Shown: piece by piece, positions 1 through 64,000 of the stretch | Layout of the letters: each line of letters starts with the position of its first letter | Numbering within the stretch: position 1 is the stretch's first letter | Assembly (NCBI GenBank): GCA_963664295.1 | Contig: OY760935.1 | Coordinates: 928,001 to 992,000, forward strand | Length of the DNA stretch: 64,000 nt | Origin: Candidatus Altimarinota bacterium | GTDB taxonomy: Bacteria; Patescibacteriota; Gracilibacteria; CAIRYL01; GCA-016699755 | Direction of reading: 5' to 3' | Position numbers and translations under genes: made by a program | Notes under the pieces: model-generated | Database searches by the model: none | What the model was told of the DNA's origin: nothing | Seen by the model: only the letters and a program-made list of their open reading frames with translations

Positions 1-1
1 C

Positions 2-283
2 ATCAAGACTAGCAAGCACATCATCTTTTTTTACAATTTGACCAACCTCTACAGGAATTTCAGCAACTTTTCCTGAATGTTGAAACTGTAATTCTATTTT
101 TTTCTCTGATTCTACTGTGCCATTCACAGAAATAATCTTTTCTACTTTTCCATATTCCACAAAAGCTGTAATGTATTCTGTTTTTTCCTCTTTATCATTA
201 AAAAAATACCAAAGACCACCAACTAAGGCGATAATGAGTATAATTTTCCAACTAAAAATTATCTTTCTAAGTTTAATTTTCAT
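2..283 (-). CDS. Efflux RND/HlyD-family periplasmic adaptor subunit, N-terminal part (runs off window edge)
   Basis: Manual translation from ATG at 283: MKIKLRKIIFSWKIILIIALVGGLWYFF...SVNGTVESEKKIELQFQHSGKVAEIPVEVGQIVKKDDVLASLD (N-terminal TM plus lipoyl-like half motif). Confidence 0.75.
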   Translation of the reverse strand, partial: MKIKLRKIIFSWKIILIIALVGGLWYFFNDKEEKTEYITAFVEYGKVEKIISVNGTVESEKKIELQFQHSGKVAEIPVEVGQIVKKDDVLASLD

Positions 284-335
284 TTTTATTTTATTTATTC
301 TTAATATAATACCATTTTATATACAAAAAAACAAC

Positions 336-359
336 AAAAAAGCGCTAACAATAGCGCTT
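336..359 (-). terminator. Putative intrinsic terminator hairpin
   Basis: AGCGCTA-acaa-TAGCGCT stem with an A-run on the left (U-tail on the minus strand), downstream of ORF 387..797. Confidence 0.55.
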
Positions 360-386
360 CTTAATAGTTCTGTTTATCAACTAATT

Positions 387-797
387 TTATTCTTCCATAA
401 CTCCCGCCAAAGCTTCACCGGTTTCACCAACAACATCTTCCACAGGCTCATTGGGTGGTTGAATATATTTTTCGCACATTAGCCCCAGCAAACCTTGAAG
501 GAATTTGCTCATATTGTGATGGTGACTATAAAATGGCATTTCACCTATAATAGCAATAAGCTCTTCATGTCCCAAAACAGGCAACAATTCCAAGGCTTTT
601 TGTATAATTTTCTCTTCAGCATCATTCATAATCCTTTCAGCCTCAGCATTAGCTTCTTTAAACTCATCACCAGACTTACCTTGTGTAAGACGATTTGCCT
701 CTAGCCTTCTTGCTAGCTGGTCTTCAATAAAATTTTCAAAAGATTCTGCGGTAATTTTTTCAGAGCTTTCTTTTGCCTTATTCATGTCTTTTTTCAA
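387..797 (-). CDS. Hypothetical helical protein
   Basis: 136-aa ORF, no recognised motif. Confidence 0.6.
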   Translation of the reverse strand: MKKDMNKAKESSEKITAESFENFIEDQLARRLEANRLTQGKSGDEFKEANAEAERIMNDAEEKIIQKALELLPVLGHEELIAIIGEMPFYSHHHNMSKFLQGLLGLMCEKYIQPPNEPVEDVVGETGEALAGVMEE

Positions 798-829
798 AAA
801 ACTAATTTATTTATATTATAAATAAAATT

Positions 830-1135
830 TTATTTTTTGTCAAACTTTAAAATTTCTACAATTTCTTTATTGGGCATTTCTTTGAACTCAACTCCTTTTT
901 GATTTAATGCTGATTGCATTTTTTCTCCTATTTTGCCAGCAATAAATAAATCAACTTGCTTTTCAGCAAACATATAAGCAACGGAAAAACCCGCACCTCC
1001 GCCATGCAAAAAAGGATTTTTAATAACCTCCAATAATTCACCATTTTCAAAAATAAGATAATATGGTGACCTGCCTGCATTTTCCGCAATCTCAGAATTG
1101 ATTGTTTTATTTTTTGTTGCTATTGCTATTTTCAT
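830..1135 (-). CDS. NifB/NifX-family (dinitrogenase FeMo-cofactor-binding-like) protein
   Basis: MKIAIA...GRSPYYLIF...NP...GGAG...VDLFIAGKIG pattern. Confidence 0.8.
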   Translation of the reverse strand: MKIAIATKNKTINSEIAENAGRSPYYLIFENGELLEVIKNPFLHGGGAGFSVAYMFAEKQVDLFIAGKIGEKMQSALNQKGVEFKEMPNKEIVEILKFDKK

Positions 1136-1637
1136 TATTTAATAATTTATTGATTAAAAAACCTTGTATTATTGAAGCAAAAATCATTACCAAACACAAA
1201 ATTAAAACATATTTACCACCAAAATAAAAAATTGCTACTGGCAAAATAGGCAATTTAATTGCTCTATTGTACAAAAAACAAGCAATTAAACCATTATTTA
1301 GCCCCTTTTTTCTTAAATCAGCCAAAAGCGGATACCACATATATATTGGACCTGTAGACAATATGCCTCCAGTTATTGCAAATAACCACTTTTTCAGTCC
1401 TTTTCCCTGAAAATGAGTAATTAAAAATTGCGGACTTATAAAATAATTAACAAAAATCATTAAGACAAAGACTAAAATAAAACTAGGAATTATTTTAATT
1501 AAAATTTCCAAAAAAAGACTTGAGCTAGTGAAAAATACCTCTTGTTTAAAAATAAAAAACAAAAAATAAGCCAATAAAACAGTAAATAAAAAATAAAAGC
1601 CAAATGATAATTTTTTTAATTTTTCTTTTATGTCCAT
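1107..1637 (-). CDS. Permease (DUF318/ArsP-like), second small subunit
   Basis: Hydrophobic ORF with GILSTGPIYMWYPLLADLRKKG; likely start is MDIKEKL at 1637. Confidence 0.7.
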   Translation of the reverse strand: MDIKEKLKKLSFGFYFLFTVLLAYFLFFIFKQEVFFTSSSLFLEILIKIIPSFILVFVLMIFVNYFISPQFLITHFQGKGLKKWLFAITGGILSTGPIYMWYPLLADLRKKGLNNGLIACFLYNRAIKLPILPVAIFYFGGKYVLILCLVMIFASIIQGFLINKLLNNENSNSNKK

Positions 1638-2038
1638 TGCAAGATTAAAATAGTAATTATGGCTACTATAATAGAAAGAAAAAAAGCAGTAATATTTCTT
1701 AGAATGGCAAATTTTTTCTTTAAAATTAAAATTTCTGCTGGCAATTGAACAAAGCCAACGGTCACCCAAGAGACCAAAAAAGCAGTCACTACCAAGAGAC
1801 TAACACCTTGCTCCCTAAGTTCACCACCTATAACATAACTGGTAATCGGATTGCCCGCTGCAATACTGCCAACAAAACCACCCACAAAAGAATCTAAAAA
1901 AATATTACCACTAAATAATTCCGCATAAATTGATTTCGGAATTAAGCTATACAGCAGGCTTAAAAGTAAAATTGTTCCCAAAATAATAGGAAGTGTGCTC
2001 CACATGGCTTTTGCTGATTTTAAAATAGCTTGTTTCAT
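1628..2038 (-). CDS. Permease (DUF318/ArsP-like), first small subunit
   Basis: GSIAAGNPITSYVIGGEL...GVSL...AFLVSWVTVG motif, multiple TM segments. Confidence 0.7.
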   Translation of the reverse strand: MKQAILKSAKAMWSTLPIILGTILLLSLLYSLIPKSIYAELFSGNIFLDSFVGGFVGSIAAGNPITSYVIGGELREQGVSLLVVTAFLVSWVTVGFVQLPAEILILKKKFAILRNITAFFLSIIVAIITILILQWT

Positions 2039-2050
2039 GCTTAATTCCTA

Positions 2051-3388
2051 TTACATTTTTGTCAATGCGGACTGAGCCGCACTTATCAAAGGATAAGTTG
2101 TAGGCGCAGAAGTTAAAAGAGGGTGAGAGGCAATTTGCAAAGTATCAAAATTATAGACAGTGGTCTCTTTTTGAATAGCCAAGGCTAAAATATTTACCAT
2201 TTCACCAACACTTTCAGGTCCTATAATTTGTCCGCCCAATAATTTGCCAGAATTACGCTCAAAAATAAGCTTTGTTTTAATTTTTTGAGTATTGGGCAAA
2301 TGACCAGGGTGATGATTAGGCGCTTCTGCTTCGCCAACAACTAGATCATACCCCTCAGCCTGACAAGTTTCTTTGCTTAAGCCAGCAATACCAATAGCTA
2401 AATTGCCAATAAAAGTCGAAAAGCTTGCTAATGTACCCTTGTTTTTAAGTAAATTTTCTCTCTTATATAAATTGGCTGCTGCTATCCTTGCTTCGTGACA
2501 AGCTGTAGAAGCCAACATAATAGGGATATTTTTTTGAGTCACCAGGCAAGTTGTTTCCGAGCAATCACCTACAGCAAAAACATCTTTTAGGCTAGTCTCC
2601 ATGTATTCATTAACTTTTATTCCATTATAATTACCTAATTCTACGCCAGCTTCTTTTGCTAAGTCTGTATTTGGTATTGCCCCAATTGACAAAATAACCA
2701 AATCAGCAGGAATTTTTTTATTTTTAATTTTTACAAACTCAATCTTGTCATTCCCACCAATTTCTTCCACCTCAGTATTCGTGTAAATTTCTACACCTTT
2801 GCTTTTGAGTTCCTCTGCAATAGGCAAAGCAAAATCTTCATCAAAAGTTCTGCTTAAACAATAATCAGATCTTTCCACAACACTAACCCTCAAGCCTTTA
2901 ATACTACTTAATTCTTCTGCAAATTCTACCCCAATAAAACCCCCGCCAATAATAACAATATTTTTTGATGCCAAAACCGCCTCTCGCAATTGCCTTAAAT
3001 AATCAAAATCTTTTTCAATATGCCATACACCATTTTTTTCAGCGCCTTTAATAGGTGCTATTGTTGACTTAGCGCCTGTTGCTAAAATTAATTTTTCATA
3101 AGCTATTTCTTCGCCATTGTCCAAAGAAACACTTTTTTTAGATGGATTAATTTTTATTGCTTTATTGATCAAAGAGTGAATATTATTTGCATCTAAAGAC
3201 CCATAAGGCATTACATTTTTTTCCACAGAGTCCAAGCGGTGAAAAACATAAGGAATACCACAAGGTATAACTCCTTTTTGTTTTTCTCTAATTAAAGTTA
3301 TTTTTTTGTTTAAATTATTTTTCCTAGCAGTGAGACCAGCAATAATTCCAGCTGGACCACCACCAATAATCAAAATGTCTGTTTTCAT
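2051..3388 (-). CDS. FAD-dependent pyridine nucleotide-disulfide oxidoreductase (NADH oxidase/CoA-disulfide reductase family)
   Basis: GGGPAG FAD motif, single active Cys (PCGIPY), GGGFIGVE NAD motif, AVGDC, C-terminal dimerisation domain. Confidence 0.9.
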   Translation of the reverse strand: MKTDILIIGGGPAGIIAGLTARKNNLNKKITLIREKQKGVIPCGIPYVFHRLDSVEKNVMPYGSLDANNIHSLINKAIKINPSKKSVSLDNGEEIAYEKLILATGAKSTIAPIKGAEKNGVWHIEKDFDYLRQLREAVLASKNIVIIGGGFIGVEFAEELSSIKGLRVSVVERSDYCLSRTFDEDFALPIAEELKSKGVEIYTNTEVEEIGGNDKIEFVKIKNKKIPADLVILSIGAIPNTDLAKEAGVELGNYNGIKVNEYMETSLKDVFAVGDCSETTCLVTQKNIPIMLASTACHEARIAAANLYKRENLLKNKGTLASFSTFIGNLAIGIAGLSKETCQAEGYDLVVGEAEAPNHHPGHLPNTQKIKTKLIFERNSGKLLGGQIIGPESVGEMVNILALAIQKETTVYNFDTLQIASHPLLTSAPTTYPLISAAQSALTKM

Positions 3389-3484
3389 AATATTTTATTT
3401 TATTTTAGAACATTTCGAATAATATACCCTTTATGGGAATTAGACAAAAAAACAACTTATTTATTAAGTTCTAAATACAAAAAA

Positions 3485-3511
3485 CTCATGTCTCGCTTTG
3501 CTCAACATGAG
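3485..3511 (-). terminator. Hairpin/terminator downstream of tRNA-Asn
   Basis: CTCATGT...ACATGAG inverted repeat followed by a T-run on the minus strand. Confidence 0.6.
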
Positions 3512-3521
3512 AACATTTTAT

Positions 3522-3596
3522 TGGCTCCTCGAGCTGGATTCGAACCAGCGACCTACCGGTTAACAGCCGGTTGCTCTACCGCTGAGCTATCGAGGA
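3522..3596 (-). tRNA. tRNA-Asn(GTT)
   Basis: Reverse complement TCCTCGATAGCTCAGCGGTAGAGCAACCGGCTGTTAACCGGTAGGTCGCTGGTTCGAATCCAGCTCGAGGAGCCA: cloverleaf, GTT anticodon, encoded CCA. Confidence 0.97.
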
Positions 3597-4757
3597 TTAT
3601 TCAATTTTTTCAAGAACAAAAATCTCTCTTCCTACATACTGATCCTTCCTGCGAAAGAGTAAGCTCCCTCTCTCTGTTGCGCCTGAAAAATCCGTTCTAT
3701 TTTTCCAGAATTTATTAAGAATATCAAGAGCATTTTCTAAAAAATACAATCTTCCGTGCTTACCTTGCCAAAAAGGTAAAGCAATTACTGCTTTTTTGCC
3801 TGTAAAATTCTTATGAAAAACACTTAAAAAATTCTCCAAAATAAATTCTGTGTCTTGTTTTGCCTTTGCTAAATCGCTTTCTGTTAATGGTCCATGAAAA
3901 ATAGGACCCAAATATGTTTCGGCGCAAACCGCTTCTGCTTGCACTTTTTTGTCCAAAGCCTTGCTAGCATCTGCTGGAAAAATATTAAACTCTTCCTGTG
4001 GATAAAAATATTCCAAATTTTTTAATGAAGCCTCAATCATTTTGTCTTCAATATCACTACCTATTGGTTTTGTGCCCATTCTCTGCGCTTCTACTAATAT
4101 TGTGCCTGTGCCACAAAATGGATCCCAGATTTTTTTGGGTAATTTTCCTTTTTCTGCTGTTAAATTCAATAAGATCATGGCTAATTTTGGTGGCAACATG
4201 CCAACTTTCATGTCTCTTGCTGGTTTTTTAAAGTCTCTTTTGGCAAGCTCTTCTACATTTTGTGTTGCGACTGTCTCGCCTACAAAATATTGCTCTCCTT
4301 TGCGAATTATTATTATTTCTGAACCTTTTTTTGCTAACAACTCTTCTTTGTGTAATGTACCTGCATCTAGATTTTTGAAATTTCTATTTATAAAACGCGT
4401 GGATAATTTTTTTAATTTCAAACTTTTCTTAACTTCATTCAAAATTTTTCTATTTTCATTAAAAGAAAAACAGCTTATTCCAAAAATAATTCTTTGATTT
4501 GAGTATTTTTTTGTTAAAAATGTACTTATTTTTGTAATTAAATTGTCATAAGACTTTGTTGTAAACAAAAGCTCTGCTATGCGGATTGATCCACCTAATC
4601 TATCTATAAATTCTTGTGGTTTTTTCTCTTCTGCGTGTTCATATATAAAAAATGATTGTGAAATTACTTCTTTTTTTTGAAAATTTGCTAAAATGTTTTC
4701 TAGCTCTGCTTGAGAAAGAAATGGGTGATTTCCAAATTGATAAATATATTTTTTCAC
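3597..4757 (-). CDS. THUMP/Trm11-like SAM-dependent RNA methyltransferase
   Basis: GMLPPKLA and WDPFCGTGT motif I, GSDI; probable GTG start at 4757. Confidence 0.75.
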   Translation of the reverse strand: MKKYIYQFGNHPFLSQAELENILANFQKKEVISQSFFIYEHAEEKKPQEFIDRLGGSIRIAELLFTTKSYDNLITKISTFLTKKYSNQRIIFGISCFSFNENRKILNEVKKSLKLKKLSTRFINRNFKNLDAGTLHKEELLAKKGSEIIIIRKGEQYFVGETVATQNVEELAKRDFKKPARDMKVGMLPPKLAMILLNLTAEKGKLPKKIWDPFCGTGTILVEAQRMGTKPIGSDIEDKMIEASLKNLEYFYPQEEFNIFPADASKALDKKVQAEAVCAETYLGPIFHGPLTESDLAKAKQDTEFILENFLSVFHKNFTGKKAVIALPFWQGKHGRLYFLENALDILNKFWKNRTDFSGATERGSLLFRRKDQYVGREIFVLEKIE

Positions 4758-4760
4758 TTT

Positions 4761-5237
4761 TTGAAAAAGAAAATTAAAATCGACTGGCAAAAAATTTTTT
4801 TCTTTAGCTCACTTGTAATTAGTTTTGCTTTGGGCATTTTTGCAGGCATTACTATAGAACAATTTGACAAAATTGAAAATAGACAGCCTATAGAAATAGT
4901 GCCACAAAATCATGAAAAAATCCCGTTAATTAATTTTCTTAAAATAGAAAATGGGGTTATGTATGGCAAAACCGGTGAAAAAGAGGTGCGTTTTATTGTT
5001 GGTGAAGACAGTATTTTTGGCAGTAATGGTGGCGAATTTCAGTTTCCTGTTGATGAAATTTTGCCAATGTTAAAATCCCTGCCTGCTCCTGATGATATGC
5101 AATTTGTGGCCTCTAAAAGAGGCAAAAGATATTGGCCACTTGATGCTCCGCAGGCTTTTTTACTAGCTCCACAAAATAGAATATTTTTCAAAACTCCTGA
5201 AGAAGCTGAGGAGCAAGGATATAAAAAAGGTGAATAA
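4761..5237 (+). CDS. Membrane-anchored hypothetical protein with Ada-metal-binding-like C-terminus
   Basis: N-terminal TM; C-terminal FVASKRGKRYW...NRIFFKTPEEAEEQGY; probable TTG start at 4761. Confidence 0.6.
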   Translation: MKKKIKIDWQKIFFFSSLVISFALGIFAGITIEQFDKIENRQPIEIVPQNHEKIPLINFLKIENGVMYGKTGEKEVRFIVGEDSIFGSNGGEFQFPVDEILPMLKSLPAPDDMQFVASKRGKRYWPLDAPQAFLLAPQNRIFFKTPEEAEEQGYKKGE

Positions 5238-5301
5238 AAACTATTGACAAAAAATAAGTTTTATTTTATTTTATGGTACTTTTTGTTTTATTAAATAAAA
5301 A

Positions 5302-7464
5302 ATGGCTAAATTGGAAAGAAAGATGGGATTTGCGGAAAAGGGTGAAGAATACATACGGCGTCTTGAGAGCACTAATTTTAAAAACCCCAATATTATTGGG
5401 GCATTAAAAACAAAAATTAACGATCCTCTTGAGCCACGCAATACAGATGGCTCTTTACAATATCCTGATCAAATAGCACCAGGCACTTTTTTACACTTTT
5501 TAAGTGAATTACAAAAAAATTTAAAATATCTGGGCTTTGATCAGCCTCATGAAAGACAGAACATCATTACATTTTTTATAAAATTAAGAACTGATATTGA
5601 AAATGGTGTAGCAATTGATGGTGCAAGACTAAAAAGAGCTCTAGATCTTGGCCTTCATCATTTCAAAGGCATAAATCTTTCAGGTGTCACAGTAGGATCA
5701 AGACTGGAGGGTGTTGACATGCGTAATGCTGTCATTAGGAATAGTCAAATAAACGCTGGTATTCATACCAGCAATTTAAGAGGGTCAAAAATAGAAGAAG
5801 GTACTACAATTAGAGGCTCTATTGATCATACACCGATAGGCTCAGTGAATGATGTGACGATAGAGGGCAATTTAATTGGTAGCAGTATTAAATCTGTACA
5901 AAATTTAACTGCTAAAAAAATACAAAATTGTGTAATTAAAGCTGGAAAAAATATAACTGCTACAAAAATAATAAATAACCGCACTGGCACATTAAATAAT
6001 GTTAAATGTGATTTACTCAAAGGAAACGCCACAACTGGTAACTTGCAAAATATTACAGCAACAGAAAACATAGAAGGCAATACAGTAACGCCTGTACAGC
6101 GAGGTGATGTTTTAATGGGCGGTTTCATCAACAGAGCAACAGCAAAAAATATTCAAGGTAATGCTACGCGAGGCATTAAGCAATCCACAGCAGATAAAAT
6201 AACTGGCAATACAGGCGTAGAGGAAGTTAGTGGCTGTAAAGCTGAAGAAATTAGTGGGCATACTGGCAAAAAACTTGTCATCAAGGGTAATACAACAAAA
6301 AAAATATCTAATAATCAGTGTCATACAATATCTAATAATTTTGCACAGGAAATGAGTGATAATGTGGCACTAAGAATTTCCGGCAATGTTGTTTTAGAAA
6401 AATATCTAGAAATTGCCAAAAAGGCTAAAGAGTTAGATGAACCATTTTTAGAATTTTTGCACAATTTATTACTTGCAAATGGGACTGTTGCTTTTGTCGA
6501 CAAAAAAGCTTTAATCGATATGCTTAAGGATGTTGATAAAAATCGAGAAGCCCTAGAAAAATTGTCAAATATGGACAATGTGATTAGATTTATATTTGAT
6601 TTTGCACTCATAGCAATCAATATGAGCATGAAAAATGCTATATCAAGAGCAGAATTTATTGAGGAGGAAGAAATTAAATGCGTAGTTAGACTTTCTGAGT
6701 TAGAAGAAGAAATAAGCTCATTAAAAAAAGAAATAGAAAAAACAGAGGAAGACAGCGCAGAATATCAAGAACTAACAGGCTTAATAACAAAAAAAACCCA
6801 AGAAGAAGGGGGCGTAAAAGGTCTTATTTATGAAACCTTGCCAAAGAAAAAGGCTAATAACGAAACAGCGCAGGCACGGCTCCAAGGGGAGCTTGATGAA
6901 ATTAAGATATTATCTGATTTATTTAAAAAGCCTGACCTCTTGTCTATGCCAGATATTGCAGAATGGCTAAAAAAATCAAACTATATGCCTAGCGCAATAA
7001 TGATTGTTGACAAAATTCCTGATGATAAAGATCTTTATGATATAGATGAAATTAGAGAACAAATTCTAGGCATTGATGCTGAGGGAGAAAAAATTGACCC
7101 AGAAACAAAACTCGGAAACTTTAAGGGCAACAAGGCAATAGAAATTCAAAGAAATGTACTAGGTGATGTTGGCAATGTTAAAGCTCGTTCTATTAAAGAA
7201 AACATTGTCACTGGTAGTTTTCAAAACATTCATGCTCAAAAAATAGACAGCAATGTTGTTCCTGAAATACGCGATTGCATAGCAAGCTTGTTTACAAACA
7301 ATAGACATCTAGATTTTGCACTTAGCGACCTAAGACCAGAAGATATTAGTGGCAACAAAACAGTAGACGGAAAAGATGATGATGTTCTTAACATCATTGT
7401 TCCTGGTTATTCTGAAATGACTCCAGAAGAAAAAGCTTATTTATTGGAACAATTTAATTCTTAA
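5302..7464 (+). CDS. Hypothetical beta-solenoid repeat protein with central coiled-coil insertion
   Basis: Pentapeptide-like stretch, many I.GN/I.NN repeats, E/K-rich heptad region, repeats resume near the C-terminus. Confidence 0.6.
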   Translation: MAKLERKMGFAEKGEEYIRRLESTNFKNPNIIGALKTKINDPLEPRNTDGSLQYPDQIAPGTFLHFLSELQKNLKYLGFDQPHERQNIITFFIKLRTDIENGVAIDGARLKRALDLGLHHFKGINLSGVTVGSRLEGVDMRNAVIRNSQINAGIHTSNLRGSKIEEGTTIRGSIDHTPIGSVNDVTIEGNLIGSSIKSVQNLTAKKIQNCVIKAGKNITATKIINNRTGTLNNVKCDLLKGNATTGNLQNITATENIEGNTVTPVQRGDVLMGGFINRATAKNIQGNATRGIKQSTADKITGNTGVEEVSGCKAEEISGHTGKKLVIKGNTTKKISNNQCHTISNNFAQEMSDNVALRISGNVVLEKYLEIAKKAKELDEPFLEFLHNLLLANGTVAFVDKKALIDMLKDVDKNREALEKLSNMDNVIRFIFDFALIAINMSMKNAISRAEFIEEEEIKCVVRLSELEEEISSLKKEIEKTEEDSAEYQELTGLITKKTQEEGGVKGLIYETLPKKKANNETAQARLQGELDEIKILSDLFKKPDLLSMPDIAEWLKKSNYMPSAIMIVDKIPDDKDLYDIDEIREQILGIDAEGEKIDPETKLGNFKGNKAIEIQRNVLGDVGNVKARSIKENIVTGSFQNIHAQKIDSNVVPEIRDCIASLFTNNRHLDFALSDLRPEDISGNKTVDGKDDDVLNIIVPGYSEMTPEEKAYLLEQFNS

Positions 7465-8480
7465 AATTGTTTTAAAAACCTTAAATCATTCTCAAAAAAT
7501 AAACGCAAATCATCAATCTGATACTTAACCATAATAATTCTTTCAATCCCACAACCAAAAGCAAAACCACACCATTCTTTTGGATCAAGTCCTGCGTTTT
7601 TAAGTACATTTGGATGAACCATGCCAGCACCTGCTATTTCTAAATAACCAGTTGCCTTACAAACCTTACAGCCCTCTTCGCCTCCCTTGCATTGTACACA
7701 AGTGGCATCAACTTCGATTGACGGCTCTGTAAAAGGAAAAAAGCTCAAACGAAAACGCAAATCAACCTCACCGCCTAAAATTTCAGATAGTGCTGTTTTA
7801 AGAACCCATTTTAAATTTGCCAAAGAAACATTTTTATCCACCATCAAACCTTCAAATTGATGAAACATTGGCGAATGAGTTGCGTCTGAGTCTTTTCTGA
7901 AAGTTTTTCCTGGAGCAATAATTCTTAAAGGTGGTTTATTGTTTTCCATGTATCTAATTTGCATGTTAGAAGTTTGTGTTCTAAGCACATGCTCATCAAG
8001 ATTTTTAAGCCAAAAGGTGTCTTGCATTTCCCTTGCTGGATGATCCGGCGGAACATTAAGAGCAGTAAAATTGTGCCATTCATCATCAATTTCTGGACCA
8101 TAAACAGAGGTAAAACCCAAACGCCCAAAAACACTTTCGATATTGCGTATCATTGCAGAAACAGGGTGTAATCTACCTCTGGAAACTGCCTTAGATGGCG
8201 CAGTAATATCAAAAAAACTACCTTCTCCTTTTTCAGCAGTGTCTAATTCTTCATATTTATCAAAAATCTTTGCTTCAAGATTTTTACGCAATTTATTACC
8301 TTCAGAACCAACAATGCGCTTATCTTCTGGTGATAGGTTAGGAATTTCACGCAATAACAAAGGCAATTGACCTTTTCTGCCTAAAAATTTAATTTCTACT
8401 TCGCGTAGATCGTCTTTGGTTTTGGCTTTTTTGATAGCGTCTTCTGCTTGTTTGCCAATTTCTAATATTTTTTCTTTCAT
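7461..8480 (-). CDS. pheS: Phenylalanine--tRNA ligase alpha subunit
   Basis: HPAREMQDTF, LRTQTS, DATHSPMFHQFEG, FPFTEPS, GFAFGCGIER motifs. Confidence 0.97.
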   Translation of the reverse strand: MKEKILEIGKQAEDAIKKAKTKDDLREVEIKFLGRKGQLPLLLREIPNLSPEDKRIVGSEGNKLRKNLEAKIFDKYEELDTAEKGEGSFFDITAPSKAVSRGRLHPVSAMIRNIESVFGRLGFTSVYGPEIDDEWHNFTALNVPPDHPAREMQDTFWLKNLDEHVLRTQTSNMQIRYMENNKPPLRIIAPGKTFRKDSDATHSPMFHQFEGLMVDKNVSLANLKWVLKTALSEILGGEVDLRFRLSFFPFTEPSIEVDATCVQCKGGEEGCKVCKATGYLEIAGAGMVHPNVLKNAGLDPKEWCGFAFGCGIERIIMVKYQIDDLRLFFENDLRFLKQF

Positions 8481-8525
8481 AAAAAAATTCTGGCTTATTT
8501 TGCGCTTTTTTGCAAGACTTTCAGC

Positions 8526-9224
8526 ATGAAATTATTTTTATCACAAGCTTGGCAAATCACAGATGAGCAATATAAAAAGCTGGAATTGCTAAATAAATTG
8601 TTTCAAGAGGAAAATAAAAAAATAAACCTCTCTGCTATTCGTGAAGAAAATCAAATTTGGGAAAAACATTTCTATGATTCACTTTTAGCTGCTGAGTTTT
8701 TTCAAAATTCACAAAAAATTATTGATCTTGGCTCTGGTGGAGGTTTTCCTTTGTTAATTTTGGCAATTATTTTTCCAGAAAAAAACTTTTTTGGACTTGA
8801 GTCAGTGGGCAAAAAATGTCTTGCTATGGAAAAATTTGCCAAAAAACTAAAACTTAAAAATGTAAAAATTATTTGCGATCGCGCAGAAAACATCGGACAA
8901 GACAAAAATTTTCGTGAACAATTTGACACCGTCACCGCAAGGGCTTTCACAGCTCATAATTCCTTATTAGAACTTGCACTTCCTTTATTAAAAATAGGCG
9001 GAAAAATAATTTCCTTCCGAGGACCAAATCACACAGAAGATGAAATAAAAATCACTCAAAAAATGGGCGCAAAAATTAAAAAAATGAGTAAAAAAAATCT
9101 TCCCTCAGGCGACAAAAGAGAATTTTGGATTATTGAAAAAACAAAAAAAACCGAAAAAAAATTCCCGCGAAAAATAGGCATTCCACAAAAAAAACCTTTA
9201 AAATTAAGCGACTTTAGGCCATAA
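8526..9224 (+). CDS. rsmG: 16S rRNA m7G527 methyltransferase
   Basis: INLSAIRE..KHFYDSL, DLGSGGGFP, RAE..G, TARAF. Confidence 0.92.
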   Translation: MKLFLSQAWQITDEQYKKLELLNKLFQEENKKINLSAIREENQIWEKHFYDSLLAAEFFQNSQKIIDLGSGGGFPLLILAIIFPEKNFFGLESVGKKCLAMEKFAKKLKLKNVKIICDRAENIGQDKNFREQFDTVTARAFTAHNSLLELALPLLKIGGKIISFRGPNHTEDEIKITQKMGAKIKKMSKKNLPSGDKREFWIIEKTKKTEKKFPRKIGIPQKKPLKLSDFRP

Positions 9225-10548
9225 GAAAACGCAAGTGAATATCTTTTTCTTTTTGCGCTTTTGCCAAAAAAGCCTCAGAAACACCTGTTCGTAAAATGTG
9301 TCTTTTTTCCAAGCGACAGAAGATTTTTAATTTTACTTTTATTCCTTTTGGATCAAGTTCCACAAAAATTTGTGGTCTTATTGTGGTTTCGTTTAATCCA
9401 AATTTATTTGAAAGTGAGGGTAAGTTTTTACTAATTTCTTCTAAGTCTGCACCTGCTTGTTCCTCAGCAGCGTTCATGAGAATTTTTTTTGCTTTTTCAA
9501 CATTAGAATCACCATCAAGCATAAAATCTATAACTACCCATGTGTATCTATACATAGCGGAAAAATTGCGCAATTTATCTTGAAAAATAATTTTATTTGG
9601 CACAGAAAGGACCTTTCCTGTTGGGCCTCTTTCGCCTGTTTCTCGCAAAATAGTATGAATTAAATGAATATCTTTGACCCAACCTCTTGCTCCCCCGATT
9701 TCAACCAAATCACCAACTTTATAGCCATGCTTCATGCCTATAAAAAACCAAGCCAAAAAAGAAGAAATAACATCGCGCACAGCAAAAGCCAAACCAGTAC
9801 CAAGCAAGGCTAAAAATGGTAAAAATGCTGCAAATTGCGAAAACAAAGCAGTAAAAATAGTAATTGCAACAATGGAATAAACTACAATGTTAATAATGCG
9901 AAATAAAACCTCTTTGCGCTTGCTGGTCAAATGATCACCATGATTAGTAATTGCTTTTTTAGTAATTCTACCAGACACTAAAACCAACAAAAGAACACCA
10001 AAATACAATCCCCAACGAGTCATTGTGCTCACAAATTCCTCCCAGGCAATTTCTTTTGTCTTTTCTATATTTGATCTCAAAACAGTAATTTCTTGCTCCT
10101 TTTTTGCAATCTCATTTTTATTACTCAAATTAGCCTGATCTTTTTGCTCTTCAAGTGTAGTAATTTCTGCTTCCACAATGGTTATTTTTTCAGCTAATTG
10201 CTTTTCTTGCTCTTGTAGCTCTTTTATTTTTTCTGATGGATAAGGAGTTTCTTTTTTGGCGCTTACAATATCTTCTTGCGACTTAATTATTTCCTCATTT
10301 AACCTAGCCAATTCTTCCAATTGAACATCAAGTTGATTTTGATATTCATTAACAAAATCGTCTTTTAAGAATTTAAGATCTATTTCTGCATTAACAAGCT
10401 TACTTTTTAAGTTATTTATTTCGCTATACATTTCTATAAAAGACTTGCCCTCAAGATCAAGAGAATTATTGTCTTCTGCTTTTGCTTGCAGCGGAGTAAA
10501 AGCAAACAAAAATATAAAGGCCAAAATAAATAATTTTTTCTTTAACAT
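9214..10548 (-). CDS. MscS-family mechanosensitive channel with long N-terminal coiled coil
   Basis: Signal-like N-terminus, coiled coil, TMs, GLAFAVRD, KVGDLVEIG, VPNKIIF motifs. Confidence 0.85.
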   Translation of the reverse strand: MLKKKLFILAFIFLFAFTPLQAKAEDNNSLDLEGKSFIEMYSEINNLKSKLVNAEIDLKFLKDDFVNEYQNQLDVQLEELARLNEEIIKSQEDIVSAKKETPYPSEKIKELQEQEKQLAEKITIVEAEITTLEEQKDQANLSNKNEIAKKEQEITVLRSNIEKTKEIAWEEFVSTMTRWGLYFGVLLLVLVSGRITKKAITNHGDHLTSKRKEVLFRIINIVVYSIVAITIFTALFSQFAAFLPFLALLGTGLAFAVRDVISSFLAWFFIGMKHGYKVGDLVEIGGARGWVKDIHLIHTILRETGERGPTGKVLSVPNKIIFQDKLRNFSAMYRYTWVVIDFMLDGDSNVEKAKKILMNAAEEQAGADLEEISKNLPSLSNKFGLNETTIRPQIFVELDPKGIKVKLKIFCRLEKRHILRTGVSEAFLAKAQKEKDIHLRFLMA

Positions 10549-10554
10549 TAATTG

Positions 10555-11061
10555 TTATTTAAAAATAGTGTTCCCTTTAGTATCAACAGCAACTAGTGCA
10601 GGAAAATCTTCAATTTCAAGCTCATAAACTGCTTCCGGACCTAATTCTTTAAATGCTATTAACTGAGCTTTTTTTATTTTTTGTGCCAATAACGCAGCCA
10701 CACCACCAGTAATTGAGAATAAGATTGTACCATATTTTTTAAATAAAGGTAAATATTTTTTGTCTATTTGCCCTTTTCCCAAAAGGCCAACAACGCCTTT
10801 TTTAAAAATATCCTCAAAGTATTCGCTCATTCTGCTACTTGTTGTTGGACCAAGAGAGCCAGACGTTTTTCCTTTTGGAGTTGGACTTGGTCCGCAAAAA
10901 AATAAAAAATTATTATTTAGGTCAAAAGTTAATTTTTTACTTGTGTTAATTTTTTTTAAAGTTGAGTCTCGAACTGTAAAAACTACACCTGACAATAAAA
11001 CATTTTCTCCTGTTTTTAGTTTTTTAATTTCATCTATATTTTTTAAGTTGAGCTTTTTCAC
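10555..11061 (-). CDS. Fe-S (class I) fumarate/tartrate hydro-lyase beta (C-terminal) subunit
   Basis: LSGVVFTVRD, CGP..P, GPTTSSRM, GKG, GGVAAL, ELGPEA...V..FP..V..DTKGN. Confidence 0.88.
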   Translation of the reverse strand: MKKLNLKNIDEIKKLKTGENVLLSGVVFTVRDSTLKKINTSKKLTFDLNNNFLFFCGPSPTPKGKTSGSLGPTTSSRMSEYFEDIFKKGVVGLLGKGQIDKKYLPLFKKYGTILFSITGGVAALLAQKIKKAQLIAFKELGPEAVYELEIEDFPALVAVDTKGNTIFK

Positions 11062-11165
11062 ATTTTAATTTTGCCATATTTTTGCTGTATTTACCATTAT
11101 TTATTAGGTTTGATTTAAAAAAAATAATATGCAAAAATTGCTCCACTAATAGCTTTTTTAATTAT

Positions 11166-12746
11166 ATGACTAAAAAATATTTAAAATTTTCTTTATCAAT
11201 CTTGTTTGCCACTATTTTTTTAAGTGGTTGCCAAATTCTTTCTTTAAAAAACCGCGTCGGTGAAAACTACGAACACACAGAAGAAAAAAAACAAGTTATA
11301 GAAAAAGAAGGAATAATCGCACCTAAGCAAGTTTCTTTGTTTGAGGAAGGCACCCATGTTCTTACAGACCAAAACGGTGAAGTTCTTTATATATTAAAAA
11401 GTAAAGTCGAGGATTTAAAAAAATATGAAAATAAAACTGTTTTAATCAAAGGTGAGTTAAATAAAAACCTTGAAACAGAAAAAGATGACATTATTGATGT
11501 TTTAACTATAGGCATTATAAATGAAAATACAACGGAGGATGAATCTCGTTCAAAAATTTTCGAAATTAACGATGCCGGAGTAAGAATAGTGCTAACAGAA
11601 GAGTGGTTATATAAAAAAGAGGACGATATTTGGAATTTTTTCACAGAAAATGTAGAAAAATCACCAATTAAAATGGAAATTTTTTCCAGCACTAGCGAAT
11701 CAGGGCAAGTAGCAATCACAGAAATGGAAGAGGGCACAGAAATTACTGTGGCTGGCGAACGGGCTTTTCGCGTACTCAATGGCAACAAAATAAATGTTTT
11801 TATTATCAAAAACGGCAATATTCTGCTCTTTAAATTTGACCCTCAAGAAGATGAAATATCTGAAAAATTAATATTTTTAGATCTTTTAACCAATCTTGAA
11901 TGGCTAGAAGGTGAAGTTGAAAATATTACAAAAAAAGACCCAACAATTGATTGTGGCGGAGAAGAAAACAGTCTTTGTCCAGTTGGCTACAGATGCGAAC
12001 TAGAAAGCACAAATGAAAACTCAAAAGGAACTTGTGTTGCTGTTGATGAAGCCCCAGAGCCAAAAAAAGAATGTCCTCACAAAACTAAAGCATGTCCAGA
12101 TGGTACGATTTTAGAAGTTAATCTAGAAACTTGCACTTTTGCAGAATGCCCGCAAGCACCAATAACAAAAGAGGAAGAGCCTGTTTCAACAAATAATAGT
12201 CAAGCAAGTTCAACAGAAACCCCAAATCCCGAGCCAGAAACAACAACAGAAGAGCCAGAAGAAGCAAGATCAAGCCACGAAACCGTGGAAATGGAAGTGA
12301 TCATTGATAATTCTGACACAGAAGAAGAGAACACAACAGAAAATAATAACCCCGAGGAAGAAAATGAAAACGAAAACAAAGAAGACCGAGAAATTCGCGC
12401 ACCTGGAGAAACTTATTCAACAATAGAAAATAAACACTTTTCTTTTAATGTTGATTATCCTGTTAATTATTACTGGCGTCATTTTGGTGCAACTGGCGAA
12501 TCAGTTTCGTTCATGGGTTTTTCAGATATAGAAATGGAAACCATTGAAGACGCTGTAATTCTTGTGGAAATTCGCAAAGGCGCAATAGCAGACACATCAG
12601 AAACCGCCAGAGGAGAGGACGCTATTATTCTTGTTCCCCGTGATGAAGAAACCCATTTTCGTGTAATTGGCAACAAAGAATATAAAGCAAATTTATGGAA
12701 AATTGCTCAATCCATTGAAATTATAGATGAAAATGTGCAAGAATAA
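11166..12746 (+). CDS. Lipoprotein with Cys-rich modules and acidic low-complexity linker
   Basis: Lipobox IFLSGC after MTKKYLKF; CGG..CP..C..C and CP..KACPDG..C.FAECP modules. Confidence 0.65.
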   Translation: MTKKYLKFSLSILFATIFLSGCQILSLKNRVGENYEHTEEKKQVIEKEGIIAPKQVSLFEEGTHVLTDQNGEVLYILKSKVEDLKKYENKTVLIKGELNKNLETEKDDIIDVLTIGIINENTTEDESRSKIFEINDAGVRIVLTEEWLYKKEDDIWNFFTENVEKSPIKMEIFSSTSESGQVAITEMEEGTEITVAGERAFRVLNGNKINVFIIKNGNILLFKFDPQEDEISEKLIFLDLLTNLEWLEGEVENITKKDPTIDCGGEENSLCPVGYRCELESTNENSKGTCVAVDEAPEPKKECPHKTKACPDGTILEVNLETCTFAECPQAPITKEEEPVSTNNSQASSTETPNPEPETTTEEPEEARSSHETVEMEVIIDNSDTEEENTTENNNPEEENENENKEDREIRAPGETYSTIENKHFSFNVDYPVNYYWRHFGATGESVSFMGFSDIEMETIEDAVILVEIRKGAIADTSETARGEDAIILVPRDEETHFRVIGNKEYKANLWKIAQSIEIIDENVQE

Positions 12747-12767
12747 TCTTGCTTTTAAAAATAAATC

Positions 12768-13262
12768 ATGAAAAAACTTTTTAAATTCCTACTAGGCTTA
12801 ACAGCTGGGATTTCTTTGGGATTTCTTTTTGCACCTAAAAAAGGCAAAGAATTAAGAGAAAACATTGCAAAATCTGATCATAAATTTCAAGTATTTGGCA
12901 ATGCCCTGAAACAAGCCTCTAAAGACGCCTCTAAAGAAATTAAAAAATTAGTGGACTCAAAAGAGGTTCAGAAACTAATCAAAGCAGGCAAAGAACAAGC
13001 TGATGAGCTAATTGGCGTGCTAATGGAAAAAGGCGATGAGCTTTCTCTAAAAGCTAAAAAGGAATTTGCTGACATACTTGATAAAGCCTCAGATAAGGCA
13101 GAAGAAGCAAAAACAACTATCAAAAAAAAGGTTAATACAGCAAAAAAAAGTGTTAAAAAAACTGCAACCAAGGCTAAAAAAAATGTTAAAAAAGCAGTCA
13201 AAAAAACAACAAATAAAGCAAAAAGCACTGCTAAAAAAGCTACTAAAAAAATTAAAAAATAG
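12768..13262 (+). CDS. YtxH-domain protein with Lys/Ala-rich tail
   Basis: FLLGLTAGISLGFLFAPKKGKELR; C-terminal KKTATKAKK-type repeats. Confidence 0.8.
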   Translation: MKKLFKFLLGLTAGISLGFLFAPKKGKELRENIAKSDHKFQVFGNALKQASKDASKEIKKLVDSKEVQKLIKAGKEQADELIGVLMEKGDELSLKAKKEFADILDKASDKAEEAKTTIKKKVNTAKKSVKKTATKAKKNVKKAVKKTTNKAKSTAKKATKKIKK

Positions 13263-13293
13263 TTTTATTGCAAAAATAAAATTATCTTAATTG

Positions 13294-13347
13294 CCCTTCC
13301 GGCATTTAAACTAGTGCTTATAATTTCTTTGCGAATAATGCCGTTAA
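13294..13347. repeat. Dispersed ~55-bp conserved intergenic element, copy 1
   Basis: CCCTTCCGGCA...TTATAA.TTCTTTGCGAATAATGCCGTTAA, shared with 20550..20604. Confidence 0.85.
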
Positions 13348-13430
13348 AAAAATCAACTGAGCTATTCGGGAGTCTTTTTTGACTGCAAAAAAAATAAGGC
13401 CACCTTATTTATATAACCAAATAAGCTTGC

Positions 13431-16400
13431 TTAAATCTCCCCAATCTCAACTCCCCAATAATAATATTTAATAATCTCTTCATAGGTTTTACCTTCCTCT
13501 GCCATTTTTTGTGCACCATATCCCGAAAGACCAACACCATGCCCCTTGCGCTCCATACCCTCACACCAAGGATCATCAACCGACTTTAAATAATCTGCAC
13601 TCCAACCCCAATTTGCTTCTGCAGGTGTTAATGTGCGACCATCGCTTTGAGTAAAATAAGGGGTTTTTACTAATTTATCCTTATATTTCACAGCCAATCC
13701 ACTAGTTTCTTCCACAGCATCAAGCCAATTACCAGCCCTTTCTGTAAAAGAATAACCTAAATATTTTTGAAACTCAGCAGGTGAATCACTACCATCAAAA
13801 GGCGCACCAGCAAATTTTGTGTTTTCTGGTTGTAAATAAAAATAGGCATAAGAGCGAGCCAAAATTGCCATTACTTTTTTCTTTTCAAAATGCGTACCTG
13901 AAGCAACTTCTGCCACCCCCTTTAAATAATCTTCAAAAGACAATTCATTGATAATTGTAAACTTGCTATCATAGACTCTTGCTTCCAGCATGCCTTTAAA
14001 TCTATTATCATTAATTGATTGATCAGATGTCCAAGCCGGATAACGCTCCCAATTTTCAATTTCTAAAACGCTATTTGAAGCAGTAGGTTTAATTTTAACC
14101 ACTAAATAATCTCTGGCATTTTTATCTACAAAAATTTTATTACCATTTTTTTTAAGAGTTATTGTATCACCCGCAGAAAGTGTAAATATTTTTTCATTAT
14201 CTGCAATTACCTCCACCTGGCCGGTTGAACTTATTTTTGCTTCATTTTCCGGAAAACTAAGACGAATTCTAATATCTTCTTCTATTGCACTCGTTGTACT
14301 TTTTTCTTTTTCCTTGCTTGTTGTGCTTGTCACTTCATTTGTATTTCTGCGTTTTAATCTTTCTGGAACCTCATCCTTAGAAACCACAAACCAATAAACT
14401 GTTGGTGCTATTTTCTGGCTCATTCCTCGCAATAAAAATACAAATTTAAAATTACCAGCATATTCAGGAGTAAATGAGTAAGTAAAATTTGCTTCTTCAC
14501 CTGGCTCAACTTGTTCACCTTTGAATTTAATTTTTTGAGACTTCATGCCTGTGCCATAAACAAAAAGCTCAATATCTTCTTTTTCCCAAACAACATTACC
14601 TGTGTTTTTAAATTTTAAGCTCAAACTTGATTTTGAGTCTGTTTCTACATAAGTCACTATTTTGTCATCACCATAATAACCTGCTTCAATATGTGGATCC
14701 TGTATTTCTAATACTTGATTAAAAGTTGGCGCTCCGGGCATATTGCCATCATCAACAAGCAGTCTAAAAAATAAAACTTGCTTTCCTGGTTTGTCATAAG
14801 GAGCAAGTGAAAAGTTAAATTTTCCAGTTTTACCAGGAGCTACATTAAAATCCGAAGTAGCAACAACCTCTTCTCTGTTTCTACCAGAAAACACTGACAA
14901 AGAAACATGGTCTTTTTTCCACAAAGTATTACCTGTATTTTTTAGTTTTATACTGCCGGAAATTCTTTTTCCTGGATATGGATACTCTGGCAAAAGGGTT
15001 AATTCTTCCGTTTCTGCTCCCCAAGAAGGAGTTTCCACTTCAACTGGCTGAACCACACTACCAGAGTTTATTTTTTTACTATTTACCACAGGGGTAAATT
15101 CTAAAGTAAACAATCCGCCCCGATAGTCAGTTTCAATTTCCACATCAAAACTTGCAACTTCGCCAGGCTTAACCTTAGCTTCATTCATTTTTGCCGCTAC
15201 ATACGAACGACCTTTAATTGCAGGGTTAACTGATACCCCTCCTGTGCGTGGCTGAAAAACATAAAGCCAAGTGCTACGATCCCAAATAACATTACCAGTA
15301 TTTTTAAACTTAAGAGTGATCTCCTGTTTATCACCTGCGCTCATCTCTAAAAGGCTTATTTTTTGTGCCAACTCAGCCGCATACTTAAAACTTTTAGTAA
15401 TAATTATTTCTTCTGCATTTTCTATTGCTTTTCTAATATCAGGCAAAAGTGAATACATATTCTCACCAGGACAAGCTGTTGCCCGCAAGTCTCTATGCCC
15501 TACTAAATTGGACAAACTTTTGCCATGAAATTCTTCTGTTGCTGTTAAATCTAGTTCATATGTCAGCGCTAATTGTGGCAATAATTTTTGTAATGCTTTT
15601 ATTTGAGCGTCTGTTGGCTCTGTTTCTTGAAAATTACCCATCAAAGAAACACCAATAGTGCCAACATTATTACAATAAACATGTCCACCAATCACATAGT
15701 CACCACCAGCACGCCCCTCATAGATATTTCCATAAGGATCAATTATAAAATGGTAACCAATGTCTCCCCAGCCTTTTGAGTTCGCATGATAAGAATAAAT
15801 ACCACGCAAAACCTCCTTTGGACTGCGTCCATTTTGTACATTATTCTCTGCAGTATGATGAATAACCACTTTGAAAATTCTTTTTGAATACTGATATGGC
15901 CAGCGAAGACTTTTTCCGCCATCAGTTTTTTTAATATAATCAATTTCAAATTCTTCAGGATGCACATCTTTGATTACACCGCACTCTTTTGCTCTTTCAT
16001 AAGCAGATCCTCCTGCTTCTTTTTCCGAAACATCTTCGGTCACAACTTCATCATCAACAAAACGAAAATCTTCGTCAGCGCCCCATTCTGAACGAGAAAT
16101 TACCTCTAAATTGCCAATTTTTCGCACAGGGCCAGCTAAAAAAACTGGATTTATCTCATCGCTCGTATTATAAAAATGAACATTTATAAAATCTGGCGCA
16201 TTGCCATCATCTATACGAATACGGAGTTTTTTTGCTGTATCTTCTTGCACAAAATAAAGCTCGGAAAAAGCACTTTCGTGGTCATGGTCTGCTTCAATCT
16301 CATACCAAAGAGGATCTTGATCGCTTTGCGCAAAAACCTCTGTTTCAATAGGCATTTCCAAAGAAAAACTAGTAAATTCATGCTCAATTTCAATATATTC

Positions 16401-16520
16401 CCTAGTATTTACAGGTATTTTTTGTGACCAAAAATTTGGCTTTTCTTCTGCATTAGCGAAAAAGGGGCAATAAAACAACAAACTTATTGCCAAAAGCCCT
16501 ATTTTAAAAACTTTTTTCAA
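13431..16520 (-). CDS. Secreted peptidoglycan hydrolase: Amidase_2 + Ig-like (NBR1-type) repeats + SpoIID/LytB domain
   Basis: Signal peptide; VVIHHTA, GWGDIGYHF, GHRD..ATACPG; FKNTGN.W repeats; EDYLKGVAE, ARSYA, GHGVGLS..GA..MA..G. Confidence 0.88.
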   Translation of the reverse strand: MKKVFKIGLLAISLLFYCPFFANAEEKPNFWSQKIPVNTREYIEIEHEFTSFSLEMPIETEVFAQSDQDPLWYEIEADHDHESAFSELYFVQEDTAKKLRIRIDDGNAPDFINVHFYNTSDEINPVFLAGPVRKIGNLEVISRSEWGADEDFRFVDDEVVTEDVSEKEAGGSAYERAKECGVIKDVHPEEFEIDYIKKTDGGKSLRWPYQYSKRIFKVVIHHTAENNVQNGRSPKEVLRGIYSYHANSKGWGDIGYHFIIDPYGNIYEGRAGGDYVIGGHVYCNNVGTIGVSLMGNFQETEPTDAQIKALQKLLPQLALTYELDLTATEEFHGKSLSNLVGHRDLRATACPGENMYSLLPDIRKAIENAEEIIITKSFKYAAELAQKISLLEMSAGDKQEITLKFKNTGNVIWDRSTWLYVFQPRTGGVSVNPAIKGRSYVAAKMNEAKVKPGEVASFDVEIETDYRGGLFTLEFTPVVNSKKINSGSVVQPVEVETPSWGAETEELTLLPEYPYPGKRISGSIKLKNTGNTLWKKDHVSLSVFSGRNREEVVATSDFNVAPGKTGKFNFSLAPYDKPGKQVLFFRLLVDDGNMPGAPTFNQVLEIQDPHIEAGYYGDDKIVTYVETDSKSSLSLKFKNTGNVVWEKEDIELFVYGTGMKSQKIKFKGEQVEPGEEANFTYSFTPEYAGNFKFVFLLRGMSQKIAPTVYWFVVSKDEVPERLKRRNTNEVTSTTSKEKEKSTTSAIEEDIRIRLSFPENEAKISSTGQVEVIADNEKIFTLSAGDTITLKKNGNKIFVDKNARDYLVVKIKPTASNSVLEIENWERYPAWTSDQSINDNRFKGMLEARVYDSKFTIINELSFEDYLKGVAEVASGTHFEKKKVMAILARSYAYFYLQPENTKFAGAPFDGSDSPAEFQKYLGYSFTERAGNWLDAVEETSGLAVKYKDKLVKTPYFTQSDGRTLTPAEANWGWSADYLKSVDDPWCEGMERKGHGVGLSGYGAQKMAEEGKTYEEIIKYYYWGVEIGEI

Positions 16521-16552
16521 GTAAAAATAAATAATTTTGTTTTAATAAAAGA

Positions 16553-16762
16553 TTATTTTTTAACTTTTGCCATTCTTTCTTGGAATTTCTGTACTCTACC
16601 TTCTGTATCCACTAATTTTTGTTTACCAGTAAAAAAAGGATGACATTGTGAACAAATTTCAGTGTGAATTTCCTTCATAGTAGAACCTGTGGTTTTAGTG
16701 GCACCACAAGCGCAAATAATTTTTGCATCATCGTGATATGTTGGGTGAATTCCTTGTTTCAT
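16553..16762 (-). CDS. rpmE: 50S ribosomal protein L31 (Zn-binding type)
   Basis: [34 protein letters not shown]. Confidence 0.97.
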
Positions 16763-16881
16763 ATTCTCAAACTAAAGCCAGAAGATTTTGCCAAAAAAAT
16801 TAAAAAAAAGCAAATCTTTTTCAAAAAATTTGACTTTCTGCGCAAATAATTGCAGACTTATTTAGAATTATTCTGATTATT

Positions 16882-18402
16882 ATGCGACTTAAACGAAAGA
16901 ATAAATTACTCCCTTTAGTCGTTCTTCTGGGGTCAATAGGCATTATTGCCGGCGGTGTTTTTGCTTTCTCACTGTTTTTTTCAGCTGATGATGGCGTTGC
17001 CCGCACTGCAAACCTAAGCTCTAGCGACGAAACAAGGGCAGAAGTAAAACTTTCTGGAGAACAATCTTGGAACGAGGTTATTGATATAGCTCTTTACGAA
17101 GGAGACACTGTGCGTAGCAAAAGCTCAAATTCAATCAAAATCACTTTTCACGATAATACTGTTGTTTACTTAGACAAAAATACCAATGTTTTAATCAAAA
17201 AAGCCCGAGGTTATGAAGACAATTCAACCTTAGTGGAAATTGATGTTGAACAAGGAAGAATTTGGGTCTCTGTTGAGCGCAAACTTAATCCTTTGTCCAA
17301 AGTTGTTGTCAATTCTCCATTAACAAATTTACAAGCAGAAACAAGTCATGCGGAATTTTCTTTTTCACAGGGGCAAGTTGCTGTAATTGAAGGAAACAAA
17401 GTTTTTGTTTCTATTCCTTCAAACAGCAAAGATGTAGCCAGCTTTTCTCGCTCTTTAGGTGCTGGTCAAATGCTTTCTCTGACCAACGAAGATCTTGAAA
17501 AAATTAAAAAAGGCTTTGAAGGACCACTAGAAGAAATGATTTCAGAAAAATTTATAAGTTCTGACTGGTACAAAATGCACAAAGAAAACAAACTAGTTAT
17601 CACTGAGGAAGATGAAAGTGATGCTGATACTGAGGCCGAAACTGACGATAATGAAACTACAACAGAAGAAGACGAGGACAATACTCCTGCAATAGCAGGT
17701 GAATTAAAAATAACTTCACCCAATAATGGCATTGATTACACATCTAAAACAACAGAAATTACCCTCGAAGGCACAGCAAGCTCAGATGTTGCCAAAGTTA
17801 TTGTTGATGATTGGGAATTGCAAAAATTTGAACAAGGAAACACAACTTGGAGCTATAAAATCTCTCAACAATTTGATAACCATGGCAAGCCAGGAGAAAA
17901 AATCACTTATCTTGCAGAAGCTTTTGATAAAAATGGCAAATTAGTGGCAACTGACTCCATTGCAATCACATTTGATTATGATGAAGAAGATTTAGAAAAC
18001 TTAGAAGAAGAAACCACAGAAGAAAACGAGGAACTCGAAGAAGGCACCGTGGAAAATGCAAACTTTAAAATCACAGATCCAAGCACAGAAGATACCTATA
18101 AAACATCTGATGCAGAAATCATAGTCAAAGGCATAGCCCCAACAAATACAGCAAAAATCACTGTATCAGATTACAAGCTTCAAGCCTATCAAGCAGGTGC
18201 AGGTGAGTGGTCATACAAAATCAAAGAAGATTTTGGCAACAGGCCAGAAGCTGGCTCAAGCCTAACTTACACTGCTCGTGCATATGATGCAGACGACAAA
18301 CTGATCGGCTCTGACTCTATTACAATTGAAATAGAAGAAGGCACTACTAATAGCACAGAAGAAACTCCTACCACTAGTGTTTCTGGCGAAATTTCCAGAT
18401 AA
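16882..18402 (+). CDS. Membrane-anchored FecR-domain protein with two Ig-like repeats
   Basis: TM, LYEGDTVRS..ITFHDNTVVYLDKNT..QGRIWV (FecR-like); duplicated KIT.P...WSYKI...F.N modules. Confidence 0.7.
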   Translation: MRLKRKNKLLPLVVLLGSIGIIAGGVFAFSLFFSADDGVARTANLSSSDETRAEVKLSGEQSWNEVIDIALYEGDTVRSKSSNSIKITFHDNTVVYLDKNTNVLIKKARGYEDNSTLVEIDVEQGRIWVSVERKLNPLSKVVVNSPLTNLQAETSHAEFSFSQGQVAVIEGNKVFVSIPSNSKDVASFSRSLGAGQMLSLTNEDLEKIKKGFEGPLEEMISEKFISSDWYKMHKENKLVITEEDESDADTEAETDDNETTTEEDEDNTPAIAGELKITSPNNGIDYTSKTTEITLEGTASSDVAKVIVDDWELQKFEQGNTTWSYKISQQFDNHGKPGEKITYLAEAFDKNGKLVATDSIAITFDYDEEDLENLEEETTEENEELEEGTVENANFKITDPSTEDTYKTSDAEIIVKGIAPTNTAKITVSDYKLQAYQAGAGEWSYKIKEDFGNRPEAGSSLTYTARAYDADDKLIGSDSITIEIEEGTTNSTEETPTTSVSGEISR

Positions 18403-18405
18403 ATC

Positions 18406-20490
<2,085 letters not shown>

Positions 20491-20549
20491 CTAAATTTTA
20501 ACACAAAAAAATATTAAATATTCTATTAAATTTTAATTTAATAGACCTA

Positions 20550-20604
20550 CCCTTCCGGCACTTTAATTTTTTGTTTATAAATTCTTTGCGAATAATGCCG
20601 TTAA
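20550..20604. repeat. Dispersed ~55-bp conserved intergenic element, copy 2
   Basis: Identical 11-bp and 23-bp blocks to 13294..13347. Confidence 0.85.
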
Positions 20605-20741
20605 GAAAATTCAGTCATTATTTGCAACCACAATTAAACAAATTTATAATCCATACTAAGCCAGCTTCCCAAAAAATAATTTCAAGGATCCTAGGGCTTG
20701 AAAAAGCATTTTTTAGAAAATTCAAATTTTAATATACTTTT

Positions 20742-21113
20742 TTACGAAGCTAAAGCCAATTTGGCTTCATCAATCGTAAAATGAGTTTCAATAATCTTAG
20801 TCACCCCCACAACCTCAAGAATGTCCAAAACATTCTCAGGAATTCTTGCAAGTACCATTTTTCCACCTTTTTCTGTAATTTTGCGGAAAAAATCCAAAAA
20901 ATAACCAATACCTTTAGAGTTAATAAAGGCAACATTTTGAAAATCAATCAAATAACTAGTTCCTTCAGGATTTTCGTCAATTTTTTGATAAAAAATCTCA
21001 GCAATACGATCAACATTAGCCTCGTCCAAATGCCCATTAATTTCAACTAACTGAATCTTATCTTCAGGACCTTGCACTGTAATTGCCTCTGCTGTTAGGG
21101 TTGTTTCCGCCAT
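20742..21113 (-). CDS. STAS-domain anti-sigma-factor antagonist (RsbV/SpoIIAA-like)
   Basis: GHLD, IDFQNVAFINSKGIG (phospho-Ser position), V.DILEVVG. Confidence 0.88.
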   Translation of the reverse strand: MAETTLTAEAITVQGPEDKIQLVEINGHLDEANVDRIAEIFYQKIDENPEGTSYLIDFQNVAFINSKGIGYFLDFFRKITEKGGKMVLARIPENVLDILEVVGVTKIIETHFTIDEAKLALAS

Positions 21114-21125
21114 TTTTAACTAAAA

Positions 21126-21635
21126 TTAAATATTATCTTGATTATTAAAGTACTTAATTACTCTTGTTCTAACTCCGCCACTTTCTAAATCTTCAAAATG
21201 AATTTCGTCGGTTAATGGAGCAACAATATGAGAAAGACCTCTACCTCTAATTGTTAATAATTGAGTAGGATCCATTGCTCTTTTTTCTGCCAACAATTTA
21301 TTTAATTGTTCTGCTGTTTTTGGTTCTGGGCCTGTGCCAGTATCTTCAACAGCAACCTCAATTTTATAATTTTTTGTAATAGAAAACCAAAGAGTAATGT
21401 CTTTTCCTGCGCTAGAACCATGCTCAATAGCATTATTACAAAGCTCATCTACAACACTTTGAAAACGAAAAGCCCATTGATCTGTAAATCCGCTCATATT
21501 TTTAATAGCATCTAAGGTAAAATCTCTAATACCAGACATAAAATATGCATTTGTTGGGAAAATAATGGTTATTTTCGTTGGTTGGTTTTCGCTCGGATTT
21601 TGTATTGGCTCTGTATTTAGCTCCATTTTTATCAA
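21126..21635 (-). CDS. Anti-sigma-factor Ser/Thr kinase (RsbW/SpoIIAB-like HATPase)
   Basis: VVDELCNNAIEHG, VEDTGTG, RGRGL. Confidence 0.85.
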   Translation of the reverse strand: MIKMELNTEPIQNPSENQPTKITIIFPTNAYFMSGIRDFTLDAIKNMSGFTDQWAFRFQSVVDELCNNAIEHGSSAGKDITLWFSITKNYKIEVAVEDTGTGPEPKTAEQLNKLLAEKRAMDPTQLLTIRGRGLSHIVAPLTDEIHFEDLESGGVRTRVIKYFNNQDNI

Positions 21636-21691
21636 TTTATCACAAAATTATACCACAATATTTCAATAAAAACAAGCATTTAACCCTAAAT

Positions 21692-21715
21692 AAAAACCCG
21701 CCTTGTATAGGCGGG
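21692..21715 (-). terminator. Intrinsic terminator after tuf-rpsJ
   Basis: CCCGCCT-tgtat-AGGCGGG stem with T-run on the minus strand. Confidence 0.8.
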
Positions 21716-21744
21716 CTTAATTGCGAATAAATAAATTATAAATC

Positions 21745-22065
21745 TTATCCTAACATTTTAATCTCTACCTCAACACCTGCTGGCAAAGAAAGATTTTGCA
21801 AAGCATCAATAGTCTGAGGAGTGGTTTCTGTAAAATCTATAAGTCTTTTATGGGTACGAATTTCAAACTGCTCTCTAGAATCCTTGTGAACAAAAGTAGA
21901 TTTATTCAAAGTCAATTTTTTAATCTTTACCGGTAGAGGCACAGGACCTGCAACAAGTGCGCCTGTTCTCTCTGCACTTTCAATAATTGTTTTTGCCGCT
22001 TCATCAAGGACCGTATGATCAAAAGATATAAGCGTAATTCTAATTTTCTGACTAACAGCGTTCAT
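21745..22065 (-). CDS. rpsJ: 30S ribosomal protein S10
   Basis: [27 protein letters not shown]. Confidence 0.97.
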
Positions 22066-22070
22066 AATAT

Positions 22071-23264
22071 TTATTTAATAATTTTAGTTACAACACCAGC
22101 ACCAACAGTGCGTCCGCCTTCACGAACAGCAAATTTAGTACCTTCATCAAGAGCAATAGGACAACCAAGTGTGACATTCATTTTAATATCATCACCAGGC
22201 ATAACCATTTCAACACCATCAGGCAATTGAATCTCACCTGTCACATCTGTTGTACGAATGTAGAATTGTGGTTTATATCCTTTAAAGAATGGAGTGTGGC
22301 GTCCACCTTCCTCTTTAGAAAGAACATAAATCTGAGCTTCAAATTCAGTATGAGGAGTGATTGTTCCTGGTTTTGCAAGAACTTGTCCTCTTTCAATTTC
22401 TTCGCGCTCAATACCGCGTAAAAGAGCACCGATATTATCACCGGCTTGTCCTTGATCAAGCATTTTCTTGAACATTTCAACACCAGTCACAACAACTTTG
22501 CGTGTTTCTTTGATACCAACGATTTCAATTTCATCGTTAACTTTAACAATACCCTGATCAACACGACCTGTGGCAACAGTACCACGACCTTTAATAGAGA
22601 AAACATCCTCAACAGGCATCAAGAATGGTTTATCAAGGTCACGAACTGGCTCAGGAATATAAGAATCAAGATAACCTGCAAGCTCAAGAATAGGAGCAGT
22701 AGCAGCTTCATCGTCTTGATTTTCAATAGCTTTCAAAGCAGAACCACGAACAATAGGTACATCATCACCAGGGAATTCGTATTTACTTAAAAGTTCACGA
22801 ACTTCCATTTCAACAAGATCCAAAAGCTCTGGATCATCAACTTGATCAGTTTTGTTCATGAAAACCACAATCGCAGGCACATTAACCTGACGAGCAAGCA
22901 AAATATGCTCACGAGTTTGTGGCATTGGTCCATCTGCAGCAGATACAACCAAAATAGCACCGTCCATCTGAGCAGCGCCAGTGATCATGTTTTTAACATA
23001 ATCGGCATGTCCTGGACAATCCACGTGTGCGTAGTGTCGTGTTTCAGTCTCATATTCAACATGAGAAGTGTTAATTGTAATACCTCTTGCTTTCTCTTCT
23101 GGAGCATTATCAATTTGTTCAAAGCTTTTAGCAGTGTTCAAACCACCAAATTTCTTTGCCAAAGTCATTGTAATAGCAGCTGTGAGAGTAGTCTTACCAT
23201 GGTCAACGTGACCAATAGTACCAACGTTCACATGAGGTTTATCGCGTGTAAAAACATCAGCCAT
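22071..23264 (-). CDS. tuf: Elongation factor Tu
   Basis: [24 protein letters not shown], NKxD. Confidence 0.99.
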
Positions 23265-23417
23265 TTTTCGTAAAAAAATCTTAAAAAAAGCTACAGCATT
23301 TTAGCTGTCTATAATGGGAATGTCAAACTTTTTTATTATTATACATAATTATTTGCAATAAACTTCTTGACAATATTATTATTTTATACTAAAATCTGTA
23401 TCCTTTCTTATAAAAAT

Positions 23418-25010
23418 ATGTCACCTAAGAAAAAAATTATCACAATTATTATTTTAGCTGTTCTCTTTCTTGCAACGGCCTATGTTTGCTTTTTAAACAA
23501 AGAGCTTGTTTACAAGATAGAATTTGCCAATAACACTGAAAACTCTGACACGAAAATAACTGGTTTAGTAGAAAAATTTGAAATTACTGAAAAAAATGAC
23601 ACTCTATATAAAGTGAGCAATTGGACAATGGTAAATGATGAAGTTGAGATTAAAATAAAAGCACCGAAAAATATTGAAGAATTTACCAATTTAACAATTG
23701 CAACTAGTTTTCAAAATTTTGATAACCCAACTTTAGAGGCAGGAATAAAAAAAGAGGTCGACATAAGTGTTGGCGAGCCTGTTTATGATTGGCAATATTC
23801 TTTTTTAGACAATCAATATCTCAATGAGTTTCAAAAATATATGGGAAAAGGCTGGTCTTCGCTCATGGATGCAGAAAAAGGCTTAATGCTTTTTCAAAAA
23901 CAACATAATTACGAAACAATAGAAGATTTTCTTACAAATCCACCAAAAAAACTAGAAACAACAACAGTGCAAACTGATGATTTTGGAAATAAAAAATTAG
24001 TTAAAAAAGATATAGCCCAAACAGCAACTGTAAATTATAAATTAAACCAAAAAATTGATCCCAACAGCCTTATTACTGAACTTACCGAAGAAGAACTAAT
24101 AACAAAAAATATTCTTAATGCTAGAAAAAATTTCACCAATATCAATCAATCCTTTCGTGGTGGATTTTTTCTCTATACCTACTTTGACAATACGAAACAG
24201 AAAAACCTTGAACTAAGCTTTTTAAAGCAAGATTTAAACTTCAAAAGCAACGAAGATCTTTATGAAATCAAAGTTTACAATGAGGAAGACGACTTGGTTT
24301 ACTACACAGTTCTAGATGATGATGGAATTGTGGATAATTCGGAGGTAATCAACATCCAAGCCTACAAACAAACAATTCCTCTAAAAGAGACTGGGGCATA
24401 TATTGTTAAATTTTCAAATCCAACCTATGACAGCATGATTCGCAATATCAACATCAACTCAGACAAAGTCATGCTTAATGATTTTGCTTCTATCGACTTT
24501 GAAGGATTTGGCGTACGCAACCTGATCACAAAGCCCATGAACCTTTTTGCAATGAAAGGGTTTATAACAATCTACCCAGAGCACTCCAACGCAAGTCAAG
24601 ATGTGGTTATTAACGGTCTTGTTTATAATGTAGATTATGCAAACAGAAGCCTAACTGGGGCTTTTAACCTTGAAGCAGAAATTAATGAAATCACAACTAG
24701 CAAAAATGACGCTCGCATTTATCACAATGATAATCCTGTAGCCGTAGAAAAAGAGGGTTTATTTGAAATTAATCCCAACGCAACAGTTGACTTTAAGCCA
24801 ATTGGGGATGTTAATGTAAATTATGTAATAGCCAAATATCAAACACCTGAAATTGACGGCGAACAACAATACAACAAAACAATTTTTGATATGGAAAATA
24901 TTTATGTCGATGAAGATGGCTACATAAACTTAAGACTAAGAGCCAATGGCCTTACAGGTTATGGCAATGAAATTACCATCAATTCTCTTGAAGTTAAATT
25001 AAGTAAATAA
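23418..25010 (+). CDS. Membrane-anchored hypothetical surface protein
   Basis: N-terminal TM after MSPKKK, beta-rich Asn/Thr-rich body; stop overlaps next start (TAATG). Confidence 0.6.
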   Translation: MSPKKKIITIIILAVLFLATAYVCFLNKELVYKIEFANNTENSDTKITGLVEKFEITEKNDTLYKVSNWTMVNDEVEIKIKAPKNIEEFTNLTIATSFQNFDNPTLEAGIKKEVDISVGEPVYDWQYSFLDNQYLNEFQKYMGKGWSSLMDAEKGLMLFQKQHNYETIEDFLTNPPKKLETTTVQTDDFGNKKLVKKDIAQTATVNYKLNQKIDPNSLITELTEEELITKNILNARKNFTNINQSFRGGFFLYTYFDNTKQKNLELSFLKQDLNFKSNEDLYEIKVYNEEDDLVYYTVLDDDGIVDNSEVINIQAYKQTIPLKETGAYIVKFSNPTYDSMIRNININSDKVMLNDFASIDFEGFGVRNLITKPMNLFAMKGFITIYPEHSNASQDVVINGLVYNVDYANRSLTGAFNLEAEINEITTSKNDARIYHNDNPVAVEKEGLFEINPNATVDFKPIGDVNVNYVIAKYQTPEIDGEQQYNKTIFDMENIYVDEDGYINLRLRANGLTGYGNEITINSLEVKLSK

Positions 25011-26884
25011 TGCTTATTTTTATTCCCGCAATTTTGGCCTTATTGCTAAAGAATGTCTTTTTCATAGGCATTCTTTTGCTCTTAACAATACTAAGCTATG
25101 AATACTTTCACGCTCAAGCTAATAAAAAAACATTTCAATTCGCAAAATTTATCTTTTTGTTAGGTGGTTTTGTGTTAGTAGTCAGCAATATTTGTTCATT
25201 TTTTATAGAATTTGGATACGAAGCAAAAGAGCCTTTTATAAAAATTTTTTCTTTTTTAGACTTAATTAAACTAAAAATTTTAATTTTAGTGCTTTTTTCT
25301 GCTTTTATTGCTTGGCGCAATGCAGACAAAAAAACAGGTTTTAATATTAAGTTAAATAAAACTCAATTTTATATTATTTTTGGAACTATTTTATTGATTG
25401 GTTTTTTTCTCAGAACATGGAACTTAAACGACCTTGCCCCTTTTAAAGATGAATTTAGTCATCTTCTTAGTCCTCGCAACATACACAATGGCAACCCCAT
25501 GTTTGAAATGAGAGGCTATTTCATTAACTATCTTAATTTAGCTTTATTTAAATTATTTAATATTGATCCCAACAATCTTTTTGCTGATTACACAAAGGTT
25601 TTATTTTTAATCAGAATGCCTTCTGTAGTCGTTGGCACTATTACTATTTTTATTTTTTATAAAATTGGCAATAAATATAATCAATTAACTGGCTTAATTT
25701 TAGCTTTTTTATTGGCAATTTTCCCATTACACATCGCATTAAGCAAAATGAGTCGCGAATATGTATGGTTTTTTCTAATTTTTGCTCTCGATATTCTTTT
25801 CGCACAAAAAATACTTAAAGAATTACCAAAAACTAAAGAAATTAAAAATTTAATCAAAAAAAATAAGGCAATAATGGCATTTTTTCTTATACAAGTAATA
25901 GATGCATTTTTAATAGAACCTGATTCGACCTTAAAATTAATTGTTTTTATGTTTGGTAGTTTGTTTTTAGTGGCCAGCTCTTTTTATTATTATCGCAATC
26001 CCAAAAAAATATTCAGCAAAAATAGCTTATCTATAATAATTACAGCTATTTTAAGCCTGACTTTGCTTATTTATAAATTTCACAACCATATTGGTTTTGA
26101 CTTTAGTCAACGCTATTTCGATATTATGACAAACGCAAATCAAAGCCATTTTTTTGCTAATTATTTTGCGCTATTTCCACTATTTTTTATTATTATTTCC
26201 TTAGCTGGCTTTATATTAAGCTATAAACAAAATAAGACCAAAAAATTAACAGTGTCTTTTTTTGCTATATTTTTAATTAGCAATCTTGTCTTTTTTGCTT
26301 ATCTTTTTAATCGTTACATACAAATTCGCTACACCTACACATTTTTTATTCCTTATTTAATTTTGATAAGCACTGGATTTTACACAATTTTTTATTTTTT
26401 AAAAAAATACCTTAATATTCCTGTTTTTATCACAGGAATATTAACATTTTTTACATTATTAAGCCCTTACAACATAATATATGCAGGCAAATTCAACGAA
26501 AACAACGCTTGGAGCAGGGTCACCGAACACTACAATCAAGAAATAACAAGTTTTTTAGGATTTTTTATAGAACAAAAAATCGCACAAGAAACACCAGTAA
26601 TAACAAGTTATCCCAATATGATTGGTGCTTTCACAAAGGCTGAAAATATTTTATTTTACGACATCAAAACAGGCGAAAAGCGTTTTGATTTAATACACAA
26701 CACAATACAGAACTATGATCAAGGCTGGATCGTTCTTGATTGGCGCAGAAATGGTCTTTGGGCAAAAGGTTTGCCAAAAAAAGATTTCTATACCAACGGC
26801 ATATATGTTGAAAAAGTCACAGAAGTGGACAAATTCACTGTTTATAGATGGAATAAAAACATTGACCTCAAAACCAGTCAATAA
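25010..26884 (+). CDS. GT-C fold membrane glycosyltransferase (ArnT/PMT-like)
   Basis: Many TMs, FFLR..L......DE, R.PSV..G, S...REY. Confidence 0.75.
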   Translation: MLIFIPAILALLLKNVFFIGILLLLTILSYEYFHAQANKKTFQFAKFIFLLGGFVLVVSNICSFFIEFGYEAKEPFIKIFSFLDLIKLKILILVLFSAFIAWRNADKKTGFNIKLNKTQFYIIFGTILLIGFFLRTWNLNDLAPFKDEFSHLLSPRNIHNGNPMFEMRGYFINYLNLALFKLFNIDPNNLFADYTKVLFLIRMPSVVVGTITIFIFYKIGNKYNQLTGLILAFLLAIFPLHIALSKMSREYVWFFLIFALDILFAQKILKELPKTKEIKNLIKKNKAIMAFFLIQVIDAFLIEPDSTLKLIVFMFGSLFLVASSFYYYRNPKKIFSKNSLSIIITAILSLTLLIYKFHNHIGFDFSQRYFDIMTNANQSHFFANYFALFPLFFIIISLAGFILSYKQNKTKKLTVSFFAIFLISNLVFFAYLFNRYIQIRYTYTFFIPYLILISTGFYTIFYFLKKYLNIPVFITGILTFFTLLSPYNIIYAGKFNENNAWSRVTEHYNQEITSFLGFFIEQKIAQETPVITSYPNMIGAFTKAENILFYDIKTGEKRFDLIHNTIQNYDQGWIVLDWRRNGLWAKGLPKKDFYTNGIYVEKVTEVDKFTVYRWNKNIDLKTSQ

Positions 26885-26914
26885 AATAGTTACCATTCTT
26901 TATTGTCACAAAAC

Positions 26915-27865
26915 TTAATTCTTAAGTTTTTTTGTTTTATAAAATAAAAAAATCAATCCACCAAATAAACTATTAAAAATCACCAAAATAAATTGAGTAA
27001 TTTGCACAGTCAAAATATCAACAGTTAAAATCCCAACCAAAGGATAAAAAGTGATACCTGCCCACTCTCGCACGCCAATGCCATTAAAAGAAATTGGCAA
27101 AAACATCAATAAAATAATAATTGGATGAACAACAAAAAACAAAAAAGCAGGAATATAAATTCCCAGCGATTTTGCCACACAAATCATAATCAATATATTT
27201 AAGAAATTAAAAACAACAGAAAACAAAAATGCCAACAAAAAAAGCTTTTTATTAGAACCTGTGCTTGCAAAAGAATTTAAAACTTGCTCAATAGTAATAA
27301 AACGCTTACCTAAAACTCTTTCTAGAAATAATTTTAAAAAATTAAACTTTTGTGAAATTAAATAAAAAATAACAACTAAAAAGAAAAGGCTATACAAAAT
27401 CCATAAAATTGGCTCAATCGCAGTATTGCGGAAAAAAGAAAATTTAAATAAATAAAAAAACAAAGAAATAAAAATTAAGGAAACAACCCCCATAATGCGC
27501 TCAACTAAGATAGAAGTTGTTGTGTCCAATTTTTTTCCTGTTTCTTTGTACAAATAAACTCCTCTCATGGCGTCTCCTCCAATAGAACCCAGCAAAAACA
27601 TATTAAAAAATATACCAATATAATAAATCTGAAATGCCCGCCAAAAACTCAGGCTAACTCCTTGGTTTCTAAGTAAAAATATCCACCTAAAAGAAGAGGT
27701 CGCAACTGCAAAAATGGCTACTAAAAACCCAAATAAAAGCCAGTTAATATTTGTTTTTGCAATATTTTGCAAAATTGGCTGAATATCTATTTTTTGAAAC
27801 AAAAAATAAATCAAAACAACTGCAATTGCTAATCTAAAAATAATTTTTAAGTTTTTATTTTTCAT
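26915..27865 (-). CDS. Lysylphosphatidylglycerol-synthase TM / flippase-like protein (UPF0104)
   Basis: RW..LL, IGIFFN.FL...IGGD..R, VER, LPISFNGIGVRE. Confidence 0.85.
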   Translation of the reverse strand: MKNKNLKIIFRLAIAVVLIYFLFQKIDIQPILQNIAKTNINWLLFGFLVAIFAVATSSFRWIFLLRNQGVSLSFWRAFQIYYIGIFFNMFLLGSIGGDAMRGVYLYKETGKKLDTTTSILVERIMGVVSLIFISLFFYLFKFSFFRNTAIEPILWILYSLFFLVVIFYLISQKFNFLKLFLERVLGKRFITIEQVLNSFASTGSNKKLFLLAFLFSVVFNFLNILIMICVAKSLGIYIPAFLFFVVHPIIILLMFLPISFNGIGVREWAGITFYPLVGILTVDILTVQITQFILVIFNSLFGGLIFLFYKTKKLKN

Positions 27866-28457
27866 TACGCTTTTTAATAATTTTTGCAGGAACACCAACA
27901 GCTACAGAAAAAGGTGGAATATCTTTATTCACCACAGCATTCGCCCCAATAACACTTCCTTTGCCAATTTTTACGCCACTGATAATGGTGACACCAGCAC
28001 CAATCCAACAACCATCTTCAATAATTGTTTTACCTGTTTTTTTAAGTGGCTTTTTCCCTAGCAAATCACTATTGTCTGGCATTTCATGGTTTACAACAAC
28101 TCTGGCATGCGTAGCAATAGCGACACTCTCGCCAATTTCCAAGCCACCATGTCCATCCAAAATACAATAAGGGTTCACAGTGCTATCTTTGCCTATTTTT
28201 ATGTATTCACCACGAGTATTTAGAACACATCCTTGATTTATGTGTACATTTTTTCCAATTTCTATGCCAATTTTATAACTAGAAAATGCTTTCAAAATAC
28301 TACCTTCAATAATTACTCCCTTATAAATTTTGATTTTCCAAAAAGCATATAATTTTGACTTAACATCAATATAAGCAAGACTAAATAAGCTCAAAAAAGG
28401 ATTGAGCACAAAAGAAGGAATTGCTTTATTAAGAAAAAATTTAATTTTTTTAAGCAT
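27855..28457 (-). CDS. Hexapeptide-repeat O-acyltransferase
   Basis: IEDGCWIGAGVTIISGVKIGKGSVIGANAVV..DIPP. Confidence 0.88.
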   Translation of the reverse strand: MLKKIKFFLNKAIPSFVLNPFLSLFSLAYIDVKSKLYAFWKIKIYKGVIIEGSILKAFSSYKIGIEIGKNVHINQGCVLNTRGEYIKIGKDSTVNPYCILDGHGGLEIGESVAIATHARVVVNHEMPDNSDLLGKKPLKKTGKTIIEDGCWIGAGVTIISGVKIGKGSVIGANAVVNKDIPPFSVAVGVPAKIIKKRNEK

Positions 28458-28460
28458 TTT

Positions 28461-29576
28461 TTAAAATAATTTACTAAATTTTTTGGCAAGTTCCCGCCAG
28501 CTCATTTTTTCTGCTTTTTGGCGTGAATTTTTTCCCATTGTAAGGATTTTTTGTGGATTTTTCAAAAATTCTTTTATTTTTTTAGATAATTCATCTGCAC
28601 TTTCTATGCCAACAATAAATCCATTTTCTTTGTCTTGAACTAGCTCCTTACTACCACCTGTGTCACTCACAACACAAGGTAAACCTGATGCCATGCCTTC
28701 CAAAACCGCATTGCTCATGCCTTCATTTTTTGAAGACAAAACAAAAATATCTGCTTTTGCATATTTTTTTGCTATTTTTTGCTTATTTTTAATTATTCCG
28801 GTTAGATCCAAGTCTACTTTTAATTTTTTTGCCAAATTTATTAAATTTTCTTTTTCTGGTCCATCGCCAATAATTTGCACAATTACATCAAGACCTTCAC
28901 AAGCTTGAATTAAAAGTGAAAAATTTTTACGCTCAACCAACCTGCCAACAGAAATAATGATTGGTTTTTTGTTCTTTTTTTCTAGATCAGGCTTAAAAAA
29001 ATCAGTATCTACGCCGTTATAAATTAAGCCAATTTCTTGTTTTGGCGCTGTCTTGTGTGCCAACTCTCGCAAACCATCAGAATTAGCAATGACTTGCTTG
29101 GCATTTTTCCAAATAATTGGTGAAAGCCAAGAAAAAATAAATTTATCCAACTTTTGCCAGCGTTTTTCATAAAAAGGCACATCTGAACCGCGCAAAAGCA
29201 CAATATAGGGCACTTTATATAATTTATTTAAAGCATATCCCAAAAAACCAGCGGGCAAACCACTCCAGCACAAAATTCCATCATATTTTTTTTGCTTAAT
29301 TAATTTTCGTGATTGAAAAAAGGCTTTCCAACTATATTTAATTAAGTCAAAAATAGTCTGGAAATGAATATTTTTGCCTTTTTTGCTAATATCCAAATAA
29401 TAAATTTCACTATTTTTATTAAATTTTTCCTGTTTTTTTTGATTTTCCGACGCAGTCACGAGATCAATTTGTAAATCAGGATAGGCTTCTAGCTCTTTGA
29501 GTGCAAAAAAATTAGCATTAGCCTGCCCCCCGCCCAAGGGCGGAAACTCATTGTTTAGCATTAAAATCTTTTTCAT
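28461..29576 (-). CDS. Glycosyltransferase family 4
   Basis: EFPPLGGG, IYNGVD, VGRL, EGMSNAVLEGMASGLP. Confidence 0.9.
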   Translation of the reverse strand: MKKILMLNNEFPPLGGGQANANFFALKELEAYPDLQIDLVTASENQKKQEKFNKNSEIYYLDISKKGKNIHFQTIFDLIKYSWKAFFQSRKLIKQKKYDGILCWSGLPAGFLGYALNKLYKVPYIVLLRGSDVPFYEKRWQKLDKFIFSWLSPIIWKNAKQVIANSDGLRELAHKTAPKQEIGLIYNGVDTDFFKPDLEKKNKKPIIISVGRLVERKNFSLLIQACEGLDVIVQIIGDGPEKENLINLAKKLKVDLDLTGIIKNKQKIAKKYAKADIFVLSSKNEGMSNAVLEGMASGLPCVVSDTGGSKELVQDKENGFIVGIESADELSKKIKEFLKNPQKILTMGKNSRQKAEKMSWRELAKKFSKLF

Positions 29577-29676
29577 CAGCACTCTTAAAGTTCTTTATTT
29601 TAAAATAAAAAAAATAAATTGTCAAATATAAATAAATTCAACAATATATTTAATATATCTATTTTTTAACTAATTT

Positions 29677-30615
29677 TTAATCAAAATTAATTTCTTCAGC
29701 AATAACATATAAATGCCTTTTACGAACATCATCGTAAATCCTGCCAATATATTCGCCCAAAATCCACAAAAATATAAATTGCAAGCCCATAAAACCGGCA
29801 ATAACAACAGTAAGCCACTTGAAAAGTGGATATTCTACATCAAAAAACAAGGCATCTATTGCCATGTAAATAAAAAATAAAATTGAAACAAAAATAGTAA
29901 TAAGCCCAATAACAAAACCTAACTTTAATGGCAAAAAAGAAAAATTTAAAATTCCGTCCATAGCTAAACGGAACATTTTTTTAATTGTGTATTGAGTTTC
30001 ACCATAAACCCTATTTGGGCGCTCAAAATCAACAAAACCATACTTAAAACCAAGCCAAGCAACCATGCCACGCAAATACCTTGCTTGCTCGTTCATTGTT
30101 AACAAATAATCAAGAACTTTGCGATCAATCAAGCGAAAATCGCCAACATTACGAGGAATTTCCACAGAAGAAAACTTAGAAAGTAATTTATAATAAATTT
30201 GAGCAGTGTGTTTTTTTAGAAATCCATCTTTGCGAGTTTTTCTGCGAGCATAAACAATTTTACAACCGTCTTTCCATTTTTGTATCATCTTGGGAATTAC
30301 TTCCGGTGGATCTTGAAGATCACAATCCATACTAACAATAATGTCCCCTTTGGCATATTTTAGACCAGCAGTAAGCGCGGCCTGATGACCAAAATTACGA
30401 CTTAGTGCTAAAACTTTTATCTTTGGATATTTTTTTGCTAATTCTTTAATTTCCAACAAGGTATAGTCCCTACTACCATCGTCAATTAAAATAATTTCAT
30501 AATCAAAATTATGAAGATCTTTTTTAAGAACCTTAATAAGCTCTTCATAAAAAACTGTTATATTTTTTTCTTCGTTATATGCTGGTGCAATAATGGAAAT
30601 TAATTTTTTATTCAT
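29677..30615 (-). CDS. Glycosyltransferase family 2 (polyprenol-phosphate glycosyltransferase, GtrB-like)
   Basis: PAYNEE, DDGSRD, SRNFGHQAA, MDCDLQDPP, two C-terminal TMs, GEYIGRIY. Confidence 0.9.
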   Translation of the reverse strand: MNKKLISIIAPAYNEEKNITVFYEELIKVLKKDLHNFDYEIILIDDGSRDYTLLEIKELAKKYPKIKVLALSRNFGHQAALTAGLKYAKGDIIVSMDCDLQDPPEVIPKMIQKWKDGCKIVYARRKTRKDGFLKKHTAQIYYKLLSKFSSVEIPRNVGDFRLIDRKVLDYLLTMNEQARYLRGMVAWLGFKYGFVDFERPNRVYGETQYTIKKMFRLAMDGILNFSFLPLKLGFVIGLITIFVSILFFIYMAIDALFFDVEYPLFKWLTVVIAGFMGLQFIFLWILGEYIGRIYDDVRKRHLYVIAEEINFD

Positions 30616-31537
30616 TTGTTTTTAAAGTTGATTTAATCATTTCTTGTAAATTTTTTTTAACTTGCCACCCTAAAGTTGTCTCAGCTTTTTTTGAGCTAGC
30701 AACAAGGCGCGCTGGATCACCAGCTCGACGTGGAGCAAGTTCTTTTGAAATCTTTTTGTCCAATTGTTTTTCAAACTCCTCAATAATTTCATTAACAGTA
30801 TAGCCTGTATTTGTGCCCAAGTTAAAAATATCTGAACCTTCTTGTTTCATAGCAAGAATATGCGCCTCTATTAAGTCCTCCAAATGAACATAATCTCTAA
30901 TACATGTGCCATCATGGGTTTCGTAATCATTACCAAAAATTTGTAATTTATCTTTTTTGCCACTTAAAACATCCATAACAACCGGAAAAAGATTACTTGA
31001 ACTCCGTTCTTGATATTTCAATCCAAGGTCACCAACAACATTAAAATAGCGCAAAGAAGAATAAGTAATCCCATGAATACTACTATACCAATCAATAAGC
31101 TCCTCGCATTTTAATTTAGTAAAACCATAATAATTACAAGGATTAAGTGGGTGCTTTTCATCAATTGGCAAATACTGAGGGTGTCCATATACTGCGGCAG
31201 AGGAAGAAAAAATAATTTTTGGAATTTTATGTCGCACCATAGCATCAAGTACATTAATCATGCCTGTTATATTCCTAGAATATTTTGTGGCATTAAGCAT
31301 AGACTCACCTGCGAATTTATGTGCTGCAAAATGAAAAACACAATCATAATGCTGATCTATTGCGTTTTTGTCTTCTGCTATGTCTTTTTGAAAAAATTTT
31401 GCTTTTTCATCTATATATTTTTTATCTCCTGTTGATAAATCATCTATTACAGTGACTGAAAAACCCTGATCACACAGCACTTTTACACAAGCAGAACCTA
31501 TATACCCTGCCCCGCCTAATACTAAAATTTTTTTCAT
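30608..31537 (-). CDS. galE: UDP-glucose 4-epimerase
   Basis: GGAGYIG, FSSSAAVYG, Y..TK, LRYFN, DGTCIRDYVH, RRAGDP. Confidence 0.92.
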   Translation of the reverse strand: MKKILVLGGAGYIGSACVKVLCDQGFSVTVIDDLSTGDKKYIDEKAKFFQKDIAEDKNAIDQHYDCVFHFAAHKFAGESMLNATKYSRNITGMINVLDAMVRHKIPKIIFSSSAAVYGHPQYLPIDEKHPLNPCNYYGFTKLKCEELIDWYSSIHGITYSSLRYFNVVGDLGLKYQERSSSNLFPVVMDVLSGKKDKLQIFGNDYETHDGTCIRDYVHLEDLIEAHILAMKQEGSDIFNLGTNTGYTVNEIIEEFEKQLDKKISKELAPRRAGDPARLVASSKKAETTLGWQVKKNLQEMIKSTLKTNE

Positions 31538-31743
31538 CAAATAATTATAACAAATTATGCAAAAAAGCTCAAGAAAAAGACCAAAAAGCAATAAAATCGG
31601 TCGGACTAGGCGAACAATGCGCAGATTGTTTAACGTAGGTCTATAGTTTTAAAAAAACCAGGAGGAGGCGAGCTAAGCGCACATTATAGAGCAAAAAAAT
31701 AAAATCGACGCAATAGTATGCAGACTATTTTTTATTAAAAATT

Positions 31744-31775
31744 AAAAAAGCTGATCAGTCCCCTAGCTGATCAGC
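31744..31775 (-). terminator. Intrinsic terminator after the two-component genes
   Basis: GCTGATCAG...CTGATCAGC stem followed by TTTTTT on the minus strand. Confidence 0.7.
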
Positions 31776-31819
31776 CATATTAGCAATATACAAGGTTAAA
31801 ATGAACTGGGGATGAAAAA

Positions 31820-32599
31820 TTAACCTTCAATTAGGGGTAAAACAACAATAAAACTACTGCCTTTGCCCAAGGTGCTACTTACCTCCACTCTTCCTCCATG
31901 ATTTTTGACAATTTTTTTTACCAAACTAAGACCCAAGCCAGAGCCTCTTATTTTTTTGTTTTTTTGTGCAGGTGAGCGCCAAAAGTCCTGAAAAATTTTT
32001 TTCTTTTCTGTTGCACTAATGCCACAACCTTGATCTTTTACTTCTAATACTGCTTTATTTCCTTTTTTATAAACTAATACAGAAATTTTTTTACTTTTTT
32101 CTGTGTATTTTTGGGCGTTTTTTAATAAATTTTCTAAAATAACTTCTATCCTGCTTTTGTGGCCTATGATAAAAACATTTTCTTCTATTTTGTGCTCCCA
32201 TTTATGCAAATTATTTTTGTGATTTATTACAATGTTTTTAACAAATTTGCTTAAATTAAATTTTTTAGGTGACTTTTTTTTGTTATATTCAACTTCAAAT
32301 ATTTGCAAAAGCTTGTCTAAAGAGTCTTCAATTAGACCAAGTTCATTTTTTACAACTTGAGAGTTGTCTTTTTGCATTGTTTTTTCTTCCTGAGCCAATA
32401 TAAGTCTCAAAATTGTCAATGAATTACCAATTGAGTGGATTATTTTGGATAAAAATTTAACCTGTTTTTTGTTTTCACGAAAATGTAATTCTTTTTCTTT
32501 TAAAAGTTTGTCGATTTGTGCACAAGATTGCTTGTGTTTTTTTAGTAATTTTTCATTTACATTTTCTAGTTGCCAAATTAACTCAAGTAGTTTGTTCAT
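31820..32599 (-). CDS. Cytoplasmic histidine kinase (no obvious sensor domain)
   Basis: IIHSIGNSLT H-box-like, NLLKNAQKYT, VKDQGCGI, IF..F, GSGLGL. Confidence 0.85.
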   Translation of the reverse strand: MNKLLELIWQLENVNEKLLKKHKQSCAQIDKLLKEKELHFRENKKQVKFLSKIIHSIGNSLTILRLILAQEEKTMQKDNSQVVKNELGLIEDSLDKLLQIFEVEYNKKKSPKKFNLSKFVKNIVINHKNNLHKWEHKIEENVFIIGHKSRIEVILENLLKNAQKYTEKSKKISVLVYKKGNKAVLEVKDQGCGISATEKKKIFQDFWRSPAQKNKKIRGSGLGLSLVKKIVKNHGGRVEVSSTLGKGSSFIVVLPLIEG

Positions 32600-33263
32600 T
32601 GGTTTCAAAAATAAATCCTCGACCACGCAAGGTTTTTAAGCGATCCGCTTCTTTTCCAATTTGTCTCCTAAGTCGCATCATATGGACATTAATAGTGTTA
32701 CTACGGGTGCAAAGCCCATCATCGTTCCAAATGTGTTCCAAAATTTCTGCTTCCGTAATAATGCGATTACTATTTTTTAAAAAATAGTAAAGTAGCTGAT
32801 ATTCTTTTAGTTTTAATTCTAAAATTTTGTTATTAAGCATAATTTCACCTTTTTGCTCATCAATAATAAAAGGGGGTATTTCTAGTGGTGCAATTGCTTT
32901 ATTTTTTCTGCGCAACAAGGCACGCACTTTGGCCAATAATTCCGCAGGGTCATATGGTTTTTCTAAGTAATCATCAGCACCTTTATTTAGGGCGTAACTT
33001 CTTTCGCGACTGCCCTTGAGTGCGCTTAAAATTAAAATTGGCACATCTTTTTGTTGCCTATGAATGTCTTCAATTAGACTAATACCGTCTTCTTTTTCGC
33101 CAAAATCTCTATCCAGAATGATTAAATCAAAGCCACCCTCTGTAATTAATTCTTTTGCTTGTTGTAAGGTTTGTGCTTTTTTAATCACAAAACGCTTATC
33201 TGTTAATAAGTGGGACAAAAAATCCAAAATTAAAGGCTCATCATCTGCTAGTAATATTCTCAT
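32583..33263 (-). CDS. OmpR/PhoB-family response regulator
   Basis: LADDE, LIILD, GADDYLEKP, winged helix (VHMMRLR, TLRGRGF). Confidence 0.92.
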   Translation of the reverse strand: MRILLADDEPLILDFLSHLLTDKRFVIKKAQTLQQAKELITEGGFDLIILDRDFGEKEDGISLIEDIHRQQKDVPILILSALKGSRERSYALNKGADDYLEKPYDPAELLAKVRALLRRKNKAIAPLEIPPFIIDEQKGEIMLNNKILELKLKEYQLLYYFLKNSNRIITEAEILEHIWNDDGLCTRSNTINVHMMRLRRQIGKEADRLKTLRGRGFIFETNEQTT

Positions 33264-33278
33264 TTGGGGAAAATAAAT

Positions 33279-34313
33279 TTATTTTTTAAAAAATTTTACA
33301 AGCTCATCACCAATTGCTGAAGCAGTTTGTGGATTAAATAAATCCACAATTTTGTTTAAATTTGTAAAACTTAAAACTTTAGCTAATTTTTGTACTGAAT
33401 TTTTTTTGGAATTTTTTAGTGTTTCCAAAACGCTTTTTGTTTTTATTAAAGCTATTTTCGCTTCTAGCGCGGAATCAAGCTGAATTAAAAATTCATCACA
33501 CAGGTTTTCTACTGGCTTTTGTATAAAATTAATACCATTCCAGGTAGGAGAATATTGCAAAACTTCTCTTATTATTTTTTTATCTAATTCTTCGTGTGGA
33601 CAATCTTCTTTTATTCTGATTATTTCTTTTTCAAAAAAAGCACCCCTGGGGCGACCTAGTGCATCAATTTTATCAAAAGTTTTTAAAGCTAATATTTTTT
33701 TCTTAATTAATTTTTCTTTTTTCCAAAAATTTTTTAAATAAACACACCTATTTTCCAGCATTTTTAAGTACTTTTTAACATATAGCTGGCGATAATTTTC
33801 AAAGGACTGTAATACGGTTTGTTCAAAATAATCTGGCGATCTGAGAATTTTTGGCAAATCTAAGTTAATTTTTACTAAATCTTGCGCCAATCTTAACTTG
33901 GAAAATTCTTCATCATCTTCAGGAAGTGGCACTAAATAGGCTTTAATTAAAGATATAATTGAAGTATGCTTGGCCACTTTTTTAAATTTTTCAAGCTCGT
34001 CTTTATCTTTTGAATTAAGAGGTTTTTTTTGAAGAAATTTTTTAATAGACTCAGAATAAGGATTTTTAATTTCGTACTCAGAGCACAAAAGCTCTGTTTT
34101 TTGATAAAAATCCTCAAGATTATTTAAATATTCTTCACTTTTACTAATTTGCTTTTCGGCGCTTGTAATTGCTACTGCTACTTTTTTTGGAGCCACTTCT
34201 TCTATAGCACAAGTTTCTGAATCTATTTTTAATTCTTTATTTTTTGTTAATTTTTTTATTAACTCTTTTTTGTCTTTTGCTTTAGCAATAAAAACAACTT
34301 TAAATTTCTTCAT
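33279..34313 (-). CDS. Hypothetical helical protein
   Basis: 344-aa ORF co-oriented 15 bp upstream of the response regulator. Confidence 0.6.
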   Translation of the reverse strand: MKKFKVVFIAKAKDKKELIKKLTKNKELKIDSETCAIEEVAPKKVAVAITSAEKQISKSEEYLNNLEDFYQKTELLCSEYEIKNPYSESIKKFLQKKPLNSKDKDELEKFKKVAKHTSIISLIKAYLVPLPEDDEEFSKLRLAQDLVKINLDLPKILRSPDYFEQTVLQSFENYRQLYVKKYLKMLENRCVYLKNFWKKEKLIKKKILALKTFDKIDALGRPRGAFFEKEIIRIKEDCPHEELDKKIIREVLQYSPTWNGINFIQKPVENLCDEFLIQLDSALEAKIALIKTKSVLETLKNSKKNSVQKLAKVLSFTNLNKIVDLFNPQTASAIGDELVKFFKK

Positions 34314-34472
34314 TTTTTAAATATATATTCTTAATTTGCTATAAAATTCTAATAAAATAAATATGAAATTTTCATGAACTAAGCTTTTTAATTAATATTC
34401 TGTTCATTTTTATGTGAAAAAATAAAAAATATATGGAAAAATAAAATTGATTTTAAATATTTTAAATTAAAA

Positions 34473-35288
34473 ATGAGCAAAAAACCGCCAAGCTGTGAAG
34501 AAAAAATTACAACAGACGCACTCAAAGAAGACAAAAAGCCTAATGCACCAGAAGCTGAAAAATCTCCAGAACGAATGTTGTTGTTAGATCATGCGACACT
34601 CGTTAGCGTATTATCACACGAAACCAATGGCAAAATGAGCTCTATCGTAGGCTTTGCTGAAATGGGATTAAAAGGTAAATGTGATAATCCTGATCATGAA
34701 TTTTGCTTTGAAACAATACTTAAATCGGTTAGTGCGATATCTATTCTTATACAAAATCTTTTACTGCATGCAAAAATAGGCACAGAAGGAGTGCCTATAA
34801 ACATGAAGCTCGGCATGCTTTCTAATGAAATAAACAAAGTTTGGAATGAGCTGTTACCATTGTTTACAACAAAATCAGTTCATTTTATGCGAAACTTTGA
34901 AGTTGGCAGAAAACATCACTATAAAAATGAGCCTATGTTTAATTTTGATCCTGATACATTAGAGTGGGTGATAAGAAACTTAATTCATAATGCACTTAAA
35001 TTTTCTCCTGAAGAAGGAACTATAACAGCAACAGTTAGGTTTATAAAACAAGATGGCGAGGAATACGCTGAGGTAAGTGTTGCAGACGAAGGTGTTGGTA
35101 TTCCCGAAGATGAGCTTGAGCTAATTTTTGAGCAATTTAAAAAAAGCTCACGTACAACCGAAAAAAGCTTTGGCGTTGGTCTTAATATTTGCAAAAAAGT
35201 TATTGAAGCTCACAATGGCACAATAAAAGCAACAAACAACAAAGAAAAAGGGAGCACATTTACTTTTACAATCCCCCTGCTTCCCTAA
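34473..35288 (+). CDS. Cytoplasmic histidine kinase
   Basis: LSHETNG H-box, NLIHNALKFS, VADEGVGI, IFEQF, GVGL; no TM. Confidence 0.88.
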   Translation: MSKKPPSCEEKITTDALKEDKKPNAPEAEKSPERMLLLDHATLVSVLSHETNGKMSSIVGFAEMGLKGKCDNPDHEFCFETILKSVSAISILIQNLLLHAKIGTEGVPINMKLGMLSNEINKVWNELLPLFTTKSVHFMRNFEVGRKHHYKNEPMFNFDPDTLEWVIRNLIHNALKFSPEEGTITATVRFIKQDGEEYAEVSVADEGVGIPEDELELIFEQFKKSSRTTEKSFGVGLNICKKVIEAHNGTIKATNNKEKGSTFTFTIPLLP

Positions 35289-35874
35289 GCATATTAAGAT
35301 AATCTTTCAACAAATGCATTGCTTTTCCCCTGTGTGAAACTTGGTTTTTTTCTTGTTTAGAAAGTTGAGCATAAACTTTGTCTCGCCCATCAGGCACAAA
35401 CAAAGCAGAAACAGGAATGCCATGAGGAATATCGCACTGTGGCTCGTTTTTTAAATAACCACTAGTTTTTCCAGTAAAAGTCTCTTGTAAATTATTAAAA
35501 ATAAACACTGTTGCACAATAAAAACTAGCCTTTTTATTGCTCTCTTGTGTCATTCTGTTTAAAAAATAATCCAACCATTCTTGGTCGCTGGCTTCTTCGC
35601 CCGCCCCCCATCGACGAGTGTGAATACCAAGCTCACCTTCTAAGGCATCAACATGAATACCTGAGTCTTCACCAATAGTGGGCAAGCCTGTTTTTTTATA
35701 AAAATGTACTGCCTTTTTTAAGGCATTTTCTTCGTGTGTCACACCATCTTCAACAGCATCATTTTTTAACCCTAGATCTTTTAGGGTCACAAATTCAATA
35801 GGTAAATCAGATAAAACCTCTAGCATTTCGCCAGCCTTGCCCTGATTTCCTGTAGCTATGAGTATTTTTTTCAT
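35266..35874 (-). CDS. rdgB: Non-canonical purine NTP pyrophosphatase (Ham1)
   Basis: ATGNQGK, ENALKKA, EDSG, EKNQVSHRGKA. Confidence 0.9.
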   Translation of the reverse strand: MKKILIATGNQGKAGEMLEVLSDLPIEFVTLKDLGLKNDAVEDGVTHEENALKKAVHFYKKTGLPTIGEDSGIHVDALEGELGIHTRRWGAGEEASDQEWLDYFLNRMTQESNKKASFYCATVFIFNNLQETFTGKTSGYLKNEPQCDIPHGIPVSALFVPDGRDKVYAQLSKQEKNQVSHRGKAMHLLKDYLNMLREAGGL

Positions 35875-35886
35875 ATTTTAAATAAT

Positions 35887-37278
35887 TTAATCTGCGCCCT
35901 TTCCACCAAGAACCACCCAAATAGTTTTAAAAATTATTTTAAGCTCCATAAGAATATGCCAATTTTGAATAAAATATAAATCTAGTTCTATTTCTTTTTG
36001 AAAAGACAAATTGCTCCTGCCCGAAACCTGTGCAAGCCCCGTAAGACCTGGACGAATGTTTAAAACTCTTGTTTCAGCAACAGAAAATTCTTTAATTTCT
36101 TCTGGCAAATGTGGCCTTGGTCCAGTCATAGACATATCACCCAATAACACATTGATTAACTGAGGAAGCTCATCCAAAGAAAATCTGCGCAAAAACTTGC
36201 CCACCTTAGTAATTCGAGGGTCATTTTTAATTTTAAACAAAGGCCCATCTTTGCGATGAGACAATTTAATTAAATCTTTTTTCTTTTTGTCTGCATTTTG
36301 CTCCATGGACCTAAACTTAATCATTGAAAACTTCTTACCTTTTTTGCCAACCCGCTTACTAACATAAAAAATAGACCCTTTGGACTCAAGCTTAATCGCA
36401 AAAATAATCAACAAAAAAACAGGAGAAAACAAAACAATTAAAAACAAAGAAAAAATAATATCAAAAAAGCGCTTAAAAACACGACTCCAGCCATCAAGCG
36501 CAGAAATTTTTGGCTGTAAAACCGGAATACCATTAAAAATTTCCATTTCCATGCTCGCAAAACGCATACCCAACTCCGAAGGGACAAAACGAAAATATAA
36601 ATGATTTTTTTCAGCAATCAATTGAGCTTCTTTCATTTTTTCAAAAGAAAAATTGCTCGAAGCATACCAAACCTCATCAAATTTTGCCTTAGAGGCAATA
36701 TTTTTAGCATAATTAAAGCTATGTTCTACAATTGCCTCTTTTAAAACAAAAGGCATGGTTTTTGACAAAGTTTTTTTCAAGCTCTCAAAAACACCGCCTT
36801 CACCAATAAGCAAAACTTTACGTGCATAGGATTTATTTTTCCATGCCAAGGAAAAAAGCCAACGCAAAAAAATTCGCAAAACAAAAATCAGCAACAAAGA
36901 GAAGAACATTGCCTGAAATAGCATAACACGGGAGAAAAAAGGCTCATGTCTAACTAAAGAAAAATAAGCCACGATCAGCATTCCCCACAAAAAAACCCCA
37001 AAAACAATTTTCAAAAATTCTTTAATAGGATCAAATTTTTCTACTAATGGATAAAAGCCCAACAAGAAAAACATTATCAACAAAAATCCAGCAGAAACAG
37101 CAACAAAAGGAATATAAAACTCCAAACTTGGCAAAGCTTCTTTTGGAAAATAAGTCTGCACACCAGGAATTAAATCCGTAATTGGCCTGAGCCAGTAAGT
37201 CAACGACCAAGCAGTAATAACAGCAAAAAAATCAAATGCTGTACGAAGCAGGCCGGCAATAATCTCCTTTCTCTGCAC
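35887..37278 (-). CDS. Polyprenyl-phosphate sugar phosphotransferase (WcaJ/CpsE-like)
   Basis: N-terminal TMs; KRFFD, KFRSM, DPRITKVG..LR..SLDELPQL.NV..G.MS..GPRP. Confidence 0.92.
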   Translation of the reverse strand: MQRKEIIAGLLRTAFDFFAVITAWSLTYWLRPITDLIPGVQTYFPKEALPSLEFYIPFVAVSAGFLLIMFFLLGFYPLVEKFDPIKEFLKIVFGVFLWGMLIVAYFSLVRHEPFFSRVMLFQAMFFSLLLIFVLRIFLRWLFSLAWKNKSYARKVLLIGEGGVFESLKKTLSKTMPFVLKEAIVEHSFNYAKNIASKAKFDEVWYASSNFSFEKMKEAQLIAEKNHLYFRFVPSELGMRFASMEMEIFNGIPVLQPKISALDGWSRVFKRFFDIIFSLFLIVLFSPVFLLIIFAIKLESKGSIFYVSKRVGKKGKKFSMIKFRSMEQNADKKKKDLIKLSHRKDGPLFKIKNDPRITKVGKFLRRFSLDELPQLINVLLGDMSMTGPRPHLPEEIKEFSVAETRVLNIRPGLTGLAQVSGRSNLSFQKEIELDLYFIQNWHILMELKIIFKTIWVVLGGKGAD

Positions 37279-37408
37279 AAAAAGATTTTCGCATAAAAAG
37301 TTTTTTTTGTCATTTATTGTTTTTGTTTAGTGATTTTTATGATTTTTTCTTGCCTTTTTTAAAAAAAAAGTGGAAAATGCCTGTTGCGTTTTGTTTGCAA
37401 TTCGCCTT

Positions 37409-37483
37409 GGCCAGGTAGCTCAGTGGTAGAGCAATGGACTGAAAATCCATGTGTCGGCAGTTCAATTCTGCCCCTGGCCACCA
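37409..37483 (+). tRNA. tRNA-Phe(GAA)
   Basis: GGCCAGGTAGCTCAGTGGTAGAGCAATGGACTGAAAATCCATGTGTCGGCAGTTCAATTCTGCCCCTGGCCACCA. Confidence 0.96.
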
Positions 37484-37653
37484 TTTTTGGTGTTTATTGC
37501 TCTACGCAATGGACTGGCTAATTGTAAATGGCCATGTGTCGGCAGTTCAATTCTGCCCCTGGCCACCATTTTTGGTGTTTATTGCTCTACGCAATGGACT
37601 GGCTAATTGTAAATGGCCATGTGTCGGCAGTTCAATTCTGCCCCTGGCCACCA
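37484..37653 (+). repeat. Two identical 85-bp tandem units containing the 3' part of tRNA-Phe with a replaced anticodon loop
   Basis: 37484-37568 = 37569-37653; each ends CCATGTGTCGGCAGTTCAATTCTGCCCCTGGCCACCA. Confidence 0.92.
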
Positions 37654-38001
37654 TTCGCTTAGTGAGAATTACGACCCGCAACGGAGCGACCGAGTGAATA
37701 ACGAGGGCGCGGAGTGGAGGGGAAATTATTTGTAATAAAATCGTGATCTTTTACACACAGTAAAAGTCGATTTTTTAAAAATAATTTAGTAATTTCCTAA
37801 GTGATTATTTATTCAGAACAAACCCATAAAATTGATACAAAGCACTAAAGCATGGAACCCTTGGTGTTCTTTGGGCTGAATGAATTGTCCGACACACTAC
37901 AATAAAGAGTCGGCAATAAGTAGTAAGGAAATTATCTTATTTTCTTTTAAAAAACTTTGATATAAAATTATATAAAATAACTTAATCTTTTTAGCCTTTC
38001 C

Positions 38002-39597
38002 ATGAAAAAATGTCTTACTTCTTCTAGCGCATTTGTTGTTGCTCTTTTAATGGTTTTTGGGCTTACCACAAGCACAAATGATTGTCAAAGCTATGCCCAA
38101 GATGAATGTGTATTTACTGATGTTTGTGATCATAAATATAAAGATGCTATTCAATATGTAAAAGAGCAAGGAATAATAGGGGGCTATAAAGACGGTAGCT
38201 ATAAACCTGATAAAGAAATAAATCGCGCAGAATTTACAAAAATTATAATGGCTTCATCTTTTTCAGAAGAATCAATAACAGGAAGCTACTGTTTTACTGA
38301 TGTAAACAACGAATGGTTTGCTCAATATATATGCTCTGCAAAGAATGAGGGCATTATTAACGGATATTCAGATGGTAGCTTTAGGCCGAACAATCTGGTT
38401 AATCTTGTAGAGGCATTAAAAATTATCTGGGAGGCAACAGGAGTTGATATTCCAGAGGCAGAGGGAGAATGGTACCAAAAATATTTTGACGCATCAGATC
38501 AGGTGGGTCTTTTGGATACTATTGGCAGAGATCCATCTCACTTACTTACTCGTGGTGAAATGGCAGAAATTGTCTATATATCAAAAACATTGGAAGATGA
38601 CACAGATAACAACAATTCAACTACAACAAACATAACTGATAACAATACAACAACCACTAATACGGAATTGCCACCGCCATTTGTGACAGAATCAGGGGGA
38701 GTGAATATTGCTTGGACAGATTTACAATATCATCTTTTTTACAATGGTGAAGACATGGGTCATGGTGCTACACCAAAATTATCAGACGGAAATTTAGCTT
38801 ATTTAAGGCCACAAGGTAATGGCACAACTTGTTATTATTATGATACATGTGATGTAATTTTAAATGAGGAAAATCTTGGTGAAGGAGCAAGCATTTCTTT
38901 ATCAGGAGACAACATTGCTTTCCATCGTGACATGGGTGATAACGATTTTCATGTTTTTTACAATGGCGAAGACTTGGGCAAGGGTACTAATCCTGTATTA
39001 TCCGGTGATAACATTGCTTATTTTGATGAAAATCGAAACATTATTTACAATGGTACAAACTTAGGAAAAGGTGAAAGCTATATGCTTTCTGGCGATTTGC
39101 TTGTTTATTCATATTACGACTCAAATGAATCACAAAGGTATATTTATGTAAATGGCAAAAAAGTTGATAAGGTAGCAAATTTTGCAGTAGGTGGAGGAAG
39201 TTACATTTATACCAATATGAATGAAAATAATCTTTATAATGTGTTTGTAAACGGCGAATTGGCTGGAGAGGCAAATTATTCTACTGAGATTTCAGTTGAC
39301 GGTGATAATTACGCTTTTGTAAAACGTGTGGATTCTGAAACGCATGTTGTTTACAACGGAAACGATATGGGTAAGGGCACAAAACCAGTAGTAGATGGTG
39401 ATGATTTTGCCTATACCAATGACGAAGATGATGTTGCTATTTTTAATGGTGAAGAGGTGAGTAATTGCTATGCGGTCAAAATTACCAATGGTAATAGTGT
39501 TTGTAATGCACGACCTACTTCAAACCCAGCAATGCATGTCTATCTGAACAATGAAGATGTTGGCGTGGGACAAAGTTTTTATGTTGAGAGTGAGTAA
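38002..39597 (+). CDS. Secreted SLH-domain protein with C-terminal YNG.D.G.G beta repeats
   Basis: Signal peptide; SLH motifs (GYKDGSYKPDKEINRAE, GYSDGSFRPNN, LTRGEMAE); Thr/Asn linker; repeated YNGEDLGKG-like units. Confidence 0.82.
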   Translation: MKKCLTSSSAFVVALLMVFGLTTSTNDCQSYAQDECVFTDVCDHKYKDAIQYVKEQGIIGGYKDGSYKPDKEINRAEFTKIIMASSFSEESITGSYCFTDVNNEWFAQYICSAKNEGIINGYSDGSFRPNNLVNLVEALKIIWEATGVDIPEAEGEWYQKYFDASDQVGLLDTIGRDPSHLLTRGEMAEIVYISKTLEDDTDNNNSTTTNITDNNTTTTNTELPPPFVTESGGVNIAWTDLQYHLFYNGEDMGHGATPKLSDGNLAYLRPQGNGTTCYYYDTCDVILNEENLGEGASISLSGDNIAFHRDMGDNDFHVFYNGEDLGKGTNPVLSGDNIAYFDENRNIIYNGTNLGKGESYMLSGDLLVYSYYDSNESQRYIYVNGKKVDKVANFAVGGGSYIYTNMNENNLYNVFVNGELAGEANYSTEISVDGDNYAFVKRVDSETHVVYNGNDMGKGTKPVVDGDDFAYTNDEDDVAIFNGEEVSNCYAVKITNGNSVCNARPTSNPAMHVYLNNEDVGVGQSFYVESE

Positions 39598-39631
39598 GCT
39601 TAAAGCACTATTAATTACTTAAATACAAAAA

Positions 39632-39901
39632 ATGGACGATATAAACGCTCGATTAAAGGCAATAGAAGGGCGCAATAAAACGGTTGAGCTTGATAAAAAA
39701 TGGGAAACAAGCTGGAGTCGAAAATTTATTTTAATTATTTTAACTTATTTAGTAATTGCTATTTATTTTAATTTTGCAAATATAGAAAAACCGCTTATTA
39801 ACGCGGTTGTTCCTTCTCTGGCTTTTGTGATTTCCACTTTATCTATGCCTTATTTTAAAAAAATTTGGATTAAATTAAATAATAAGCAAAAGCGCAACTA
39901 G
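39632..39901 (+). CDS. Small hypothetical membrane protein
   Basis: 89 aa, IE.RN..VE.DK.WETSW.R followed by two TMs. Confidence 0.65.
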   Translation: MDDINARLKAIEGRNKTVELDKKWETSWSRKFILIILTYLVIAIYFNFANIEKPLINAVVPSLAFVISTLSMPYFKKIWIKLNNKQKRN

Positions 39902-40651
39902 GTTGTTTACTGCGTGAAAAGTTATCCCTGGCCAAAGTGAGCGTGTTTTTAAAAACACAAAGGACAACAGCAGTCCCATTACAAAGTAAATTGGCATATA
40001 AACAAGTTGCAAATGAGCAGTGGCAAATAAAACACTAGAAAACATTGCTGACCAAAAGGGCGTTGTTTTGTTCATTAACGAACTTAATAAAAATCCTCTA
40101 AAAATTAATTCTTCTAAAAGCGGAGCAACTACTACTGCAAAGCCAAACAAAACCCAAAGGGGAAGCAAATTATTGCTTATTAAGCTGGAAATTGTGCCTT
40201 GATTTGCCATTGGGGCTATTCCCATTAGCTTCATGGTGAATAAAATTCCATTTTGAGCCAAAATACTAATTGCAAACAAGCTAATTAAACTAAGCAAAAT
40301 TGTTTTTAGGTTTACTTTTCTAAAACCAAAATCTTTGAGCTTAACTTTGTATTTTTTTGCTGAAAATAAAAACAGAAAAAATATTTGTCCTAAAACTTGC
40401 AACAACAAACCAAGTACAATAAATAATTTTAAGTTTTCTATTAAAATTGTAGATACTGTGAGCAGATCAGTAAAAAATGCGCCTATAAAAAATGATCCCC
40501 AGGAAACTGCGAGTAAAAATAATGCTGAAAAAATAACCATTTTTACACCATCACTGGCCTTCCAGGGCACTTTTGGCAAGGTTCTTTTTAAAAATGGCTC
40601 TTGAACAAAGCACAATCCTGACTGTAAAAATGTTGATAAAAATTTTTGCAT
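39875..40651 (-). CDS. CPBP/CAAX (Abi-family) intramembrane metalloprotease
   Basis: APLLEELIFRG, FATAH, H..NN. Confidence 0.9.
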   Translation of the reverse strand: MQKFLSTFLQSGLCFVQEPFLKRTLPKVPWKASDGVKMVIFSALFLLAVSWGSFFIGAFFTDLLTVSTILIENLKLFIVLGLLLQVLGQIFFLFLFSAKKYKVKLKDFGFRKVNLKTILLSLISLFAISILAQNGILFTMKLMGIAPMANQGTISSLISNNLLPLWVLFGFAVVVAPLLEELIFRGFLLSSLMNKTTPFWSAMFSSVLFATAHLQLVYMPIYFVMGLLLSFVFLKTRSLWPGITFHAVNNLVALLLII

Positions 40652-40706
40652 TCAAAATTAAACAAAGGAAAGTACTATAATGCTTTTTTTAAATATTGTC
40701 AAGAAG

Positions 40707-41429
40707 TTATCCAGCTCTAATTTCACAATGTTTTACTGCCTTTTCTGCTATTTTTTGAAAATTTTTTAATTCCAATGGATTAAATCCATTTATTTTTTCT
40801 ATTTTTGGGTCAAGGCATCCGCCTGTTGGGCGAAAATTTTGTAAATAATATTTTTTTGCACCTTGAATTAATTCTAATAATTCCTTAAAAATGTCTTCAT
40901 TGTGTATTCCTGGCACTAATGTTGTACGAAATTCATAGTCTAAATTGCTGTTTTGAATTATCTTAATTGATTTTTTGATTATTTCTATGTTTATTTTTAC
41001 TCCAACTGCTTTGTTATAAGTTTTTTCTGAAGATTTTATGTCCATTGCAATATAATCTAACAAATTTGCTTTTAATAATTGCCTTAACATGTCCGGATTT
41101 GTGCCATTTGTGTCTAATTTTACCAAAAAGCCCATTTTTTTTATTTTTTGAATAAACTCTGGTAGGTTTTTATGAATTGTTGGCTCTCCACCAGTAATAA
41201 CTACACCGTCTAAAAGCCCTTGGCGTGCTTTTAAAAAAGCAAAAAGGGATTTTTTTTCAATAAAACTATCTTTTATTTCGTTGATTTTCTCAGGTAAAAC
41301 AAATTCGGAGTTATGACAATATGGACAACGAAAATTGCAACCTGCTAAAAAAACTATACAGCTTGTTTTGCCAGGAAAATCCAGCATACTAAAAGGCTGT
41401 ATAGCAGAAATTGGCAAATCCTTGCTCAT
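40707..41429 (-). CDS. nrdG: Anaerobic RNR activating enzyme (radical SAM)
   Basis: DFPG..SC..F..GCNFRCPYCHN, ITGGEP, KLDTNG, YEFRTT. Confidence 0.92.
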   Translation of the reverse strand: MSKDLPISAIQPFSMLDFPGKTSCIVFLAGCNFRCPYCHNSEFVLPEKINEIKDSFIEKKSLFAFLKARQGLLDGVVITGGEPTIHKNLPEFIQKIKKMGFLVKLDTNGTNPDMLRQLLKANLLDYIAMDIKSSEKTYNKAVGVKINIEIIKKSIKIIQNSNLDYEFRTTLVPGIHNEDIFKELLELIQGAKKYYLQNFRPTGGCLDPKIEKINGFNPLELKNFQKIAEKAVKHCEIRAG

Positions 41430-41430
41430 T

Positions 41431-41670
41431 TTATTTATTTTTTAAATAATCATTTAACTCGCCCTCATCACTTGTTCGAAAAACTTCTTTTTCGCCTTCA
41501 AAAATAACCAGTGTTGGCACAGTTGTTATTTGCATTGCTTGTGCTTTGTCAAAAAAACCATCTTTTGTGTCATCAAAAAATTCAAGTTCAAGCCCTTCTT
41601 GTTTATTGACAAACTCCTTAAAAGAAGGGCACTTTGGGCAGGTTAATGTTGTAAATAAAATTGCCTTCAT
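41431..41670 (-). CDS. Thioredoxin/glutaredoxin-like redoxin
   Basis: CPKC active site and TVPT cis-Pro motif, inside the nrd operon. Confidence 0.85.
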   Translation of the reverse strand: MKAILFTTLTCPKCPSFKEFVNKQEGLELEFFDDTKDGFFDKAQAMQITTVPTLVIFEGEKEVFRTSDEGELNDYLKNK

Positions 41671-41672
41671 AA

Positions 41673-41894
41673 TTAGCTATATTTTTTCATGAATTTTGAA
41701 TTTGCAGTACAAACTTCTGAAAAAGACTTTCTTGAATAAAACTCTGACTTTTTTCCAACATTAAAATTGGAAACAGGACGATGATAACCCATAACACGAG
41801 TCCACACTTCACAGCGAGTTCTTTTGTCGCTTAAATTTTGGTCTTGTGTTGTTTGTTGCACGCCTTGTGCAGTTGTTGTTTGGGTTTTTTGCAT
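41673..41894 (-). CDS. Stand-alone NrdD C-terminal glycyl-radical segment
   Basis: CEVWTRVMGYHRPVSNFNVGKKSEF (RVxGY glycyl-radical loop). Confidence 0.88.
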   Translation of the reverse strand: MQKTQTTTAQGVQQTTQDQNLSDKRTRCEVWTRVMGYHRPVSNFNVGKKSEFYSRKSFSEVCTANSKFMKKYS

Positions 41895-41913
41895 TTTTGT
41901 TTAAAAAAATTTA

Positions 41914-44022
41914 TTAAGAAAGGTTAGAAGAATATTGTTTACGAATTTCTGCATCACGAGTTGATTCGTAAATTCCTAATTTTTCGTCGCATTTTGGGCA
42001 GAAGTCGTGTTCTCCTTCAATGTAGCCATGGATTGGACAAACTGAAAAAGTAGGAGTAATTGTCAAATATGGAATACGGAAGCTTTTTAGGGCTGTGTGG
42101 ACAAAGTTTTTACAAGCTTCTGAGCTAGAAACTCTTTCTCCCATATACATATGGAACACTGTTCCTCCTGTGTACATGCCCTGTAATGTTTCCTGCAATT
42201 CTAAGGCCTCAAAAGCATCATCTGTAAGCTCCACAGGTAATTGTGAAGAATTTGTGTAATATGGATAATCTTTTGTGCCAGACTGAATAATATTTGGAAA
42301 TTTTTTCTGATCTTCTTTTGCAAAACGATAAGTTGTGCCTTCTGCAGGAGTTGCTTCAAGGTTATATAAATTACCTGTTTCATTTTGAAACTCAGTAATT
42401 TTATTACGCATGTATGTTAATGCTTCCTCTGCAAATTCTTGTCCAAACTCATCAGCAATATTGTGTTTATCCTCACTAAAATTACGAACTGCTTCATTGA
42501 TACCATTAACGCCAATGGTAGAAAAATGGTTATTTAATGTGTTTAGATATCTTTTTGTGTAAGGAAAAAGTCCAAGCTCAAGCCAGCGAGCTATTTCTTT
42601 TCTTTTAATCTCCAAAGAAGTTTTTGCCAATTCCATCAAATGACCAAGTCTTTTTAAAAACGCTTCTTTGTCGCCTTTGTGTGCATAACCAATGCGAGCT
42701 GCGTTGATTGTCACCACACCAATTGATCCTGTCATTTCAGCAGAACCAAAAAGACCATTTCCTCTTTTTAGAAGTTCATTTAGGTCTAATTGAAGCCTAC
42801 AACACATTGAACGCACATGATTTGGTTTTAAGTCAGAATTAAGAAAATTTTGAAAATATGGCAAACCATATTTAGCGGTCATTTCAAAAAGCAGGTTAGT
42901 GTTTTCATTCTCCCAATCAAATTCAGGAGTAATGTTATATGTTGGAATTGGAAAAGTAAAAACTCTACCCTTAGAATCGCCTGCCTTCATTACATCAAGA
43001 TAAGCTCTATTGATAAAATTCATTTCTTTTTGTAATTCACCAAAAGTAAATTCAAAATATTCACCACCAAGTTTTAACCTTTTATCTTTTAGGTCCTCTG
43101 GCGCAACCCAATCCATTGTAATATTGGTAAATGGAGTTTGTGTGCCCCAGCGAGAAGGAACATTAAGGTTAAAAACAAAAGATTGAATGTTTTGATAAAC
43201 ATATTTGTAAGTTTTTTCGTCTATGTATTCTTGCTTTGCCTCTTCAGAAGGAAATTTCATGCCAAATTTTTCCACCTCTGCCTCTGTTTCCATTGCATAT
43301 TTTTTTACATATGGAGAAAGGTAAGTATCAAAACTAGAAAAAGCTTGTGCACCTGCCCATTCATTTTGCAAAGTGCCAAAAAAATTCACCATCTGAGAAA
43401 CAGCGCTAGAAAGGTGCTTTGGTGGAGCAGACTCAACACGACCATGTTCACCATTAAAGCCCTCTTCTAAAAGCTGACGCAAGCTCCAACCAGCACAATA
43501 ACCAGAAAACATATCAAGATCATGAATATGATAATCACCGTTTCTATGAGCATCGCCAACCTCACGAGGATAAATATGAGAAAGCCAATAATTAGCTGTC
43601 ACCTTTCCTGCTGTGTTTAAAATTAAACCACCAAGAGAATAGCTTTGATTAGAGTTAGCATTCACACGCCAATCTAATTTTTGCAAATATTCATCCATTG
43701 TTTTTTCTACTTCAACCACAACTTTTCTGTCTTCTCTAAGTTCAGTTTTTCTTTCACGATAAAGAATATAGGTTTTTGCTGTTTTAGCATGACCTTCTTC
43801 GATTAAAACTTTTTCAACTGCATCTTGAGTGTCTTCAACAGTAGGAATTGCGTCCTTAAAATTAGTTTCCAAGTACAAAATAACTTTTTCAGCAAGCTCA
43901 CCAGCTGTGTTTTGATCTTCACCACCAACGGCTTTGGCAGCTGAAAAAATAGCCTTCTCGATTTTGTCTGAATCAAAATCAACAATAGCTCCGTTGCGTT
44001 TCTGAATTTTATAAATTGCCAT
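41914..44022 (-). CDS. nrdD: Class III ribonucleoside-triphosphate reductase catalytic subunit (ATP cone; lacks glycyl-radical tail)
   Basis: ATP cone (KRNG..VDFD..KI), HIHDL, GYCAGW, RSMCCRL, YNLEATPAE, CPIHG..FCPKC; no RVxGY. Confidence 0.93.
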   Translation of the reverse strand: MAIYKIQKRNGAIVDFDSDKIEKAIFSAAKAVGGEDQNTAGELAEKVILYLETNFKDAIPTVEDTQDAVEKVLIEEGHAKTAKTYILYRERKTELREDRKVVVEVEKTMDEYLQKLDWRVNANSNQSYSLGGLILNTAGKVTANYWLSHIYPREVGDAHRNGDYHIHDLDMFSGYCAGWSLRQLLEEGFNGEHGRVESAPPKHLSSAVSQMVNFFGTLQNEWAGAQAFSSFDTYLSPYVKKYAMETEAEVEKFGMKFPSEEAKQEYIDEKTYKYVYQNIQSFVFNLNVPSRWGTQTPFTNITMDWVAPEDLKDKRLKLGGEYFEFTFGELQKEMNFINRAYLDVMKAGDSKGRVFTFPIPTYNITPEFDWENENTNLLFEMTAKYGLPYFQNFLNSDLKPNHVRSMCCRLQLDLNELLKRGNGLFGSAEMTGSIGVVTINAARIGYAHKGDKEAFLKRLGHLMELAKTSLEIKRKEIARWLELGLFPYTKRYLNTLNNHFSTIGVNGINEAVRNFSEDKHNIADEFGQEFAEEALTYMRNKITEFQNETGNLYNLEATPAEGTTYRFAKEDQKKFPNIIQSGTKDYPYYTNSSQLPVELTDDAFEALELQETLQGMYTGGTVFHMYMGERVSSSEACKNFVHTALKSFRIPYLTITPTFSVCPIHGYIEGEHDFCPKCDEKLGIYESTRDAEIRKQYSSNLS

Positions 44023-44141
44023 GTAAAAAGATAAAAATGCAGATTAAAAGGTTGTTATTATATTTTGTTTTTTTGCGGTCAGCAAACTTTATTATATATA
44101 AATTATTACAATTCTCTAAGCTAAGTGCTTTTTGAGGCTAA

Positions 44142-44189
44142 ACCTAATATATTGTGTTTTTTTAAGGGACAAATAACAATATATAGGAT
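44142..44189. promoter_or_regulatory. Tandem NrdR boxes
   Basis: ACCTAATATATTGTGT (44142-44157) and TAACAATATATAGGAT (44174-44189) resemble acaCwAtATaTwGtgt, 32 bp apart, upstream of nrdD. Confidence 0.8.
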
Positions 44190-44264
44190 TTATCTTTCTG
44201 GTGCAAAGAAAAATTTGTTGCCAAAATAATAAAAATATTCTCCGATTAAAATAGAGAATAAATT

Positions 44265-45110
44265 TTATTTAAAAACAATAGTTCTGTTTTTAAACACAAT
44301 AATTTTATTTTCAGTGTGTTTCCTGATTGCGTTGGCAAAAACAGCTTTTTCACATTCTCTGCCCATTAGTTTTAAGTTTTTAATACTATGATGATGTTTA
44401 ACTCTTTGGACTGATTGATCAATTATTGGGCCCTGATCGAGGTTAGGCGTAACATAATGAGAAGTTGCGCCAATCATTTTTACACCCCTTTCGTACGCTT
44501 CTTCATATGGACGCGCTCCAACAAAAGAAGGCAAAAAAGAGTGATGTACATTAATAATTTTTTGTCCTACTTGATTTATAAAGTCTTCACTTAAAATTTT
44601 CATATAACGTGCAAGTCCAATCGCATCTGTTTTGTTCTTTTTAATGATTTCCAGCATTTTTTCTTCATGCTCATAAGAACCTTTTTTACTTGAAACATAA
44701 TAAAAAGGTATTCCACAGCAATCTGCTATCTTTTTTTGATCTTCAAAATTACTAATAATATATGGTATTTCTATTTTTAATTCACCAATTAGGGTTCTAC
44801 TCAAAATGTCTGCCAAACAATGACCCTCCCTAGAGCATAAAAGTCCTATTGATTTTTTACTTAAACCCAAATCAACTTTGATATTCATATCAAACTTCTT
44901 GCGAATTGGCTCAAATTGTTCAACAAAATCTTCTTCGTTTCTAAAATATCTTTCTTTTGCTTCCCACTCAATTCTTGTAAAAAAGTTTTTATCCTCCACA
45001 TGCTCTTCCATTAAGTAGATACTTAAACCTCTTTCATATAAAAAACCGGAAACAGCATATACTATTCCAGCTTGATCAGGGCATGAAATTAAAACACTTG
45101 CTTTTCTCAT
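44265..45110 (-). CDS. purU: Formyltetrahydrofolate deformylase
   Basis: ACT-like N-terminus (SCPDQAGIV..VS), HCL.D, LARYMKILS, INVHHSFLPSF.GA.PY, GVK.IGATSHYVT..LD.GPII. Confidence 0.92.
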   Translation of the reverse strand: MRKASVLISCPDQAGIVYAVSGFLYERGLSIYLMEEHVEDKNFFTRIEWEAKERYFRNEEDFVEQFEPIRKKFDMNIKVDLGLSKKSIGLLCSREGHCLADILSRTLIGELKIEIPYIISNFEDQKKIADCCGIPFYYVSSKKGSYEHEEKMLEIIKKNKTDAIGLARYMKILSEDFINQVGQKIINVHHSFLPSFVGARPYEEAYERGVKMIGATSHYVTPNLDQGPIIDQSVQRVKHHHSIKNLKLMGRECEKAVFANAIRKHTENKIIVFKNRTIVFK

Positions 45111-45178
45111 AAAAAAATAAAAAACAAAAATAATTCTTACATAAAAAATTATTTTTCAGTATGTTTTTTTTTATTTTT

Positions 45179-46069
45179 TTACTTAAAACCCTCTGTTCTA
45201 ATTTGCAAATACCTAAAAATTTCTTGAGGAACATTAATTCCTGTTGCCTCTTCAAAGCCTTTAAATCCCGGCGAAGAGTTAACCTCACAAATTCGATAAC
45301 CTTTTTTATCAAAAAGAATATCAACACCAGCAATTTCAAGACCCAAAAGCCTGGTTGACTCAACCGCAAGCCATTCTAGCTCTGGATTTAGTGGAAAATT
45401 TTCTACTGAACCACCAATGGAATAATTGGCCTTAAAACCATCAGCAACTGCGGTGCGCAACATAGCTCCAATTGGACGACCGCCAACCAAAAAAACCCGA
45501 ATGTCTCTGCCTTTACTTGAAGAAATAAATTCTTGAAAAATAACATTTAGCTCCTGTTCTGCGCTAGAGCCTGTTGTAAAATCAATAATATCTTCTAGTT
45601 GTGAGCTTTTTTCGCACAAAACAACACCTTTTCCTTGTGAGCCAATGGTTGTTTTCATAATCAAAGGAAAGCTGAATTCTTTTTTAATAAAACTGATATC
45701 TAAAGGCAATTTGGCAAACATTGTTTTAGGAATTGGGATATTGTTTGTAGCTAAAATTTGAATTGTTTTTAGCTTATCTTTTGATTCATCTATACTTTTT
45801 GCTGAGTTCACAACATAAACCCCCATATTTTCCAAATATCTAATAACAGCATAATAAAAATAATTTGTTTTCCCTCTGGCAATAACGCAATCGGGTGCTT
45901 TTATGTATTTATTGTTATATAAAACCGTTTTATTTTCTGGTCTTGGCTCAATTAATTCAAATTTTTTTGGATTAACCACTCTAAATTGAATTCCTTGTTT
46001 TTTAGCCTCTTCTTTAAGCCTGTTTACAGCATATGTTTTTGCTTGTTCTGTTAATACCCAAACTCTCAT
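45179..46069 (-). CDS. RimK-family ATP-grasp alpha-L-glutamate ligase
   Basis: DKL.T.Q.L....IP.P.T, GSQGKGV, QEFI...GRDIR, AN...GG, AGVD, EVNSSPG. Confidence 0.9.
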   Translation of the reverse strand: MRVWVLTEQAKTYAVNRLKEEAKKQGIQFRVVNPKKFELIEPRPENKTVLYNNKYIKAPDCVIARGKTNYFYYAVIRYLENMGVYVVNSAKSIDESKDKLKTIQILATNNIPIPKTMFAKLPLDISFIKKEFSFPLIMKTTIGSQGKGVVLCEKSSQLEDIIDFTTGSSAEQELNVIFQEFISSSKGRDIRVFLVGGRPIGAMLRTAVADGFKANYSIGGSVENFPLNPELEWLAVESTRLLGLEIAGVDILFDKKGYRICEVNSSPGFKGFEEATGINVPQEIFRYLQIRTEGFK

Positions 46070-46189
46070 TATTTTAATAAAAAGCCGATTATTTATAATA
46101 CCGAATTTAAAATTCTCAAAGAAAAAATTAGGGACAAAATTTTACATTTATTTTAAAAATATTATAATTAAATCCCTTTTTGAGAAAAA

Positions 46190-46885
46190 ATGAACGAAAA
46201 AATAATTACCAGCACACAAACATCTGCAATACAGGACTTTTTAAATAAAACTTACGGCTGGATGGCAACTGCCTTGGCACTTACAGGCCTTACTGCTTAT
46301 TATGTCGCTAATTATCAAATTTCATTAGTGCTTTCTTTGGCACAAGGTGGCTTAATGTGGCTACTTTTGTTTGCGCAAATTGGTTTAGTTATTTATCTCT
46401 CTGCTCGTATTCAAAAAATGTCCTTGCAAACAGCCATAGTTTTATTTTATGTTTATGCAATTACTGTTGGTATTACATTTTCTACGCTTTTCTTGGCTTA
46501 TACTGCGTCATCTTTAGCTAGCACTTTTTTTATCACTGCTGGCACTTTTGGCGCCATGAGTGTTTATGGATATTTCACAAAAACCGACCTAAGCTCAATT
46601 GGAAATATTTTGCTAATGCTTCTGGTGGGATTAATTTTAACTAGTATTGTTAATATTTTTCTCAATAGCCCAGCTATTTATTGGGTGACAACTTTTGTGG
46701 GTATTTTTATTTTTGTTGCACTTACTGCTTATGACACACAAAGACTGAAACATGTTGCCACCACACTACAAGACAGCACAAGCGAAGGTGCGCAAAAAAT
46801 AGCAATTATACTTGCTTTGTCTTTATATCTTGATTTTATTAACCTTTTCTTATATTTACTTAGGCTTTTTGGTAGTAGAGATTAG
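46190..46885 (+). CDS. Bax inhibitor-1/YccA-family membrane protein
   Basis: About 7 TMs, TAYDTQRLK, ALSLYLDFINLFL.LL. Confidence 0.92.
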   Translation: MNEKIITSTQTSAIQDFLNKTYGWMATALALTGLTAYYVANYQISLVLSLAQGGLMWLLLFAQIGLVIYLSARIQKMSLQTAIVLFYVYAITVGITFSTLFLAYTASSLASTFFITAGTFGAMSVYGYFTKTDLSSIGNILLMLLVGLILTSIVNIFLNSPAIYWVTTFVGIFIFVALTAYDTQRLKHVATTLQDSTSEGAQKIAIILALSLYLDFINLFLYLLRLFGSRD

Positions 46886-46887
46886 CC

Positions 46888-48069
46888 CTACCATGTCCAC
46901 CTCCTGCTTCCGTTCATAAGCGAATCTCTATTGCCTGAGTTTAATACTAATTTTACTGCTTTTTTCTGTTGTTTTTCATCTTCTCCTAGTTCGCGCATTA
47001 CTATCATAGTAATGTCGTCTTCTTGCACATAATCACTGCCAACAAAGTCGCTAAATTCATCTGAAATTTTGTCAAAAATACTTTCTAAGGATTTTTTGTA
47101 AGCATTTTCTTGCAATGTCACCTTAAGCCTTTCTAGTCCAAACATTTCGCCTTTTTGATTGCGCGCTTCGGTTATGCCGTCTGTGTAAAGCAAAACCACG
47201 TCGTCAGGATCAATATCAAGTTCTTTTTCTTCAATAATTGCACCTATGTTTGGTGTCATGCGTAAAGCAATTCCTCCTGACTTTATGGTCTCAACTTGTT
47301 GAGTTTTTGCTCTGTAAATTAAAATATGCTCATGACCTGCGCCTGTGTAATACATTTTTCTTCTTAGGGCGTCCCAGCGAAGCATGACCAAGGTCATAAA
47401 TCTTTGAGAAGAAATTCTATCGCATAAAACATCATTAACCATAGTTAAAATTTCCGCTGGCATTTTGTCATTAGCCGCATAAGCGTGTATTAAGGTGTTT
47501 ACCATCATCATAACCAAGCCAGCTGGAATGCCGTGCCCTGTCACATCACCAATATAAACAAGTGTATTTTGATCTCTTTGTATAAAATCAAAGGAGTCTC
47601 CTCCCATTTCTGCGGCCGCTTTTGTTTTTGCCATTATTTCAAGACCCTCAATATCTTGGGTACTTTTTGGTAAAACATCCTGCTGAATACTACGAGCAAC
47701 ATCCACTTCTGAAAATAATCTTCTTTGCTCAACTAAATCACTAGAAATTTTTTCTAAATTTCTAGTCACTTCATTAAAAAAATGTGTCACAACACCAATT
47801 TCATCAGGACTAAGTGGTTTTAATCTTTTGTATTTTTTACCTGTTAGTAGCGCCTTTGCTTGCGGTGCAACTCTTTTTAGGGGTCGCGAAACAAGAAATA
47901 TAAAACCAAAAACAATGATTATTAAAAAAACAACAGAAACACTGAAAAATATTAATTTTTCACTTTTACCAAGGCTATTTAAGGCAAAAATCAACACAAA
48001 CGCTGGTGATATGGTCACCAACAAAAATAAAATATATTTTAGCGTTAAATTTGCTCTTAAAAATCGCAT
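46888..48069 (-). CDS. Membrane PP2C/SpoIIE (RsbU-like) phosphatase with HAMP domain
   Basis: Two TMs, HAMP (DEIG..T..FN), GGDSFDF, GDVTGHG, YTDGITEA, DDITM. Confidence 0.92.
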   Translation of the reverse strand: MRFLRANLTLKYILFLLVTISPAFVLIFALNSLGKSEKLIFFSVSVVFLIIIVFGFIFLVSRPLKRVAPQAKALLTGKKYKRLKPLSPDEIGVVTHFFNEVTRNLEKISSDLVEQRRLFSEVDVARSIQQDVLPKSTQDIEGLEIMAKTKAAAEMGGDSFDFIQRDQNTLVYIGDVTGHGIPAGLVMMMVNTLIHAYAANDKMPAEILTMVNDVLCDRISSQRFMTLVMLRWDALRRKMYYTGAGHEHILIYRAKTQQVETIKSGGIALRMTPNIGAIIEEKELDIDPDDVVLLYTDGITEARNQKGEMFGLERLKVTLQENAYKKSLESIFDKISDEFSDFVGSDYVQEDDITMIVMRELGEDEKQQKKAVKLVLNSGNRDSLMNGSRRWTW

Positions 48070-48890
48070 TATTTCTTAGCTGTTAAATTAATAAGATGGT
48101 TTATTCCTGTAAGCTCTAATATTTCGTACAAATCCGCAGGAATATTGATAATTTTTAAGTCTCCTCCTTTTTCTTTGGCTTCTTTTTTCCATTCAACCAG
48201 CCTACCAATAAAGGTGGACATGAAAAACTCAACTTGATCAAAATCAAAAACAATTAAGTTGCCAACTTTTTCATTTTTCTTGAAAAACTCATCAACTTCT
48301 TTGGTTTTTTGCAATATTGTTGTTTCGTCGATAATGCCTGAAAAGGTAAATATTTTTTCGCCAAGACCTACCTCTGCTGTTGGCATATCCATAGTTGGAA
48401 TTATTTCATAGCTTGATGCTTTATTTCTTATTATTGTTGGCACCTCTTCTTCCTCGCCTGCTTTAAAGTTTTTACCAAAAACAACACAAATTCCCCCTAA
48501 TTCACTGTCTTTGATGTCAAATTCATCTGTCCATTTTTTTGCTATTTGAGCCAAACCCCTACCAGATGTTTTTGTGAGCACATTATGCTCTTCTTCATTA
48601 ATAACTATTTTTTTTAAATCCTCTGCTTTAAGGTTTTTTTTGCCACTACCGTGGTCTTCTATTTTTATGGTTATTTTGTCTTCTTGAAGTAAAAAATGAA
48701 TATTAACTGGTGAAAATTGAGCTGATCCATGCTTTACGGCGTTCATAAAAACCTCAGAAAAAACCAGCTTTAAACGACTTTGGTCTCTTTTAGATAAACT
48801 TGTGTTTTTAAAAATAGATTCTGCAATAGATCGCACAGAAGGTGAAACCTCTTCTAATGCCGGCACAGAAAACATGAATTCTTGGTTCAT
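48069..48890 (-). CDS. RsbW-like HATPase fused to a C-terminal STAS domain
   Basis: SEVFMNAVKHG, IEDHGSG, SGRGL; then G.ID...DFDQVEFFMSTFIG...EILELTG. Confidence 0.82.
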   Translation of the reverse strand: MNQEFMFSVPALEEVSPSVRSIAESIFKNTSLSKRDQSRLKLVFSEVFMNAVKHGSAQFSPVNIHFLLQEDKITIKIEDHGSGKKNLKAEDLKKIVINEEEHNVLTKTSGRGLAQIAKKWTDEFDIKDSELGGICVVFGKNFKAGEEEEVPTIIRNKASSYEIIPTMDMPTAEVGLGEKIFTFSGIIDETTILQKTKEVDEFFKKNEKVGNLIVFDFDQVEFFMSTFIGRLVEWKKEAKEKGGDLKIINIPADLYEILELTGINHLINLTAKK

Positions 48891-48960
48891 TTTTATTTTT
48901 GTTTACTTAATAAATTATCTCATATTTTTGCCTTAAAATCAATATTTAAACTGTGTTTTT

Positions 48961-50355
48961 TTATAAACTTGGCAAGCCTGAGATTTCTGGATACTGTTTT
49001 AGGTGCTCATAAAATTCATTTTGAATTTCCATCAATTTTTCATTACTTCTGGCCTCAAACCTTAGGGTTAAATAAGGGGAGGTATTAGATGCGCGCACAA
49101 TTCCCCATGCGCCATCTTCAAAATCAACTTTTACTCCATCAATGGTTAATGCTTTATCCCTGTATTTTTGAGCAAAAAAATCAACTATTTTCTGCATAAT
49201 TTCAAACTTGTGCTCTTCTGCAATTTTTACCTTTATTTCTGGAGTAACAAATGTTTTTGGCAGGTCTTCAAAGTGCTGTTTTAAGGGTGTTTTTTTATTA
49301 GCTACAATTTCTAATAACTTTGCTCCTGCTAAAAAAGCATCATCAAAGCCATAATAGTCATCTGCAAAAAACATATGCCCAGAAACTTCTCCTCCCAACA
49401 AAGCACCTGTTTCTAGCATTTTATTTTCAATATAACTATGACCTGTTTTGCAGGGAATTGCTTTCCCTCCTAATTTTTCTATTTCATCTGCCAAAACCTG
49501 TGTGGCTTTTAAATCATAAACCACTGTTGCTCCATGTTTTTTTCTTAAAAGCTCTCTAGCAAGTAGCAATAAAAGCAAATCAGCTGCATAATATTCACCA
49601 TTTTCGTCAATAATACCAACCCTGTCTCCGTCTCCATCAAAAGCAATTCCCATTATTGCATTTTCTTTTTTTACGGCTTTTTTTAAGTCTTGCAAGTTTT
49701 TTTCTTCTTCTGGATTTGCTTCATGGTTTGGAAAATCACCATCAACATTACAATAAAGAGGCACTATTTCTACTCCAATTTCTTGAAAAAAGCTTCCCGC
49801 GAAAGCACCTGCCACGCCATTTCCACAATCCACAACTACTTTTGGCTGACCCTCAATTTTTACTAATGAGGCAATTTTTTTTATCCAATCTTGAGCAAAG
49901 CTTTTTTCTTCCATTTCACCCTGTCTTTCTGACAGGTAATAATCGCCGTTTTTAACTATTTCTTTGATTTCTTGAATTTGATCACCAAAAATAGCATGTG
50001 CGCCTTTTGACTGTAGCTTAAAGCCATTAAATTCTTTTGGATTATGACTAGCGGTAATATTTACACCGCCATCAAATTCTCCAAAACAAACTGAAAAATT
50101 AAGCAAAGGCGATGTGGCTAGTCCAATATCAACAACATTAATTCCACAATCACGCACTCCTTCAATAAAAGCTTTTTGCAAAACAGGCGAATGTGTTCTG
50201 CCATCACGCCCCACTACAATGGTTAAAGGTAGGTTATTATTGCGCAATAAATAGCTTGCATAAGCTTTTCCAATTAAATTAGCCCCTTCTTCGTCAAAAT
50301 CTTCTCCCACAACACCCCTAATGTCATAGGCACGAAAAATATGATCTTTTATCAT
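48961..50355 (-). CDS. Phosphomannomutase/phosphoglucomutase
   Basis: IFRAYDIRG, ITASHNP, FDGDGDR, GEVSGH, RASNT. Confidence 0.95.
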   Translation of the reverse strand: MIKDHIFRAYDIRGVVGEDFDEEGANLIGKAYASYLLRNNNLPLTIVVGRDGRTHSPVLQKAFIEGVRDCGINVVDIGLATSPLLNFSVCFGEFDGGVNITASHNPKEFNGFKLQSKGAHAIFGDQIQEIKEIVKNGDYYLSERQGEMEEKSFAQDWIKKIASLVKIEGQPKVVVDCGNGVAGAFAGSFFQEIGVEIVPLYCNVDGDFPNHEANPEEEKNLQDLKKAVKKENAIMGIAFDGDGDRVGIIDENGEYYAADLLLLLLARELLRKKHGATVVYDLKATQVLADEIEKLGGKAIPCKTGHSYIENKMLETGALLGGEVSGHMFFADDYYGFDDAFLAGAKLLEIVANKKTPLKQHFEDLPKTFVTPEIKVKIAEEHKFEIMQKIVDFFAQKYRDKALTIDGVKVDFEDGAWGIVRASNTSPYLTLRFEARSNEKLMEIQNEFYEHLKQYPEISGLPSL

Positions 50356-50394
50356 AAGCCAGTTAATAAACTTATATAAAATATAGCATAAGTT

Positions 50395-50422
50395 AAAAAA
50401 AATACCCACAACGGGGTATTTT
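50395..50422 (-). terminator. Putative intrinsic terminator
   Basis: ATACCC-acaacg-GGGTAT stem flanked by A/T runs. Confidence 0.55.
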
Positions 50423-50431
50423 AATTAAATC

Positions 50432-51535
50432 TTATTGAGCAACTTTTTTGCGACCTCTACCAGTTGGCTCTGGTTTCCATTTTTTTTCATCAAAACTATA
50501 AACCGCACGACCAACCCTGACAAAAGCTGGACTTTTTTGAAGATTAAGCGATATTGTGCCAACTTTTACATCTCTTTGTGCTAAAACTTTTTTAACAATG
50601 TCTTTTTTTGAAAGAGGACCGTCGTCTTGTAGTATTTTTGCAATTACATCAGCCACTGTGCCAGCTTCAAAACCCCATTCTTTAAGGGCATAAAGACCTC
50701 TGCCAACCAAAATGAATTCATCATAACGAATTAGGTCATTATGAACTGCTTGCACTGTGATTGTTTTTTTATCAAAACCAGCATTAACAATACGATTCGC
50801 AATCTCAACAAAATGAAGTGGTTTTTTGGTTTTTTTCAAAATGATATTAATTTTATCGCGAATGCTTTTTGGATTAACATGTCTCCACTCCATTAAGCCC
50901 CATTTATCGTCTATTCTTTTAAGTCTTAAATCAACCTCCATAGCAGAAACAATTCTAACTGGTGGAATTTCTTTTGTTCTAAATGATCCTGCTACTTTTT
51001 CAATAAGTGACTTTTCAGCAAGTGTGTCACTTGATTTTTTAAGTGTTTTATAAGCTGTATCTGCAATAGCTTTAATTTCTTCTTTACTTAAAGACTTTTT
51101 GTGCCAAAAGGGATAAAAAGTCTTTGGAGGATCAATTTTATTTATTTTGTCATCAATTGTGAGCGCTAATTTAATAATTGATCCATCAACAGGAGATGTA
51201 TGAAATATTTTAGTTAAAATTTTACTAATCAATGATTTTTCCAATAATAAACCACCATGCTCGTCTAAAATTTCATGTGCTACAGAATTAATTAAGTTTA
51301 ATTTTGTATTAGAAATATTTCTTTTTAGTTTTTTCAAAGCTGATGATTCTATTTGACGAACCCTTTCTCTGGTCACTAAAAAGCTCTTACCAATTCTTTC
51401 AAGCGTTTGCCTTGGTTTATTGTCTAGGGCAAACCTTTTTGTGATTACTACTTTTTCTTTATCAGAAAGTACTATAAAAAGATCATTGATAATCTTTTGT
51501 AGGTTTAGTTCCGATAGAGCTTGTGAATTAGTCAT
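50432..51535 (-). CDS. Sigma-70 region-4 HTH plus HARE-HTH-like domain protein
   Basis: LSDKEK.VI..RF.L...QTLE.IG..F.VTRERVRQIE; PLHF.EIA..I...AVHN.LI...F.LVGRGLYAL.EWG. Confidence 0.8.
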   Translation of the reverse strand: MTNSQALSELNLQKIINDLFIVLSDKEKVVITKRFALDNKPRQTLERIGKSFLVTRERVRQIESSALKKLKRNISNTKLNLINSVAHEILDEHGGLLLEKSLISKILTKIFHTSPVDGSIIKLALTIDDKINKIDPPKTFYPFWHKKSLSKEEIKAIADTAYKTLKKSSDTLAEKSLIEKVAGSFRTKEIPPVRIVSAMEVDLRLKRIDDKWGLMEWRHVNPKSIRDKINIILKKTKKPLHFVEIANRIVNAGFDKKTITVQAVHNDLIRYDEFILVGRGLYALKEWGFEAGTVADVIAKILQDDGPLSKKDIVKKVLAQRDVKVGTISLNLQKSPAFVRVGRAVYSFDEKKWKPEPTGRGRKKVAQ

Positions 51536-51745
51536 ATGGTTATATTAAAACAATTTTCTAAATAAAGGTTGTAATTTTTACAGAAATTTCTATTTTTGTC
51601 AAGAAGATTATTAACTTGTTCTAACCTTGCTATTTTAAATTAGGCAAAAATATTTCTGTGTTCAATTATGTGTTTATATAACAATTTTGTAAAGAGTAAA
51701 TTTTACAAACTACAAAATAGTTATAAAAACAATTATTTTATAGCT

Positions 51746-52870
51746 TTACTCTTCAGTTTTTTCTTCTTTTTTGGCTTCTGCCTTAGTTTTTAATGACAGC
51801 CTTAAGCTGTGATCACCTTCGTTGATTTCAAGAATTTTTACCTCAACTTCATCGCCAACTTTAAACATTTCTTCTGGTGATTGGTTTTCGTCAGTGAACT
51901 CAGAAACATGAACAAGTCCTGTAATATCCTCTGCCAAAGTCACAAAAATACCAAAATTAGTCACTTTATTAACAGTACCTTTTTTCATTGAACCAAGGTC
52001 AAACTCCTTTACTTTGTCCATCCAAGGATCTTTTTCTAATCTTTTTACTGAAAGTGAAATCTTTTCATTTTCAAAACCAATTACTTTTGCTTTGATTTTT
52101 TGACCCATTTTATAGTTTTTTTGTGGGTTTTTCGCTTCATCATCCCAGGTTATCTCAGAAACATGAACAAGTCCTTCAAGGTTGCCGAAGGTAATAAAAA
52201 TACCAAACTTAACAATACCATTAACTTCTCCTTCAATAATGTCGCCTGCTTTGATTTTTGTCATTTCTTTGGCACGAATGTCTGCATAAGCAGCACGCTC
52301 TGAAACAACAACTTTTGGAATAGATTCATCCATCATAATAATTTTGCAGGTAAACTTCTTGCTAACTAATTTTTGTAATTTTTCTAAAATCATTTCTGCA
52401 TTAGCCCCGTCAACACGAGGAAAATTAGTAGGTGCAAGTTGAGAAACAGGCAAAAACACGCGCATGCCATCAATTTCTGACATCAAGCCTCCCTTGTTGG
52501 CTTCTTTTGCCACAACATCAATAGGCTCGTTGTTTTTATGAGCTTTTTCTAGTTTATCCCAAACTTTTAGGTGGGACGCCTTTCTGAGCGATAAAACCAC
52601 CATTCCATCTTCGCTTTCATTATCAAGAACAAAAGCTGAAACAAGGTCGCCAATTTGAACATTTTTTGCAGTTTCAAAAGAATCTGTCATTTCGCGACCA
52701 GAAATAATACCAGTTGAAACACCTTCAATATCAACAATAATATAATTCTTTCCTCTATCAATAACTCTTCCTTCAATCATTTCTCCAGGATTAGGGATTG
52801 TGAACTCAGCAGAATCTTTGATCAACTCTTCCATGGACAAATCCGCATCTTTAATTGCAATTTCAGACAT
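51746..52870 (-). CDS. rpsA: 30S ribosomal protein S1 (short, four-S1-domain form)
   Basis: Repeated FGIF...GLVHVSE S1 motifs, NKGGL, FLPVSQL. Confidence 0.9.
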   Translation of the reverse strand: MSEIAIKDADLSMEELIKDSAEFTIPNPGEMIEGRVIDRGKNYIIVDIEGVSTGIISGREMTDSFETAKNVQIGDLVSAFVLDNESEDGMVVLSLRKASHLKVWDKLEKAHKNNEPIDVVAKEANKGGLMSEIDGMRVFLPVSQLAPTNFPRVDGANAEMILEKLQKLVSKKFTCKIIMMDESIPKVVVSERAAYADIRAKEMTKIKAGDIIEGEVNGIVKFGIFITFGNLEGLVHVSEITWDDEAKNPQKNYKMGQKIKAKVIGFENEKISLSVKRLEKDPWMDKVKEFDLGSMKKGTVNKVTNFGIFVTLAEDITGLVHVSEFTDENQSPEEMFKVGDEVEVKILEINEGDHSLRLSLKTKAEAKKEEKTEE

Positions 52871-52937
52871 AAAAAATAAAAATAAAAAAACAGCAACGGG
52901 GATTTTCCCATAATTTGTTTATTAAAGCAAGTACTTT

Positions 52938-54299
52938 TTAAAAAATATTTTTAATTGCTTCAAGCACTGTGCGCACAGGTCTTATCTCTAGTTCTTTAAT
53001 ATTTTTATTAGTTTTTTTATTACTTGGTATAACAACCTCTGTGAGACCTAGTTTTTGACCTTCTTTTAGTCTTTTTTCTAAAAAAGAAATTGCTCTAACT
53101 TCGCCAGACAAACCAAGCTCTCCGCAGGCAAAAAGTTTGTTTTTTAAGGGCTGTTTTTTGTGTGCCGAAACCAAAGCAAGCGCAAGTGGTAAGTCCATAG
53201 CAGGCTCATTTACTTTAAAGCCACCAACCACGTTTACAAAAACATCTTTATTTTCAAAATTAATTCTCGCGTGATTTTGCAAAATAGCTAAAATAAGTGA
53301 CAAGCGCGCAAGAGGAATACCACTCGCGGTTCTTTTTGGTAAACCAAAGCGAGTAGTTGATGTTAGGGCTTGAATTTCAACCAAAAAAGATCGTGATCCC
53401 TCAATAACCGGAAAAATAACACTACCAATCGCATTTTCTAGCCTTCCGTCCAAAAATGCTTCACTAGGTTTTTTTAATTCTTGTAGTCCTTTTTCTGTCA
53501 TTTCAAAAACACCAACTTCTTGTGCAGAGCCAAACCTATTTTTACTTGTCCGTAAAACACGAAAGTCATGCTTACTGTCTCCTTCTAAGATTAAAACTGT
53601 GTCAACAAGATGAGCTAAAACTTGTGGGCCAGCCATTTCACCTTCTTTGTTTACATGGCCTATTAAAATTGTTGGTATTTTGTTTTTTTTTGTAAATTGC
53701 ATTATTTTTTCTGTCACTGTTCTGATTTGTGACATACTTCCTGTCGCACTGCCAGAATTACCCGAGGCAATTGTTTGTACGCTATCAATAATTAAAAAAT
53801 CTGGTCTTTCTTCTTGTGCTGTAGATAAAATATTTTCTATTAAAAACTCATTTAATATTTGCACTTCTGGATTTTTGTCTGACAGCCTATCTGCTCTTTC
53901 GGCAATTTGTGATACTGATTCTTCTCCAGAAACCATTAAAACTTTTTTGTTTTGATTAGCAACTTCTAATGCAACTTGTAAAGAAAGAGTAGACTTTCCT
54001 ATGCCTGGACTACCAACCAACAATGAAAGTGAGTCAACCAAAAAGCCACCACCCAAAACCCTGTCTAATTCTGAAATCTTTGTTCCTATTCTCGCTTTTT
54101 TGCTTTCTTGTTTTAAGGCTTGATTTAAATATTCTGGAGTTTTAATAATGCCTCTTGTATTTTTTGTGCCAATGTCTAGCTCTTCTGTTTGTTCTTCAAA
54201 GGTGTTCCATTCTTCGCAAACACTACACTGTCCCACCCACTTAGGAGAAATGTTTCCACATTTTACACAAACCCAACTTATTTTTTGCTTTTTTTTCAT
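52938..54299 (-). CDS. radA: DNA repair protein RadA/Sms
   Basis: C4 Zn finger, GSPGIGKS, KNRFG, Lon-like C-terminus. Confidence 0.96.
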   Translation of the reverse strand: MKKKQKISWVCVKCGNISPKWVGQCSVCEEWNTFEEQTEELDIGTKNTRGIIKTPEYLNQALKQESKKARIGTKISELDRVLGGGFLVDSLSLLVGSPGIGKSTLSLQVALEVANQNKKVLMVSGEESVSQIAERADRLSDKNPEVQILNEFLIENILSTAQEERPDFLIIDSVQTIASGNSGSATGSMSQIRTVTEKIMQFTKKNKIPTILIGHVNKEGEMAGPQVLAHLVDTVLILEGDSKHDFRVLRTSKNRFGSAQEVGVFEMTEKGLQELKKPSEAFLDGRLENAIGSVIFPVIEGSRSFLVEIQALTSTTRFGLPKRTASGIPLARLSLILAILQNHARINFENKDVFVNVVGGFKVNEPAMDLPLALALVSAHKKQPLKNKLFACGELGLSGEVRAISFLEKRLKEGQKLGLTEVVIPSNKKTNKNIKELEIRPVRTVLEAIKNIF

Positions 54300-54345
54300 A
54301 TAATTATTTTGGCACAAAAGCTTTTTGTAGCACAATAAGAATAAT

Positions 54346-55230
54346 ATGAAGAAAAAATTTTTTCCAAAATTTAGTTATAGGTCCTGGTTTGTTGTTTTTT
54401 GTTTACAAATTATTTGTTTTTTAATGATTTTTTCTGAACATCAAAAAATTCCCAGTAAAAACTTTGAAATTAGTTTTTTTGATGTTCAACTTGGTGATGC
54501 AATTTTTATAAAAAGCCCTAATGGCCACAATATAATAATCGACGGGGGCACGGATAGTGCGATTATTGAAAAAATAATGCGCAATAAAAGCTTTTTTGAT
54601 CGCAAAATAGACGCAATTATTTTGACCCACCCGGACAGTGATCACTTGTTTGGTGCTTATTATGCCTTAGATAATTTTAAGGTGAATAAGGTTTTTATTA
54701 CAGGCGTAAAAACGAATAATAAGATTTTTTATGATTTTTTAAAATTAGCAAAAAATAAAAACACTGAGCTTGTTTTTTTAGATGGATCCCAAGATTTTAA
54801 AACTAAAAATATTTATTTTAATGTTCTGTTGCCAATAGAAAGTATTAAAAACAAAGAAATTAATAACACAAACAATACTTCGATTGTTTTAAGGGTTAAT
54901 GTTTTTAATAAAAACATTTTATTAACTGGTGATATAGAAAAAAAGATAGAAAAATTATTAACCTTAAGTGATGAGAAATTAAAAAGCGATTTGTTAAAAC
55001 TTTCTCATCATGGATCTTCTTCATCTAGTGATCCTGATTTTATTTCCACGGTTAATCCAAAGTTTGCTATAATAACTGCGTCGGAAGATAATCCTTATTA
55101 CCATCCACACAAAAAAACATTAAATACACTGAAAAATTTTGATGTCCAATTTTGGCAAACTGGTTTAAGTGGAGACATAAAGTATTCAATATCTCCTAAT
55201 TCTTTTTATGAATTTAATTTTACAAAATGA
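54346..55230 (+). CDS. ComEC/Rec2-like MBL-fold hydrolase
   Basis: DVQLGDAI, IDGG, THPDSDH, LTGDIE, HHGS, HPH. Confidence 0.85.
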   Translation: MKKKFFPKFSYRSWFVVFCLQIICFLMIFSEHQKIPSKNFEISFFDVQLGDAIFIKSPNGHNIIIDGGTDSAIIEKIMRNKSFFDRKIDAIILTHPDSDHLFGAYYALDNFKVNKVFITGVKTNNKIFYDFLKLAKNKNTELVFLDGSQDFKTKNIYFNVLLPIESIKNKEINNTNNTSIVLRVNVFNKNILLTGDIEKKIEKLLTLSDEKLKSDLLKLSHHGSSSSSDPDFISTVNPKFAIITASEDNPYYHPHKKTLNTLKNFDVQFWQTGLSGDIKYSISPNSFYEFNFTK

Positions 55231-56540
55231 AACCAACTATTCTTTTATTAGCAGCTGGAAGGTCTTCTCGTATGGAACCGCTTAGTAATAAAATTTTTGC
55301 AAAATATTTAGGCAAAGAATTAATTGTTCATCAATTTGAGCACATCTTAGGTGCTGGTTTTGAAAAATTTATTATTGTTGGAAATGAAATTAATATTAAT
55401 AAACTAAAATCACTAATTAAGCCTAATAAAAAAGTTATGGTGGACTTTGTGGTGCAACCAGATTTAAATGAGGGAATTAAGGGGGCTGTTCTTTCTGCTC
55501 AAAAAAAAATAAACAGCAAAGAGCCAATAATAATTATTAGTTCAAATGATTATGTGGAAAAAACAGCTTATAAAAAACTTCTAGAAGAAGCCAAAAAAAC
55601 AAATAATGAAATAATTATTATTGGTAAAACTGTGGATAAGTATTTTCCAGGTGGATATCTTGAGTTAAATTCAAAAAAACAAATAAAAAAAATTGTGGAA
55701 AAACCAAAACCAGGACAAGAGCCTAGTAACTTAGTAGCTTTAATGGTTCAATACTTTAAAAATCCTCAAAACTTAATGGAAACTTACCAAAAAGTGACAA
55801 ATCAACACGATGATGCCCATGAACAAGCTATGCAAATACTTTTCGATCAAAAAATTAACTCAAGTGTTGTTGAGTATCAAGGTTGTTGGCAGGCAATAAA
55901 ATATCCGTTTCATCAATTGGTTTTAACTACACGCGCACTTGATTTAATTAAAAAAACCTTTATCCACCCAAAAGCTGAGGTCTCTAAAAAGGCCTCTATA
56001 AATGGTAATTGTTATATTGAAGAAGGTGTAAAAATATTTGATTTTGCGGTTATACAAGGACCTTGTTATATAGGAAAAAACACTATTATTGGCAACCATT
56101 CCTTAGTTCGTAATTCTCACATTGGAGAAAATTGTGTTATTGGTAGTGGGTGCGACATTTGTAGGTCTTATTTTAGTTCTCATGTTTGGACTCATCAAAA
56201 TTTTATTGGTGATTCAATAATAGAAAGTAATGTTTCATTTGGGGCAGGTGCTCGCACAGCAAACCTAAGACTTGATGAAGAAAATATAGAAATGACCATA
56301 AAAGGAAACAGAATTAATAGTAATAGTAATAAATTAGGGGCTTTTATTGGTAAAAATTCACGCATAGGAATTAATACTTCAATTATGCCGGGAATTAAAA
56401 TTGGTAGGAATAGTTTTATTACCTCAGGAATTGTTGTGGATAAAAATATTCCTGAAAAAAGCTTTATTAAAAAAGAAAATAAACTACTTATTAAAAGTAA
56501 TTTTAAAAAACTTAAACATAGAAATAGTTTTGAACAATGA
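55227..56540 (+). CDS. Sugar-1-phosphate nucleotidyltransferase/acetyltransferase (GlmU-like)
   Basis: LAAGRSSRM.PL, VEKP, hexapeptide beta-helix, GDSII..NV.FGAG..TAN.R.D. Confidence 0.85.
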   Translation: MKPTILLLAAGRSSRMEPLSNKIFAKYLGKELIVHQFEHILGAGFEKFIIVGNEININKLKSLIKPNKKVMVDFVVQPDLNEGIKGAVLSAQKKINSKEPIIIISSNDYVEKTAYKKLLEEAKKTNNEIIIIGKTVDKYFPGGYLELNSKKQIKKIVEKPKPGQEPSNLVALMVQYFKNPQNLMETYQKVTNQHDDAHEQAMQILFDQKINSSVVEYQGCWQAIKYPFHQLVLTTRALDLIKKTFIHPKAEVSKKASINGNCYIEEGVKIFDFAVIQGPCYIGKNTIIGNHSLVRNSHIGENCVIGSGCDICRSYFSSHVWTHQNFIGDSIIESNVSFGAGARTANLRLDEENIEMTIKGNRINSNSNKLGAFIGKNSRIGINTSIMPGIKIGRNSFITSGIVVDKNIPEKSFIKKENKLLIKSNFKKLKHRNSFEQ

Positions 56541-56720
56541 ATAATTTTTTTTAACACTTAGTTTTGTTTTTGTTTACTTTCTTTTTTTTATAAATTTTTT
56601 GTTCATTATTAATTTATTTTTAATAATTACTATTGTTTGTTTTTATTATTTTTTTTGTTTAATTGTAGTTATTTTTTTGAATAATTTTTTTTAACACTTA
56701 GTTTTGTTTTTGTTTACTTT
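56538..56720 (+). repeat. Perfect 43-bp direct repeat (56538-56580, 56678-56720) in AT-rich intergenic region
   Basis: TGAATAATTTTTTTTAACACTTAGTTTTGTTTTTGTTTACTTT twice, 140 bp apart. Confidence 0.88.
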
Positions 56721-56879
56721 AAAGCTTTATATTTATTAAGTATATTTATACATTTAAATATTAAATACTAAAATAGGCTTTTATTATATTAATAAATATA
56801 TTTATAATTACTAATTAAATAAAAGATTGCATTTTTAAGTAAAAAAATATAATCTCTAAATAAAGAATAAATTTATTAT

Positions 56880-57989
56880 ATGCGCTTTAATATTGAACAA
56901 AAAGACTTCTTAAAGGGTCTCTTGATTGCGCAAAAAGCAATCAATAATCAAAATACATTACCAATTTTAAGTAATGTATTACTTAAAACAGAAGGTCAAA
57001 AGCTTTTTATTTCATCAACCAATCTTGAAATATCAATTAAGATAACCATCTCTGCTGAAATAAAAAATGAAGGCTCTATTACTGTTCCATCTAGAGTAAT
57101 TACTAATTGGGTAAATTTTTCTAAAGAAGGAGATATTGAAGTAAAAACAGAGGAAGGTATGAGTTTGTTTTTAAAAACAAACTCAGCAAAAACAAAAATT
57201 AAAGGAGTAAGTGCGGATGAGTTTCCAGTTTTACCTAAAGTAGAAAAAGAAAACGAATTTACAGTTAGTATTAAAGAATTTCAAAAATCAATAAATGAGG
57301 TTAGTTTTTCTTGTGCCCATTCAAATATTAGACCAGTATTATCAGGTGTTTTACTACAAGGAAAAGGTGATAAAATTCAATTAGTAGCAACTGATAGTTA
57401 TCGATTATCTGAAAAAACAATAAAACTAAATAAACCTTTAGAAAAAGAAGTTTATTCAATAATTCCTTCAAGAACAATGATTGAGCTTGAAAGAATTTTA
57501 TCAGTCTTAAAAAAAGAAGAAGATGAATTAAAAATTATTATTTCTCAAAACGAAATAATGTTCCAAGTTGATAATATTGAGGTAGTTTCAAGGTTAATTG
57601 AGGGAAAGTTTCCAGAGCACACACAAATTATCCCTAAAGCAGAAAAAACAATTAGTTTAATAAATAAAGAAGACCTAGTTTTAGCTATAAAAAGAGTTGG
57701 TATATTCGCAAGAGAAAACAATAATAATATGCGTTTTAATTTTGATGATAATCAAGTTTTAATAACAACTGATGTAACAGAAATTGGATCAGAAGAAGCA
57801 GTTATTCAATCAGAAGTTTCCGGTGAAAAAAATCAAACCTCATTAAATGGACAATTTTTATTAGATGTGTTGTCAGTAATTGATAATAAAGAAATTAAAA
57901 TTAAAATTGCTGAAAAATTATCACCAATTATTATTCAAGGAAAAGATAATAATGAATTCATTCATGTTATAATGCCCTTAAAGATTTAA
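56880..57989 (+). CDS. dnaN: DNA polymerase III beta sliding clamp
   Basis: LPILSNVL, STNLE, RPVLSGV, VATDSYRL, SRLIEGKFP, VIMPLKI. Confidence 0.97.
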   Translation: MRFNIEQKDFLKGLLIAQKAINNQNTLPILSNVLLKTEGQKLFISSTNLEISIKITISAEIKNEGSITVPSRVITNWVNFSKEGDIEVKTEEGMSLFLKTNSAKTKIKGVSADEFPVLPKVEKENEFTVSIKEFQKSINEVSFSCAHSNIRPVLSGVLLQGKGDKIQLVATDSYRLSEKTIKLNKPLEKEVYSIIPSRTMIELERILSVLKKEEDELKIIISQNEIMFQVDNIEVVSRLIEGKFPEHTQIIPKAEKTISLINKEDLVLAIKRVGIFARENNNNMRFNFDDNQVLITTDVTEIGSEEAVIQSEVSGEKNQTSLNGQFLLDVLSVIDNKEIKIKIAEKLSPIIIQGKDNNEFIHVIMPLKI

Positions 57990-58057
57990 TTTAAAAATTA
58001 AGTAAATTAAGAAATCAATTAACACGCAATTTTTTGTGTGCAAATTAATAATTTTAT

Positions 58058-61000
58058 ATGTTAGAGAATATTTTCCCAAAAATTCAACTTGAGAACATAG
58101 AAAAAAAACTCCAAAAAGATAAAAAAATAACTTTATCTGGTGTTAGTAATAAATCTGCAAAAAGTTTTTTATTTAAAAAACTTTTTTTTAATAAAAAAAC
58201 TCCAAGGAGATTTCTTTGGGTTTTAAATAATAAAAATGACGTTATTGACCTAAGTAACACATTAAGTCTTTTTTTAGGTAATAATTGGGAAATAAAAACC
58301 TTACACAAAGAAGAGGAAACAAAAGAAGTTCAAAAAATCGAATGGGTAATTAATTTAGAAAAAAAACCTATAAAAAATGAAATTTATATATTAAGTCAAA
58401 AAGAATTATTAGAGATGTTTCCAAGCCCAAACAAAATCCATGAAAATAAAATAAGTTTTTATAAAAAAGATAAAATTAATATTCTTAAAATTTTTAATAA
58501 TTTAATAGAAATTGGTTATAAAGCATCACAAGATGTTGTTTTACACAAAGGTCAACATAGGAGAAGTGGCGATGTTTTAGATATATTTCCAATAGGTAAT
58601 AATAAACCAGTAAAAATAGAGATAGAGTTTGATGTAATAAAAAATATTTATGAATTTTTACCAGATAGAAAAAAGATATCAAAATCACTAAATAGTATTA
58701 ATATTTACCCAGCTAACACAGAAAAATCACAAGACTTATTTTTTAATTTTTTCTCTCAAGATGATTGTCTTATTTTTGATGACTTAGAAGATGGAGAATT
58801 TTTAGAGAACAGCTTAAATAAAACAAAATCATGTCGTATTGACTTTACAAGTTTTTTAGAAGCAGACGGAGAACAGGGTGCTCATTTAAGATACTTATCA
58901 GTACTTAAATTCTTTAATCTTTTTGATTTAATTGCTGATTTAAAAACAAAAATAGAAAAAGATTGGTACATTACAATTTTAACCAAAAGGATTGATGAAA
59001 TTAGGAATATTTTTAAAGAAGAAAAAATACCTTTTTCAGAAAAAGAATCAGAAAAAAGCCTTGTTTATTTATTAGACGCAAAAGAATTAGAGCATATACC
59101 ATCTTCTTTTCAAAACCAGGAAAGAAAAATTATCTTCCTTACTGATCGTGAAATATTTCAAATAAGAAAAAGTCGTAAAATGAAAGCCTTAGAAAAGGCT
59201 AATATAGAATTTTTAACAAGCCTAAAAATAGGAGATTTTGTGGTTCACACAGACCATGGAATAGGTAGATTTACAGGTATTTCAGAGCAAGAGATAGATA
59301 ATATTACCAGAGAGTTTTTAGAAATATCTTATGCAGATAATGATAAGCTTTTTGTGCCAGTTGACCAGGCCGACAAGGTAGCTCGTTTTGTTGCAGGTGA
59401 TGATGTTGAACCAAAAATAACCCGCCTAGGAAGTCAGGAATGGAAAAATATTTGTAAATCAGTTAAAAAAGAAACTAAAAAAATAGCTAAAGAATTACTA
59501 AAAATTCAAGCAATGCGCTCACAAGCTAAAGGAGTTGCTTTTAATGAAGATGATGAAAAACAAAAACAATTTGAAAAAACTTTTCCATACGAAGAAACAC
59601 CAGGTCAAATGAGGGCTATTATGGACACAAAAAAAGACATGGAAGAAGCCGAGCCTATGGATAGACTTATTTGTGGTGATGTTGGATTTGGTAAAACAGA
59701 AGTTGCCATGAGAGCGGCCTTTAAGGCAGTTTGTAGTGGCTATCAAGTTGCACTAGTCTCACCTGTGACTATTTTAGCTGACCAGCATTATAAATCGTTT
59801 AAAAAACGCATGGACAAGTTTGGGGTGAAAATTGAGATGCTATCTCGTTTTAGGTCACCCAGTGAACAAAGAAAAATAATAGAAGAACTAAAAAAAGGAA
59901 AAATAGATATCATTATTGGCACACATAGATTACTACAAGGTGATATTAGCTTTTTTAAATTAGGGTTAGTTGTTATTGATGAAGAACAAAGATTTGGTGT
60001 GAAGCAAAAAGAAAAATTTAAACAACTTAGAAAAGAGGTTGATATATTAACATTATCAGCAACACCAATACCAAGAACCCTTAATTTAGCTCTTCATAAA
60101 CTAAGAAATATTACCACAATCAACACAGCCCCTCCAGGAAGACTACCTGTTTTAACTGAGATTAGAAAATACTCCGAAGCCCTAGTTCGAGAGGCTATCT
60201 TAAAAGAAACCGAAAGGGGTGGTCAAATTTTCTTTTTACATAACAGGGTAGAAACAATAGAGGCTATTGCAAGTAAATTAAGAATATTAATACCAGAAGC
60301 GCGCTTTATTGTGGCACATGGGCAAATGAAACCAAACGAACTTGAAGACCGCATAGTTGCTTTTAAAAACAAAAAATATGATGTTTTGGTTTCATCAACA
60401 ATTATTGAAAATGGAATTGATTTACCTAATGCTAACACCTTAATTGTTCGTAATGCTGAACAGTTTGGATTAGCCCAATTGTATCAACTTAGAGGGCGCA
60501 TAGGGCGTGGAAAAACCCAAGCATACGCTTATTTTTTATATCAAACCCAAAAACTTAAACCAGAAGCAAAAAAACGCCTTAGAGCTATTGTGGAGGCATC
60601 AGAACTAGGAAGTGGTTTTCAAATTGCAATGAAGGATATGGAAATTCGTGGAGCTGGTGATATTTTAGGGGTTAACCAGCACGGTACAGTAAACACAGTT
60701 GGTGTTAATTATTTCTTAAAACTCCTTAATCAAACTATTGAAGAAATTAAAACTGGCACAGGGGGTGATAAAAAAGAAGAAAAAGATGTTATTATTGAAA
60801 TCCCTGTTGATGCCTATATTCCAAGTAGCTTTATTCCAGATCAAAAGGAAAAAATCCTTGCTTATCAACAATTAGCAGCGGTTAAGTCTTTTAATTCTTT
60901 AGATGAACTTAAAAATGACCTTGTTGAAGAGTTTGGTAAGTTACCAAAAGAGGTTAGGAACTTGTTTACAGTATTAAAAATAAAGCTTTATGCGCGCGAA

Positions 61001-61228
61001 GCAAAGTTATTAGCTGTGCGATCTGTTCCACTAGGACGAGATGGGCGTGAAATACACCTACATTTATCAAAAAATGTGACAGCAGTAGAAATAATGAACC
61101 TACTAAAACATAACGACAAGTGGCAAATTTCAGGTGATAAATTAAAAACCAATGTAAAAAATCTTGGCTTTAATTGGATTGACGAGTTAATTAAATCAAT
61201 TAAAAAATTAAAAAAGAAAACCAGTTAA
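58058..61228 (+). CDS. mfd: Transcription-repair coupling factor
   Basis: CarD/RID (GDFVVH.DHGIG), GDVGFGKTEVA, DEEQRFGV, QLRGRIGR, TRCF C-terminus. Confidence 0.96.
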   Translation: MLENIFPKIQLENIEKKLQKDKKITLSGVSNKSAKSFLFKKLFFNKKTPRRFLWVLNNKNDVIDLSNTLSLFLGNNWEIKTLHKEEETKEVQKIEWVINLEKKPIKNEIYILSQKELLEMFPSPNKIHENKISFYKKDKINILKIFNNLIEIGYKASQDVVLHKGQHRRSGDVLDIFPIGNNKPVKIEIEFDVIKNIYEFLPDRKKISKSLNSINIYPANTEKSQDLFFNFFSQDDCLIFDDLEDGEFLENSLNKTKSCRIDFTSFLEADGEQGAHLRYLSVLKFFNLFDLIADLKTKIEKDWYITILTKRIDEIRNIFKEEKIPFSEKESEKSLVYLLDAKELEHIPSSFQNQERKIIFLTDREIFQIRKSRKMKALEKANIEFLTSLKIGDFVVHTDHGIGRFTGISEQEIDNITREFLEISYADNDKLFVPVDQADKVARFVAGDDVEPKITRLGSQEWKNICKSVKKETKKIAKELLKIQAMRSQAKGVAFNEDDEKQKQFEKTFPYEETPGQMRAIMDTKKDMEEAEPMDRLICGDVGFGKTEVAMRAAFKAVCSGYQVALVSPVTILADQHYKSFKKRMDKFGVKIEMLSRFRSPSEQRKIIEELKKGKIDIIIGTHRLLQGDISFFKLGLVVIDEEQRFGVKQKEKFKQLRKEVDILTLSATPIPRTLNLALHKLRNITTINTAPPGRLPVLTEIRKYSEALVREAILKETERGGQIFFLHNRVETIEAIASKLRILIPEARFIVAHGQMKPNELEDRIVAFKNKKYDVLVSSTIIENGIDLPNANTLIVRNAEQFGLAQLYQLRGRIGRGKTQAYAYFLYQTQKLKPEAKKRLRAIVEASELGSGFQIAMKDMEIRGAGDILGVNQHGTVNTVGVNYFLKLLNQTIEEIKTGTGGDKKEEKDVIIEIPVDAYIPSSFIPDQKEKILAYQQLAAVKSFNSLDELKNDLVEEFGKLPKEVRNLFTVLKIKLYAREAKLLAVRSVPLGRDGREIHLHLSKNVTAVEIMNLLKHNDKWQISGDKLKTNVKNLGFNWIDELIKSIKKLKKKTS

Positions 61229-62364
61229 TTTTCTTTGAAAATTTTTACAAAAAAGATTAAAGATAAAGAAATAGCCCCTGATATTATTAGTGGCCAATGA
61301 AAACCAAAATTGCCACCAATTAAACCATAAATCAACTGACCAATAAAAGATCCAAAAATCATAATTAAACTTGTTAATCCTGAGTGGCTACCAATACGCT
61401 CTATTTTGAAGAATTTTTTAAGCCCAACAAATAAAACAAGCCCCATAATTCCATCACCAATACCATGAATCATGCGCATTGTTGCAGAAAGCCAAACAAT
61501 AGGCACAACCATTAAAATATGAGTTAAGCCCGACAAAAAAAGCCCCCAGAAAAACATTTTTTCTAAGGAAGTTTTTTTGTTTTCTATTAAATTACCAAAA
61601 ATTAAAACAGTTATAGCCATAAATAATAATTCTCCTGCCATATAGAAACCCATTCCTACACTGCTTAGGCCTAAATTTTTTTTTAGAAAGATACCATAAG
61701 CAACGTCTTCTGCTCCCCAATGGCTAGCAAAAAGACCTAAAACAAAAATAAAAACTAAAACATTTTGTCTTTTTAAGTCATTTATATTTTCAATTAAGTT
61801 AATTTTCATAGCCTGTAGTCTTGATAATTGGGTTAATAAAAAAAATAACACCAAAAAACCAACTGATTGGATAATAAAAACATATTTAAACTGAAACTTA
61901 TTAATAAAAAACCCACTTAAAATCATTCCTAAACCTATTAATAAAGGATTAAAAAAATTATATAAGCCAAAAATTTTACCAGAATATTCATTTTTAACGC
62001 GTTTTAATAATTCAGTATTAATAGAGTTTTTTAGTGAATAATAAAAAACCCCAAAGACAACAAATAATAAGGATAAAGCAAAAAAACCATGGAATAAATA
62101 AAAACCAATATTAATAAAAATCAAGAAAAAACTTGATAAAAGCCCAATATTTTTAGGTGTAAAGCGATCCGAAGAAATACCCGCAGGCAATAAAAACAAA
62201 ATAGCGGAAATTGAGCTTAAACCAAAAAACCAACCAATTTCTTTTCCAGAAAAACCAAGGCTGTCTAAATAAGGAGCAAAAAAGAACCTTATTGCCATCC
62301 ATAAAACACCAATTAAAGCATTAATTAAAAATAATAGCCAAAAATTTTTTCCAACCTTATTCAT
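61225..62364 (-). CDS. MFS transporter
   Basis: About 12 hydrophobic segments, G..SDRF motif. Confidence 0.8.
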   Translation of the reverse strand: MNKVGKNFWLLFLINALIGVLWMAIRFFFAPYLDSLGFSGKEIGWFFGLSSISAILFLLPAGISSDRFTPKNIGLLSSFFLIFINIGFYLFHGFFALSLLFVVFGVFYYSLKNSINTELLKRVKNEYSGKIFGLYNFFNPLLIGLGMILSGFFINKFQFKYVFIIQSVGFLVLFFLLTQLSRLQAMKINLIENINDLKRQNVLVFIFVLGLFASHWGAEDVAYGIFLKKNLGLSSVGMGFYMAGELLFMAITVLIFGNLIENKKTSLEKMFFWGLFLSGLTHILMVVPIVWLSATMRMIHGIGDGIMGLVLFVGLKKFFKIERIGSHSGLTSLIMIFGSFIGQLIYGLIGGNFGFHWPLIISGAISLSLIFFVKIFKEN

Positions 62365-62425
62365 TATAAAAAAATATTAACACAGTTTTATTGTCCATTT
62401 TGAATATTTTTGTCAAAATAAATAT

Positions 62426-62977
62426 ATGAAAAAAGTTTTTTTCTTGGCAATTAGTTTAATTTTTCTTTTTTCTGCCTGTGGTGGAGGAGATAATTCAACT
62501 GACAATCAATTAGCACAATATATTACTAATTCATTTGAAATAAGCTATCCGCTTGGCTGGAGCGCCAGAAATAAAGAACAACTAATGGAAGAAGGTGCAC
62601 CAGAAGCAACATTAGCTGTTTTTAGATCAGAACAAGAAATAAGTGGTATTTTTCCCACAATAGCGGTGGTGGCTGAGGATATAGACAAAAATTTTACTTC
62701 TTTAAAATACGCACAAGCAAACACAGAAAACACAAGCAAGGTTTTACAAAATTTTCAAACAATAAGCAGAGAAGAGCTTGAAATTAACAATGAAAAAACA
62801 ATTTTATATATTTTTTCAGGGAGAACAAATCCAGACAACGCAGATATGCAATATGCTCAAGTTTATTTTGCAAAAAATGGCATAGGTATTACGGTTTCAG
62901 CGTTGTTTCCTTTAAATTCGGAGGAAAATTATAAACAATGGTTAATTTCATCAATAAAAACATTTCGTTTTCAATAA
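62426..62977 (+). CDS. PsbP/DcrB-like lipoprotein
   Basis: Lipobox LFSAC; FEISYP.GW; C-terminal SIKTF. Confidence 0.7.
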   Translation: MKKVFFLAISLIFLFSACGGGDNSTDNQLAQYITNSFEISYPLGWSARNKEQLMEEGAPEATLAVFRSEQEISGIFPTIAVVAEDIDKNFTSLKYAQANTENTSKVLQNFQTISREELEINNEKTILYIFSGRTNPDNADMQYAQVYFAKNGIGITVSALFPLNSEENYKQWLISSIKTFRFQ

Positions 62978-63020
62978 AAAATCAGCTAAAATAAGCTAGC
63001 TCTTTGAAAAAGTGTATTTT

Positions 63021-63094
63021 GGCGACGTGGCCAAGTGGTAAGGCAGGGGCCTGCAAAGCCTTTATCGGCGGTTCGATTCCGCCCGTCGCCTCCA
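63021..63094 (+). tRNA. tRNA-Cys(GCA)
   Basis: GGCGACGTGGCCAAGTGGTAAGGCAGGGGCCTGCAAAGCCTTTATCGGCGGTTCGATTCCGCCCGTCGCCTCCA. Confidence 0.95.
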
Positions 63095-63098
63095 CCTT

Positions 63099-63183
63099 GC
63101 CGGGGTGGTGGAATGGTAGACACGAGGGACTTAAAATCCCTTGAGCAATGCTCGTGCGGGTTCGAGTCCCGCCCCCGGCACCA
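63099..63183 (+). tRNA. tRNA-Leu(TAA)
   Basis: GCCGGGGTGGTGGAATGGTAGACACGAGGGACTTAAAATCCCT...GGTTCGAGTCCCGCCCCCGGCACCA with long variable arm. Confidence 0.96.
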
Positions 63184-63261
63184 ACCTTTTATTTTCAAAT
63201 TTGAACAAAACCTATTTTGGTTTAAAATAGTAACAACCTTTATGGGTTTTTTTTAAAAACA

Positions 63262-63882
63262 ATGAAAGATATTAATAAATTTCTTAAACAAAAACCTAAA
63301 AAAATAAAAAAACAGCATCTTTTGGTGCATAAAACCAAAAAAGAAGTTTTAATAAAATTTATTTTATTGTTTTTTGTTTTACTGGCTTATTTTTTGTTTT
63401 TGACTTGGAAATTTAACATTGTCACAGGAGGTGTTGTTGCAATTTTAACCTGGAGTTTTTTTGTTTTGTGTACACCCATTGCGGATGCGGGCTTTTTACT
63501 AGACTTTCCTTTGCGATTGCTTTTTGGGGTTCGAATGTTTATTTCTGAGCTTTTTGTGTGGCTAATTGCAATTGGCGTGAATATTATTATTTTATTGTAT
63601 TATTCTGATTTTTATGAGGCTACTTTTTTAACCTCATTATTTAAAAAAATATTATTAAACCCTTATCCATACTGGATAATAATATTATTGTCTGCTGTGG
63701 GCACTTTTTTCTCAGTTGTTTTTGGTGATGAGTTGTTAGACATTATTAAACATAAAGACAGAAAAATGCATCATACATATGGATTTAAACACCAATTAAT
63801 TGTTTTTGGGGTGATTTTTTTGTTAACAATTTGGTCTTATTATCATTTTTTAGAAACTTTAAACATAAAAATTGATCATTGA
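63262..63882 (+). CDS. Hypothetical multi-pass membrane protein
   Basis: 206 aa, several TMs, TWSFFVLCTPIADAGFLLDFP.R motif. Confidence 0.7.
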   Translation: MKDINKFLKQKPKKIKKQHLLVHKTKKEVLIKFILLFFVLLAYFLFLTWKFNIVTGGVVAILTWSFFVLCTPIADAGFLLDFPLRLLFGVRMFISELFVWLIAIGVNIIILLYYSDFYEATFLTSLFKKILLNPYPYWIIILLSAVGTFFSVVFGDELLDIIKHKDRKMHHTYGFKHQLIVFGVIFLLTIWSYYHFLETLNIKIDH

Positions 63883-63884
63883 CT

Positions 63885-64000
63885 ATGGAAATTAGTTTAA
63901 GAGAAATAATTGGGCTTGAAATACATGTTAATCAGGAAAATTGTGGTTTTTTGCGAGTTGTTTTAATTAAAGACGCAAACGGAAAAGTGGCAGGCATCTT
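63885..64000 (+). CDS. Possible PRC-barrel-like protein, N-terminal part (truncated by window)
   Basis: MEISLREIIGLEIHVNQENCGFLRVVLIKDANGKVAGI, open to the window edge. Confidence 0.4.
   Translation, partial: MEISLREIIGLEIHVNQENCGFLRVVLIKDANGKVAGI

Follow-up and report, generated by a model that had tools for sequence, protein, structure and literature searches.

Doubled tRNA-Phe fragments in a Candidatus Altimarinota genome: a candidate relic of a tRNA-lodged GIY-YIG nuclease cassette

Directly 3′ of the tRNA-Phe gene of a Candidatus Altimarinota bacterium, two identical 85-bp units composed of altered parts of this tRNA were identified (37484-37568 and 37569-37653). The window, i.e. the whole stretch of 64,000 nucleotides analysed (contig OY760935.1, positions 928,001 to 992,000), belongs to a complete genome of 1.215 Mb with 33.5% G+C. 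The two units, which the original prediction had claimed, were borne out by the sequence itself, ARAGORN and TRF (period 85, 2.5 copies, 100% identity). With a probability of roughly 0.55, they are relics, gene-less and later doubled, of cassettes from a family that encodes a small GIY-YIG nuclease and lodges at tRNA genes. Debris of such a cassette is the most likely explanation for the locus, and the earlier idea of a scar left by a tRNA-targeting element fits both the pattern of tRNA fragments across the genome and the GIY-YIG cassettes. The locus points to a pairing of an 82-aa nuclease gene with tRNA genes in Patescibacteria, Bacteroidota, Acidobacteriota and other phyla, which would account for broken tRNA copies that confuse annotation in many small genomes. 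The array comprises the following features (window coordinates):

37409-37483, + strand: intact tRNA-Phe(GAA) gene (ARAGORN; RF00005, 75.6 bits)
37479-37492, + strand: weak terminator-like hairpin, 5 bp followed by a T-rich stretch, in which the CCA end is paired with the lead of unit 1
37484-37568, + strand: unit 1, 85 bp (sequence, TRF)
37484-37505, + strand: lead of unit 1, antisense to tRNA-Phe positions 18-37 (D-loop to anticodon loop)
37506-37516, + strand: sense copy of tRNA-Phe positions 23-33 in unit 1
37517-37531, + strand: 15-nt insert of unit 1 in place of tRNA-Phe positions 34-38 (anticodon loop)
37532-37568, + strand: exact copy of tRNA-Phe positions 39-75 in unit 1 (T arm, 3′ acceptor strand, CCA)
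37569-37653, + strand: unit 2, identical to unit 1 (sequence, TRF, contig depth)
37569-37590, 37591-37601, 37602-37616 and 37617-37653, + strand: lead, sense copy, insert and 3′ copy of unit 2
37657-37807, + strand: dispersed non-coding repeat after the final CCA of the array

According to ARAGORN, the tRNA-Phe at 37409-37483 is the only one of the genome. Each unit consists of a 22-nt lead followed by tRNA positions 23-33, the 15-nt insert and positions 39-75 with the CCA end. The 3′ part of the unit 1 lead pairs with the sense piece downstream (hairpin 37492-37514), and the insert forms a second hairpin (37515-37534); a search of the genome detected no copy of the insert outside units 1 and 2. 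The terminator-like hairpin recurs at 37564-37577, both occurrences being consensus matches only (2 found vs 0.7 expected). The dispersed repeat shares 95% identity with the stretch that follows the last tRNA-Gly(TCC) copy and, over 79 nt, 94% with the one that follows a tRNA-Lys(CTT) copy. Genes for a sugar transferase and an SLH protein flank the array; neither among them nor at the locus itself was a nuclease gene found, and an 82-codon ORF spanning the array (37449-37697) had no Pfam match. The former gene (35887-37278) encodes a WcaJ/WbaP-type polyprenyl sugar-phosphate transferase and is transcribed away from tRNA-Phe, the latter (38002-39597) a 531-aa SLH-domain protein whose C-terminal half contains internal repeats. 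A promoter-like site on the minus strand of each unit was dismissed, as such sites occur at chance level (3 found vs 2.2 expected).

An assembly artefact, which the original prediction had itself considered, is next to impossible. It is true that no listed contig spans the array and that the two runs used for depth estimates come from one sample, which is possibly the source of the assembly. However, a 115-nt unitig of the repeat reached depths of 17.5 and 40.5 in these runs, compared to 8.6 and 20 for the contig at the junction. The ratio is 2.0 in both runs, and this doubled depth supports the presence of two units. Besides, collapsing of tRNA reads cannot yield the altered sequence of the units. 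Two seawater runs of low depth lack coverage of the unique part of the unit, which at such depth does not speak against it. As far as the contigs tell, the array is real.

In one relative (G005), tRNA-Phe, a GIY-YIG-like ORF and an altered tRNA-Phe copy were found together, and the genome was therefore searched for PF01541. It contains the following feature:

Genome 482683-483373: two identical 321-bp units upstream of tRNA-Pro(TGG) (L040)

In each of these units, an intact 82-aa GIY-YIG ORF accompanies a 5′ tRNA copy that has a GC-rich palindrome in place of its anticodon arm. A decayed third 5′ tRNA copy is located upstream of them. A complete cassette, of which this genome has an example at tRNA-Pro and relatives have examples at tRNA-Phe, is made up of an altered tRNA copy, the 82-aa GIY-YIG gene and an intact tRNA. 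The nearest solved sequences of the 82-aa protein are UPF0213 proteins, while a match in PHROGs was not obtained. Its nuclease activity is predicted from sequence. Among 88 homologous loci fetched, one had no tblastn hit. Of the 87 loci counted, 72 possess a tRNA within 500 bp, 71 of these on the same strand, and if only loci with full flanks are considered, 57 of 63 are tRNA-linked. The linked homologs cover many isotypes and phyla. By contrast, no tRNA lies within 500 bp of any of 29 loci of an Ssn-like control clade consisting of homologs of the genome's other small GIY-YIG protein. The tRNA-linked and the control set are separated by a branch with an SH-aLRT value of 97, obtained by a quick tree search on 115 rows and 83 columns in which SsnA itself is not included. 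The tRNA-linked protein shows 35% identity to the genome's SRM-flanked protein, and a crude motif (GTCAY plus hairpin) was detected at 5/87 loci of the tRNA-linked set vs 12/29 control loci.

In the flanks of the cassettes, the D, anticodon or T regions of the tRNA copies are replaced by hairpins of 11-30 nt. Two of the homologous loci (L053, L109) are tRNA-Phe cassettes. GC-rich palindromes are present at 59 of the 87 cassette loci, and the same palindrome occurs inside a gene-less unit behind tRNA-Arg(GCG) in this genome. Units bearing the gene measure approximately 300-380 bp, short units are devoid of it. The geometry of the Phe unit (unit 85, copy from position 23, lead 22) is nearly reproduced by gene-less units of relatives at tRNA-Thr (L279; 76, 23, 20), tRNA-Pro (L044; 78, 22, 20) and tRNA-Met (L303; 86, 26, 29). 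Judged by features that were defined from the loci studied here, a published definition not having been found, the Phe locus has in common with the cassettes that an intact tRNA is accompanied by a truncated copy of the same tRNA on the same strand and that a loop of this copy (positions 34-38) is replaced by a short hairpin. It contains neither the GC-rich palindrome typical of the clade nor, inside the unit, the GIY-YIG gene present at tRNA-Pro. Since this gene is missing, the Phe unit is only a gene-less derivative and not a full member. Its insert is AT-rich, unlike the GC-rich palindromes of the clade, and this difference is a weak point of the relic interpretation. Searches of open-access listings and abstracts brought up no account of small GIY-YIG cassettes lodged in tRNA genes, nor of units like these, and a term search of 10.64898/2026.09.22.753630 gave no mention of GIY. 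The cassette is thus apparently undescribed.

According to the main text of Chenal et al. 2025 (PMC11893778), Ssn proteins are single-domain GIY-YIG nucleases acting on ssDNA and associated with NTS/SRM hairpin repeats; SsnA cuts ssDNA beside its own hairpin repeat, but not dsDNA or RNA. The cassettes resemble the Ssn system in their small stand-alone GIY-YIG gene, their own flanking hairpin repeats, the gene-less repeats across the genome and the origin from a mobile element that has been proposed (PMC11893778, main text). The strand-specific cutting of ssDNA next to a hairpin that we presume for the cassettes is chemistry borrowed from Ssn as described there. However, tRNA is mentioned 0 times in the main text of that paper, the tRNA-linked proteins branch apart from the genome's SRM-flanked protein and its homologs, and the Phe unit has neither an SRM nor a gene. 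A second relevant enzyme is SegB, which PMC13096335 portrays as a free-standing GIY-YIG homing endonuclease of phages, whose gene is co-located with tRNA genes of many isotypes. According to this paper, SegB cleaves within tRNA genes and brings about the head-to-tail amplification of a unit that contains tRNAs. Whereas SegB, as presented there, is phage-encoded and amplifies intact tRNA genes for dose, the cassettes are chromosomal and the copies crippled. By its sequence features, the cassette would work like Ssn and SegB and is, on the tests run, probably a member of neither. REP/RAYT elements (PMC3733652, accessible text) also bring short palindromes to many sites by means of a dedicated small nuclease and have non-autonomous copies. 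In contrast to them, the targets here are tRNA loops, and the complete genome contains no Y1 transposase. A footprint of an IS110 bridge-RNA element or a retroelement was rejected, as neither IS110 (PF02371) nor reverse transcriptase (PF00078) gave a match in the complete genome. Apart from one tyrosine recombinase far from any tRNA, no competing mobiliser was detected, which favours the relic interpretation. Downstream of E. coli tyrT, short tandem repeats are located whose units carry the 3′ end of the tRNA. To our knowledge, these repeats show no loop replacement, antisense arm or link to a nuclease.

Presumably, the GIY-YIG nuclease introduces nicks or cuts in the loops of tRNA genes, most likely where single-stranded DNA forms hairpins, as the related Ssn enzymes do. 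Repair against a neighbouring copy would then result in one intact tRNA and a spare with an overwritten loop, and template switching at the break would create short inverted copies. Thereafter, the nuclease gene may have been lost, or the enzyme may be supplied in trans by the tRNA-Pro locus. A recent doubling, the units being still identical, would have followed through slippage or unequal recombination involving the 37-bp direct repeats.

The Phe locus had originally been treated as a single case. The feature is real, and about 20 such features exist in the genome. Copied fragments of 12 nt or more lie within 500 nt of 20 of the 37 tRNA genes, compared to 15 of 6668 random 1-kb windows. The copies are situated 5′, 3′ or on both sides of the tRNAs, many of them as perfect tandem arrays (80-321 bp). 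In six relatives, fragment copies were found at 38 of 191 tRNA loci, ranging from 1/33 to 11/33 per genome, the census being based on the 30 best of 35-42 tRNA matches in each genome and on their neighbours. Conservation of the Phe unit itself, which had been proposed as a check, was not found, the exact unit being absent from 27 tRNA-Phe loci of relatives; two further loci gave no tRNA-Phe call. BLAST searches with the unit in 40 relatives matched parts of tRNAs only, and pattern scans yielded one match in 400 genomes of the phylum, which is not at a tRNA, 0 matches in a viral collection and two in a metagenome collection, neither of them at a tRNA. Because the exact unit was found neither in relatives nor in the collections, its descent is untraceable.

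These data bear on a rather unlikely alternative, namely an ordinary local rearrangement at a highly transcribed, hairpin-rich tRNA gene without a dedicated nuclease, in which errors of replication or repair would create an inverted and a direct partial copy that is afterwards doubled by slippage as a minisatellite. It would suit the identical and lineage-specific Phe units, the insert lacking the cassette palindrome and the perfect tandem units at non-tRNA sites of the genome; as such units exist away from tRNAs, doubling needs no tRNA-specific enzyme. Left unexplained by it are the 20/37 affected tRNA genes, the breaks in loops with hairpin inserts, the scaffolds common to trailers of different tRNAs and the 72/87 tRNA linkage of the GIY-YIG clade. 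Near-perfect tandem units away from tRNAs were observed at genome positions 360772-361200 (154 bp) and 508226-508522 (121 bp). The former appears to include the start of a protein gene (MSGHSKW), which we take to be YebC-like.

The leads of the Phe units deserve particular attention. As had been predicted, ATTGCTCTAC in the lead is the exact reverse complement of tRNA-Phe positions 18-27, but the reach of the antisense stretch had been understated, as it extends beyond these 10 nt. Positions 18-31 are complemented over 14 nt if two G-U-type changes are allowed and, judged by eye, the whole 22-nt lead agrees with the complement of positions 18-37 apart from four changes of this type and an insertion of 2 nt. 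When the duplex of lead and tRNA-Phe was tested, 5 of 5000 shuffled leads were as good. Among 37 partners, tRNA-Phe was the best, ahead of tRNA-Val by just 0.1 kcal/mol, and 87 of 4033 other 22-mers from trailers pair as well as the lead.

For 9 of 38 tRNA/tmRNA genes in the genome, compared to about 1 expected, the 130 nt downstream give the gene's own RNA the top rank at a score of at least 11, with a scorer that treats all transitions alike and with two Lys loci that are not independent. These arms are located behind Met, Ala, two Lys, Met, Pro, Val, Ser(GCT) and tmRNA; the Phe trailer ranks its own tRNA second. Seven tRNAs and the tmRNA share a trailer layout of a long hairpin, the arm, a TAAT-containing loop and a short sense copy (Met 13634, Ala 119286, Lys 136190 and 557369, Met 419414, Pro 482635, Val 1131679, tmRNA 748048), to which most add a hairpin insert and a copy of the 3′ end. 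The arms of these loci have a length of 15-22 nt, are antisense to the variable region and T arm of the cognate tRNA and reach past the local sense copy into tRNA loops. From locus to locus they follow the cognate sequence, partly by construction as the arms were hand-picked. Some arms agree at their T-loop end with the SegB motif RAWTSGAAC given in PMC13096335, because the arm is a complement of the T loop. Three similar antisense arms were found in one relative (G003), whereas four others have one scoring arm each, which may be chance, and G006 has none.

Antisense arms are atypical of the cassettes, which is another weak point in deriving the Phe units from them. No enrichment was detected at 136 tRNA loci of the GIY-YIG and tRNA-Phe sets, where the cognate ranked first in 7/132 downstream and 4/133 upstream sequences with 3.6 expected. 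The only cassette locus found with such an arm is a tRNA-Phe cassette with a GIY-YIG gene from Bacteroidota (L109:1384-1834), in which one sense and one antisense version of the anticodon arm make up the trailer hairpin. At another locus (L061), a 26-nt perfect inverted copy of tRNA-Asn positions 12-37 was noticed on the opposite strand approximately 425 nt behind this tRNA, beyond the GIY-YIG gene.

For the specialist, the cognate-specific arms are the oddest part of the system. It is doubtful that an arm serves as a programmed guide, pairing with the gene or the transcript of its own tRNA to direct a nuclease acting in trans, or an insertion, to the loops of this tRNA. There is a small chance that each tRNA gene is accompanied by a reprogrammed non-coding element, whose arm lies in a hairpin with its loop exposed, pairs with the cognate tRNA gene and guides the 82-residue GIY-YIG protein supplied in trans from tRNA-Pro. 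The 9/38 trailers ranking their own RNA first, the layout shared by seven tRNAs and the tmRNA while the arms track the cognate, their extension past the sense copy into tRNA loops and the three arms of G003 argue for such a guide. Changes in the arms also lean to top-strand G-U pairs (14/114 vs 3/67), but with unbiased windows this tendency falls short of significance (p = 0.066); such windows are preferred to hand-trimmed arms, which gave a biased result (11/98 vs 0/47, p = 0.011). On the other hand, the arms are not enriched at GIY-YIG loci elsewhere, and the Phe lead distinguishes its tRNA from tRNA-Val by 0.1 kcal/mol only, with 87/4033 trailer 22-mers being equal. A DNA search of 300 other genomes of the class with the scaffold of the Ser(GCT) trailer returned only three weak matches of 24-30 nt. 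Moreover, SsnA, as described in the main text of PMC11893778, acts without a separate guide and shows no RNA binding. If the arms guide the enzyme, they would represent a new programmable system, nucleic-acid-guided, mobile and homing to tRNAs, with an effector among the smallest known. If they do not, they would be a record of how nicks in tRNA loops get repaired.

Folding of tRNA-Phe together with most of unit 1 resulted in the native cloverleaf, three abutting hairpins and the T arm (z = -4.2; 0 of 200 shuffles equal), and the hairpins named in the original prediction fold as it described. This structure ending in CCA, which is better than that of shuffles, and the ability of the lead to pair with the CCA end or the anticodon loop would be in line with a functional RNA, i.e. 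a tRNA-like decoy, an alternative 3′ half or a switch for the maturation of tRNA-Phe. Such a function is nonetheless decidedly improbable. The units would make no working tRNA, and any transcript of them would be a read-through past the weak terminator. Within one unit, the acceptor stem comprises 4 bp only. A scan with Rfam gave nothing above the gathering score in the units, only RF00005 on the intact tRNA passing, and no conservation was found in relatives. A decoy for anticodon nucleases, as had been suggested, is unlikely because the unit destroys precisely the anticodon loop of tRNA-Phe. The insert, whose hairpin has a local fold of -6.3 kcal/mol, had been likened to the anticodon hairpin of tRNA-Tyr. 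It shares only the 7-mer TGTAAAT with this tRNA, the stems are different, and matches of this kind to some anticodon arm occurred in 460 of 3000 shufflings of the insert and in 618 of 3000 15-mers drawn at random from the genome (15-21% of controls). A mimic or chimera of tRNA-Tyr was therefore rejected, as the match is no better than chance. Equilibrium folds of growing transcripts revealed that the native cloverleaf is dominant up to 150 nt and lost at 160 nt, where the 5′ acceptor strand of tRNA-Phe swaps to the copy. The pairing postulated for an alternative 3′ half thus occurs, yet it was equally obtained with 30 of 30 controls in which the middle was shuffled, so that the swap shows no design and was discarded as a designed function. 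In all of 14 units tested, shuffled controls behaved alike. The natural tRNA-Ala sequence is an exception, showing no acceptor swap.

A displaced 3′ tRNA fragment starting beside the anticodon loop is the usual pattern of att sites. It speaks for the attachment-site scar of an integrase element with crossover in the anticodon loop and later decay, which we consider very improbable for the Phe array. Repeats at att sites are unaltered copies that flank kilobases of cargo, while the loop is overwritten here; fragments on the 5′ side are also common, more than half of the tRNA genes are affected, and the single tyrosine recombinase of the genome (1158017-1158550) is encoded approximately 24 kb from the nearest tRNA. 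With an altered loop and neither an integrase nor an island nearby, membership in this class was rejected. Partial tRNA genes derived from integrative elements are characterized, in the accessible text of 10.1101/2022.07.05.498093, by a whole and a partial tRNA copy in direct orientation. The Phe array differs from them by the lack of cargo and integrase, the overwritten loop, the inverted pieces, the tandem arrangement and the genome-wide occurrence. Debris of a tRNA-lodged nuclease cassette stays the preferred reading.

Some further arrangements were observed in this genome. Tandem arrays of tRNA fragments with units of 80-118 bp are present at five tRNAs (genome coordinates):

1034864-1035273: array at tRNA-His
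559202-559476: array at tRNA-Glu
419472-419738: array at tRNA-Met
591555-591794: array at tRNA-Tyr
97000-97492: array at tRNA-Leu

The tRNA-His array has 5.1 copies of a unit with 9 nt exactly antisense to its own anticodon loop. The trailers of tRNA-Gly, Ser, Arg(GCG) and Gln (e.g. L133) have a second scaffold of approximately 170-190 bp in common, in which a conserved hairpin insert lies in the T loop of a tRNA copy. A 95-aa GIY-YIG gene at genome positions 622557-622841 (L041) is flanked by hairpin repeats tagged with GTCATT and is likely a true member of the Ssn family. Repeats related to these hairpins form arrays elsewhere in the genome.
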